From the NCBI GenBank assembly GCA_002269645.1, contig NIVC01001157.1, positions 186,001 through 250,000 of the forward strand: DNA of 64,000 nucleotides, written 5' to 3'. A program made the position numbers and the translations under genes. The notes under the pieces were generated by a model. It saw nothing but the letters and a program-made list of their open reading frames with translations. It was not told the origin of the DNA and did no database searches. The stretch is from Macrostomum lignano (taxonomy: Eukaryota). Numbering within the stretch: the stretch's first letter is position 1; every line of letters starts with the position of its first letter. This document shows positions 1 through 64,000 of the stretch, piece by piece.

Positions 1-52
1 CATTACACCCAACTGACAGGTCTTAATATGGTGTTGTCTTGATTTTTTGTGC

Positions 53-1322
53 GGGGAATTGTTTACTGCTGGATGTGAGGGGGAATTGTTTACTGCTGAG
101 TGTGGGGTGGGGGAATTGTTTACTGCTGAGTGTGGGGTGGGGGAATTGTTTACTGCTGAATGTGAGGGGGAATTGTTTACTGCTGAGTGTGAGGGGGATT
201 GTTTACTGCTGAGTGTGAGGGGGAATTGTTTACTGCTGAATGTGAGGGGGAATTGTTTACTGCTGAGTGTGAGGGGGAATTGTTTACTGCTGAGTGTGGG
301 GTGGGGGAATTGTTTACTGCTGAATGTGAGGGGGAATTGTTTACTGCTGAGAGTGAGGGGGAATTGTTTACTGCTGAGTGTGAGGGGAATTGTTTACTGC
401 TGAGTGTGAGGGGGAATTGTTTACTGCTGAGTGTGAGGGGGATTGTTTACTGCTGAGTGTGAGGGGGAATTGTTTACTGCTGAGAGTGAGGGGGAATTGT
501 TTACTGCTGAGTGTGGGGTGGGGGAATTGTTTACTGCTGAGTGTGGGGTGGGGGAACTGTTTACTGCTGAGTGTGGGGTGGGGGAATTGTTTACTGCTGA
601 GTGTGGGGTGGGGGAATTGTTTACTGCTGAGTGTGGGGTGGGGGAATTGTTTACTGCTGAGTGTGAGTGGGAATTGTTTACTGCTGAGTGTGAGGGGAAT
701 TGTTTACTGCTGAGTGTGAGGGGGATTGTTTACTGCTGAGTGTGAGGGGGATTGTTTACTGCTGAGTGTGAGGGGGATTGTTTACTGCTGAATGTGAGGG
801 GGAATTGTTTACTGCTGAGTGTGGGGTGGGGGAATTGTTTACTGCTGAGTGTGGGGTGGGGGAATTGTTTACTGCTGAGTGTGAGTGGGAATTGTTTACT
901 GCTGAGTGTGAGGGGAATTGTTTACTGCTGAGTGTGAGGGGGATTGTTTACTGCTGAGTGTGGGGGGAATTGTTTACTGCTGAGAGTGAGGGGGAACTGT
1001 TTACTGCTGAGTGTGAGGGGGAATTGTTTACTGCTGAGAGTGAGGGGGAATTGTTTACTGCTGAGAGTGAGGGGGAACTGTTTACTGCTGAGAGTGAGGG
1101 GGAACTGTTTACTGCTGAGTGTGGGGGGAATTGTTTACTGCTGAGAGTGAGGGGGAACTGTTTACTGCTGAGAGTGAGGGGGAACTGTTTACTGCTGAGT
1201 GTGGGGGGAATTGTTTACTGCTGAGAGTGAGGGGGAACTGTTTACTGCTGAGTGTGGGGGGGGGAATTGTTTACTGCTGAGTGTGAGGGGGAACTGTTTA
1301 CTGCTGAGTGTGAGGGGAATTT
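53..1322 (+). repeat. Minisatellite, 26-30 bp unit (GGGGGAATTGTTTACTGCTGAGTGTGA and variants)
   Basis: Directly visible tandem array; explains ORFs 47..403 to 958..1224. Confidence 0.97.
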
Positions 1323-1394
1323 TTTAATGCTTAATTATTCTGGCAGATGCTGGAGATGACGAAGCTCTGGATTCAGCAATCTGATTGGACCCGT

Positions 1395-1471
1395 GCTTGG
1401 CGATGGTTCCCAACCTTCCAGATCGGTGCCAAGCGGGCAGACTGGCGTGCCAGTCTGGCAAAAAAGGAACC
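1395..1471 (+). ncRNA. Candidate HDV-like self-cleaving ribozyme at the retroposon 5' end
   Basis: Manual fold: P1 1395-1401/1428-1434, P2 1405-1410/1466-1471, P3 1413-1415/1425-1427, P1.1 CC1418-19/GG1435-36, P4 1438-1445/1450-1457, G1437.G1458, catalytic-position C1459 followed by A-rich J4/2. Confidence 0.75.
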
Positions 1472-1842
1472 GGGGGGGGGGCGGTGAGGCCCGCGGCCGT
1501 GATTTGAAAACCACGTCCCGCGGGCAAAACCGCACCCGGCAGAGTGCCCACGGCATAACGAACCGTAGGACCTCTTTAAACAAAACGACCGTGACTCACC
1601 GGAGAGAACAGGAGAAGAGAGAGACGATCGGAACGCGAAGGCGTGCCACGACACCCAGCCGGAACCGGCGTCGGTGGCGCGTGTGTACAAAGGCATCCGA
1701 AAGGCCTGCCCATCGTGCGGGCGCCTCCTGGCAGCCACCAACATGGCACGCCACCTACGCAGCTGCGAAGCGAAGTAAGGGTCTCCCGGTGAGCTACGCC
1801 GAAAGGCGATAAAAAGCTAGAAGAAGAAGAAGAAGAAGAAGA
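1395..1842 (+). mobile_element. Short non-autonomous non-LTR retroposon (internally deleted LINE-like) with 13-bp TSD and (AAG)n tail
   Basis: Identical TGATTGGACCCGT at 1382-1394 and 1843-1855; 3' (AGA/AAG)n tail at about 1819-1842; remnant C-X2-C-X11-H-X3-C zinc finger CPSCGRLLAATNMARHLRSC-EAK* at 1707-1778, like a LINE ORF C-terminus. Confidence 0.85.
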
Positions 1843-1995
1843 TGATTGGACCCGTCAGTCTCAGCCAATGGCTAGCCTACAAACGCATTTTACCGTATAA
1901 GAACTGTACCTTCATACCTCGGGAACTTCCTAAACTTGCTGTATGTGTCAGACGAATGCAAAATCTTTTCTTAAATTTCTTTTGAGTTCCTGGAA

Positions 1996-3216
1996 ATGCT
2001 TGCTCACCTGGCTACGCCGGGCGAGTGTCTGAGTCGCGAACTTCAGGCGTGGAATTTGAGCAACGGCGCCTCAACCGGCAATGTCGGCGGGTCTCCAAGC
2101 GAAGGTCAAGAGATAACAATCTACCTGTGGATCACCTGCATTCTAGCCACTCTCAACGCTGTCACAAACGGATTCTCATTAATTGTATTCGTTCTCGATC
2201 GAAAAAATGTCAGCATGCGTCGGTTGCTGCTTCTGCTATCGCTGTCTGAGACTGTGCTCAACATCTGCATGTCGGTGAATCTTGGCGTCATGCTCAGCGT
2301 GGGAAAGGAGCGCGAATTTTCGAGTTTTCCCAACGCCATCACTGGATTGTTCTTCCTGTCCTTCATGCTGTTCAACGGGTACATCATGATCAGGAACTGG
2401 TGCCTCGTCATGATCGCTGGCACCCGTTGCGAGGCGGTGCGCAACCCACTGAGCACGAGAAGCGGTCAGACGTTTAGTCCGAGTCGAACCCTGCTAGGCT
2501 ACATCGTGTTGAGCATAGTGAGTCTGGGGGTTTACACCCCGCGTCTGTTCGAGTTCACCTGGATAGTCTACCGGCTGCCGTGCAACTCTACCGCTGGGCT
2601 GAACGACTCTACTGCGGTTGAGTACCTGCTGACTACCAATTCGCACTACATCCTGGATGCGATCCCAGCCTACGGTTACTACAAGACCATGCTGCTGTTC
2701 CCGCTGCAGACCATCCTGCCCATACTGCTCATCGCCGGCTTGAGCTTCCTCATCGTTGTCACTCTTCGGCGCCGTCGGGAGTTTCAACAGCCGCAGCCGC
2801 AGAGCAGCCAGGCAGCGGCCCGAGTGAGTCAGGACGCCGCCACAAAGACCGTCATGGTGCTGATGCTGGCCTTCATCGTCTGCGAGCTGCCCACATTCGT
2901 GTTTTTCGTCCTGAATCGGACGGTGTTCCGAACTCTGTCTAATTATGCCGAAGTTCGAACGCACACCACTTTTATTGGCAACATCCTGGTGTGCTTGGAC
3001 AGCTTCAGCAACTTCATCATCTACAGCAGCACCAGCAACAGTTTCCGGGAAACCGTGCGAGTCATCTTCCGCTTGTCGGACGCTAAGAGGTCGAGGCGAC
3101 AGCAAGATGGCATGCGGAACTACATCGCTTTGAGGGCGTGTAGGGGCTCGGCGGTCAATACGGCGGCTGCTGAGGGTGCGGGACCGGCAAAACCTGCAGA
3201 GGAAAACGCGCTCTGA
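1996..3216 (+). CDS. Intronless rhodopsin-family (class A) peptide GPCR, FMRFamide/srw-like, 406 aa
   Basis: Seven hydrophobic segments; TM3 RNWCLVMIAGTRCEAVRNP (DRY position = TRC), TM4 YTPRLFE, TM6 AFIVCELP, TM7 DSFSNFIIY. Confidence 0.92.
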   Translation: MLAHLATPGECLSRELQAWNLSNGASTGNVGGSPSEGQEITIYLWITCILATLNAVTNGFSLIVFVLDRKNVSMRRLLLLLSLSETVLNICMSVNLGVMLSVGKEREFSSFPNAITGLFFLSFMLFNGYIMIRNWCLVMIAGTRCEAVRNPLSTRSGQTFSPSRTLLGYIVLSIVSLGVYTPRLFEFTWIVYRLPCNSTAGLNDSTAVEYLLTTNSHYILDAIPAYGYYKTMLLFPLQTILPILLIAGLSFLIVVTLRRRREFQQPQPQSSQAAARVSQDAATKTVMVLMLAFIVCELPTFVFFVLNRTVFRTLSNYAEVRTHTTFIGNILVCLDSFSNFIIYSSTSNSFRETVRVIFRLSDAKRSRRQQDGMRNYIALRACRGSAVNTAAAEGAGPAKPAEENAL

Positions 3217-3277
3217 GATCCACTGCCTGAAGTTGCAGTTTGAGCGTGTGGCTCCGGTTTGTTTGGTGACCTGAAAA

Positions 3278-3681
3278 GGGAGGGGCAGCAGGCACTGAGG
3301 GATCTGAGGGGAGGGGCAGCAGGCACTGAGGGATCTGAGGGGAGGGGCAGCAGGCACTGAAGGATCTGAGGGGAGGGGCAGCAGGCACTGAAGGATCTGA
3401 GGGGAGGGGCAGCAGGCACTGAAGGATCTGAGGGGAGGGGCAGCAGGCACTGAAGGATCTGAGTGGATTGGCAGCAGGCACTGAAGGATCTGAGGGGAGG
3501 GGCAGCAGGCACTGAAGGATCTGAGGGGAGGGGCAGCAGGCACTGAAGGATCTGAGGGGAGGGGCAGCAGGCACTGAAGGATCTGAGGGGATTGGCAGCA
3601 GGCACTGAAGGATCTGAGGGGAGGGGAAGCAGGCACTGAAGGATCTGAGGGGAGGGGCAGCAGGCACTGAAGGATCTGAGG
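3278..3681 (+). repeat. 31-bp minisatellite (GGATCTGAGGGGAGGGGCAGCAGGCACTGAA) just 3' of the GPCR stop
   Basis: Visible tandem array; source of the minus-strand LPLPSDPSVPAAPP ORFs. Confidence 0.96.
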
Positions 3682-4093
3682 CATGAAGCTGCATAAAAAC
3701 ATGATTTCACAGTCCTGTAAATAATGGCTACGTTCAGCACTTCTCGTATAAAAAGAAGAAGTCATTAACTACATCATTTTGTTTAAAAATGTCACTTGAA
3801 GCTGCGCCCTTGCGTTCATTTCAATTTTTAAGTTTTTGGAATCAATAGATAGGACTTTGAATAATTACTCATGAATCTCAACCTAGTTCTCAACGATTTA
3901 CCTTATTTGTAAAAAATTATTTTAGAAATTCAGTCAATGCGAGTTTTAATTTTTACTGCGTCTTCTACGTCGTTTTCATCTAAAAATATCTTGAGTGCAG
4001 AAGCACTGAATCAAAAGTTTTAAAACCAATTTTTCTCAGCTCTCAAAAGAATATAAAGTTTCTCATGGAGACAAATTTGTGCTTGTTAAAAAC

Positions 4094-4236
<143 letters not shown>

Positions 4237-4608
4237 CGAGAAAAAGCGAGCGAAGCGAGCTCTTTCGAGCTTGGTTGCCGCAGCCAATCAAGCTGAAAGC
4301 ACGCACACAAGATCACCGGAAACGATTAAGGCAGCTGGAAAGCCAATGGGCGCGGTAAGCGCTTTTATCCAGAGGAACTACCTGCTGGAACCAGCCATGC
4401 CGATCGAAAATCAGACTACTCAAGTAGTGCAAAAGAGTACGTGCAACTACCGAGAAATCTAATTTTCGTAACCGCTCCGGTGCAGGTCCTGGCTATAGAT
4501 AGTAGATATATAGCTTGCCGCAGCCAATCAAGCTGAAAGCACGCACACAAGATCACCGGAAACGATTAATGCAGCTGGAAAGCCAATGGGCGGAAAGCCA
4601 AAGCCAAT
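4237..4608. mobile_element. Possible Helitron/Helentron-type non-autonomous element embedded between GATA arrays, with an internal ~80-bp direct duplication
   Basis: GCGAGCGAAGCGAGC motif at about 4247-4261; segment TTGCCGCAGCCAATCAAGCTG...GCCAATGGGCG at about 4276-4352 and 4515-4591; GATA arrays on both sides. Family assignment is by resemblance only. Confidence 0.35.
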
Positions 4609-5469
<861 letters not shown>

Positions 5470-5834
5470 AATCCTTGAGATTAGGGACGTATTCGCCCAG
5501 CTAATTTGCATGCGCAGGGAGATGAAGTGGGGGATCAGGCAAGTTTATCAATGCACTCCGTCACTCGCGTGCTCAAACATTGCTGGGCCTCACTTTTCCC
5601 CATTACTCGAGTCGAAGGCCGCATTATCAGCGACATCAATGAATCTGAGGACGCGAGCCTGCCGCGGCAACTGTCTGCTGTAACGGATTTTGTAATTTGA
5701 TTCTGTTGCGAAGCGCGAATATCGACACAGAAAGAGGAAATTGGAGGAAAACGGAGGAGTTTCAAGATTTTGATGGGGCATCGACGTGGCGTGAAGTCTT
5801 CGACACCGCAGAGAGTAAGAAAAGGATAGAGGCA

Positions 5835-6421
5835 GAGAAGAGGGAGGCAGTGAGAGGGAGGCAGTGAGAGGGAGGCAGTGAGAGGGAGGCAGTGAGAGGG
5901 AGGCAGTGAGAGGGAGACAGTGAGAGCGAGGCAGTGAGAGGGAGGCAGTGAGAGGGAGGCAGAGAAGAGGGAGGCAGTGAGAGGGAGGCAGTGAGAGGGA
6001 GACAGTGAGAGGGAGACAGTGAGAGGGAGACAGTGAGAGCGAGGCAGTGAGAGGGAGGCAGTGAGAGGGAGGCAGTGAGAGGGAGGCAGTGAGAGGGAGG
6101 CAGTGAGAGGGAGGCAGTGAGAGGGAGACAGTGAGAGCGAGGCAGTGAGAGGGAGGCAGTGAGAGGGAGGCAGTGAGAGGGAGACAGTGAGAGGGAGGCA
6201 GTGAGAGGGAGGCAGTGAGAGGGAGGCAGTGAGAGGGAGACAGTGAGAGCGAGGCAGTGAGAGGGAGGCAGTGAGAGGGAGGCAGTGAGAGGGAGACAGT
6301 GAGAGGGAGGCAGTGAGAGGGAGGCAGTGAGAGGGAGGCAGTGAGAGGGAGGCAGTGAGAGGGAGGCAGTGAGAGGGAGACAGTGAGAGGGAGGCAGTGA
6401 GAGGGAGACAGTGAGAGGGAT
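5835..6421 (+). repeat. 14-bp minisatellite (AGAGGGAGGCAGTG)
   Basis: Visible tandem array. Confidence 0.96.
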
Positions 6422-6796
6422 AAAAATTAAGGAAAAACGAAATTTCACGGAGACTGTCACAAATATCATTGGAGCTGGTTACACATTAAAAAATATATGT
6501 TGTAAAGCTGGGAGAATGTTTTGTGAACTCCAGTTCCGGGACAACCGCAGCAGATCACTCCCGAATTCACGACCATCAGGCTAGTCGCGCTAATACAAAT
6601 TTTTCCTGTTCGTTTTCTCGGCCTGGTTCTCGGAGAGCCGATGCAAGCGGATCATGAAGGCACAGCTAGGATTTTTATTGCCGTAACTCGATTTCGACGG
6701 ATTAGGGATAGACAGTGTCAAATTATATTCTGGCAGATCGTAAAAAATTATTAATCCTCGAATTTCATGCCAATAAGTGCAGCTGAACAAGTAATT

Positions 6797-8230
6797 CCGC
6801 CTCTCTATCCCGCCTCTCTATCTCGCCTCTCTATCCCGCCTCTCTATCCCGCCTCTCTATCTCGCCTCTCCATCCCGCCTCTCTATCCCGCCTCTCTATC
6901 TCGCCTCTCCATCCCGCCTCTCTATCCCGCCTCTCTATCCCGCCTCTCCATCCCGCCTCTCTATCCCGCCTCTCTATCTCGCCTCTCCATCCCGCCTCTC
7001 TATCCCGCCTCTCTATCCCGCCTCTCCATCCCGCCTCTCTATCCCGCCTCTCTATCTCGCCTCTCCATCTCGCCTCTCTATCTCGCCTCTCTATCTCGCC
7101 TCTCTATCCCGCCTCTCTATCCCGCCTCTCTATCCCGCCTCTCTATCTCGCCTCTCTATCCCGCCTCTCTATCCCGCCTCTCTATCCCGCCTCTCTATCT
7201 CGCCTCTCTATCTCGCCTCTCTATCCCGCCTCTCTATCTCGCCTCTCCATCTCGCCTCTCTATCTCGCCTCTCTATCTCGCCTCTCTATCTCGCCTCTCT
7301 ATCCCGCCTCTCTATCCCGCCTCTCTATTTCGCCTCTCTATCCCGCCTCTCTATCTCGCCTCTCTATCCCGCCTCTCTATCTCGCCTCTCTATCCGCCTC
7401 TCTATCTCGCCTCTCTATCCCGCCTCTCTATCCCGCCTCTCTATCCCGCCTCTCTATCTCGCCTCTCTATCTCGCCTCTCTATCCCGCCTCTCTATCTCG
7501 CCTCTCCATCTCGCCTCTCTATCTCGCCTCTCTATCTCGCCTCTCTATCTCGCCTCTCTATCCCGCCTCTCTATCCCGCCTCTCTATCCCGCCTCTCTAT
7601 CCCGCCTCTCTATCCCGCCTCTCCATCTCGCTTCTCTATCCCGCCTCTCCATCTCGCTTCTCTATCCCGCCTCTCTATCTCGCCTCTCTATCTCGCTTCT
7701 CTATCTCGCCTCTCTATCCCGCCTCTCTATCTCGCCTCTCTATCCCGCCTCTCTATCTCGCCTCTCTATCCCGCCTCTCTATCCCGCCTGTCTATCCCGC
7801 CTCTCTATCTCGCCTCTCTATCCCGCCTCTCCATCTCGCCTCTCTATCCCGCCTCTCTATCCCGCCTCTCTATCCCGCCTCTCTATCCCGCCTCTCTATC
7901 TCGCCTCTCTATCCCGCCTCTCTATCTCGCCTCTCTATCCCGCCTCTCCATCTCGCCTCTCTATCCCGCCTCTCCATCTCGCCTCTCTATCCCGCCTCTC
8001 TATCCCGCCTCTCTATCTCGCCCTCTAACTCTCCTCTCTTCTCCCTATATATCCCACCCCTTATCTCCCCCTCTATCTCCCTCTCCAACCCTCTCTCTAT
8101 CCCCTCTCTCTTCTCCCCTTTCTTCTCACCTCTCTATCTCCCTCTCTAACTCCCCTCTTCTCACCTTTCTTCTCCTCTCTCTATTTCCCCTTTGTATCTC
8201 CCCTCTCCATTCCACTCTCTGTCTCCCCTT
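6797..8230 (+). repeat. 13-bp CT-rich minisatellite (CCGCCTCTCTATC / TCGCCTCTCTATC) decaying into CT-rich sequence
   Basis: Visible; explains the 460-aa IPPLYPASLSRLS ORF. Confidence 0.96.
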
Positions 8231-8796
8231 TATAGTGTGTTGTTTTATAAAAGAGTGTCAAAAAGACGCACTACCGTTAGGAAACTAATTATATCAATAT
8301 TCGAGAATGACAGTGCATCGATTATGCCAACGCAGCAAAGTTATGTTTCCTTCAAGGCTGAGTTTTAATCGATCCATAATCTGTAATGAGCCACTGCCTT
8401 AATCCCGCGTCAATTTCAAAGTCATCAAAGAAAACGAGCAGGGCCTCTCAGACAGGTTTAGAGGCTCACGAGAAGGAAGTGGTTGGCTGCAGTTTTAATT
8501 GCATGCACTGCTATACCGCCTGAGGTAGGCCCACCCTGATGAAGGCGAGACGGCGACGCTGAGACGCTCGGCTAACTTGCAATCGAGAAGTTGTTTAGCG
8601 GTTATATGATTGACGACTGCCTTCTGGCTGGGGACTCTGTGCTGGGGAAATAGTGCACTGGAGTAGAGAGTCTGCTGACTCATTCTGTAAGAAAGGAGCT
8701 CCGCATATATTACCTTTGCAAGGTGAAATACTGTATATGGGAGGGAGACTTCCGATATAAGTTCATTTGATTACCTGTGCGGAGATACTAGAGAGA

Positions 8797-11700
8797 GACA
8801 CTTGTGATTCTTGTTACACACTTGTGATTCACTTGTGATTCCTGTTAGACACTTGTGATTTCTGTTACACACTTGCGATTCCTGTTAGACACTTGTGATT
8901 CTTTTTAGACACTTGCGATTCCTGATAGACACTTGTGATTCCTGTTAGACACTTTTGATTCCGGTTAGAAACTTGTGATTGCGGTTAGACACCTGTGATT
9001 CCTGTTAGACACTTGTGATTCTTGTTAGACACTTGTGATTCTTGTTAGACACTTGTGATTCTTGTTAGACACTTGTAATTCCTGTTAGACACTTGTGATT
9101 CCTGATAGACACTTGTGATTCACTTGTGATTCCTGTTAGACACTTGTGATTTCTGTTAGACACTTGTGATTATTGTTAGACACTTGTGATTCTTGTTAGA
9201 CACTTGAGATTCCTGTTAGACACTTGTGATTCTTGTTAGACACTTGTGATTCTTGTTAGACACTTGTGATTCTTGTTAGACACTTGTGATTATTGTTAGA
9301 CACTTGTGATTCTTGTTAGACACCTGTGATTCTTGTTAGACACTTGTGATTCTTGTTAGACACTTGTGATTATTGTTAGACACTTGTGATTCTTGTTAGA
9401 CACTTGAGATTCCTGTTAGACACTTGTGATTCTTGTTAGACACTTGTGATTCTTGTTAGACACTTGAGATTCCTGTTAGACACTTGTGATTCTTGTTAGA
9501 CACTTGTGATTCTTGTTAGACACTTGTGATTATTGTTAGACACTTGTGATTCCTGTTAGACACTTGTGATTCTTGTTAGACACTTGTGATTTCGGTTAGA
9601 CACCTGTGATTCTTGTTAGACACTTGTGATTCTTGTTAGACACTTGTGATTCTTGTTAGACACTTGTGATTCTTGTTGGACACTTGTGATTCCGGTTAGA
9701 CACTTGTGATTCCGGTTAGACACTTGTGATTCACTTGTGATTCCTGTTAGACACTTGTGATTTCTGTTAGACACTTGTGATTATTGTTAGACACTTGTGA
9801 TTCCTGTTAGACACTTGTGATTCTTGTTAGACACTTGTGATTTCGGTTAGACACCTGTGATTCTTGTTAGACACTTGTGATTCTTGTTAGACACTTGTGA
9901 TTCTTGTTAGACACTTGTGATTCTTGTTGGACACTTGTGATTCCGGTTAGACACTTGTGATTCCGGTTAGACACTTGTGATTCACTTGTGATTCCTGTTA
10001 GACACTTGTGATTCCTGTTAGACACTTGTGATTCTTGTTAGACACTTGTGATTCCGGTTAGGCACTTCTGATTCCGGTTAGACACTTGTGATTCCGGTTA
10101 GACACTTGTGATTCCTGTTTGACAAATTTGATTTCTGTTAGACACGTGATTCCTGTTAGACACTTGTGATTCCGGTTAGACACTTGTGATTTCGGTTAGA
10201 CACCTGTAATTCTTGTTAGACACTTGTGATTCTTGTTGGACACTTGTGATTCCGGTTAGACACCTGTGATTCTTATTATACACTTGTGATTCCTGTTAGA
10301 CACTTGTGATTCCGGTTAGACACTTGTGATTGCGGTTAGACACCTGTGATTCCTGTTTGACAAATTTGATTTCTGTTAGACACGTGATTCCTGTTAGACA
10401 CTTGTGATTTCTGTTAGACACTTGTGATTCCTGTTAGACACTTTTGATTCCGGTTAGACACTTGTGATTCTTGTTAGACACTTGTGATTCTTGTTAGACA
10501 CTTGTGATTCTTGTTAGACACTTGTGATTCTTGTTAGACACTTGTGATTCCGGTTAGACACTTGTGATTATTGTTAGACACTTGTGATTCTTGTTAGGCA
10601 CTTGTGATTCCGGTTAGACACTTGTGATTCCTGTTTGACAAATTTGATTTCTGTTAGACACGTGATTCCTGTTAGACACTTGTGATTCCGGTTAGACACT
10701 TGTGATTTCGGTTAGACACCTGTAATTCTTGTTAGACACTTGTGATTCTTGTTGGACACTTGTGATTCCGGTTAGACACCTGTGATTCTTATTATACACT
10801 TGTGATTCCTGTTAGACACTTGTGATTCCGGTTAGACACTTGTGATTGCGGTTAGACACCTGTGATTCCTGTTTGACAAATTTGATTTCTGTTAGACACT
10901 TGTGATTCCTGTTAGACACTTTTGATTCCGGTTAGACACTTGTGATTCTTGTTAGACACTTGTGATTCTTGTTAGACACTTGTGATTCTTGTTAGACACT
11001 TGTGATTCTTGTTAGACACTTGTGATTCTTGTTAGACACTTGTGATTCCGGTTAGACACTTGTGATTATTGTTAGACACTTGTGATTCTTGTTAGGCACT
11101 TGTGATTCCGGTTAGACACTTGTGATTCCGGTTAGACACCTGTGATTCTTGTTGGACACTTGTGATTCCGGTTAAACACTTGTGATTCCCGTTAGACACC
11201 TGTGATTCTTGTTGGACACTTGTGATTCCGGTTAGACACTTGTGATTCCCGTTAGACACCTGTGATTCTTGTTAGACACTTGTGATTCCGGTTAGACACT
11301 TGTGATTCCCGTTAGACACCTGTGATTCCGGTTAGACACTTGTGATTCCGGTTAGACACATGTGATTTCCGTTAGACACTTGTGATTCTTGTTGGACACT
11401 TGTGATTCCGGTTAGACACTTGTGATTCCGGTTAGACACCTGTGATTCTTGTTAGACACTTGTGATTCTTGGTTAGAAACTTGCAATTCCCGTTAGACAC
11501 TTGTGATTCCTGTTAGACACTTGTGATTCCGGTTAGACACTTGTGATTCCGGTTAGACACTTGTGATTCCCGTTAGACACCTGTGATTCCGGTTAGACAC
11601 TTGTGATTCCGGTTAGACACTTGTGATTCCCGTTAGACACCTGTGATTCCGGTTAGACACTTGTGATTCCCGTTAGACACTTGTGATTCCGGTTAGACAC

Positions 11701-11850
11701 ATGTGATTTCCGTTAGACACTTGTGATTATTGTTAGACACGTGTGATTATTGTTAGACACTTGTGATTCTTGTTGGACACTTGTGATTCTTGTTAGACAA
11801 TTGCGATTCTTGGTTAGAAACTTGCAATTCCCGTTAGACACTTGTGATTC
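8797..11850 (+). repeat. 20-bp satellite (GTTAGACACTTGTGATTC[CT/TT/CG]) with higher-order structure
   Basis: About 3-kb visible array; variant monomers recur at 516-bp spacing. Confidence 0.97.
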
Positions 11851-12479
11851 CATTTAAAAACATCAGTGATAAAAGGAAAGCATGTACTTTAGTAAGAAGA
11901 CTTCCAGCCGAAGACAAGTGTCCTGTCTCGACACCATCAGAGTGCGCCTTGTCATCACAAGAAGCTGAAAAAGTAACGAAAACGAAGAGACCCAATCACG
12001 AAAATAGACGGCCACTCAGAAAGTGTGGTGCATGGCCTGCGGGGGATGAGGTCTGGGATTTTACTTTCAGCTCAGTCCAAGTCCGCAACCGACACTCTTG
12101 AACCAAATTGTCTCCGGACCACTTCGGAAATCTCAACTCTCCCGATCCTTAATATAACTGCTGTCTATTTCTACTCGTATCTATCGTCTGGTCTTGATAA
12201 GGAAAACACGCAGAGAAAGTGACAGAGTATTGCTGTGATAAACTGCTATTCCCTGACACAGTCTTTTATCTTTAGTGGTCCCGAATAGCCCACCAAACTG
12301 AAGGAAGAACACAAGAAATTGAAACTATACGAAACGTAAATACAAGCCTGCATTACCGAAACTAGGGAAAATGTCTCACATTCTCTTTGTACAGTAGCTT
12401 TTAGAGTGTTGGGCGTAGGATTAAGAAAGGGATAAAAAGGCCGGGGAGACGGAGTGTGAAGACAGAGGGAAGTCAGAGA

Positions 12480-14630
12480 GGGGAGTCAGAGAGGGGCGAT
12501 AGAAAGGGAAAAAAGGAGTGGAGTCAGAGAGGAGAGAAGGAGAGATGAGATTAATAGGGGAGATGAAGAGAGGACATAGAGAGGAGATAGAGGGGTAAGA
12601 CAGAGAAGCAAGTCAGAGAGAGGAGATGGAGAGAGGAGATAGAGAGAGGAGATAAAGAGGGGAGAGTAAGAGAAAGAAAAAAGGGGAGATGGAGAGGGGG
12701 ATAGAGAGGGAGATAGAGAGGGGATATGGAGAGGGGATGAAGAGGGGAGTAGAGAAAGGCGATAGACAGGGGAGATGGAGATAGAGAGGGGGATAGAGAG
12801 GGGGATAGAGAGGGAGATAGAGAGGGGGATAGAGAGGGGGATAGAGAGGGAGATAGAGAGGGGGATAGAGAGGGAGATAGAGAGGGGGATAGAGAGGGGG
12901 ATAGAGAGGGAGATAGAGAGGGGGATAAAAAGGGGGATAAAGAGGGAGACATAGAGGGGGATAGAGAGGGAGATAGAGAGGGGATATGGGGAGGGGATAA
13001 AGAGGGGAGTAGAGAAAGGCGATAGACAGGGGAGATGGAGATAGAGAGGGGGATAGAGAGGGGGATAGAGAGGGAGATAGAGAGGGGGATAAAAAGGGGG
13101 ATAAAGAGGGAGACATAGAGGGGGATAGAGAGGGATAGAGAGGGGGATTGAGAGGGATAGAGAGGGGGATTGAGAGGGGGATAGAGAGGGGGATTGAGAG
13201 GGGATAGAGAGGGGATAGAGAGGGGGATAGAGAGGGGGATTGAGAGGGGGATAGAGAGGGGGATAGAGAGGGGGATTGAGAGGGGGATAGAGAGGGGGAT
13301 TGAGAGGGGGATAGAGAGGGGGATTGAGAGGGGGATAGAGAGGGGGATTGAGAGGGGGATAGAGAGGGGGATTGAGAGGGGATAGAGAGGGGGATTGAGA
13401 GGGGGATAGAGAGGGGGATTGAGAGGGGGATAGAGAGGGGGATTGAGAGGGGGATAGAGAGGGGGATTGAGAGGGGGATAGAGAGGGGGATTGAGAGGGG
13501 GATAGAGAGGGGGATTGAGAGGGGATAGAGAGGGGGATTGAGAGGGGATAGAGAGGGGGATTGAGAGGGGGATAGAGAGGGGGATTGAGAGGGGATAGAG
13601 AGGGGGATTGAGAGGGGGATAGAGAGGGGGATAGAGAGGGGGATTGAGAGAGGGATAGAGAGGGGGATTGAGAGGGGGATAGAGAGGGGGATTGAGAGGG
13701 GGATAGAGAGGGGGATTGAGAGGGGGATAGAGAGGGGATTGAGAGGGGGATAGAGAGGGGATAGAGAGGGGGATTGAGAGGGGATAGAGATTGAGAGGGG
13801 ATTGAGAGAGGGGATTGAGAGGGGATTGAGAGGGGATAGAGAGGGGGATTGAGAGAGGGATAGAGAGGGGGATTGAGAGGGGGATAGAGAGGGGGATTGA
13901 GAGGGGATAGAGAGGGGGATTGAGAGGGGATAGAGAGGGGGATTGAGAGGGGGATAGAGAGGGGGATTGAGAGGGGGATAGAGAGGGGATTGAGAGGGGG
14001 ATAGAGAGGGGGATTGAGAGGGGATAGAGAGGGGGATTGAGAGGGGGATAGAGAGGGGGATTGAGAGGGGGATAGAGAGGGGGATTGAGAGGGGGATAGA
14101 GAGGGGGATTGAGAGGGGATTGAGAGGGGGATAGAGAGGGGGATTGAGAGGGGATAGAGAGGGGGATTGAGAGGGAGATAGAGAGGGGGATTGAGAGGGG
14201 GATAGAGAGGGGGATTGAGAGGGGATAGAGAGGGGGATTGAGAGGGGGATAGAGAGGGGGATTGAGAGGGGGATAGAGAGGGGGATTGAGAGGGGGATAG
14301 AGAGGGGGATTGAGAGGGGGATAGAGAGGGGGATTGTGAGGGGGATAGAGAGGGGGATTGTGAGGGGGATAGAGAGGGGGATTGTGAGGGGGATAGAGAG
14401 GGGGATTGTGAGGGGGATAGAGAGGGGGATTGAGAGGGGGATAGAGAGGGGGATTGTGAGGGGGATAGAGAGGGGGATTGTGAGGGGGATAGAGAGGGGG
14501 ATAGAGAGGGGATTGAGAGGGGGATAGAGAGGGGGATTGAGAGGGGATGAGGGGGATAGAGAGGGGATTGTGAGGGGATTGTGAGGGGGATAGAGAGGGG
14601 GATTGAGAGGGGGATGAAGGGGAGATGGGG
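12480..14630 (+). repeat. GA-rich 12-bp satellite (GAGAGGGGGATA / GAGAGGGGGATT)
   Basis: Visible; explains the 717-aa and 694-aa ORFs. Confidence 0.96.
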
Positions 14631-15104
14631 ATCATTCACTTCAATCGGTGTCCAGAAATCTTATTTTATTCTCCTTCATCGGCAGATGTCAGTTGAAGAA
14701 ACGAAAACTGCCTCTAGAAACGTGTCGATGCAACAAATTTCTTAGCTCTCGTCTCCACATTCCCTCACACATCTCTCAGCGACTCAGAACTCTATAGAAT
14801 GACTATTTTTATTCACTGTGTTGTTCTGCCTTCAACATCTGCGCACCACAGTGTGTTTCTTCGGTTCCTTTCGAGACAAAATCTCATTAGCCTGGCCAGG
14901 ACTCCGGTGAGCTGCCGGTCTGCATCATTTAGCTCAGAACCTGCTGGGCCGATCTCTGCCTGATGCACCATCTGCTTTGATGTTCTCTCCAGTCTCCCCA
15001 TCTCCTCACCCTCAGCTTTTTTCTAATAGCATAAACCCTACTGCTGACCGCTGACTGGGATGAATTCAATATGATGCTCTATCAACCATAAACAACCGCT
15101 CTCC

Positions 15105-16480
15105 TCTCCATCTCCCCCTCTATCTCCCTCTCCATCTCCCATCTCTATCTCGCCTCTCTATCTCCCTCTCTATCTCCCTCTCTATCTCCCCCTCTATCTC
15201 CCTCTCTATCTCCCTCTCTATCTCCCATCTCTATCTCCCTCTCTATCTCCCCCTCTATCTCCCCCTCTATCTCCCTCTCTATCTCCCTCTCTATCTCCCT
15301 CTCTATCTCCCTCTCTATCTCCCTCTCTATCTCCCTCTCTATCTCCCCCTCTATCTCCCTCTCTATCTCCCTCTCTATCTCCCATCTCTATCTCCCTCTC
15401 TATCTCCCCCTCTATCTCCCTCTCTATCTCCCTCTCTATCTCCCTCTCTATCTCCCTCTCTATCTCCCATCTCTATCTCCCTCTCTATCTCCCTCTCTAT
15501 CTCCCTCTCTATCTCCCTCTCTATCTCCCTCTCTATCTCCCTCTCTATCTCCCTCTCTATCTCCCTCTCTATCTCCCTCTCTATCTCCCTCTCTATCTCC
15601 CTCTCTATCTCCCTTTCTATCTCCCTCTCCAACTCCCATCTCTATCTCCCCCTCTATCTCCCTCTCTATCTCCCTCTCTATCTCCCTCTCTATCTCCCTC
15701 TCTATCTCCCTCTCTATCTCCCTCTCTATCTCCCCCTCTATCTCACTCTCTATCTCCCTCTCTATCTCCCTCTCTATCTCCCTCTCTATCTCCCTCTCTA
15801 TCTCCCTCTCTATCTCCCTCTCTATCTCCCTCTCTATCTCCCTCTCCAACTCCCATCTCTATCACCCTCTCTATCTCCCTCTCTATCTCCCTCTCTATCT
15901 CCCTCTCTATCTCCCTCTCTATCTCCCTCTCTATCTCCCTCTCTATCTCCCTCTCTATCTCCCTCTCTATCTCCCTCTCCATCTCCCTCTCTATCTCTCT
16001 CTCTATCTCTCCTCTCCATATCCCCTCTCTATCACCCTCTCTATCTCCCTCTCCATCTCCCTCTCTATCTCCCTCTCTATCTCCCTCTCTATCTCCCTCT
16101 CTATCTCCCTCTCTATCTCCCTCTCTATCTCCCTCTCTATCTCCCTCTCTATCTCCCTCTCTATCTCCCTCTCTATCTCCCTCTCTATCTCCCTCTCTAT
16201 CTCCCTCTCTATCTCCCTCTCTATCACCCTCTCTATCTCCCTCTCCATCTCCCTCTCTATCTCCCTCTCTATCTCCCTCTCTATCTCCCTCTCTATCTCC
16301 CTCTCTATCTCCCTCTCTATCTCCCTCTCTATCTCCCTCTCCATCTCCCTCTCTATCTCTCTCTCTATCTCTCCTCTCCATATCCCCTCTCTATCACCCT
16401 CTCTATCTCCCTCTCCATCTCCCTCTCTATCTCTCTCTCTATCTCTCCTCTCCATATCCCCTCTCTCCCCCTCTATCTAT
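15105..16480 (-). repeat. 12-bp satellite (CTCCCTCTCTAT), same family as 12480-14630 in opposite orientation
   Basis: Reverse complement AGAGAGGGAGAT matches monomers at about 12780-12910. Confidence 0.95.
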
Positions 16481-16844
16481 ATGAGACGATATTACTATAC
16501 TATACTATTAATATCAATAAATAAAACGATATGCGTGTTAAAAAATCTATAATATACTAGTAAGAATATAATTAAGCAGTCTTAGACTCTTTTGTGTTGA
16601 TGGGAATCGATTTTTCTGTCAGTGCGCTGCTGTCATCTCACGAGCCCTAAGGAAGCGAGTGGACGAACTACAGGATAAAATTGAAAACGTCTGATATGCA
16701 GTTAGTTGAAGTGTTGGAGAAGGTCCAAGGGAGTTAACGACTTGCTAGCTTGGGTTGCAACGCTTACGGAGAATTGAATATGGAGAAGGCGGGAACAGTA
16801 AAGCAGGCACAGACTGTGAAAACAGGGGTGAAGTAGGAAAAGAA

Positions 16845-16978
16845 CAGGGAGAGAGGGAAAGAGGGGGAGAGGGACAGAGGGAGAGGGAGAGGGTGAGAGG
16901 GGAGAGAGGGGGAGAGGGACAGAAGAAGAGAGGGGGAGAGAGAGAGAGAAGTAGATTAAGTCACAGAAAGAAGTAGAT

Positions 16979-17067
<89 letters not shown>

Positions 17068-17673
17068 GGAGAGAGGGAGAGAGAGAGGGGGAGAGAGAGA
17101 GCGAGAGAGAGAAGTAGATTAAGTCACAGAGAGAAGTAGATAAGAGAGAGAGAGACGGAGAGAGGGAGAGAAAGAGAGAGGGAGAAAGGGAGAGAGAGAG
17201 ACAGAGGGAGAGAGGGAGAGAGGGGGAGAGGGACAGAGGGAGAGAGGGAGAGAGAGAGGGGGAGAGAGAGAGCGAGAGAGAGAAGTAGATTAAGTCACAG
17301 AGAGAAGTAGATAAGAGAGAGAGACGGATATAGGGAGAGAAAGAGAGAGGGAGAGAGAGAGAGAGAGGGAGAGAGGGAGAGAGGGGAGAGAGAGAGGGAG
17401 AGAGGGAGAGAGGGGGAGAGGGACAGAGGGAGAGAGAGAGAGAGAGAGAGAGAGTGAGAGAGAGAGACAGAGGGAGAGAGGGAGAGAGGGGGAGAGGGAC
17501 AGAGGGAGAGAGGGAGAGAGAGAGGGGGAGAGAGAGAGCGAGAGAGAGAAGTAGATTAAGTCACAGAGAGAAGTAGATAAGAGAGAGAGACGGAGAGAAG
17601 GAGAGAAAGAGAGAGAGAGAGAAAGGGAGAGAGAGAGGGAGAGAGGGAGAGAGGGAGAGAGGGGGAGAGGGAC

Positions 17674-17758
<85 letters not shown>

Positions 17759-18030
17759 AGGAGGGGGGGGGGGGAGAGGGACAGAGGAAGAGAGGGAGAG
17801 AGAGAGGGGGAGGGAGAGAGAGAGAGAGAAGTAGATTAAGTCACAGAGAGAAGTAGATAAGAGAGAGAGAGACGGATATAGGGAGAGAAAGAGAGAGGGA
17901 GAGAGAGAGAGAGAGGGAGAGAGGGAGAGAGGGGGAGAGAGAGAGGGAGAGAGGGAGAGAGGGGGAGAGGGACAGAGGGAGAGAGAGAGAGAGAGAGAGA
18001 GTGAGAGAGAGAGGGAGAGAGGGAGACAGG
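16845..18030 (+). repeat. Compound (GA)n repeat with five copies of a ~35-bp core GAAGTAGATTAAGTCACAGAGAGAAGTAGATAAGAG
   Basis: Cores at about 16948, 17111, 17282, 17548 and 17828. Confidence 0.93.
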
Positions 18031-18654
18031 GGTGATAAAATCGCCCTAATGCTGGGCTGCGAGGCGGAACTGCAAGTGAAAATCTGGCACAGTTTAAAGC
18101 TTATCCTGATTGGAAATTCTGATTAAAATAGTGCTCAAAGGAAGCTGCCTGCCGCCTGAGCAGGCACGGAAATATTATGAGACGATTGAGTCCAAGTCTG
18201 TGCGCTAGCGAATCACAATTGAGAAAATTGCCAAGTAATTTGGTCAGACTCGCCCCATGGTTACAATCAGCGACTGCGAATTCGATTGCAGCAATAATTT
18301 CATGTCAATTTTTTGGTGAGAAAAGTTTTCATTTTCATTCCCGTTTTAGACTGATGGCGGAGACGCAGATTTAAATTTGTAGCCAAGGAAAAACTTTTTC
18401 GCTCCAGATTGTCGACAAGCTACTCTCGCGGAAGCGGCTGTGTAGAATTTCTTTACAAATTTGCATTTTGGGCGGCCTGTGTCAACAGGAGCGCCGTGTG
18501 GTGATATTTTATGCCGACTAGTTAGCTCTGCAGTCCTCAGATACCCAAGCAATGTGCGATCGCGGACACAAAATGCTACGCCTCAGACACCTAAAGTGGC
18601 TCCACTCAGACACCCAAAGTGGCTCCACTCAGACACCTAAACAGAGAATCAGAA

Positions 18655-19022
18655 GAGGAGAGAGAGACGAGGGGAGAGAAGAGGAGGGAAGAGAAGAGAG
18701 TGGAGAGATAGAAGGGGAAAGAAGAGGGGAGAGAAGAGGGGAGAGAGGAGGGGAGAGAGAGGAGGGGAGAGAGAGGAGGGGAGAGAGAGGAGGGGAGAGA
18801 GAGGAGGGGAGAGAGAGGAGGGAGAGAGAGGAGGGGAGAGAGAGGAGGGGAGAGAGAGGAGGGGAGAGAGAGGAGGGGAGAGAGGAAAGGGGAGGGAAAA
18901 GGGGAGAGACGAGGGGAGAGAGAGGAGGGGAGAGAGAGGAGAGGAGAGAGAGGAGGGGAGAGAGAGGAGGGGAGAGAGAGGAGAGGAGAGAGAGGAGGGG
19001 AGAGAGAGAAGGGGGAGAGAGC
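18655..19022 (+). repeat. GA-rich low-complexity repeat (GAGGGGAGAGAGAG)
   Basis: Visible. Confidence 0.93.
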
Positions 19023-19519
19023 TGAGAAGAGACACGAACCCTGAGCGGGCCGGGCCGGATTGCTATTGTGAAGTTTCAAAAAACTCGAGGGCCAAATAGA
19101 GAGAGGCTTCGCGGGCCGGAGTTGGCCATCATCCGGATTGATGGGTGCATTAACTATGCTGCAAATAGGGGGACAGCAACAGAATCAAACAGTATGGGAG
19201 AAAGACAGGGTAGACATTCTAAGCGGGCGCTCAGTCGGACCCCGTGGGAAAAGAGGAAGATGGATGGAGTGCAAAATAATGATGGGGATGCTCGCAGGTG
19301 GCTATAGCGATGAGAAACAGTCGACAATAGAGAAATTGGATGTCGGAGGTTGAAAGTCGTGAATCAAACGAAATGCATGCTTCAGAAATAGGTGAGATGT
19401 TGGGGAATTCACTGCTGACGGCTGCTCCTCCTGCTGGGATAAATACCGGTAGTTCCCAAACAAAAGCTCTGCAATTAGCTCCGAATCGACAATCCGGATT
19501 TACTGACAAGATTACCGAC

Positions 19520-21189
19520 ATGACTTTTCGGCGATGCTGCACCTTTGAAGTTGCGCTTGCTGTCTGTTTGACAGCTGCAATAGCCGCGGAAGTGATCAGT
19601 CCGGGTGTGCAATTCACCGCTGCCAGGACGGCCAGTGCTGTCGCTCCGTTGAACTTTCTCGATGTGCAGCCCGAAGACGGCGAGATCAGCTGCGGCATCG
19701 AGTGCAGCCGCAGGTCGCACTGTTTCGGCTTCTACTGGCTGCTCGGCGCGTGTCGGCTGTTCGACTTGCAGGCGTTTCTCAATGCCAGCGCCTGGGTCAG
19801 CACCGGCGCCTGTGACATCTTCGTGCGAGGTGGGTCACAACCTGATCCCCATTGCCAAGAGACAGGGGCGCCCACCAAGAGACAGGGGCGCCCACCAAGA
19901 GACAGGGACGCCAACCAAGAGACAGGGGCGCCAACCAAGAGACAGGGGCGCCCACCAAGAGACAAGGGCGCCCACCAAGAGACAGGGGCGCCCACCAAGA
20001 GACAGGGGCGCCAACTACGAGACAGGGGCGCCCACCAAGATACAGGGGCGCCCACCAAGAGACAAGGGCGCCCACCAAGAGACAGGGGCGCCCACCAAGA
20101 GACAAGGGCGCCCATCAAGAGACAAGGGATCCCACCAAGAGACAGGGGCGCCAACTACGAGACGGGGGCGCCAACCAAGAGACAGGGGCGCCAACCAAGA
20201 GACAGGGGCGCCAAATACGAGACGGGGGCGCCCACCAAGAGAAAGGGGGGCGCCCACCAAGAGACAGGGACGCCCACCAAGAGACAGGGGGTGCCCACCA
20301 AGAGACAGGGACGCCCACCAAGAGACAGGGGGCGCCAACCAAGAGACAGGGGCGCCAACCAAGAGACAGGGGCGCCAAATACGAGACGGGGGCGCCCACC
20401 AAGAGACAGGGACGCCCACCAAGAGACAGGGGGTGCCCACCAAGAGACAGGGACGCCCACCAAGAGACAAGGGGCGCCCACCAAGAGTCAGGGGGTGCCT
20501 ACCAAGAGACAGGGGGTGCCTACCAAGAGACAGGGACGCCCACCAAAAGACAGGGGGCGCCCACCAAGAGACAGGGGGTGCCCACCAAGAGACAGGGGGC
20601 GCCCACCAAGAGACAAGGACGCCCACCAAGAGACAAGGACGCCCACCAAGAGACAGGGGCGCCAACCAAGAAACAGGGGGCGCCCACCAAGACACCAAAT
20701 GCTGTTCTTAATTTGTGTTGCGGCCCCTCCAATTAAAATTGCCACACACGTCACTGCAACCAACCCGCCTGCCTGTTCCTATTAGTTACAGACTCTAAGA
20801 AACTGCCAATTGCCAGCTGCGGCCAGAGCTCATCGGTAGAGCCGTGCAGCCGCGCAATTGATGGCGGAACAAATCAACATTATCACAGGCATTCCTGCAC
20901 TCACACCAATAAAAACCTCAATGAGTGGTGGGAGGCCAGTCTCACGGCTCCATCTCTCGTGTCATTCGTTACCATCTACAACAGGCAGGACTGCTGCCCT
21001 GAGAGACTGAACAGTTTCGACATCCTTATGGACGGTTCCGTGTGTAACCAGGTGAGGCTCAGCGCTCCGTTCTCTGTGTCCAACTTCACCTGCAACGCCT
21101 TCGGCTCGAGAATCCGCATTTTGAGTCGCAGCAATGGCGCAGAATACGTCACCATCTGCGAGTTCATGGCCTATGGCATGCAAGGTTAG
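19520..21189 (+). CDS. Secreted PAN/apple-domain + F-type lectin (fucolectin, F5/8-type C fold) protein; join(19520..19829,20792..21189)
   Basis: Signal-like N-terminus; PAN pattern CGIECSRRSHCFGFYWLLGACRLF; phase-1 intron GTGGGT(19830)...CAG(20791), with an alternative in-frame AG at 20785; exon 2 has the exact F-lectin motif H-X26-R-X-D-X4-R (CTHTNKNLNEWW...YNRQDCCPER) and C-terminal TICEFMAYG. Confidence 0.9.
19855..20695 (+). repeat. 20-21-bp GC-rich minisatellite (CCAAGAGACAGGGGCGCCCA) filling the lectin intron
   Basis: Visible. Confidence 0.96.
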
Positions 21190-21647
21190 CGAGGTGTCGC
21201 CATTCGTTGCGATTAAAAACCAATTTTGAATCTGCTGGAGTTAAGTCTAACGCTTTCAACAAAGAATCAAGAAAAATACTGTAAAAATATTGATTACAAA
21301 GTTTAAACAATCACAAACATCAGAAAAATATTGGATAAATAAAAACTTTAACCGTCTGCTCCTGCTTTTGTTGACTTTCTAAGCAAAAAAATTATCTTTC
21401 TTTTGTCTACTAAACTCTCACTTCAAACTAAATGGAACTATTTGATTGTTTTCGTCTTGCGAAACTTTTAAAGTCCATCAATTTGATTTCATACTAACGT
21501 ACAAGTGTGAATTATTAGACCAACAATATAGGTTTTTGGTCAAAGTTACATAACTTTGAATTGAACGTATTGTGCCAGTTGTTGTAGCACAAGGTCTTGT
21601 CTTCCAAACTTCACTTTTGATTGGCTCGTGAGTGGTCTGTGTGATGA

Positions 21648-21648
21648 G

Positions 21649-21719
<71 letters not shown>
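21648..21719 (+). repeat. (GACA)n microsatellite
   Basis: Visible. Confidence 0.95.
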
Positions 21720-22315
21720 CTCTGCACTTCAGTGGACAGTGCAGTGAGTGCCCCAGCCAGCAGTTACCCGTGGTTCCCCGCACTCAAGAAGGGCGATTCT
21801 CAAGCAATCGACACTCCCCGTCGCCCGAATAGCCGCAATTAAATTTCTTGCATCCCCGTCCCGCTCTTCCGCAGCCATCTATCGATCGGAACTCGGTCTT
21901 TTCCGAGCCTGTGAAGTGCCGACTGTCACAAATCATTTTTCGCTTACCCCAAGCTGCTCTCATCTGCAGTCTCTTTCCCCTCCCCATCCTTGGACCAGCT
22001 CGGCCCGAGCTCATCTTGTCTGTCAATCAATGGGGCGTCAGAGGTCTCGAGAATTCTGTTTATTCTTCAGGGCCCGCCGCAGAGAACCAAAAATCGATTT
22101 CTCTTATGCCACTGAGCATTCCCTATTAATCTGCCTATTTGTATTGGTTATCTGCCAGTGGTGAATGAAAATCATTTGGACCTGATGTGTTGGCTATTAT
22201 TATTGACCGTGTGGGACCGCCGGCGCACTTGTCAACCAAATTATTGACCAACTATTCAAATGGACTCGAATATTTGCCAAATATTTCTTGATGGACTGAA
22301 AATGCTAGCGTCTGC

Positions 22316-23030
22316 TTCCCTCTCCTACCCTCTCCTACCCTCTCCTACCCTCTCATACCCTCTTCTACCCTCTCCTACCCTCTTCTACCCTCTCCTACCC
22401 TCTTCTACCCTCTCATATTCTCTCCTAGCCTCTCCTACCCTCTCCTACCCTCTTCTACCCTCTCCTACCCTCTTCTACCCTCTCATATTTTCTCCTAGCC
22501 CTCCTACCCTATCCTACCCTCTCCTATCCCCTCCTATCCTCTCCTACCCTCTCCTACCCTCTCCTACCCTCTCCTATCCTCTCCTACCCTCTTCTACCCT
22601 CTCATATTCTCTCCTAGCCCTCCTACCCTTTCCTACCCTCTCCTATCCTCTCCTATCCTCTCCTACCCTCTCCTACCCTCTCCTACCCTCTCCTATCCTC
22701 TCCTACCCTCTTCTACCCTCTCATATTCTCTCCTAGCCTCTCCTACCCTCTCCTACCCTCTCCTACCCTCTCCTACCCTCTCATATTCTCTCCTACCCTC
22801 TCCTAGCCTCTCCTACCCTCTCCTATCCCCTCCTATCCTCTCCTACCCTCTCCTACCCTCTCCTACCCTCTCCTACCCTCTCCTATCCCCTCCTATCCTC
22901 TCCTACCCTCTTCTACCCTCTCATATTCTCTCCTAGCCTCTCCTAGCCTCTCCTACCCTCTCCTACCCTCTCATATTCTCTCCTACCCTCTCCTACCCTC
23001 TCCTATCCTCTCCTACCCTCTCTTGCTCTC
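22316..23030 (+). repeat. 10-bp minisatellite (CTCTCCTACC)
   Basis: Visible. Confidence 0.96.
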
Positions 23031-23654
23031 TCCAACCTCTCCTACTCCCTTCATCCCTTTAGAACTCACTCCTCAACTCTTTTACCGACTTTCTCCATCG
23101 TTTTTCATCAAACTGATTCGAACTGCTGAGTCATACAATACTAGCGAAAAATTTCGCTGAAAAGAAATCTTTAACGATAAAAGCGCACTATAGGCCTAAC
23201 AGTAGCACGCAGCGGTGCGAACATTGGCTTTTTATTAATAGTTTTTTGCAAACTGAAGCAAGAAAAAAACCTAAAAGTGATATTCCATAGAAATTTTAAT
23301 AAATTTCTTCAGCTAGCTAAAAGGTTACCGTACTGCGCAATAACCTTGCAGACACAGGGGTAAAACACACACGTGTTCACCGCGTGCACTCTGCCGGCGT
23401 GAAAACGAGGATATTGAAATATAGGATGCAAAAGTTTTAGTGACATTTAAAACCTTTTTTATTCAGGTTGGAATTCCACAGGTCTTCGGATTCTGTCTAT
23501 CTGTTCGTCTAATTGCCCAATGGAAGAAAGAACATATTGTAGAGGTACGCATTTCACGCATTTTTTGTTTATCTATGCATTCGACTGAACTTTCCGTGAC
23601 TAAATATAGTGCAAGTGAATATCAGAGTTGAAAATCAGTCAGGAGTGGGTTAGA

Positions 23655-24335
23655 GACAGAGAGACAGGAGAGGAGAGAGAGAAGAGAGAGGAGAGAGAGG
23701 AGAGAGAGAGAGGAGAGAGGAGAGAGATGAGAGAGATGAGTAGAGAGAGGAGAGAGATGAGTAGAGAGAGGAGAGAGATGAGTAGAGAGAGATGAGAGAG
23801 ATGAGTAGAGAGAGATGAGAGAGATGAGTAGAGAGATTAGTAGAGAGAGGAAGGAGATGAGTAGAGAGAGGAGAGAGAAAGGAGAGAGATGAGTAGAGAG
23901 AGGAGAGAGATGAGTAGAGAGAGGAGAGAGATGAGTAGAGAGAGGAGAGAGATGAGTAGAGAGAGGAGAGAGAGAGAGAGAGAGGAGAGAGATGAGTAGA
24001 GAGAGGAGAGAGATGAGTAGAGAGAGGAGAGAGATAGAGAGAGGAGAGAGATGAGTAGAGAGAGGAGAGAGAGAGAGAGAGAGGAGAGAGATGAGTAGAG
24101 AGAGGAGAGAGATGAGTAGAGAGAGGAGAGAGAGAGAGAGAGGAGAGAGATGAGTAGAGAGAGAGGAGAGAGAGGAGAGAGAGAGGAGAGAGATGAGTAG
24201 AGAGAGAGGAGAGAGATGAGTAGAGAGAGGAGAGAGAGAGAGAGAGGAGAGAGATGAGTAGAGAGAGAGGAGAGAGATGAGTAGAGAGAGGAGAGTGACG
24301 AAGAAAGAGAGGAGAGATATAGCAAAGGGGAGAGA
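23655..24335 (+). repeat. GA-rich repeat (GAGAGAGGAGAGAGATGAGTA)
   Basis: Visible. Confidence 0.95.
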
Positions 24336-24923
24336 GATGCAGATGTAACGCAGAGAAGGGGAGGCCACTGCAGTCACAGCCCTGACAACACATGAACTGA
24401 AGGCCACTGAAGCCTTGCAGCAGAGCCAGTGGAAGGGCCCTGGCAAGTCAGAATCTGAGATCTATCAAATTTCAGCAAGCCTGTCAGTCGGCCAGGATCT
24501 GATTAGCAAAGCACATCTGGCTCCGGGGATAAGATTGAATTGGAAATTAAAAGGCAGACTTGAATGCAGGCTGAGCTCCCATGCGCATGTATCTGATAGT
24601 CCTTGTCTATGCAAAGCTTTAGGGATAAAAGTTTATGCTGCGATTCTCTCCCGGGCTCTGTCGGGAAACTTTGTCTTCCATTGCTGAGATTTTGCTGGAG
24701 GGGCGGGATTCGCTCTGATCCTTAATTCCCTCTTTACCCCTTCCTTATGAAGCTTTGCCGATCCCCTGAAGGTCATAAAAGTACATCGGAAGTTTTTCTA
24801 GTCGGGTTTATAAACAACTCGTTTTTGTGCTGGGGGGGGGAGCCACCGTATGTTTTTGAATACATAAGTTGGTACACGTGCACTTTTCTGAATCTGCGTT
24901 GTAACAGACCAGTTTGGGACCAC

Positions 24924-24924
<1 letters not shown>

Positions 24925-24956
<32 letters not shown>

Positions 24957-25711
24957 TAGTGTCTGTCTGTCTGTCTGTTAGTCTGTCTTAGCGTCTGTCT
25001 TAGTATGTCTTAGTGTCTGTCTTAGTGTCTGTCTTAGTATCTGTCTTAGTATCTGTCTTAGTGTCTGTCTTAGTGTCTGTCTTAGTGTCTGTCTTAGTGT
25101 CTGTCTTAGTATCTGTCTTAGTGTCTGTCTTAGTGTCTGTCTTAGTATCTGTCTTAGTGTCTGTCTTAGTGTCTGTCTTAGTGTCTGTCTTAGTGTCTGT
25201 CTTAGTATCTGTCTTAGTGTCTGTCTTAGTATCTGTCTTAGTGTCTGTCTTAGTGTCTGTCTGTCTGTCTGTCTTAGTCTCTGTCTTAGTGTCCGTCTGT
25301 CTGTCTGTTAGTCTGTCTTAGCGTCTGTCTTAGTATGTCTTAGTGTCTGTCTTAGTATCTGTCTTAGTGTCTGTCTTAGTATCTGTCTTAGTGTCTGTCT
25401 TAGTGTCTGTCTGTCTGTCTGTCTTAGTCTCTGTCTTAGTGTCCGTCTGTCTGTCTGTTAGTCTGTCTTAGCATCTGTCTTAGTATCTGTCTTAGTGTCT
25501 GTCTTAGTATCTGTCTTAGTGTCTGTCTTAGTGTCTGTCTTAGTGTCTGTCTTAGTATCTGTCTTAGTGTCTGTCTTAGTGTCTGTCTTAGTGTCTGTCT
25601 GTCTGTCTGTCTGTTAGTCTGTCTTAGCGTCTGTCTTAGTATCTGTCTTAGTGTCTGTCTTAGTGTCTGTCTTAGTATCTGTCTTAGTGTCTGTCTTAGT
25701 ATCTGTCTTAG

Positions 25712-25744
<33 letters not shown>

Positions 25745-26087
25745 TAGTCTCTGTCTTAGTGTCCGTCTGTCTGTCTGTTAGTCTGTCTTAGCGTCTGTCT
25801 TAGTATGTCTTAGTGTCTGTCTTAGTATCTGTCTTAGTGTCTGTCTTAGTATCTGTCTTAGTGTCTGTCTTAGTGTCTGTCTGTCTGTCTGTCTTAGTCT
25901 CTGTCTTAGTGTCCGTCTGTCTGTCTGTTAGTCTGTCTTAGCATCTGTCTTAGTATCTGTCTTAGTGTCTGTCTTAGTATCTGTCTTAGTGTCTGTCTTA
26001 GTATCTGTCTTAGTGTCTGTCTTAGTGTCTGTCTTAGTGTCTGTCTGTCTGTCTGTCTTAGTGTCTGTCTGTCCGTCTGTCTATCTC

Positions 26088-26142
<55 letters not shown>

Positions 26143-26148
26143 CTCTGT
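24925..26148 (+). repeat. 12-bp GTCTGTCTTAGT minisatellite interleaved with (GTCT)n
   Basis: Visible. Confidence 0.96.
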
Positions 26149-26944
26149 CCGTGTGTCGCTCTGTTTTTATCTAATTTCTGACAATGGGTTCCATTGCAGA
26201 ACATTGCAATTCGCACCATGAATGCCAGCCACCAAGGCACAGAGATGGTACCCGTCTGACATGAAAAAGAAAAAGGCCACTCACTGTGCACGCTGCATGA
26301 GCGTTTGACTGTGCACCGCAGTACGTATTTGGGTCTGTTATTGAGTGCAAGACTGCTAATTTTGAATAGCCTAATCTGTGAGAGCATAAGAAACCGAAAG
26401 CAATGCCCATCCAGATCTTTTAAAAAACCGCGCTCAGCTGCGATGCGAGCTAAAAGTGCAAGCTGCCCTCGACGAAGCTGAGGTTCTCAATCTTGCTAAT
26501 GAAAACCTTGCGTTTCACGTGTTCTCCATTAGGACTCTTGCTTTTCTTCAAAGAATATTTCTGTGGCCAGCATAGAGACTTTGTTGCCATGGGAAGGACT
26601 GTAAGGGTTAATTTCAGTGCCCACAAGGCTTTGACAGATGGCTTGTACTACGTCGAGTTCAGTGAGATGGCCTGCTCGAGACGTGAATAGTAGGGATCTG
26701 TCTTCGATTCAGTTCGAGCAGATGATAGCTATGACATGTCTGATGAGTCTCTGCCTCTCTGAGAGCCACTCTGCGTTGGACCCGCAAAGCTCATTCCTCT
26801 GCTCAAGTCTTTTCAACATCAACATTAATTTTCTTTTTTTGCCTCACACAGTCGGGCTCAGCATGAATGCAAGTCACTGTTTTTGTCCGAGGCATCCTGC
26901 AGTACGAGGTAGGTAGATGTAAGTGGAAAGATAATAATTATATT

Positions 26945-28385
<1,441 letters not shown>

Positions 28386-29407
28386 ACATAGGTATCCATA
28401 TCAACTGCCGCTGCAATTTTCTCAATGCCAACAACACTGACACGCAAGGGCATCAAATTTGGCCCAGCCTGGCCCGCTGCTGAGCGGGATTGACTATAAT
28501 TGAATTTCTTCAAGAATTACGGATTCAATTCCCAATCTCGTCGGAGAGAAGCAAACAGTCTTCATAAATGATCAAAAATAAATCTACGAGTTTGCGAAAA
28601 AACCTGATGCCATTTTGGAGACGTTTCTTTGACAGCAGAACATGAATAAGTGTAATAAATTATGACAACAGGCTTATGTATACCCCACCAGCTCAGAATA
28701 ACAAAACCAACTTTATTCCGAATATAAAATTTGATGTTAATAAAAGTAAAAAAACATGAATTGTTCGTTGCATAGCTAACAGTCTGATTATTTATTTAAT
28801 GAAATACAGAAATAACTTTATTGCAAAGATAACTAGAAAGGCAATAGTCTGACAAAATAGTTTCAAAAACTACGTTATTTATCGTATTTCTAAGAAAACG
28901 AACACAACAAAAATATATGTGGTTTAAATAATTGCAATGATCACAATATTTTTAACAAATTATGACTGGTAAAATAAGATGCGAGTCAATATTGTCAACT
29001 TTTCATTAATTTCACTTCACCATAGAAAACTAAATTGCACAAGTGAAATTTAAATTTAAAAGTCTAAAACGACAACAACCATTAAAACAAAACATGCCGC
29101 GTTTGATTTGATTTAAAAAAATATTTTTTGTACACAGATGCTCTTCAAAAAAGTTTTAATTGACCAAAATAATGTACAAAAAATCATACGAAAAATTATA
29201 AAAAAATGACAAAGAATGAGAAACCCATTGCTGCATCCTTTTTACATAGAGTTTTACTAAATGAATTTAAAATATGGCTAGAGATAAAACGATATCGCAA
29301 ACAATCGAAACTGACTAGTTAACAGACTTTAATCATCTGAATCCAAAAAATGAATACTGAGTGAGAGCAGGCAGTAGCTGTGACACTTCCTTTGATACTT
29401 GTACATT

Positions 29408-29830
29408 ATGGCTTCTACCTGTTAGATATTGGCTTCTACCTGTTAGATATTTGATTCTACCTGTTAGATACTGGATTCTACCTGTTAGATAATAACTTCT
29501 GCCTGTTAGATATTGGCTTCTACCTGTTGGGTTTTGGCTTCTATTTGTTATACATTGGCTTCTACCTGTTAGATACTAGCTTCTACGTGTTAGATACTAG
29601 CTTCTACCTGTTAGATATTGGATTACACCTGTTAGATATGGGTTCTACCTGTTAGATATTAGCTTCTACCTGTTAGATATTGGATTCTACCTGTTAGATA
29701 TGGGATTCTACCTGTTAGATATTGGCTTCTACCTGTTAGATTCTAGCTTCTACCTGTTAGATTCTAGCTTCTACCTGTTAGATATTGGCTTCTACCTGTT
29801 AGATATCAGCTTCTACCTGTTAGATATTGG
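29408..29830 (+). repeat. 21-bp minisatellite (TTCTACCTGTTAGATATTGGC) immediately downstream of the NCAM-like stop codon
   Basis: Visible; inverse of the array at 32045-32662. Confidence 0.95.
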
Positions 29831-29838
29831 CATTAGTT

Positions 29839-32800
29839 TCAACGCCAAACAAAGCCAGCTTGCACAGACCACACGGCGGCAGCAGCGAACAGCCACTCCT
29901 TGCCGAAGGTGCCTCGACGCCCCAGGCCGCCGCTGCCGCGGCTGCTCCTCCAGCCGACTACGTCTACATCGTGGGGCTTCATCGGCGTCCTGAACACCAG
30001 GACCTCGCTGCGCTCAGACAAACCCAAACTGTTGCCAACTCGAACCTGGATTTCGTAGTGCGCGCCCGGCAACAGGCGCTCGATTCGATAGGCGGTCTGT
30101 CCGGGCGGCAGCCGGGGGTTCAGCGAGTGCCAGCCGGTCAGCACTCGACGGACAACCGGCCGATTGTCCGGCCCGGCCTCGGCCAGCACCTGTCGGATGC
30201 GGATGCGATAGCGGTCCACGGGCAGGCCGCCATTGTTCAGCACCCGCCAGCGCAGCAGGAACGCTCGAGGGTCCTCGCTGAAGAAGTCTTCAACTAGGCG
30301 GAAGCTGGTTGGCGGGGTGAGTTCCCCGGTGGTGTAGTTGATGCTGGCGCGACCGCCCACTCCGGCGAGGTTCCTGGCGGCGATGTACACCTTGTAGTTG
30401 GTGTTGGGCTGCAGGTAGCGGATCTGCAACCGAGTCAGGCGGAAAAGCTTGGTTAGAAGAGCTGGTTTGCAATTTCCTTAGCTGGTGTTTTAAGACCTGT
30501 GATTTATGGACTAATAATGTTCCCTGGTGCCAAAGCCCCTGGTGCTAAAGCCCCTGGTGCTAAAGCCCCTGGTGCTAAAGCCACTGGTGCTAAAGCTGCT
30601 GGTACTAAAGCCCCTGGTGCTAAAGCCCCTGGTGCTAAAGCTTCTTGGAGCTAAAGCCCCTGGTGCTGGCGCCCCTCCCCCAGCTCACGGTGATTCGGCC
30701 GTCATCCAGGTTGAATGCTGCCGGCCCGATCTCGGGTCCATCGTTGACCCTGTAGTTCAGCTCGTAGCCGACCAGGCGGACTCCGCCGGTGTCCTCGGGC
30801 GGTACAATGGCGAAGGCCAGGCTGGTTGGCGTGCTCTCCTCCTTGTTGATGATCACATCCGGTGTGCCCGGCCGTCTGGCCTCCAGCAGCAGCACCGCGG
30901 GAGACTCAACCGAGCCGAACTGATTGGTTGCTAGGCAAACGTACCGGCCGAACACGGGCGCGCCGGGAGCGAGTGGCGACACTCGAAGCGTCGATGTGGA
31001 CGCGTCGCTCGGTTTGGCGACGTCCTCGGAGGTCGCCGAGACGCCCGGAGTGTCCAGCAGAGGCAGCGGAACTCCGTTGAGCTGCCAGGTGATGTCTGGC
31101 GGCGGATTGCCGCGAGCTGAGCAGCGCAGCAGCGTCTCGTGATGCTGCCAGGTGTACCGCTGTGCCGGCTGGGACGGCTCCAGCACCTGCGGCGGGTACA
31201 GCACCTCCAGCAGGCCTGTGTAGGTTGCAGTACCTGACAGGGTGCTGGCGATGCAGGTGTACCTGCCACCGTCCGACGGTTGGAGGTCTGCTCAAAATTT
31301 ATGGGGGGTTTTTAAGGGGAGCATTGTGAGTGGTTTTTTGAATTTTATCAGCCCGTAATATAAGTTCTTTGAGACCATTGAAATATGAAGGGTATAAGTT
31401 TCTGAGGGATTTGAGTTTATTGAGACTTGAGTTTATAGGGATTTAAGTTTACTGAGATTTGAGTTTATTGAGATTTGAGTTTATTGAGATTTGAGTTTAT
31501 TGGGATTTGAGTTTATAGGGATATTTTTTTAATTGGTATTTGGAGCATTGAAGCAAGGTATTATGGATCGAAAAAATAAGTCTCAATGCGAGGCCGCAAG
31601 GAGTAATGGGGAAATCACAGGCTTCATTTGCCTTGAACAAGTAATAAGCAATGAAAGGCATTTTCGCCACTGGATATAATAATTAATCATATGTAAATTA
31701 TAGCATGCACTTCTCCATCTAGATCTTCCCCGCCTTTAGTCTCTAAGGGGTTTTGCGCGCGCATTCTATTCTCTCAGTCAAGTGATAAATGGCATTGGCT
31801 TGTTCTCGATTTCTCATCTCTCAATCCCGGGATTTGAGCTGGCGGGATTAGACTTGAGGCCTGGAAGGTCGAATTACCAATTCATCTGGGTGGGGATTAA
31901 ACAAATCATTGGGCTGTCATCTCCCTAAACAAATAGTACTTATGTCGTACACTTGGTGCATTCAATCAGGGTGACGCTATTTTTGACAACAAAAACAGAA
32001 TATAGGATCTATAATTTGGGATCTGGGGTTTATTTATTAAGTATTAATATATCCAACAGGTAGAATTCCATATTTAACAGGTCGAATTCCATATCTAACA
32101 GGTCGAATTCCATATCTAACAGGTCGAATTCCATATCTAACAGGTCTAATTCCATATCTAACAGGTCGAATTCCATATCTAACAGGTCGAATTCCACATC
32201 TAACTGGTCTAATTCCATATCTAACAGGTCGAATTCCACATCTAACAGGTCTAATTCCATATCTAACAGGTCTAATTCCATATCTAACAGGTCTAATTCC
32301 ATATCTAGCAGGTCGAATTCCATATCTAACAGGTGGAATTCCATATCTAAAAGGTCGAATTCCATATCTAAAAGGTCGAATTCCATATCTAACAGGTCTA
32401 ATTCCACATCTAACAGGTCGAATTCCATATCTAACAGGTCGAATTCCATATCTAACAGGTCGAATTCCATATCTAACAGGTCGAATTACATATCTAACAG
32501 GTCTAATTCCATATCTAGCAGGTCGAATTCCATATCTAGCAGGTCGAATTCCATATCTAACAGGTCGAATTCCACATCTAACATGTAAAATCCCATATCT
32601 ATTAGGTAGAATCCCATATCTAACAGGTAGAATCCCATATCTAACAGGTAGAACCCCACATTGAACATGTCAAATCTCATATCGATTAAGGTACGAATCC
32701 TCCTACTTTCAACACCAGTTCCCTCACCTTTAATCTCCATCTTCAGCTTGGCATAGCTGGAGTTCTTCTCCTCCTTTAGCAGTACCCGGCTAGACATTGC

Positions 32801-35800
32801 CGTCAGGGCGTCTGCTTCAACGCCTCCATCGCTCTCGCGCTGGAATTTCAACCCGATGTCGGCCGCGTCGGCACCTTGGGCACGACAGCTCAGAGCGGCG
32901 CTGCCGCCCACCGCAGCCGAGGCGTGCATGAGGGACTTCTCCGTGATCCGAGGTTTGTAAATCACCTGAGGTGTCAGCCTTTGGCGAATGGTTGGCAGGA
33001 GGATTTATGCTAATCCTGGATTTGGAAAATAAACTTTGCTTATATCTGGGATCTAGGATCTGGGATCTAGGATCTGGGATCTAGGATCTGGGATCTAGGA
33101 TCTGGGATCTAGGATCTGGGATCTAGGATCTGGGATCTAGGATCTGGGATCTAGGATCTGGGATCTAGGATCTGGGATCTAGGATCTGGGATCTAGGATC
33201 TGGGATCTAGGATCTGGGATCTAGGATCTGGGATCTAGGATCTGGGATCTAGGATCTGGGATCTAGGATCTGGGATCTAGGATCTGGGATCTAGGATCTG
33301 GGATCTAGGATCTGGGATCTAGGATCTGGGATCTAGGATCTGGGATCTAGGATCTGGGATCTAGGATCTGGGATCTAGGATCTGGGATCTAGGATCTGGG
33401 ATCTAGGATCTGGGATCTAGGATCTGGGATCTAGGATCTGGGATCTAGGATCTGGGATCTAGGATCTGGGATCTAGGATCTGGGATCTAGGATCTGGGAT
33501 CTAGGATCTGGGATCTAGGATCTGGGATCTAGGATCTGGGATCTAGGATCTGGGATCTAGGATCTGGGATCTAGGATCTGGGATCTAGGATCTGGGATCT
33601 AGGATCTGGGATCTAGGATCTGGGATCTAGGATCTGGGATCTAGGATCTGGGATCTAGGATCTGGGATCTAGGATCTGGGATCTAGGATCTGGGATCTAG
33701 GATCTGGGATCTAGGATCTGGGATCTAGGATCTGGGATCTAGGATCTGGGATCTAGGATCTGGGATCTAGGATCTGGGATCTAGGATCTGGGATCTAGGA
33801 TCTGGGATCTAGGATCTGGGATCTAGGATCTGGGATCTAGGATCTGGGATCTAGGATCTGGGATCTAGGATCTGGGATCTAGGATCTGGGATCTAGGATC
33901 TGGGATCTAGGATCTGGGATCTAGGATCTGGGATCTAGGATCTGGGATCTAGGATCTGGGATCTAGGATCTGGGATCTAGGATCTGGGATCTAGGATCTG
34001 GGATCTAGGATCTGGGATCTAGGATCTGGGATCTAGGATCTGGGATCTAGGATCTGGGATCTAGGATCTGGGATCTAGGATCTGGGATCTAGGATCTGGG
34101 ATCTAGGATCTGGGATCTAGGATCTGGGATCTGTACTAATATGCATCACAGACTAGCAGGGATTACATCGATCAATACTAGCTATCATTGCTACATGTGA
34201 CCCTTGCCTGAGTAACTGCCCAATCCCCCTTTGCAGAAATCCCTACATTTATTTACTTTCCTCTTCAATCTGCCCTGCCCAGATACACAAAATAGACCCA
34301 AAGTGCGTCCTCTTTAGGGGAAATTTTCCATGCAATTAAGTGGGCTCTTGAAGCAAAAATTAAGGATATTATCCCTACTCTAAATGCGAATGCAAACCTG
34401 ATACCCCCTGTCTACACCCACCGCTTGCTGAATCAGCTGCTCTGGGTGAATAATTTTCTGAGAGGCACAAAATCGAAGTTGCCAGATCGATCAGCTGTTT
34501 AGTTGGAGAGTTTTTGGCAGTACTTGATGCAGCGGCATTAGAAGATTTTCCAGATTTCATGTTGCCAACCCGTCTGCTTTGATGCCTGCTGCTTGCATAT
34601 TCGTCCTATAGCTAGCATGATTTTGCTTGTGTTGAAAGAATTGGCCTGTTTTTTATTGTCTACCATCCTTTGTCTCTGTCTCTCGTTTCTCTCTCCTTTC
34701 CTCTCTCTTCCTCTCTCCCTTCATCTCTCTCCTTTATCTCTCCCTTCATCTCTCTTCCTCTCTCTCCCTTCCTCTCTCCCTTCCTTTCTCCCTTCCTCTC
34801 TCCCTCTCTCTCTTCCTCTCTCTTCCTCTCTCTTCCTCTCTCTCCCTTCCTCTCTCCTTTCATTTCTCCCTTCCTCTCTCCCTTCCTCTCTCTTCCTCTC
34901 TCTCCCTTCCCCTCTCCCTTCGTCTCTCTTCCTCTCTCTCCCTTCATTTCTCTTCCTCTCTCTCCCTTCCTCTCTCCCTTCCTTTCTCCCTTCCTCTCTC
35001 CCTCTCTCTTCCTCTCTCTCCCTTCCTCTCTCCTTTCATTTCTCCCTTCCTCTCTCCCTTCCTCTCTCTTCCTCTCTCTCCCTTCCCCTCTCCCTTCATC
35101 TCTCTTCCTCTCTCTCCCTTCCTCTCTCCCTTCATCTCTCCCTTCATTTCTCTTCCTCTCTCTCCCTTCCTCTCTCCCTCCATCTCTCTTCCCCTCTCTC
35201 CCTTTATCTCTCCCTTCATCTCTCTTCCTCTCTCTCCCTTCCTCTCTCCCTTCCTTTCTCCCTTCCTCTCTCCCTCTCTCCCTTCCTCTCTCTTCCTCTC
35301 TCTCCCTTCGAGATCCTTTCATTTCTCCCTTCCTCTCTCTTCCTCTCTCTCCCTTCCTAGGAATAAATAGGAATTTAAGTCTCTAAGCTACAAGATAAAG
35401 TCGGATATTCTACTGGCTTATGAAGGAAAGGAAAGAAGGGTTTGGCTTTCTACGAGTCCAAAAAGTACCATTATCCATCGGCCAAAATTGAACGCCCACA
35501 TACTCTAATTATTAATAATTAACGAGCCAAGTGAGTAGCAGGTTCAAGACTCCCAGAGGTGCTAATTGTTTTGTTAATCCTACAGTAATCTGCCCAACAA
35601 CACTACTGAAACAGGCTGCTGCATTGCTAAAGCATGCCCCATCGATTGAGGCCATGGAGAACACTTTAATAGAACCTGGATCGGGGAACTCCAATCTCTG
35701 TTGCTTGGATTCCAATACTCTAGAACTAGTAGTCCATGGCCCGCAGATGGCAGCCCCCTCCCAACTCTCTCCACAATGAGTTCATTCCCGTCAGTTCCTC

Positions 35801-38194
35801 TTCTGAGTTTCAGATTCCCATCCAACACCGGAGATTACGTAATTTGCTCTCCCTCTCAAGTCAAGTATTGGAAGTGAGAATTAGTTTACTGAAGTGGACC
35901 CGTAGCAAAGTAATGGCAAGGAGATTCATGCATAATTCAATACGACCTTGGTCCCCCACAGATTTTGCACACTAATTTACATTGCATAGTAGCTATCATG
36001 TTGTACAATGCTGAGTAAAAACACTGCTTTCTGAATAAATTATCTATGACGAGTTAGAAACCAGAAAGATATTGGGGAGAAGCTATTTAAAAATACAGTA
36101 TGGAGTGATAGTAATACTATTAATAATAATACAATAATAATATTTATTACACATGCCCCAATGGCCAGATGTGCAACCGACAGCTCAGCCGCAGCTATTG
36201 CGCGGCGCATCTGAAGGCTGCGTACGGCTGTTCAGTCCAAGGACTGGGGGCCGTCGCCACACACCCTCAATTACCCCAGCTAATGCTGGCACCCATTTTA
36301 CAGCTGGTTGAACTGAAGCAATGCAGAGTTAAGTGTCTTAATCAAGGACACAAATTGTTCCAGTGGAATTGGGAATCGAACCCTCGACCTTCAAGTCGCG
36401 AGTCCAACGCTCTAACCACTAGGCTACAACCACCCCTCCCCACTAGGCTACAGTTTATGACTGTGGTGTCATGGCGACCTACTGACTCTGATCCAAGGGG
36501 CCAGATACTGCCTGCATGAAATTCATATTCCCGTATGCAGCCAATGATTTAAAAACTTTTGAGCTTTGAGAATTTTGATATCAGAGTCCTACTTAAAAAT
36601 AGTTTAATAATCCAGTTTATATGAGTAGTCAGAATACACTGCTGCTCATTGATGATGAAGCTGGAAGCATATTGAAGATAAAATGCTACGATAGTGGTTC
36701 ATTTTCAAGTATTGCATACAAAATAGTCAAGGGCACTATAGGGGATTACGATATTCTATAGTTCAGGGTCATTGTGACCCACAGGTCATCTAGGGTCAAG
36801 ACAATTAAAGTCTTAATGAGTTTATGAACATTGTGAGCTCAAAGGTCACTATAAGGTCAAGCCTCAAGGTCATGGTCAGGCTAATAGTCATTCTCCGGCT
36901 TAAAAGGTCATAGTCAGGCAAAGGTCATCGTCAGGCTAATAGTAATTGTCAGGCAAAGGTCATCATCAGGCTAATAGTCACTGTCAGGCTAATAGTAATT
37001 GTTTGACTAAGGTCATTGTCAGTTCAAGGTCACGAACGGGACTCACTCCTTCGTGTCGGTCACCAGCACGCCGGCCTCCTGAATGGTCAGCGTGGCTCGG
37101 CACGCGAAGGTCGGCACGGGCCGCAGGAATGCGGAATCCTCCGATTCGTCCGGGCCGCCCGCCCCGTTGCCCATGAAGTTGAACACCTTCAGCACCGATT
37201 TTGTCGGCGACCGCTGGTCGGATTTCTCATCACGACGGCTGGCGAAGGCGATCTCGGACAAGCTGGCCGGATCTGAGAAGTCAATGGGCCGGCCCTGGAT
37301 TAACCAGTCAATTTGCGCCGGCGGACGCGAGTCCACCAGACAGGCGAACTCGTTAGTGAGGCCCTGGACCGCCTTGCCGCCGCCCGCGCTCGCCACCCAG
37401 GGGCCGCGTAGGATGCGCGGCTTCCGATAGACCCGAAGTTGAACAACTCGAACGTCGATCTGGGCGTCCAAATCTGCGCCGATGGCGGGCAGGCGACCCT
37501 GGCAGGCGTAGGCACCCTCGTCCGACTCCAGGGCTCGCGTCACCAACAGGGTCGATCCGTTGGACCTCACCCGCTCCCTTCCGCCTCCAGCTTTCACATC
37601 CGGTATCTTGCGACGCTCCCGGTACCACGAGATTTGAATGCTGGCTTCGTTTGCGGCTGGCAGCGGCTCGGCCGAGGTGCACACGGCTTTGCCGTCGGAG
37701 CCCTGACGGAGCCACTGCACCGGCGGCGCCGTCAGTCGCAGTCGGCGGGCCACGTCGACCCGAAGGCTTGCCGCGGCGCCCGTCTCTTCGTCTTTGCACA
37801 CGAAGATGCCGGCGTGTCGTTCGGGCGACGCTCGCGGCGCAACCAGCAGCGCTGTTGCTAAGCGACCATTGTCGGCGGAGTCGGACAGGACGAAGTCGGC
37901 ATCGTCCGAGCTGGAGGAGCCGCTGAAGTGGTCAACCGGGCTGCCGTCCGGTGCGAGCCAGAGCAGGCCGCCGACAGAGGAGTCGCGGCTTCTACGAAGG
38001 CAGCAGCTGAGCAGGAGGCGGTCGCCAGCGAACACCCGCTTGGGCTGGTCGCCGCCGCTGATGCCGGGCTCGTTGAGTGCCGGACAATAAGCCGGCGGGC
38101 TGGCGGTTGCCAGACAGGCAGCAGACAGAACGGCAACGATGGCTAGTAGGGCACCTTCAACAAGTGTTTTCCAAGTCATGATTCGAATGGCCAT
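29839..38194 (-). CDS. NCAM/Fasciclin II-like cell-adhesion protein (signal peptide, 5 Ig, 2 FN3, possibly GPI-anchored); complement(join(38194..37047,32978..32728,31287..30689,30423..29839)), 860 aa
   Basis: All junctions GT-AG with consistent phases (2,1,0), total 2583 nt. Ig Cys pairs: LLSCC..FVC, AVC..YAC, FAC..FAC, LSC..YTC, LRC..YVC. FN3 motifs LQPNTNYKVYIAARNLAG and LLPGAHYEIQVRVGNSLG. Confidence 0.9.
30527..30667 (+). repeat. 15-bp minisatellite (GGTGCTAAAGCCCCT) in NCAM-like intron 3
   Basis: Visible. Confidence 0.93.
31409..31518 (+). repeat. 16-bp repeat (GATTTGAGTTTATTGA) in NCAM-like intron 2
   Basis: Visible, about 7 copies. Confidence 0.85.
32045..32662 (-). repeat. 21-bp minisatellite (ATATCTAACAGGTCGAATTCC on +) in NCAM-like intron 2
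   Basis: Visible; same family as 29408-29830, inverted. Confidence 0.95.
33045..34133 (+). repeat. Perfect 14-bp array (GGATCTAGGATCTG)n, about 78 copies
   Basis: Visible; no variant monomers seen. Confidence 0.98.
34680..35357 (+). repeat. CT-rich low-complexity repeat
   Basis: Visible. Confidence 0.94.
36140..36436 (-). mobile_element. tRNA-derived CORE-SINE, apparently full length
   Basis: Minus strand: A box TAGCCTAGTGG, B box GGTTCGATTCC, then GTGTCCTTGATTAAGACACTTAACTCT...CTTCAGTT...CTGTAAAATGGG, resembling the MIR/CORE domain; (AAT)n-rich tail. Confidence 0.85.
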
Positions 38195-40582
38195 TGTTGA
38201 CCATTAGAGTCGCGTGTGCGACGGTTTTGATGGCAGAAAGATAAATTTTTAATATTTACCAATCATGTATCATCAAGCCAAAAGATTTATTTTGTATATG
38301 TAGCTAGGAGCAGTAATATAAGAAGCAGCCTTTTATAAAGACGTAAATAACTATTAAAACGAATTTTCACAGGTTTGCTATTCTTTTAGTTATACAAATA
38401 GCATATAAAACTTGCCAATCAAAATTAGAAAAAAAAGAATTTAGTGGACAAAATAAATACATATTAATGGATAATAGAATGACACAAAAGTTATAACAGA
38501 CTATTTTAAATCGTCGCATAGCTCTTTAAAACTGTTTTATTTAGGTACTCGTAAATTAATAAAAAGCTTCTAAGGCACCTCAGCCATAGAAGTCAAAACT
38601 TTAGCAGTTTAAATTTGAGCAAAAAAATTAGTAATTATTGCTTTCAACTATAATATAAACAACAAAATAGATCAAGGTAAACAAAAATATTACAGCTAAA
38701 CAAAAAACTGCAAATATAAATTGTTAATTATTTAACTCAGACTTAGAAACTACACTGAATTTCGCTTTAGAAATGCTAACTTAATTAATTTTAAAACTTC
38801 TTAAAATTTATAAGGTTAGGTTTGTGCTGACTTTTGTTTAGATGTTTTACCTTTACCTTTTAGGAACGTTGATAAATTTTAAGCAAATCGCCTCGAGTAA
38901 AAAACGAGTTTAATAACTTTTCTAGTTTATGTCTGTAATTTTTCAATTAAAAAATGGCTTTGAATAAAAAATAACTCGCAATTCACGATATCTTAACTCG
39001 ACCAATAAAGTCTGAAGCTTAGGAAAATCGGTTTAAAAAATAGCAGAATCAACTACAAACACATGCCATGATAAAAATTGCTTTAATTTAATAGCGAAAC
39101 ACAGAAAAAAACTATTTATTAATCTACCGAGATTATATATAAAGATCTAGAGGTCGCTGTGTTAGTCTATAGAGAAGTTTTGTTTTAAATGATGAATTTT
39201 GCCATTATTGTTTTAATAGTCGTTATTAAAAAGTGACTACGTCTATAAATATTTTTGGTAATAAATCGCTAGCTTACCTTCTCATTGTACTTAAGTCATA
39301 TACACAAAAAACTTAAGAAATAAATGTATGCAAAAGCAGAGAATTATTTTTGAGTCTTCAAACAAGTACACTTATACACTGTATACTTTGTTGCTCTTTA
39401 CACATACATATAAAAATATTCAAAAGTTATGTACTATAGGCATGCACCCTGGCGCAACGATGTCAGTAAAATGCCCCACGAACATCGCTGCGAAAATTCT
39501 ACGAGTATACATATTTCGTTGACTATACATGTACTATAAAGTACATAAAACGTGCATTCATACATGCCGACTAATTGTCAGATAATGTGTAGATCCTGTT
39601 GCCTTGAGGACTTTACCCTCTTAGACGTGAATAGTTAATTAATTACCCAAATTAATTGATGTGCAGTTAAGTGGCCGCGCGCGAATACGAACCGAGAGGT
39701 CGTGGTGCGGGAGTCAGACCCGTTTAAATGTACCGCGTGTACGCAAACATGTACAAATGCATGTACTGCAAATTTATAGCGTAATTTTTAGAGCTGATCT
39801 CATGAATGAACCTGCGCTGTTCAATTAATCCAAGGTAATGACACCCACGCCTGGTAAAAATTGGCCCACAATTCACTAACGACCGAAGTGAATGTACCGA
39901 GCTACATATTTTACATGCATGTGAATTAAACATGCATTCCTGACCATAAATCACCAACTGACTGAGTACGAGTCAATGAAGTCTGACTAGGAAACAAAGT
40001 TTTGGTCTATCGTAAAAAAATTTTTTTGAAGATTCGAAGGCGAAAATAATTATATTACTAATTATAAATTACTATCATTACTATAATAACACAATTACAT
40101 GTACATGCAATAAGAAAGCTATATAGCAGCAAATATATTTGGTTAAATTTAAACCGGAAAAAATGAAAAATAAAAAAACGGTTTCAAAAAAACAAGAAGC
40201 GCAGGGTTAGTAAGCCAAAAGGTACTGAAAAAAGTCATAATCAGGTGTGAAATTACGAGGGGTGATTTATCTCTCAGAACAATCATTGAAGAGTTACTTA
40301 AACCTTGTTTCATAAAATTGATGTGGAAGAAGCTTTGAGGAGTTCTTGCCAGGCACAAATGCTACTAACATATGCGCAAAAAAAACAAATAACAACAACA
40401 ACAACAACAACAACAAATTGCCTATTTTACATGTCACCTGCAACCACCCTGAATCGACTCTGGGTCGCTTCTTGGCCTAGGTATACCGTTTTCATTGCGA
40501 AATCACAAAAAAAATTCAGAAGCTTAGATTGATTCCCAATTCTGAAAATCCCCTTTTTAAATATCGATTTTGCCATTTTGAA

Positions 40583-40730
40583 GAGGTTGTAGCCTAGTGG
40601 TCAGAGCGTCGGCGTGAGGACTTGAAGGTCGGGGGTTCGATTCCCGATCCCACTGGAACAATATGTCCTTGAGCAAGACATGGTTGCACATGTGGCCCAA
40701 TTGGGCAAGTGTAATCAATTATTACATTAT
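40583..40730 (+). mobile_element. Internally deleted copy of the same SINE
   Basis: Same tRNA head (TAGCCTAGTGG...GGTTCGATTCC), CORE start GTCCTTGAGCAAGACA joined directly to the 3' tail GGTTGCACATGTGGCC...GTGTAAT. Confidence 0.82.
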
Positions 40731-40940
40731 TAATTACATCATACTACAAATTCTAAGAAATCGCCACAATTCAAGATCCCTAATCCTAAACTTCAGAACA
40801 TAATACGGAAAATAATGTTCTAAAAGCATTACCATATTTTATATATTAGGCAAAGGCTCGTAATGTTAAAAAAAACTGAACTTATTCTAGTTCACAAAAT
40901 AAAACAATATGATTATATGAGTTTAGAGCTGTGCTGTTGG

Positions 40941-43900
40941 TCAACTCAAAGAGTTGAAAAACTTGACCCTATTAGGGAACACTTTTGTTATGTCTAATTT
41001 AGCTTTTCGACTGCCAGCCTTGAAGCGGTAGCCCAGGTGTAGAAATTTGTGCACCGCAAGCGTGGCGTTGTCGCTATCGTCCATGCGCCAATTCTTTGCC
41101 TGCAGAGTCTTGCAGCCGGCCAGGGACACGGTCCACCAGCGAAAGTTCACTGCAAATTCACAGTTACCGTACCAACCTTTTTGAATAATTCGGGAGCATT
41201 TCGATGCTGGCAAAGGTGAAGTGTGTTGTAGGTGAAGCTGTGAATTGTGAAGGTGAAGCTATTAGATAATGTGAAGATGAAGTTATTAGAGGATGTGAAG
41301 CTACAATTATTAGATAATGTGAAGGTGAAGTTATTAGAGAATGTGAAGGTGAAGTTATTAGATAATGTGAAGCTACAAGTATTAGATAATGTGAAGATGA
41401 AGTTATTAGATAATGTGAAGGTGAAGTTATTAGATAATGTGAAGATGAAGTTATTAGATAATGTGAAGGTGAAGTTATTAGATAATGTGAAGCTACAAGT
41501 ATTAGATAATGTGAAGGTCAAGTTATTAGATAATGTGAAGGTGAAGTTATTAGAGAATGTGAAGGTGAAGTTATTAGAGGATGTGAAGCTACAAGTATTA
41601 GATAATGTGAAGATGAAGTTATTAGATGATGTGAAGGTGAAGTTATTAGATAATGTGAAGATGAAGTTATTAGATGATGTGAAGATGATGTTATTAGATG
41701 ATGTGAAGGTGAAGTTATTAGATAATGTGAAGGTGAAGTTATTAGATAACGTGAAGGTGAAACTCCTAAACAATGTGAATGTGAAGTGCGTGAAGCAAGC
41801 TAGAACAAACAGTTGGACTCACGCGTAACCAGGCACGTCTGCTTCCAGTCCTTGCCGGGGTCCATCAGGGGCGACATGACCCGGGATTCAAGCAGGGCCA
41901 CGGGAGGCAATTTAGCCGAATTTGACGCTTTCCTAGAAAGGGCACAGTACTCGGCGTACTTTGCCGTTAACAGGCGCGGTCCAGTGCTCTCGAATGCATT
42001 ACCAACTTTGCCATATTGGCTCATCGCATTGATCATGAACTGATAGAATGGATGACCAGGCGCTGAGCCCATCGCTGAATTCATGGCGCTGTAGGGCATG
42101 GACCAGAATATGTTGCTCTGCTCCTGGCGCTCTTGGTCTACGAAGGCTGGTAAACCGGACAGTGCCGGGAAAAATGGCCGCTGACATTCGACGTCCATGT
42201 CTAAATAAATGCCTGTCCGAACCAAAGCGAGTGACATTGGAGCTAGAGCGAGCGATATTGGAGCTAGAGCGAGTGATATTGGAGCTAGAGTGAGTGACAT
42301 CAGACACGGGAGCCAGAGCGAGTGACATTGGAGCTGGACCGAGTGACATTGGAGCTAGACCGAGTGACATTGGAGCCAGAGCGAGTGACATTGGAGCCAG
42401 AGTGAGTGACATCTGACACGGGAGCCAGAGCGAGTGATATTAGACCGAGTGACACGGGAGCTAGAGCGAGTGACATTGGAGCCAGAGCGAGTGATATTGG
42501 AGCCAGAGCGAGTGATATTGGAGCTAGAGTGAGTGACATCTGACACGGGAGCCAGAGCGAGTGACATTGGAGCTAGACCGAGTGACATTGGAGCTAGAGT
42601 GAGTGACATCAGACACGGGAGACAGAGCGAGTGAAATTGGAGCTGGACCGAGTGACATTGGAGCTAGACCGAGTGACAATGGAGCTAGAGCGAGTGACAC
42701 TGGAGCTAGAGCGAGTGACATCTGACACGGGAGCCAGAGCGAGTGACACAGGAGCCAGAGCGAGTGAAATTGGAGATGGAGGGTGACATTGAGCCAGAGC
42801 TAGGGACATTGGATTGCGTGCCAGAAAGGGCAATATTGCAGTGGGTGTGAAACCGGAGTCAGTCAGAGTGACATTAGTGAGATAGTGAAATCGTAGTGAA
42901 ACTTAGGGAGTGCTGATGAAGTCGAAAAGATTACAGGAAAGTGTGACATTTTGGAGTGCCAGCTATGACAGCTGAAGCCACACAAGCCATAAAGCGGATT
43001 AAGACACAAAACTCACCGCCAAAGTGATGCAGAACAATATACCGAATAGAATCGGCTCGCTCCAAGTTGTCCTTGTAGCTTAGATACTTGGATAGAAATC
43101 CAGGATATTTGCTAGCAATTAAAGCTTCAGCATCTGAGTCGGTCCATAGATAATACTGCCAGTCAGGATTTAGTGTCAAGCAGCTATTGATCAGAGGCAA
43201 GTAGTTTTTGTAAACCATTTTAGTTGGAAATGTTTGGTGAATAATTTTTGGTATTGACATGCCAGACCAAGAAGTGGAATTTGAATTAGTTGAATTCCTA
43301 TAATTAGGCATTTGCCAGATTCCATTTATCAGGATTGGCCTGTCTAATTGAGGAAGTTGTCCATTGTGGCCAATGATTTTTGTCATCTGATTGCTGTACA
43401 GGGTAAAGTTAGGCAAGCTGACAAACACGAGCTGAAAATATTGATTTGGGAAAGGGGGAATGCTTTCAGATTGGCTGCATTATACTTTTGTACTTTAGTG
43501 GAAGCCATATTATCTTTGTGTACTTTAGTAGATCTTCAAAATTATAGTAACCAAGCTTTATAATTTTAACTTTTATGATATTTTGAAATAAATTTGACTT
43601 TCAAGTGAGGTATTCTAATTTTGCTCTTGTCTCATTAAATAAAATATGTCTAATCTTCTAAAAATAAATTAAGTACTCTTAGACAATGCATAATTCTCAA
43701 CTTTTGAAAAAGATCCTAAAAATAAAAATCACTGGCCAAAAAACAAGTTTTAACTATTGAAAATGCCTTAATAATTTGTGTTCTATAATACAGTTTTTTT
43801 AGAAATAAGCAATTTTAATTAAAGTGTGCATTCTAATAAATATGAAATTAACTTTTGTTAAATAAATTTATAAATTGTTTATTTTAAACAAACCCACTTT

Positions 43901-46900
43901 TGTACTTAATTTTTTATCTTATATTAGCAGAATATTTAGAAAACAAGCCTTCAAAAGCAAAAATTATGCTAAATAGGTTTATGACACTAAGAATCTATAA
44001 TAAAGTAATAAAGGCTAAGGCTTCTTTTAAAACTGTCTTTACTATTTAACATGTTGACATTGTTCATCCTGTAATTTTTTAATACAAGCCTATAAACCTT
44101 AAAAGTCATAATATATTTACTTATCTTGGAGCAATAGCTAGAGTTCTGGCATTGGAACCCATTTTTTAATGGCTATGGATCTAGCAGTGGTATTCTAATA
44201 ATGCAATTTAGAGGTATAATATAGGGCCTAGTATAAACATCTTACTTTTTAATAGATGGTTGATATTGAGATTTTGTTCAAGATAAGATCAAAATGAAAT
44301 GATAAGATTTAAATCAAGATATTTCTAATGTTCAAGACTTCATTAATAAATAACTGCCTGTAGAAGATTTCCAGATCCATAGCCATTAGAAAATGGGTTC
44401 CAGTACCAGAACCCTAGCCTAGCCATTATCTATTTTTGGTAACTATTATTATTACTTTTTACTTTCTTTCCAAAGAAAAATAAAATCTAACAATTAGCTT
44501 AAAGACTATAGCTTTGCTAAATGATTCCACTGAAGATATAGCTTGCCTTTTGCCATTTTGACATCTATATGACAGGCTTCTTTTTATTCATTATTTGTAC
44601 ACAAAGATATAATTTTCTATGCCATTTTAAAATCTGTGTTTCTGGCTCATTCCATGAGTGTGTCACACATGGGTTTATTTTTTATTGTAACATTTTCTTC
44701 ATTTTTTATGTTTTTGAATGTACAAATATATATATTTTTAGTTTCTATTGGCTAATATCAATTTTATTGCACATATTATTTGAATAAAGCTCTAGTCCAT
44801 ATAGTACCTCATGTGGCCCATGACAAACACAATTGACTTTGTCTTTTTCCTACTTAATAAAATATTTCATTCAAAATATTTGCATAATATAAATTATGTA
44901 TTTACCTATGCTCTTTAAGAAAATAGACTTAAGAATATATTAGGAAGATAATAAAAATAGGCAATAAGTTTTATACTACCTTGGCAACTTTGACTATCAC
45001 AAAATAAAACAAAAAAGTTATTTTAATTGTTGATAAAGCTTATATGCAGCCTAGAGTTGCTTTGAAAATGTAGTTCTTAATGTGCACTTTAATGTTATAA
45101 AATTTCATTGGTATATATATTGTTAATCAATAGATAAAACACTGCAAAGTTGCCTTCGACCATAACACAAAAATTGAGCAAGTTGTCTCCCATTTGATCT
45201 ATGGTATAAAGTTTTTATTTTCAGTAATTTTATTAAACCAAGTAGGGGTTCCAAGTAGAATATAACCAAGTAATATATTATATTTCATGTATTCTAGCAG
45301 ATAATGAATTCTAATAGTGCCCAGCCAAATGTTAGTGCCCAACCTAAGTCCAGTGCCCAATGTAGTAAGGAGTATCGGGCTAGAAATGCTAATAGGTTGA
45401 AAACTAAGGAAAAAGAGCGCAGCAAACTTTGTCATCTACTTAGCTCTGATGAGCAAAAGGCCAAGGCCAAGGCACAGGCCCTAGTGCGATATCAAAAGAA
45501 CTCTGCCATTGCCCTTGAAAAAGCTGCCAATGCAATCCAGAGTACATCACCTGCTTATGCCAACAGACAGGCCGAATCTTGCACTGTTAACAGGTACAGT
45601 TTCAAGTTTTGGTGTTCTGGGGTCATTTTCTAGCTGCTTTCCATTGGAAGCTCTAACCATAACCCCCATCTCTGATATGATTTATTCGATTAGTTATTTA
45701 TCATAAAAAAGGTTACTGTAAAAGTATTTATTAGTCCTACACTTATATTTCCTTACCAGAGTTGAAAATAAATTTTTCACAGTTGGTACCTTCAACCGTC
45801 ACACTTCGACCATCACAAGAGAAAAGTGTCAAAACTTTTTTTCTGCTTGTTTGTATGTATTTAATATTTTATATTACTAAGTATGGCTAATTTCTAGTTT
45901 GTGTATTGATTTTTATGGCTCTAAGATCATCAAGACCGAAGAAAACACAAAAAACAATTCACTCCCCTTTACCTTTGAGTTCTTCAACTTCGACCGTCAC
46001 ATGCACAATAAGCTAAATTAATTGAGAATCAAAAACTTCTGTGTCACAAGTTAAACAAGTTCAAAAGATCTAGTTGGTTATTATTATTTTTTTGATGAAA
46101 AAAAGGCTGCAAAACCCCTTTTTCATATATTTTTTGTGAAATTAATGTACCAACCTTTGACCGTCACACTCGTAGAAATAGCCTTCTAAGAAAATAGCTA
46201 CATCATGTATCCAGTTCCTAGTCATTTCGTCATCTGCCATTTCGTCATCTGGGTGTCTGGGGTGCTCACCTTGACTATGGTCACTTCGTCATCTTAATTA
46301 ACATGCACTACCTAAAGAGAGTCATTTCATCATCTACCAATCATATTAGTTCAAGTGAATTATTGTGGCAATTAAATATATTTACTTAGAATCCTAAATG
46401 ATCCTAGTCATTTTGTCATCTTGATTGATAAAACCTGTCAATCGATCGGTTCTGCTTGCCGCAGCTTATAGTTATTAAACAAAAAATAGTTACACTAACT
46501 TGAATCACGTACAGATTGATTGGTTGATGACGAAGTATCTAGCATAACTAAATATTTGGTCACTTTGTCATATTATTTTTCAAGCTACTTTGCTTCTGGT
46601 CACTTCATCATCCAATATGATGAAATGGAATATGACGATCTGACCAGTGACCCATGTATCCTATATTATGGATCCCTATTGCAGCCAATGGCCATTTTCG
46701 TGGACGGCGTCCGGCGTGGATTGGCCTGGCGGCGGCGTGGCGCGCGGCGGCGGTGCGGCGCGTGGCAGCGGCGCGCGGTGGCGTGGCGTGTGGCGGCAGC
46801 GCGCGGCGAGCCATTGACTGACTAATTGAACCAAATCACTGATCCTGGGGACTGGCCCTGGCGCAGTACGGGTAGATGTCTGGCGCGGGAAAGGGGGGCG

Positions 46901-47608
46901 TCCGGCGCGGTTCAGACCTTGGCTGCAATAGGGTTATGGATCTGTATCATAGAATTTATTTTGTTTTAATAATTATCTTTTTCAAAATTTTTATGCAATT
47001 TACTTTTTTGTTATAAATGATCTGAAATTTTAGTATAAATAAACACAAATTCAGTGGAAGAAAGAACACCTTCTATCTTTTAAGAGATAAAAGGAAAGCT
47101 TTGTATGAATTTGTACAACTTTGGTGGCAGTTTATGAGATTTCCTAGGCTAGTCTAGTGTACAAGAAACACACCTGTAACAACTTGGTGGCTTAATGGTA
47201 AAATTTTCAACAGAGAACAATTACCCCTATAACATTTATTTAAATGGCAAAATAACATATCATTATATAAAATTAACATTTATCTGACTAATAAACTATA
47301 TTAATTGCACTTGACCTGGCTTTGCTAAACCAAGTAGTTTTGTTTTTTAGTTTTTTGCCTTTTGTGGAATTTGCTATTACTTAAAAACTACTCTAAAGTC
47401 TCTAAAGCTCTAAGAAATACTCAGTCTAAATATTTTTAATTTACATTAGCAGTGGTAGCTTCGCCTTCATGCTGCTCATGCCATGGTAGAAAAAAAAGAA
47501 TAGAAAAAGATTTAAAATAAAAAAGTTTGCAGAATGACTTACCCATAAGAATACAAAAACAGTGACAAAATACATAAAAATCTTTAAACGTCGAGCAGGT
47601 CGCGCCAT
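40941..47608 (-). CDS. GT32-family DXD glycosyltransferase (SUR1/OCH1/A4GalT-like), type II membrane; complement(join(47608..47543,43431..43017,42212..41823,41206..40941)), 378 aa
   Basis: GT-AG junctions with phases 0,1,1, total 1137 nt. Spliced N-terminal anchor MARPARRLKIFMYFVTVFVFLW|LVFVSL; IPKIIHQTF, LNPDWQYYLWTD, RADSIRYIVLHHFGG|IYLDMD, NSAMGSAPGHPF, TGPRLLT, LAVHKF. Confidence 0.88.
41230..41790 (+). repeat. 24-bp minisatellite (GTGAAGTTATTAGATAATGTGAAG) filling GT32 intron 3
   Basis: Visible. Confidence 0.95.
42228..42800 (+). repeat. 21-bp minisatellite (GAGCGAGTGACATTGGAGCTA) in GT32 intron 2
   Basis: Visible. Confidence 0.94.
44138..44417. mobile_element. Inverted repeat (45-bp arms, 4 mismatches), MITE-like
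   Basis: 44138-44182 vs reverse complement of 44373-44417. Confidence 0.65.
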
Positions 47609-50600
47609 TTGAGGTGATAGACTGATAGGCAATCCTATCCTATCCTATCCTAGCACATTTATTTATTCTTTGCTGCCAGCCTGCCAGTTAGGAGGGGAGT
47701 GACCGGAGACCAGAGGGTCATGCAGTCTGTATCATGGAACTTGAGGTAGGGCAGTTAGAGATAGCTTGGATTAGTTTTATTCCGTCGTCGCTCGTTATTC
47801 AGATCAGATGCTTTGCTTTAATTATGTTGATCTATAATCTAATGTGTACACAAGATCTAGGGGTCGTTCTCAAAGTTTAGTCGTAAGCAGTGAAACAAAT
47901 ATTTTTGAAAATCAGCCTGAAATATTGAATCTTTTCTTATTTTAGCTCTAAAAGGACTTAAAAAATATATGCCTCTCATGGGTCTTAATCTTTTTTAACA
48001 TTGAACTTTTGATGTTAATCTCATCAGAGTGCGCTATTTCATTTTTTGATATATATTTTTATTATCGCACGAGCTATAATACCCACTTTAGAGAAGCTAC
48101 ATTCTGTTCACGTGGTCTTATTAAAGAAGAAAATTGATAAATGTTATTTATAACTTTGGTTAGCACAACCTAGAACCCATTTAACTCTTTCGATTGCAAA
48201 GCAGATGTTGCTATTTCGATTTTTGCTAGAAACGTAACATTATGAATGATTAAAAAATCCACTTTTAATTAATTTGTTCTGTTGATAGAATAAGCTAATA
48301 GCTGCGTTTTCTGCTGTTTTTTTTAAGAAAGATAGTCATATCTAACACTAAAGTATCAATTAAGGCAGTTTCATTCTATATTAAAAAAGAAAAGTTAAAT
48401 AAATTCAATTTTAAGTTTTTTTCAATAGCACAAAATTAACCTAACAAAGAGAGATTTCGCTGACTACAACAAAGCAAGTAGCACCAAAGTTATTTTAATT
48501 TAAAGTCCTCATCTGTGGGATGAGAAAAAGTACCACTTTTTTGTCCCTAGTTATGAAAAAAAATTTTCTCAGCACATTGTTAGGTTTTTTGGATGTTTTT
48601 TTATGTACGCTCGTATTTAGATGAATTTTTGCTATTGATCACCCAATATGTTAGTCGGAACAAACAGAATTTGATTTATGTAGATAAAATTGACTATTTT
48701 TCTCTTAAAAACAGTCGTTTTTTGTTGTTTTCACACAATTTTTTTAACTGATTTAAAATTTGTATTGTAAGTTACAAGTAAACATAATGAGTCAAAACAA
48801 GAGGTAGTAGAAACTGAAAAGAAAATAAGAGTAACGAATAATAAAAAAAGTTGCATGATTTGATTAGTCAAGAAATAGTATTAAAACAATTTTGCATCTG
48901 ATTTATTATCAACGAAATTAGCTGTCTGAAGCACAAAAAATTAATTTCTTTGAAATATTAAATTCATTCTCATATGTTCTGCAATTCATTAAAGATATAC
49001 ATGTAGCAACTTAAACATTCAGTTGATACTTTCCACCTTTGGATGCATATAGCTACTAACAAGAAAAAAGATAAAAGAAAAAACTTAATTGCCATTGATG
49101 CTGGCAATGTAATATTAAATATGGTACAGAAAGATGGAATCTCTACAGAGTGCTGCCACACGAATTTTTGAAGTGTTTAACAGATAAGTCATGGCAGTAC
49201 CATAACAGACATACTATATTTTATATTACTCTTCGATTGACAATTACGCTTTAGATTTGTTTTAGATGATGATTTTCCATTGGGACTGACTCTATATACC
49301 GAGGCCAGACACAGTTAAGTGCGGCTGACAGCACTGAAGCGGCGGTTAACAGAGAATGCGATGAGCTGTGGCCTGTGGAGACAGCCAGCTGATGTACGAG
49401 CATCAGTAGAAGGGAAAGACATCCAATAGTGTCTTGCTATTGGTTTGTTACATGTACAGCGAACATCTACTTTTATTCTAATGTGATCGATTTAATTCTA
49501 CTGACCCAATTGGCTAAAGCACTGTAAACTGCACACCTCTCGGACGGATATGTAATGCCATTTGCTGCACTTTTACCTGTTTCTCTGCCAGAACACCAGC
49601 ATCATTGTATGTGCCACAATTGCTAAGATGTGCAGTAGTCCTTTGGATGTGGTTAGTTCTGCAGGCATCGACGTAATTTATCAAATGAGACGAATTGTAT
49701 ACCGAGCATGACAGCTAGTGCAGGGCCAGAATCGATTACAGAGGTTCGCCAGAGCAATTGCAGTGATCCATGTGGCTGCCGAGTCAGACGTCTGTAATAG
49801 GCTAATTAACTTACCAAGACCAAAGTATTTAATTTAAATTTATAAGCTGTTCTTTTAGTAGTTATGCAGCCTAATTACATAAGAAAATAGTATAGTAAAA
49901 TAGTAAAATAGTATTAAAGCTATGTTGCAGAATATAAATGCTTGCTGAATTATTTTTTTAAAAAACGCAAGTCTGTTCGAAAAAAGATGCATGCATTTTA
50001 GGTTTTAAAAGAAATGGCTTCCTAGCTCGGCAACTATATATATTCTAATTCAAAAAAACTTTTAATGCTTTAAAAGACATATTTTGCAAGCCTAATTTTT
50101 AGCTAAACCAGTTTTGTATATTTTAAGCTTCATATTTCGGTGTTTAAGTACAATAATTAAGTTCTTGAGTGGTACAATATCAATTATTTCGGGTGTTTCT
50201 TGTTACGCGATAATTTTAAATACAAGCAATTTATACGAAAAAAACAAAATGTTGATTTAAAAATAACATTTTCTATTGAAATAATACTTATTAAATAGTA
50301 AACATAGAATAAAAGATGTATCTAATTCATAAAAAATAAAAGAAAACTTGCATTATTTCACAATTTTTGGTCGTTTTATTTTCCGTTGCGAAAAATAACA
50401 AATTGCTAGATTTCGTCTTAAATATTTGGTTTCTTGTGGTTCTAACGGCAGTTTTTTAATTAAATTGACGAAAGAATCGTTTTTGCAAAATAATTACTTT
50501 ATTCAAAAACTTTTTTTTCTGTACCAAAACATCATGACCTTGATTTGAGAACTACCCCTAGGCAGCTAGTGCGGCTCAGTATTTGAATTTCCGCCTGCGT

Positions 50601-50724
50601 TTGAGTTCGCTCGTTTAAAGACGGAAAATTGCGCAGTCAAATCTCCTGAAAATCTGTCGGGTTACTCCATCTGCCGGGTCCTCAACTCCGGGGGAGGGTA
50701 GTTCTAGTCGTATCGAGCGGTGGC

Positions 50725-51067
50725 AAAGGGCCTGTCAACTTAAGCTCATAAACGAGTAACCTATGTACACAAATGATACGTCATGATCTGCTCACAGTGA
50801 GACCAGAAAGCTGGATTTGGCAAAAAAAGCTACAAAAATTGGACCTGGGATGACAATTATGGATTCTACCTTATGAGCGTAAGTTACATAATAGTCCCTA
50901 ACTGTACCTTGCTTGTTCTCTCCTATCCCAGGTCCAATTTTTGTAGCTTTTTGCCAAATCTACACTCGTAGCTTCCTGCTGGTGTCACTGAGCAGAAAAG
51001 CATATCATTTGTGTACAGGTTACTCGGGCTCCACTTTATGAGCTTTAAGTTGACAGGCCGACCCTTT
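50725..51067. mobile_element. Foldback/MITE element with ~125-140-bp imperfect inverted arms
   Basis: Left arm 50725-50851 (AAAGGGCCTGTCAACTTAAGCTCATAAA...GGACCTGGGAT) mirrors 50925-51067. Confidence 0.8.
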
Positions 51068-51746
51068 ATCACGGACGTCATTCAGGGCCTTGCAGACACT
51101 CAATGTAACGTCAATCTTAATGTACGTCAATTTGCGTTAAAGCTTATTACATGTATTACTAGCGCAGTGCAGTGTGCTGCCATGCACAACCGTACGTAAT
51201 TATAACGTATTTATACGGACCGTTATGTTCCCAGAGCTTGCTTCGAGATGAGATTTTGGTAGCTTTACGCCCCGTTTTCATAGTGTACTCAACGATAAAG
51301 GCTAATTAAAAGCTATAGTTTTTAATTAAGCTTTAAGTTTTTAAGTTTTAAGTTTTTAATTTTTAAGCTATAGCTAAAGAATATAGTTTAATGGCCGGGG
51401 TTATTATTATTGGTGCTGGATAAATATTTACGCACGCAAATGTGTCAGTTTGAGCAACTAAAGCAAAAGAGCACCCCAGTATGGTAGCAAGCACGATCAC
51501 ATGCACGGGCGCCCAGCATTGGAGCGAAAACAGACCGCGTCTCCGCGAGTGTTCACGAGCGGCCTCGAGAGCTGCGGACGCGCGGCCGGATGTGGTGGGA
51601 CGTGTCCCCGCACTTAACTCCAGTAGACGGAGCAGAGCTATAGCGATCCGAGCGCTGTGGCAGAACTGGTGAGCGTGGGCGGCATCCCTCGATCGGCCTG
51701 GTGTTGCTGCATGATCTACATGTAGCTATGAGCTGCCGGCCAGAGG

Positions 51747-52391
51747 TTCTGGGAGGTAAGAATCGTGAGATTCTGGGGGTAAGAATCGTGAGATTCTGGG
51801 GGTAAGAATCGTGAGATTCTGGGGGTAAGAATCGTGAGATTCTGGGGGTAAGAATCGTGAGATTCTGGGGGGTAATCATCGTGAGATTCTGGGGGGTAAG
51901 AACCGCGTGAGATTCTGGGGAGGGGTAAGAATCGTGAGATTCTGGGGGCAAGAATCGTGAGATTCTGGGGAGGGGTAAGAATCGTGAGATTCTGGGGGTA
52001 AGAATCGTGAGATTCTGGGGGTAGGAATCGTGAGATTCTGGGGGTAAGAATCGTGAGATTCGGGGGGGGGGGTAAAAATCGTGAGATTCTGAGGATAAGC
52101 TAGAATCGTGAGATTCTGGGGGTAGGAATCGTGAGATTCTGGGGGTAAAAATCGTGAGATTCTGGGGATAAGCTAGAATCGTGAGATTCTGGGGGTAGGA
52201 ATCGTGAGATTCTGGGGGTAAGAATCGCGTGAGATTCTGGGGAGGGGTAAGAATCGTGAGATTCTGGGGGGTAAGAATCATGAGATTCTGGGGGGTAAGA
52301 ATCGTGAGATTCTGGGGGTTAAGAATCGTGAGATTCTGGAGGGTAAGAATCGTGAGATTCTGGGGTAAGAATCGTAAGATTCTGGGGGTAA
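51747..52391 (+). repeat. 23-bp minisatellite (AAGAATCGTGAGATTCTGGGGGT) with internal palindrome AGAATC-GTGA-GATTCT
   Basis: Visible. Confidence 0.95.
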
Positions 52392-53073
52392 GAGTCCTGC
52401 TCAAAACAAAGGTTTTTATTTTAAAATAGCTAAATAGCGATTTTTGCGAGCCAAAAGTCGCAAAAATGCCAATGCCTTGTCCCTACACCCCACCAATTTT
52501 GACCTGTTATGAAAATCAGTAGTTTTGCTTCAGGGCTCAAAATGAGTGCCTTTAGTGCACTAAATTGCTAAAGACTTCGAAAATAGGAAAATTTGATAGG
52601 GAAGAGTTAATGTGAATTTCAAGAGACAAGTGAACGGCTTTAATAGTTTTCAGTAGAGAGAGTAAAAAATACTACATTACTGCATTGCAACTAATTTTTT
52701 TCTACTCATTGGTCGCTCGTGTCTGGAATGACTATTACTTTTCAAAGCCAGCGATGACGACTGAGTGAGCCGAACCGTACCGCCGTTGACCTGAAAACAG
52801 GCAATAAAATTATATCTAATATGAAAGCGTCTTCCTATTCTTAATTACCTATAGTGGCGTAGTGATTTTGGGCAGGGGTTGTTCACTGAGAACCGATTTT
52901 TTGTTACTTTTTAGTTTCCTTCTAATAATTGCTTTTTGAAGCATTTAATTGTACATGTATGTGATAAAGTTAGAGCGAAGATAAACTAATTTGTGAACTG
53001 GAAAAGGGTAGAAAAGAAAAAGAAAGTTTAAGTTTCCTATGTTTCGAAAAAATCTTTTTCAGTCTTTCCAAAC

Positions 53074-54220
53074 TAGGGAATACAATCCCGGGATTCCGGG
53101 ATCCCAAAATCCCGGGATTCTAAATCCCGGGATCACACTTGTACGGGATTCGAAAATCCCCGGATTGACCATCGGAATCCCGATCCCGGTTTGCAATAAT
53201 TCAATAATTCATTCGAATCATTATTCTCGAGTAGTACATGTAGTATCTGCAGCTGAGCTATTGTCAAGTGAAAACCCTAACCCAGTTGGCCGGCTATGAT
53301 TTATTAATCTTTTAAGCATGCAGGCTAGTGAGAAGGCTAAGGCTGCAGAAATGCAAAACTGAAGCTGTTGGCAGATCGTAGGAAGATTTCAGGTGCAATA
53401 ATGCACGTGCAACTGTGTGCCTATTATGGTTACTCGCAGACTAATGTAATCTAAATATACTAAATATTATTCTAAAACCTGTGCACAGAGACTAGCTAAA
53501 GCCATGGAAGCCAATTCCTCATTGTTTCCGATCACATGCAGTGCTGTTATAGCTTGCCAGACGGGAGTCAAATAATTCTCCCTCTATGAAACCCAGCTAA
53601 AATCAGGGGGTCTCCCTCGACCTTGCTCAGATCAGAAGCCCCCCCCCCCTATGCGAAAGACCTCATTCTCAGCACTGTCAGAACCCACTTTAAATGCCCA
53701 GCATAGGGTGGTGGCAGAACTACATGTACTTTAAGCAGTCCCTACCTTCAAAACTCCTGGGCCATAGTTAATTTGAGATTAGAACACTGGGACCTTGCTA
53801 TCGGACTAAAACCCAAGCTACTAATTCTCCATCTCCAGATGCCTCTGGGTGCCTCTGGAAGGGTGAGGTCTGATCTCCTACAACTCGAGGCTCGAGCCAT
53901 AGCTCTGTAAGCTATCATTCCCCAGATTACATCACAATCAGGTGCGATTTTCCTGAGCGGGATACCGGCATGTAACAAAGCACGTCTAATATGCCAGTCC
54001 GTACATCACACTCCAATTCAGAGCTCACTGTCAGTTTCTTGTTAATGTTAGCAAAATTCTACTTTATTACTGAAAGCCATTTAAAAATCAGATTCGATGG
54101 CTTCGTAAACCAAAATTGCACCAGCAAGGATGAGAAACTTTTTTAATTCCGGGATCCCGGGATTCCGGCCCAATTTGTCGGGATCCCGGGATTGGCAAAA
54201 CTCGGGATTCTGTATTCCTA
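53074..54220. mobile_element. Non-autonomous DNA transposon with CCCGGGAT subterminal repeats
   Basis: Left end TAGGGAATACAATCCCGGGA; right end TCGGGATTCTGTATTCCTA; clusters of CCCGGGAT at both ends; no TSD found. Confidence 0.55.
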
Positions 54221-54343
54221 AAATTCCTAAAATTCCAACTTAACTCTGACTCTGACTCATCGCCAAACTCGAACGACTAACCCGACTCTTCGTGTATCTT
54301 TTGTTTAGTGGAATGCCTGTCTAGCCTGGGAATATGGGCTGTA

Positions 54344-54708
54344 AAAGCAGAAGGCCAACTTCAACGCCCCCCTCCCCCCTCCCCTACCATTACTCATTCC
54401 GAGTTCCAGGTGCAAGATCCCCGGGGCCGAGAAAAAGCCTTCTCAGTTGATTAGGCACTAAGGTTCGATATTCTACATAGAATTCCACTGAGTCACACAT
54501 TGTGAGGGTAGGAAATTTAGAGCACACACAACCGGTCATACAGTAAAAGCCCTTCTCTTATCTCTCTCTCCGCACCGACTGAATGGGGGATTCAGAATTC
54601 TTATGTGCACAAACTCAACCCCACATTTTTCATTTCGTATATATTGGGGCAGAGAAGCACACAAGATAGGGGGGGGGGGAGGGGGCGTTGAAGTTGGCCT
54701 TCTGCTTT
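54344..54708. repeat. Inverted repeat, ~42-bp arms with ~280-bp spacer
   Basis: AAAGCAGAAGGCCAACTTCAACGCCCC...CTA at 54344-54386 mirrors 54667-54708. Confidence 0.75.
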
Positions 54709-55160
54709 CCAGTCTGTCTCCCTCTCCGCCAATCCGGACTGCCCACGTCCCGAAGCCCAGCCACCCCTCCTGTGCATACACAAGCGCCTTTCTATAAACT
54801 AACTACGCTTTCTCGGCTCTCGTCGTCTCGTCTCTCCTCTCTCCCTTGCTTTCAACAAGGCGTTTGGAATTCTATGAATTCTACAGTTCTACATTGGTGA
54901 GTTTTGAAAGCACAGCTTGTAATTCTTAATGCCTCGGCATTATCAGTATCTAGCGCTATAAATTAAAAAAGATCGTTTAAATTAGAATTATGGATGGACC
55001 AATTTTATTTTTTATGCCTTGGCTTTATTTTCATAGGTTTTATCGACGACGATTTGAGACTAAGAACATTCTTTTAATTTAGTTTAGGCCAAAAAGGATA
55101 ATAAGCCAATAAACCATCGTCCCACCTTTGAAGACGACAGCGTCTTCATTCACTAGTAGA

Positions 55161-55354
55161 CAGTAGCGCAACCAGAAATTTTTCAAGGGGGGGGGCGGAT
55201 TCTGAGGGTAAAGTCCCGGGAGGGGGGGGGGCGGCGGAGGGGTGGCTCTGTTTTTGGCGAAAATTCGCTTGGTCCCCCCTTTGATTTTTTTTCGGTCCCC
55301 CGCCTAAGGGGGGGGGGCGACCGCCCCCCCGCCCCCCCCCTGGTTGCGCCACTG
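55161..55354. mobile_element. hAT-type MITE, 194 bp
   Basis: TIRs CAGTAGCGCAACCAG / CTGGTTGCGCCACTG; perfect 8-bp TSD CTAGTAGA at 55153-55160 and 55355-55362. Confidence 0.9.
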
Positions 55355-57974
55355 CTAGTAGAGTAATACTGTTAATATTAGGATCAAGTTTTCGATAGAA
55401 AATCTTTATTCTGGAGAAATCTCCACGAATGTTTTTATTATTCTCTAAGGTACTCTACTGTAAGTAGAAATAAAGCTTTTATGTCAATTTTTAGTTAGCA
55501 ATTCATAGTTTTGTTTTTATTTTAAAATAAACAAATATACATAAAAGTAAAACTAAAAAGCGTATAGGTGAGGTGTGGGTGGTTTGCGGACTTTGAAGTT
55601 GGGGCAGTTTAGAAATTTTGAATTGCCGCCTGCGTTGGAGTTCACGCGTAACGTGTTTAAAGCCGGAAGAAATATCGCGCAGTCGAATCTCGTGGATTTG
55701 TCCGCTGGGTTACTCCGTCTGCCGGGGTCCTCAATTCCGGGGGAGGGTAGTGAGGTCGGGGGGGGGGTTAAAGAAATGTGCTCTTTGGTAGCCGGGTTTA
55801 ATCTGTTCGTTCCAGCCGTTCGAATCGGTGCGCTTCGACGTTTCAAACAAACTTAAACGAAGATCTCGGCTGGCTGATGACGGGGAGCTCCGCCTCTGAG
55901 TTCCTCAGGCTCAGGGGAGGGTAGCTATGGTTGCGGCTGAGCGGTCTAGTTTTGCCGACGTTCAGAATGCCGAATGCAGACTTTGTAGCCGAAATGGGGA
56001 CTTCAAAATAAGCTAAATTTTGTAGAGAGTCTTACTAATAGTAGTAGATCGCTGCAACCACCGCGATTATACGTGGGAAAAGCTCTAAAGCTTACAACTA
56101 GCTTGAGTTCCGCTCTAGCGCTTCTCAGTATACCTCTAAGGGTCAAAATAAATGCTTCCGAGGTCACGAAGGCTAAGACACCGTTTCACACAAGATTAAA
56201 TGGGCCGAAGTAGCAAGTGGCCAAAACCGGATATTACTATTATTATTCAACAAACGCAAAGAGATTATTGGCTACAAACAAATACTAACTTAAATATTAT
56301 TGTTAAATTGCTGGGCGAGGAGTTGCTCGGGTCGGGAGGTCGGGCTTACAATTAGGGGCCTCTCGTAGTGGGCTGTAGCTAAGGAAGGCGGGCGATTCCA
56401 CGGAGTTCGGGCAAGGGCCACGAGAGTCTGGCTGGGAAAGGTGGGGCGCAGACTCCTAAAAAGGGCTCTCATGAACCACTGGGAGGAAACGGGTTACCCT
56501 GGGTGGGACAGGAGAGACACCGGGTGGGGAGAGAGGAGGGTACACATGGTGGTGATGATCAAACACCGGGTGGACCCTAAGGAAAACCACAGACAAACAA
56601 AAATTATACTGGAGGTGGGAAGGAAAATACCTTAAGGGAAACGGATTTCCACGCAGGGAAATGACGTCAGCAATGCGCAATTTACTGGTGAGCAAATCCA
56701 CACGGCGGAATTGAGTTACGTTCGGTGGGAGTAGTGGGAGGCCTTCGCCTACCACAGTAGCTGAGGTCGTAATCTAGCGGTCATAATTAGACAGGTCATT
56801 CAAGTCCTCTGACAGCGAGGTTTTATGTGCGTCGATCTGCCTTAAAGCTTACTAAGAGTAGCGTAATGCTGCCACCACCGTAATTTACGTATTACGGAAC
56901 GTTATATTCTAAGAGCTTGCTTAGTTGAGAATGTTATTTTACGCCCCATGGGCAAAGTATTTAGGATGAAGCCATGGACTTATTGATCAAAGAATAAATA
57001 TGAATTAATGTCATCTATTTTTGGAGAGGCTGGATAATCAGTTCAACCGAGCTGCTACGCAAGATAATTCGCAGATGCCGCGGTGCGGAGAGGCTAGTTT
57101 TAGGGGGACTTAAGCGCTAAAGTAAGTAGTAAATATAGAAGCACGCAATAACAAAGGTAAGCAAAAGGAGCAAGAGCAAGTTCGAAAGTTGGGTAAGAAG
57201 TAAGTAAGAAATAAAGTCAGGATCGTTTCTTTTTAACAGGTAAGCAAAAGGTAGGTGGGTTAAATAGAAGCAAAACGAGTGAACGGGTTCCTCATTTTGG
57301 AAAAATATGTACCTGTCGTAGTCCTATTTTTCAACTTGTATTTAAATATTGCCCTTCCAAGTTGAGGTGCTCGACTCGGAGGGGGCCAGTTGGTGGCTGT
57401 TAAAATTATGCTACATGGTATTACTTGCGCTTCAAGGGAGTTAGTCTTAATTTTGTGGTGCAACTGCAGAGACCCTACGCTTATCAAAAGATGCAAACAC
57501 TGAAACAGAATAAAGAATATCACAGCTGATAGTTTGTTTAAAAGGTTGTTACTGTAGAGGAAGTGAATAATGGGTACTTGGAACTGGACCGGGGGTAGTG
57601 CATGATCAAGATCAATCGCAAAGTTCACCTGGTCATTGAGAAGCGCCTAAGAAGACATAAGCTACTTAAAAAACGATAGACTGTAGAATAGAATTTTCTG
57701 GGTTTGGTCCTTGTAATAGTATAAATATCTTGAGTTCTTTTTAAATAGCATTAATTGAGTGGGCGACTAATCTTTCCTTGTTTTCTCATCTATCTATGTA
57801 GTTATAGCTGATTTTTTCTCCATGCTAACCCATCAATAGCAAAAAATATGCTTCTATCAGAAAAAAACATAAATGGTAAAATGTGAGATACTAAGATGGT
57901 AAGGCAACCTTGGCAGTATGAAGAGTATTGTGGGAGTCTTGAAATTTTTATTTTCTTGCCTGAAATACCTCGAA

Positions 57975-58399
57975 TCACCTGCACTGCATCGACCTGTGCA
58001 CAGCAGATTGCCTTTTCCAGCGTTGTGAGGCGCCGCCCCGTCTTTGCCAGAGCCGAATGGAATGAGTGAGCCGACGCCAAACCTGTCCATCACCAGAATT
58101 TCGTACTTCTGTTGATCTGGCTCCGTTGATAGTAGCAATTCTCTCATGTACTTGTCCCGCTGAAGCAGACAATAGCTCGTATGGATTTGAAAGCCAATTG
58201 CCGATAGCGATCCTTGGTAGAATTCTTCCAGCAAGTTCGTCTCCGGAGTCAAATTCGGGTGTGGAGTGAACGCCTGAACCGGCTCCTTGGCCCAGAGAAT
58301 CTACGGTTCCCATTTCTCCAGTCGCGAGTTCAGGGCCGGATTTCTTAGAAGCGTCGTTTTGCCTGCCGCTAAACCCCCCTTGAGAATGTACGAGTTACA
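57975..58399 (-). pseudogene. Deoxynucleoside kinase (dNK/thymidine kinase-like) pseudogene, intronless
   Basis: Manual translation YILKGGLAAGKTTLL (Walker A, 58378-58355)...EP*ILWAKEPVQAF...NLLEEFYQ...FQ...R...ILVMDR, then frameshift near 58081 to LASAHSFHSALAKTG...TTLEKAIC. Motif order matches the dCK/dGK/TK2 family. Confidence 0.72.
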
Positions 58400-59069
58400 G
58401 CCTCTGGTTTCTCGGCTGTATCATGCTCCCTCTTCTTGGCAAGCTGTCGCCAGACTCCTGCAAACACGCCCAGTGCAGAATAGTAATGTTGCTTGGATTG
58501 ATAGGTGGTATTGCCCCGTCAGTGCTTTGCATTCGCGCAAGGCAGCCTTTCGATTCGCAGGGTGGGCATTGTGTGTGCAAAAGCCGAGAAAGCTGAAGCT
58601 TGGCTTGATTGGAATCCAATGCAGTGGGTTGTAGTCCAATAACTTCTCAGTTTTCCGCTCTTGCGCTCGACTTTACTGGATCAGGCCTTTCACACTCGCT
58701 TCCTGCATCAGTAATTAAATGCCTTAACTGGCTTGACATGACTTAAATTTTTTTAATCAAACTTCAGATTCATTCTCACTTGAGATAAACCAGGCCCCTC
58801 TTTACTGTAACAACCCTTTGAATCCCCCCAGAGGCAGCAAACTCACCACGAATTTATCACCGCCCCTCTCCATTCCTGACAAAAGCCAGACCCAAACCAG
58901 CGATTTATTTTCCGATACATCAAGACAATCTCCCGCTAGCAAACAATTGCAAATGAACAAAGGCCTTTGGACATCTACACAATGTTTTCACATAGATAAT
59001 ATTGTACACTAAATATACGCGCAGATAAACCTCGAGAATGTACGAGTTAGATTTTAGATCTGGTTTGAC

Positions 59070-59481
59070 TTCAACCAGTTCTCACAACCTCGTCCTCACC
59101 TTCGAACACAACGTTGATCTCGTTCTCTAGCTTGCAGCAAAAATTCTCTTCATCCAAGGCGTTCTTGATCTCTTTTTAAACGCTAGGAGCGTTTCAAACG
59201 AGTAGCCAAGAACTTAAAGTTTGGAAACTTAGTGATTAGTCCATTAAACGTGGAAAGTCGCTCAGCAAACTTCGTGCCAATGTCCAAACGTTTAGCAACC
59301 TTGTCTGTTGACAGCCAAAGTTGATTCTTGAGCGTCGCTAGTACTTCAGCCTGCTCTCTTCTGGCCAGACATCTTAGGACCTCTAGGACCCCGCAAATGC
59401 CTCTAGAGCGTTAAATTGGTGTTGCATGTTTTCTTCGTCGCCTTGCAAGCAGCCGTGCATAACTGCTTGGCGTTGACAAAC
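59070..59481 (-). pseudogene. Disrupted ORF fragments whose start resembles a KilA-N domain
   Basis: (G)FVNAKQLCTAACK resembles the KilA-N GYVNATKLCK motif; followed by stop/frameshift-separated fragments REQAEVLATLKNQLWLSTDKVAKRLDIGT and KEIKNALDEENF. Confidence 0.33.
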
Positions 59482-61862
59482 CTAAAAGAAATAATATGAT
59501 ATCATAATGTGAATAAGGTCAAAGTTTTGCTTCCATAAACCTCTAATCTATAAATCATGTTTTCATCCAGTCAAGAATTAAGTTGAAAATTTTGTGAATA
59601 GTCAACCAACCAATCATGCATTCACCAACCAATGGGGGTTTTGGCAGCTTTTTGGATGACGCACAGGGAAGTTCCCCATTTTGAGAGGTTGTGTGGAAGC
59701 TCCTTTTTTCTGAGAACAATGGATGCTGTATGGAGCAGTGTTGGGGGATTGTAAGTTCCCCCTTTCATCCAAAATGTACTATTGCTAATGTGAGAATGAG
59801 TTGATGTCTGCGTTTAGACTCTTTGAGAGTACACACATACTCTCTTGAGAGTACTAACTTGAAATGAGTTTTCCAAAATCCTTGAAAAGTTTTACTTAAT
59901 TTAAATCAATTGAGATAAAATTAACATTTTAGAAAAACCTTCTGAGGGCATGAGGGCGAGGGCACCTTCCAAAGTAAAAAGTCGCTAGAAAAATTAGGGT
60001 CGATTAATTTATAATAAATATTTCTTATATTAGTGGGGAGGGTCTTAAAGCAATTTTAAAAGTAGTAAAAAAGTAAAAGTATAGACCCTTGTAGAGTGGG
60101 GGCTGCCCTCAGCATTCAGTACCCTCACTGTTTTATAAAATATAAACAATACCATATACTAGTTTAGGGGATCCAATAACTAGTAGTAGTGGAAGATATT
60201 AGGGTATGTGGACATCAAGTGAACCATGAACAAATGAACGAGCGAGCGAAGCGAGAGAGTGAATGAGTGAATATGTGAACAACTGACGAAGGAGGGGGTA
60301 TGGCCACATACCTTAATATCTTCCACTACTTACGTTGTTTTTTTCACAAAAATAAAACATTTTTTGGCGATGTCTTTGTAGAAAACTTGGAACAGCTGCA
60401 AAAAAAGAATGAAAAAGCTTTTTTGCTACTGTTAGTACTAAAAAACTACGTGGCTTTATTTTGCTTTTCAATGAGAGCTTTACGCATAGGCAGTGTAAGT
60501 TTTCATTTTTTGTATCAATCTACATCCATTGATCTGGCGCGACAATTTGGACATGTTACACCATTAATTGTTGTTTGACGAAAACAGTCTTAACATATGA
60601 ATGCCCGACAACATGTCATGATCATACGATTTTTTGCATATGTCTGCAGATCAAACAGTAATTCGGTGTTAACTTAGGGTGTTTGAGCTGGAGCTTGATT
60701 TGGTTGAGTTGGATGTTCTCGGAATTCATCCCTAGCCTCATTCAATCGTCTCTGCGCCTCCTGGCACAATAGACGTTGTTGATAGTATTTCTAAAAGTAT
60801 TGAATAGTAAGTGTTTAATAGCTAGATGTAGCTAGGTAAATGAATAATATTATATCTTTTACTTTGAGCGCCTGAAAAAAAACGTTCTTCGTTTGTCCTG
60901 ATGTTGTTATGTCGGTTGGTGATAAAATGTTGAACATCAATTACAACGAGTAATTCTTTCAAATAGCGTTACCGTGTCTCTTTCCTCTAATGACTTACTG
61001 TGTAACACATTGTGTAATGGAATGAGTAATCAACCCCAGAGAACTGTTGATTCAGCGTCAGCGTCAGCGAGTCAGCGTTTTTCAATTGTGTTAGTAGAAA
61101 ATTTTTTCTTTATTTTACTTTTTAAAGGGTAATTACAACCAGACTCGTCTATATCTATACTAATAGCTCTTCTTGAAAAAAAAGATCATGAAAATATGAT
61201 CATGCCAAACCTTATCATCAGTTGGTTTCAGAAGAATTTCTCGAATTGTTTGCTCCATTTTTACTATAGAAACTTTAACAAGTGCTAAGTGAAATCGACC
61301 GAGGGTCGCGGACTTAAAGTCCGATGACTAGCAAGGACATTGACTTCCTCACTCAAGCCACAACGTAACCTGCAAAAGAATACCCAGATATATGAAATTC
61401 TCCTGGGTATTTTCCAGTGGAGAAGATGGGTGGTAGTTTTGTTATAGCTGACTGAATATCTAAAGAAGAACCTAGAAATAATGGTTTACCGAAGGCCATT
61501 TATATAATGAAAAAAGTAAGTAGTCTTAAATTGGATGACACTTTCATATTGTTTTTTATTGAAAATAGATTATTGCTCGTATTAACTCCAAAACCACACA
61601 TTTGATTTATCACCCAATTAACAATACCAAACCCCGTCTGACCTTGATGAGATTTCCTAGCTCGAGTCAACTTTGCTGCTGCCGAACGCACTCGTTTCTT
61701 CTTCTGACGGCGTTGTGTTCCCATCTCACTTGATTCTACTAAAAGAGCCAACTACATTTGCTTATACACATGGGCCAATTTACGAGCAGTATATTTTAAA
61801 CTGCAGTGAAAAGCCACCACCAATACACAAATTCCCACCACCGGCATGACCCGGCGCGTGCA

Positions 61863-62260
61863 TCAGATTTTGGTGCTGCCCATGCCGCCCGTCTCGGAAA
61901 CCGTCACCGGCTCCGACTGTTGGTTTCACACCCTCGGAAGCTGGCCCTCCACAGCTCGACCAACTTCAACAGGGAGCATGGCACAGCGCTCCAGAACCAG
62001 CTGGGCCACGTAGGTCGTACACGGCAGATGAATCTTCTCCTCTGTCGTGTTATACGTTCGTACAGGATGACGCGGAGGTCCCCGGTATAGTCCGGATCCA
62101 CTACGCCACCCTGCACAGTCAGACCCCGATTGGCCCAACTTGAACAGCTCGCGATCCGGCCGTAGGTGCCCGGCGGCAGGATGACGCGAAGGCCTGTGCA
62201 AATTATGGCTCTGTCCCAGGCCTCCACGACCCGGTCTTCACATGTGGCTAAGTCCAAGCC
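61863..62260 (-). pseudogene. dut: Trimeric dUTPase pseudogene, no introns seen
   Basis: Motif I GLDL, II RIASCSS, III GGVVDPDYTG, IV YVAQL, V ETGGMGST; frameshift after VILY, premature TGA before motif V, N-terminus missing. Confidence 0.85.
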
Positions 62261-62429
62261 TAAAAAAGCTAAGTCTACTACTAACCCCCTGCACTGCTAT
62301 CATCCTAGAAAATTGAAAAAAATACGAAGAGAAAGAAGGAAAGAAAGATTGTTGCATATACATTCTATAGCGCACATATATTGTGAGCAGAAAAACATAA
62401 ACAGACAAAAATAGAGAGAACAATTCAAG

Positions 62430-63020
62430 TCAATGACCAAATGGGAGGGACGAGTAGGGATCAACCCAGGCTCGCTTCGTGTCGAAAAAGCTAAGCGCTT
62501 GCTTGTGCTGCTCAAGAAGATAAAGCCGCGACGTAATCGTCCGCACATTCCTCAAAAGCCCGATGATGACAGTCCGATAGCCACCGCCTCGCGGTCTTCG
62601 GCTAAAAATATCCGGCATTCTGTACTTGGACACCACGAAGAATCTCGACTGGAGTCGTGGTTTGAAGCACTCGTGGAGACTTCCTTTCGACTTTGGGAGG
62701 CTTAGCAACCTTGTCTGTTGACAGCCCAAGTTGATTCTTGAGCGTCGCTAGTACTTCAGTAGTACTTCATCAGAAATCCAACCCATTGTGGAGTAAACGC
62801 AGTGTTCTTTTCAAGGCACAAAGTCCGAGGTTGACAGCGCTCGTTCCATGTGGAGATAAATAGTGCCTGCCTAAATTCCATATTGAAGTGCGTAGTTGTC
62901 GATCGTTTTGATCTTTTCCCGAATGGCTTCCAGTTGCTTGGCAACATTCTGGATATCTTGCGCGCCTGTTGCGAAGACTTCAGTAGTCGGTTCCAGAAGA
63001 TTGCTGCGGTAATCGATAGA
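62430..63020 (-). pseudogene. Fragments of a protein-primed family B DNA polymerase (Polinton/Maverick/adintovirus-like) with the core deleted
   Basis: C-terminal KSKG...LYLLEQHKQALSFFDTKRAWVDPYSSLPFGH* matches the typical pPolB tail (K.KG...LS.FD.KR....TLPYGH). A stop-containing frame at about 62756-63020 weakly resembles the pPolB N-terminal region. Confidence 0.62.
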
Positions 63021-64000
63021 CTACCGATAGACACTATCGATAGACATCCCACTTTTGAACGCTGCAAAGAGAGAAGACGCAGCCCATTACTACCCGATCA
63101 GTTGTTTAATAAACAAAAAGCCCAATATTTGCTTACCGTCTCTCACATAACGCTGAGCTAATTCTTTCATTCGGGCGGATTTATCCATAGTTTTTTTGAG
63201 TGCAATGCGATTGTTAAGACAAGACTAGAAAATCTTCCGTATTACTGTCGGTTGGATATTATATTAAAATAAATTACTCAGGGGACGAGTGACCGTGCGG
63301 TGGATTAAGGAGGGTCAGGGTTTGTTGAGGTGTAAGGGGGAAGGGGTGGATCGAGTTAGGAGCCGCTAAAATTGTGCTACGCGACGTAACCTCCCCCATT
63401 AAGAGAGCAGGAAGGGGGAGGGCTGGCTGGTGAGGGGTTTCGTGTTGGCAGCTGCCGAAATTTCGCCAAAAGTAGTAATATAAAATTACGTCCATAACCA
63501 ATTTTTCCAATAGCAAAATACGTAATAAGGTACCCGTCAGAAATTTTATTACGCACATAACTTATTTTTCTATTCAAAATCAAATAGTAAGGTACCGAAG
63601 CAAATGGTAGGGTATTCTAAAGGAATTCTAACTACACTGACCGCACCTACAAAGAACAAAAGAAAGTAGCTCAATAAAACGCGGGAGTCAAATCGATGCA
63701 GTCAATTTTCAGGCCCCCCTCCCCCCAAGCGAACAAAACGCAGTTCAGAGTAGCGCACAGACAGTAAATAAAGTCATTTCTGCTTTACACTCGCTCCATA
63801 ACACACATTGTCTTCTCTACCTCCCAAATAGTGCATTCTGACTACACAATCTACCGCACCACCCACCAAAAACGGCGAAAGAACGAATCTCAATTCCTAT
63901 CAACGAACTTGTCCAAAAACGCATTCACGTTTTATTTCGCTGCATTAAAAGATTTAAAAATCCAGTCGATTGCCAACACTGATTAAGGATCTCGGCGGCG

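What the first reader, a model, noticed from the sequence alone, without database searches (positions are those of the whole stretch)
57975..63070. Decayed Polinton/DNA-virus-like gene cluster with a nucleotide-metabolism module (pPolB, dUTPase, KilA-N-like, dNK)
Seen: four co-oriented minus-strand coding relics within about 5 kb, all broken by stops, frameshifts or deletion and without evident internal introns, unlike the host genes in this window. Known: pPolB marks Polintons/Mavericks, adintoviruses and Polinton-like viruses; dUTPase, dNK and KilA-N are typical accessory genes of large DNA viruses, and dNK is not part of the canonical Polinton core (pPolB, integrase, ATPase, protease, capsids). 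Inference: an endogenised, enlarged Polinton-like virus of this animal lineage, possibly undescribed. No capsid, integrase, ATPase or TIR was recognisable in the window.
Basis: partly seen in the sequence, partly recalled or inferred. Interest (0 to 1): 0.85.

Follow-up and report, generated by a model that had tools for sequence, protein, structure and literature searches.

The report
Polintons carrying their own TATA-binding protein
This stretch is a heap of broken pieces of several virus-like transposons (Polintons); their fuller relatives in the same animal genome carry a gene for a TATA-binding-like protein and a private DNA motif in front of their capsid genes, so they likely switch those genes on with a transcription factor of their own.

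Summary
The relics are real but are not one decayed element. 57,974-63,665 is a mosaic of at least three Polinton families. The dUTPase (83% to family A) and dNK (80% to family B) are Polinton genes, not host pseudogenes. Only 42 codons of the 'pPolB' peptide are pPolB. 'KilA-N' is unsupported.

Full-layout relatives (17.5-20.3 kb, AGTAGT TIRs, 6-bp TSDs) exist in five families with one gene order: ORFX, TBP-like, dNK, pPolB, dUTPase, PLA2X, ATPase, penton, ORF234, integrase, hexon, protease. The TBP-like gene, deleted in the window, is the surprise: Pfam, PDB profile and fold all say TBP, it is under purifying selection, and it has only four close relatives among 1.84 billion proteins. TATAAGC is these elements' top 7-mer, sense-strand only, typically about 45 nt before gene starts. 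A second Polinton group has another TBP-like gene and another motif, [CT]TTAAGAA.

Best model (inferred, binding untested): element-encoded TBP variants direct host Pol II to private late promoters. Against: a TATAAG core is also enriched in TBP-less Polintons, and TBP-like mRNA splicing was not seen. New variant of a known kind.

The parts
57974..58394 (-). dNK relic of Polinton family B; one stop, one frameshift near 58080, about the last 78 codons missing
   Evidence: 82% nt to C1090/C2529; 80% aa to family-B dNK, 25-28% to host-like dNKs; Pfam dNK 19.4 bits
58400..58711 (-). relic of ORFX exon 2 (family B), joined to dNK by a deletion of about 1.1 kb that removed the whole TBP-like gene
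   Evidence: 76-84% nt to C1090/C2529; tblastn E 1.6e-21; C1090 50649 jumps to 51730
   Evidence: 66-71% nt to C2523, C1412, C273, C1113; lies in the terminal regions of the C2523 element; no Pfam/PDB match
60185..60330 (.). hairpin with 31-nt arms ending in AGTAGT, Polinton-end-like; origin not traced
   Evidence: 94% complementary
61161..61552 (-). piece from near the end of a D5-helicase-type Polinton, including a PLA2X-like start at 61499-61356 (the PLA2X reading is by eye)
   Evidence: 81-83% nt to C4788, C5112, C1391
61593..61799 (-). 5' part of family-A PLA2X region, cut before the catalytic domain
   Evidence: tblastn E 1.9e-15; 79% nt
61760..61766 (-). TATAAGC motif, 42 nt before an ATG at 61724; the only copy in 57.9-63.1 kb, at the same place as in family A
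61866..62263 (-). dUTPase relic of family A; about 190 bp missing at the 5' end, one frameshift near 62055
   Evidence: Pfam 46 bits; 83% aa to family A, 41% to host-like dUTPase, clade support 100/99
62427..62549 (-). last 42 codons of a family-A pPolB
   Evidence: 81% aa to residues 1437-1478 of the C1668 pPolB ORF
62553..62701 (-). ORFX exon 1 of family A, joined to the pPolB end by a deletion of about 6.9 kb (ORFX exon 2, TBP-like, dNK, nearly all pPolB)
   Evidence: 89-90% nt to C362/C297/C1391; frames
62702..62759 (-). 58-bp duplicate of 59292-59349
   Evidence: 98% identical
62765..62996 (-). relic of an uncharacterised ORF also found beside D5-helicase fragments on C2974
   Evidence: 74% nt
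63044..63425 (-). repeated segment found inside short family-B-ended elements
   Evidence: 80-90% nt to C1113, C273, C2893, C1153
63471..63665 (+). family-B-type terminal inverted repeat (AGTAGTA...) opening an element that runs right, out of the window
   Evidence: 92% to both TIRs of C2529; 88-90% over 199 bp to C2893/C1153; ORFX exon 2 on the + strand 3.5 kb further right

Best explanation
The locus is a mosaic of deleted pieces of at least three Polinton families, and the lineage behind its dNK and dUTPase encodes a TBP-fold protein that likely binds the element's own TATAAGC-type motif and would thereby bring host RNA polymerase II to the virion, integrase and dUTPase genes. Shown: the mosaic; five families with one gene order, TIRs and 6-bp TSDs; the TBP fold; purifying selection; the motif's enrichment, strand and position; spliced ORFX contigs. 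Inferred: ORFX, TBP-like, dNK and pPolB are made first (no motif lies before TBP-like, dNK or pPolB); the TBP-like protein then licenses the downstream module through TFIIB (the stirrup glutamate is invariant); dNK and dUTPase supply dNTPs and keep uracil out during protein-primed replication; integrase inserts copies. A second group repeats the pattern with another TBP-like gene and the motif [CT]TTAAGAA. The window's pieces lack both TBP-like genes and are taken to be inert.
For: Mosaic. Layout, TIRs. TSDs: perfect in 3 of 5 elements within their contig; 10 of 11 family-A ends pair into five 6-bp TSDs across contigs. TBP identity: Pfam over cut-off in families A, B, G, under it in C, D, none in E; profile hits 35 PDB sequences, all TBP; model pLDDT 89, Foldseek E 1e-9, TM 0.71. 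dN/dS about 0.14-0.15 between families B and C. TATAAGC ranks 1 of 879 7-mers tested: 26 sense, 2 antisense, 3.8 expected. Held-out family G: 6 sense, 0 antisense at the same gene boundaries. 21 of 44 group-I sites and 19 of 30 group-II sites lie 25-80 nt before an ORF start (random 8% and 6%). Motifs are group-specific: [CT]TTAAGAA 33/3 in group II, 3/2 in group I; TATAAGC 32/2 in group I, 4/0 in group II. Only 3 of 50 group-I TATAAG sites fit canonical TATAWAWR.
Against: No binding or start-site data. Polintons with no TBP hit also show the TATAAG core on one strand: TATAAG[CGT][AT] 10/0 in C4788 (2.6 expected, shuffle maximum 6) and 6/0 in C273b (1.0, maximum 4), though TATAAGC itself is 2/1 in 59 kb. 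21 of 44 group-I sites are also within 30 nt of a stop and some lie in coding sequence. The families are kin, so shared sites are not independent. Most group-I TBP-like ORFs have no in-frame ATG before strand 1 and look as if they begin at a splice acceptor, yet the one contig spanning that place shows no joint; the gene is covered in 2 of 4 runs, whose RNA status is a guess. One of four DNA-wedging phenylalanines is Tyr and another is probably lost (alignments differ). High-copy family G lacks dNK and most of pPolB in 3 of 3 copies examined, so dNK is dispensable at least in cis.
Confidence: 0.65

Rival explanations
1. The motifs are promoters read by host TBP/TRF or by another element protein (ORFX, PC4-like, ORF285), and the TBP-like protein does something else, such as acting as a decoy for TFIIB/NC2/Mot1 to damp host transcription or binding the element ends.
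For: TATAAG core also enriched in TBP-less D5-type elements; N-terminal Phe pair altered; metazoan TRF2 lacks a wedge Phe and does not bind TATA (PMC10005294 passage); the genome has a TRF-like gene.
Against: Two groups, two different TBP-like genes, two mutually exclusive motifs; [CT]TTAAGAA is not a TATA box; group II has its motif 74-83 nt before its own TBP-like gene in 4 of 4 elements.
Confidence: 0.25
2. The motifs are 3'-end signals or by-products of conserved codons, not promoters.
For: 21 of 44 group-I and 11 of 30 group-II sites lie within 30 nt of a stop; some overlap conserved codons at the ends of integrase, ATPase and hexon.
Against: Group-II sites before integrase and before TBP-like are 41-83 nt from a start but over 120 nt from any stop in most elements; sites after penton and after ORF234 sit in diverged spacers.
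Confidence: 0.07
3. The four relics are one decayed, enlarged Polinton-like virus with pPolB, dUTPase, KilA-N and dNK.
For: All pieces are co-oriented and Polinton-derived; real elements do carry pPolB, dUTPase and dNK together.
Against: In all five families dNK lies upstream of pPolB, not 4 kb downstream; the pieces match different families at 79-90%; the 'KilA-N' gene belongs to another group; the only TIR end points away.
Confidence: 0.02
4. dUTPase and dNK are processed pseudogenes of host genes.
For: The genome holds host-like dUTPase and dNK genes.
Against: 41% versus 83% (dUTPase) and at most 28% versus 80% (dNK); both trees separate host-like rows from the window's rows.
Confidence: 0.01

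Closest known systems
Polintons/Mavericks = adintoviruses (Polintoviricetes; Starrett 2021 PMC8502044; Barreat and Katzourakis 2021 PMC8097293)
   Same: 15-20 kb size class, pPolB, rve integrase with chromodomain, major capsid protein, PLA2X, AGTAGT ends, 6-bp TSD, most copies decayed.
   Different: TBP-like and dNK genes, spliced introns (intact vertebrate Mavericks are intronless per the passage), all mapped genes on one strand, group-specific upstream motifs; hexon only 30-38% to named animal relatives.
MELD virus with a TBP-like gene in Starrett 2021 Fig. 5 (non-animal datasets; legend only seen)
   Same: A TBP-like gene in a midsize virus with adintovirus-like PolB, so the gene class has a precedent.
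   Different: Listed among non-animal datasets, one legend entry, no motif or mechanism in the text read; here it is fixed in at least six families of one group and in a second group of an animal genome.
TBP-like factors of nucleocytoplasmic large DNA viruses (e.g. vaccinia VETF-l and VITF-3, PMC12917281; BFVD hits)
   Same: Divergent TBP fold (TM 0.5-0.73); in poxviruses such factors read stage-specific viral promoters.
   Different: Those viruses bring their own RNA polymerase and TFIIB-like partner; none was seen in these elements, so the partner would be host Pol II and TFIIB.
Bidnavirus-like segments with thymidine-kinase-like and dUTPase-like genes (Buck 2024, PMC11071296)
   Same: TK/dUTPase genes beside adintovirus-type PolB lineages; a dUTPase label also occurs in Starrett's supplementary maps.
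   Different: Segmented parvovirus-like genomes, no integrase or TBP in the passage read.
Metazoan TBP-related factors (TRF2 type)
   Same: TBP paralog with an altered Phe wedge.
   Different: Host genes; the element proteins group with neither host TBP nor host TRF.

Membership tests
Polinton/Maverick (adintovirus) | protein-primed PolB | tested here: met
   DNA_pol_B_2 72.8 bits in the C1668 ORF; window holds its last 42 codons
Polinton/Maverick (adintovirus) | rve integrase with C-terminal chromodomain | tested here: met
   relatives only: family A rve 30.3 bits (cut-off 32.6) plus Chromo 25.2 (cut-off 25.1); group II rve 47.8; absent from the window
Polinton/Maverick (adintovirus) | major capsid protein | tested here: met
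   relatives only: 102 homologs at E<=1e-20, one named major capsid protein, many F54H12.2-like; no fold run
Polinton/Maverick (adintovirus) | minor capsid protein and A32-like ATPase | tested here: inconclusive
   ORFs of fitting size and place, Walker A visible, conserved across families, but no Pfam hit
Polinton/Maverick (adintovirus) | adenain-like protease | tested here: inconclusive
   group II Peptidase_C5 23.8 bits (cut-off 21.3); group I ORF has no Pfam hit
Polinton/Maverick (adintovirus) | TIRs with AGT-repeat ends and 6-bp TSD | tested here: met
   TIRs 62-196 bp in 5 of 5 families; TSDs; not met by the window cluster itself
Polinton/Maverick (adintovirus) | intronless genes (as in vertebrate Mavericks) | tested here: not met
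   GT-AG joints of 81 and 74 nt
Adintovirus (Buck 2024 definition) | OTU-like domain at the PolB N-terminus | tested here: inconclusive
   no OTU Pfam hit in the pPolB ORF; no profile-profile test
Polinton/Maverick (adintovirus) | virion production | not testable with these tools
   none
TBP family | two-repeat saddle fold | tested here: met
   group I; group II, sequence only
TBP family | four intercalating Phe | tested here: inconclusive
   C-terminal pair invariant; second N-terminal Phe is Tyr; first is Pro/absent or a shifted aromatic depending on alignment
TBP family | acidic TFIIB-binding stirrup | tested here: met
   Glu matching A. thaliana E146 invariant in 9 of 9 element rows (role from PMC10005294 passage); sequence level only
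TBP family | binds a TATA element and nucleates initiation | not testable with these tools
   motif association only
Deoxynucleoside kinase | PF01712 over cut-off | tested here: met
   62-86 bits in families A-E; window relic 19.4 bits
KilA-N/APSES | PF04383 match | tested here: not met
   no fold was predicted, so a remote likeness is not excluded
Nucleocytoviricota | large genome with own RNA polymerase | tested here: not met
   TIR-bounded units of 17.5-20.3 kb filled by the listed genes

The most novel reading that the evidence does not exclude
Animal Polintons have twice acquired (or long kept) a TBP variant that works like a viral sigma factor for host RNA polymerase II: each group's TBP-like protein reads a private promoter code (TATAAGC in group I, [CT]TTAAGAA in group II) and so sets a late gene programme for virion assembly. 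This would be the first identified switch for Polinton virion genes in animals, and the unnamed metagenomic TBP-like proteins around it may mark a much wider class.
Probability: 0.5. Interest if true: 0.85.

Novelty: new variant of a known kind. Interest (0 to 1): 0.68.

Why it matters
How Polintons, which have no RNA polymerase and whose virions have not been observed (passage), turn on their capsid genes is open. An element-encoded TBP with a matching motif gives a concrete switch that can be tested by binding assay, start-site mapping and reporter, in an animal whose copies are recent and partly transcribed. Two TBP variants with two motifs are also a natural experiment in TBP specificity. 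The decayed cluster in the window is, by itself, ordinary.

Tried and rejected
KilA-N: Pfam, PDB, atlas and genome-wide search negative. ORFX as a single-strand-binding protein (a guess from its acidic tail): exon-2 model poor (pLDDT 50), best Z 3.5, atlas blank; undecided. Word-index search with the TBP-like alignment: none of 1,412 candidates passed. DNA context of database relatives: viral and metagenome scans found none; two alignments were too divergent to scan with. So P0001-P0004 and the wider TBP-like set have no known context. PDB sequence searches with the window dNK and the pPolB ORF: no hits. One-clade test for group I plus group II TBP-like proteins did not finish, and that tree is the quick one. 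No RNA holder is listed as RNA on record. Earlier-findings look-ups returned nothing. No complex prediction was sent: a TBP-TFIIB pair would tend to pass by likeness to solved structures. The idea that the conserved C-terminal repeat explains a conserved 5' TATA half (orientation recalled) fits group I but not group II, so it is not pressed.
Full report
Observation. The window is G000:C1157:186001-250000 of a 764-Mb assembly. Six-frame reading and Pfam confirm a broken dUTPase and a broken dNK. KilA-N found no support in Pfam, PDB, the atlas or a genome-wide search. A dNK of a related element is 100% identical to a record that NCBI names a Macrostomum lignano hypothetical protein; it was the only hit at E<=1e-8 among 1,021 candidates. 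The host is therefore evidently this flatworm.

The cluster is a mosaic. Searching the genome with the cluster gave 54 matches, of 40 candidates scored out of 336. One is a 97-99% second copy of the whole cluster; all others match single pieces. 62701-61603 comes from family A (79-90% nt) with an internal deletion of about 6.9 kb. 58711-57974 comes from family B (76-84%) with a deletion of about 1.1 kb. 59605-59088, 61552-61161 and 62996-62765 come from other Polinton groups in which no TBP-like gene was found. The one TIR end, at 63471, opens an element that runs out of the window to the right. The dUTPase groups with family A (83% against 41% for the host-like gene) and the dNK with family B (80% against at most 28%), which rejects host pseudogenes. 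Both trees hold only rows from this genome, so they do not show where the elements first got these genes.

The parent elements. PF01712 gave 48 matches: host-like exons and many element copies. Five families were opened end to end (C297, C2529, C889, C1680, C1975): 17.5-20.3 kb, TIRs of 62-196 bp starting AGTAGTA, and one order, ORFX, TBP-like, dNK, pPolB, dUTPase, PLA2X, ATPase, penton, ORF234, integrase, hexon, protease. Three of the five have a perfect 6-bp TSD in their contig, two do not; 10 of 11 family-A ends pair into five TSDs across contigs. Several copies carry frameshifts or rearranged ends. The hexon has two unnamed relatives at 64-65%, one at 45%, then 38% and below, and forms its own clade in a quick tree. 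Contigs of four runs from four studies, laid on 10 kb of the C2529 element, skip an 81-nt GT-AG intron of ORFX in 4 of 4 runs and a 74-nt pPolB intron in 1 of 4; the runs are RNA only by guess, but the joints argue for spliced RNA.

The TBP-like gene. It is what both deletions in the window removed. It passes the Pfam TBP cut-off in families A, B and G, scores under it in C and D and has no hit in E. A six-row profile hits 35 PDB sequences, all TBP. The model has pLDDT 89 and matches eukaryotic TBP over its whole length (E 1e-9, TM 0.71, 17-20% identity) and large-DNA-virus TBP-like proteins. dN/dS between families B and C is about 0.14-0.15. One query finds 73 matches in the genome. Among 1.84 billion representatives, 4 unnamed proteins score E<1e-30 and the next 121 lie at 1e-9 or weaker. 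In a quick tree these four and group I form one clade apart from host TBP and TRF. The C-terminal Phe pair and the main stirrup glutamate are invariant; the N-terminal pair is altered (roles from passages of PMC10005294). The start codon is not identified, and the one contig across the presumed acceptor is unspliced.

The motif. TATAAGC ranks first of 879 7-mers present in all five families with at least 12 counts: 26 sense, 2 antisense, 3.8 expected. Sites recur before penton (6 of 6 families with G), just after penton (6 of 6), 124-166 nt before the hexon ATG (6 of 6), before integrase (5 of 6), and with variants before PLA2X, protease and dUTPase; none lies before TBP-like, dNK or pPolB. 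Family G, not used to find the motif, has 6 sense and 0 antisense in 10 kb. A Pfam TBP search then exposed a second group with a TBP-like gene 22-25% identical to group I and the motif [CT]TTAAGAA, 33 sense and 3 antisense in five elements. 21 of 44 and 19 of 30 sites lie 25-80 nt before an ORF start, against 8% and 6% for random places (C100 was left out of that count as it is cut by its contig end). The window keeps one TATAAGC, 42 nt before an ATG in its PLA2X piece. Against strict coupling: two of four stretches without a TBP hit are enriched for the looser TATAAG[CGT][AT] (10/0 and 6/0), mostly with G or T at position 7; half of the group-I sites also sit near stops; and related families are not independent samples.

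Mechanism. Shown: layout, integration signature, fold, selection, motif statistics, splicing. Inferred: early expression of ORFX, TBP-like, dNK and pPolB; binding of the TBP-like protein to the motif and recruitment of host TFIIB and Pol II for the downstream genes; dNTP supply and dUTP removal for replication. I put this at about 0.65 overall: about 0.95 for the mosaic and parentage, about 0.6-0.7 for the TBP-motif link.

Comparison with print. Ten full-text searches listed no paper on Polintons of this host beyond one passing co-mention (listing only), and none linking Polintons to dNK or to a TBP-motif pair. Starrett 2021 (passages, section 3.4 and a term search of its one supplementary file, which is cut) names TBP in the legend of a figure in its non-animal section and dUTPase in another legend and in a supplementary map, so neither gene class is unheard of. 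Buck 2024 (passages) has TK- and dUTPase-like genes on bidnavirus segments. Barreat and Katzourakis 2021 (passages) gives the vertebrate Maverick features. Two 2026 preprints (term searches) have no TBP or dUTPase mention. PMC6431247, PMC13134418 and PMC12917281 were seen as passages. Figures, preprint supplements, Buck's map files, Repbase and most subscription papers were not seen and may already note these families.

Verdict. The locus is ordinary debris; the lineage it points to is a new variant of Polintons with a TBP-like gene, dNK, dUTPase, introns and a candidate private promoter code. Interest 0.68; 0.85 if the binding model holds.

Noticed in passing
G000:C100, C529, C84, C878, C130 (L171-L183): A second Polinton group (hexon 29%, pPolB 30% to group I) with its own TBP-like gene (Pfam 79.8 bits), a PC4-like gene (22.4 bits, under cut-off) and motif [CT]TTAAGAA. 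135 of 150 scored Pfam-TBP rows are neither host TBP/TRF nor the C860 type; some rows are second repeats; 5 of 5 such loci opened are Polintons.
   Followed up: partly
G000:C340, C724, C3264 (L153, L185-L188): Family G: 22 equal-scoring TBP-like copies; the 3 opened lack dNK and most of pPolB but keep the virion module, so they probably spread with a helper polymerase.
   Followed up: partly
L072-L082: Family-A ends pair by TSD across different contigs, which suggests flanks swapped in assembly (or by recombination) among near-identical 20-kb copies.
   Followed up: partly
L102 (G000:C1638): Second copy of the whole cluster, 97-99% identical, with about 510 extra bases at window 60942 that match nothing else held.
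   Followed up: partly
L011-L012 (right of the window): The Polinton graveyard continues for at least 17 kb: ORFX exon 2, another pPolB type, integrase and a PC4-like-looking ORF (no Pfam hit).
   Followed up: partly
L144, L146-L147 (C471, C2132): A further dUTPase type; on C471 it lies next to a pPolB-like ORF, so dUTPase occurs in more than one Polinton group here.
   Followed up: no
L038:3-665: ORF with a weak Monjiviricetes fusion-glycoprotein hit (24.7 bits, cut-off 27) near a copy of the 59-kb accessory gene.
   Followed up: no
L017:2790-9476: 2,229-aa ORF with SecA-DEAD-like, helicase-C and weak OTU hits beside the C362 element.
   Followed up: no
window 29839-38203 and 41800-43479, minus strand: Host exons that look like an Ig/FN3 adhesion protein and a glycosyltransferase (by eye), among long minisatellites that fill much of 1-43 kb.
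   Followed up: no
P0005-P0060: A wider set of unnamed 150-220-aa TBP-like proteins from metagenomes, many with a GRP-x-ML loop like group I, separate from canonical TBPs in quick trees.
   Followed up: partly
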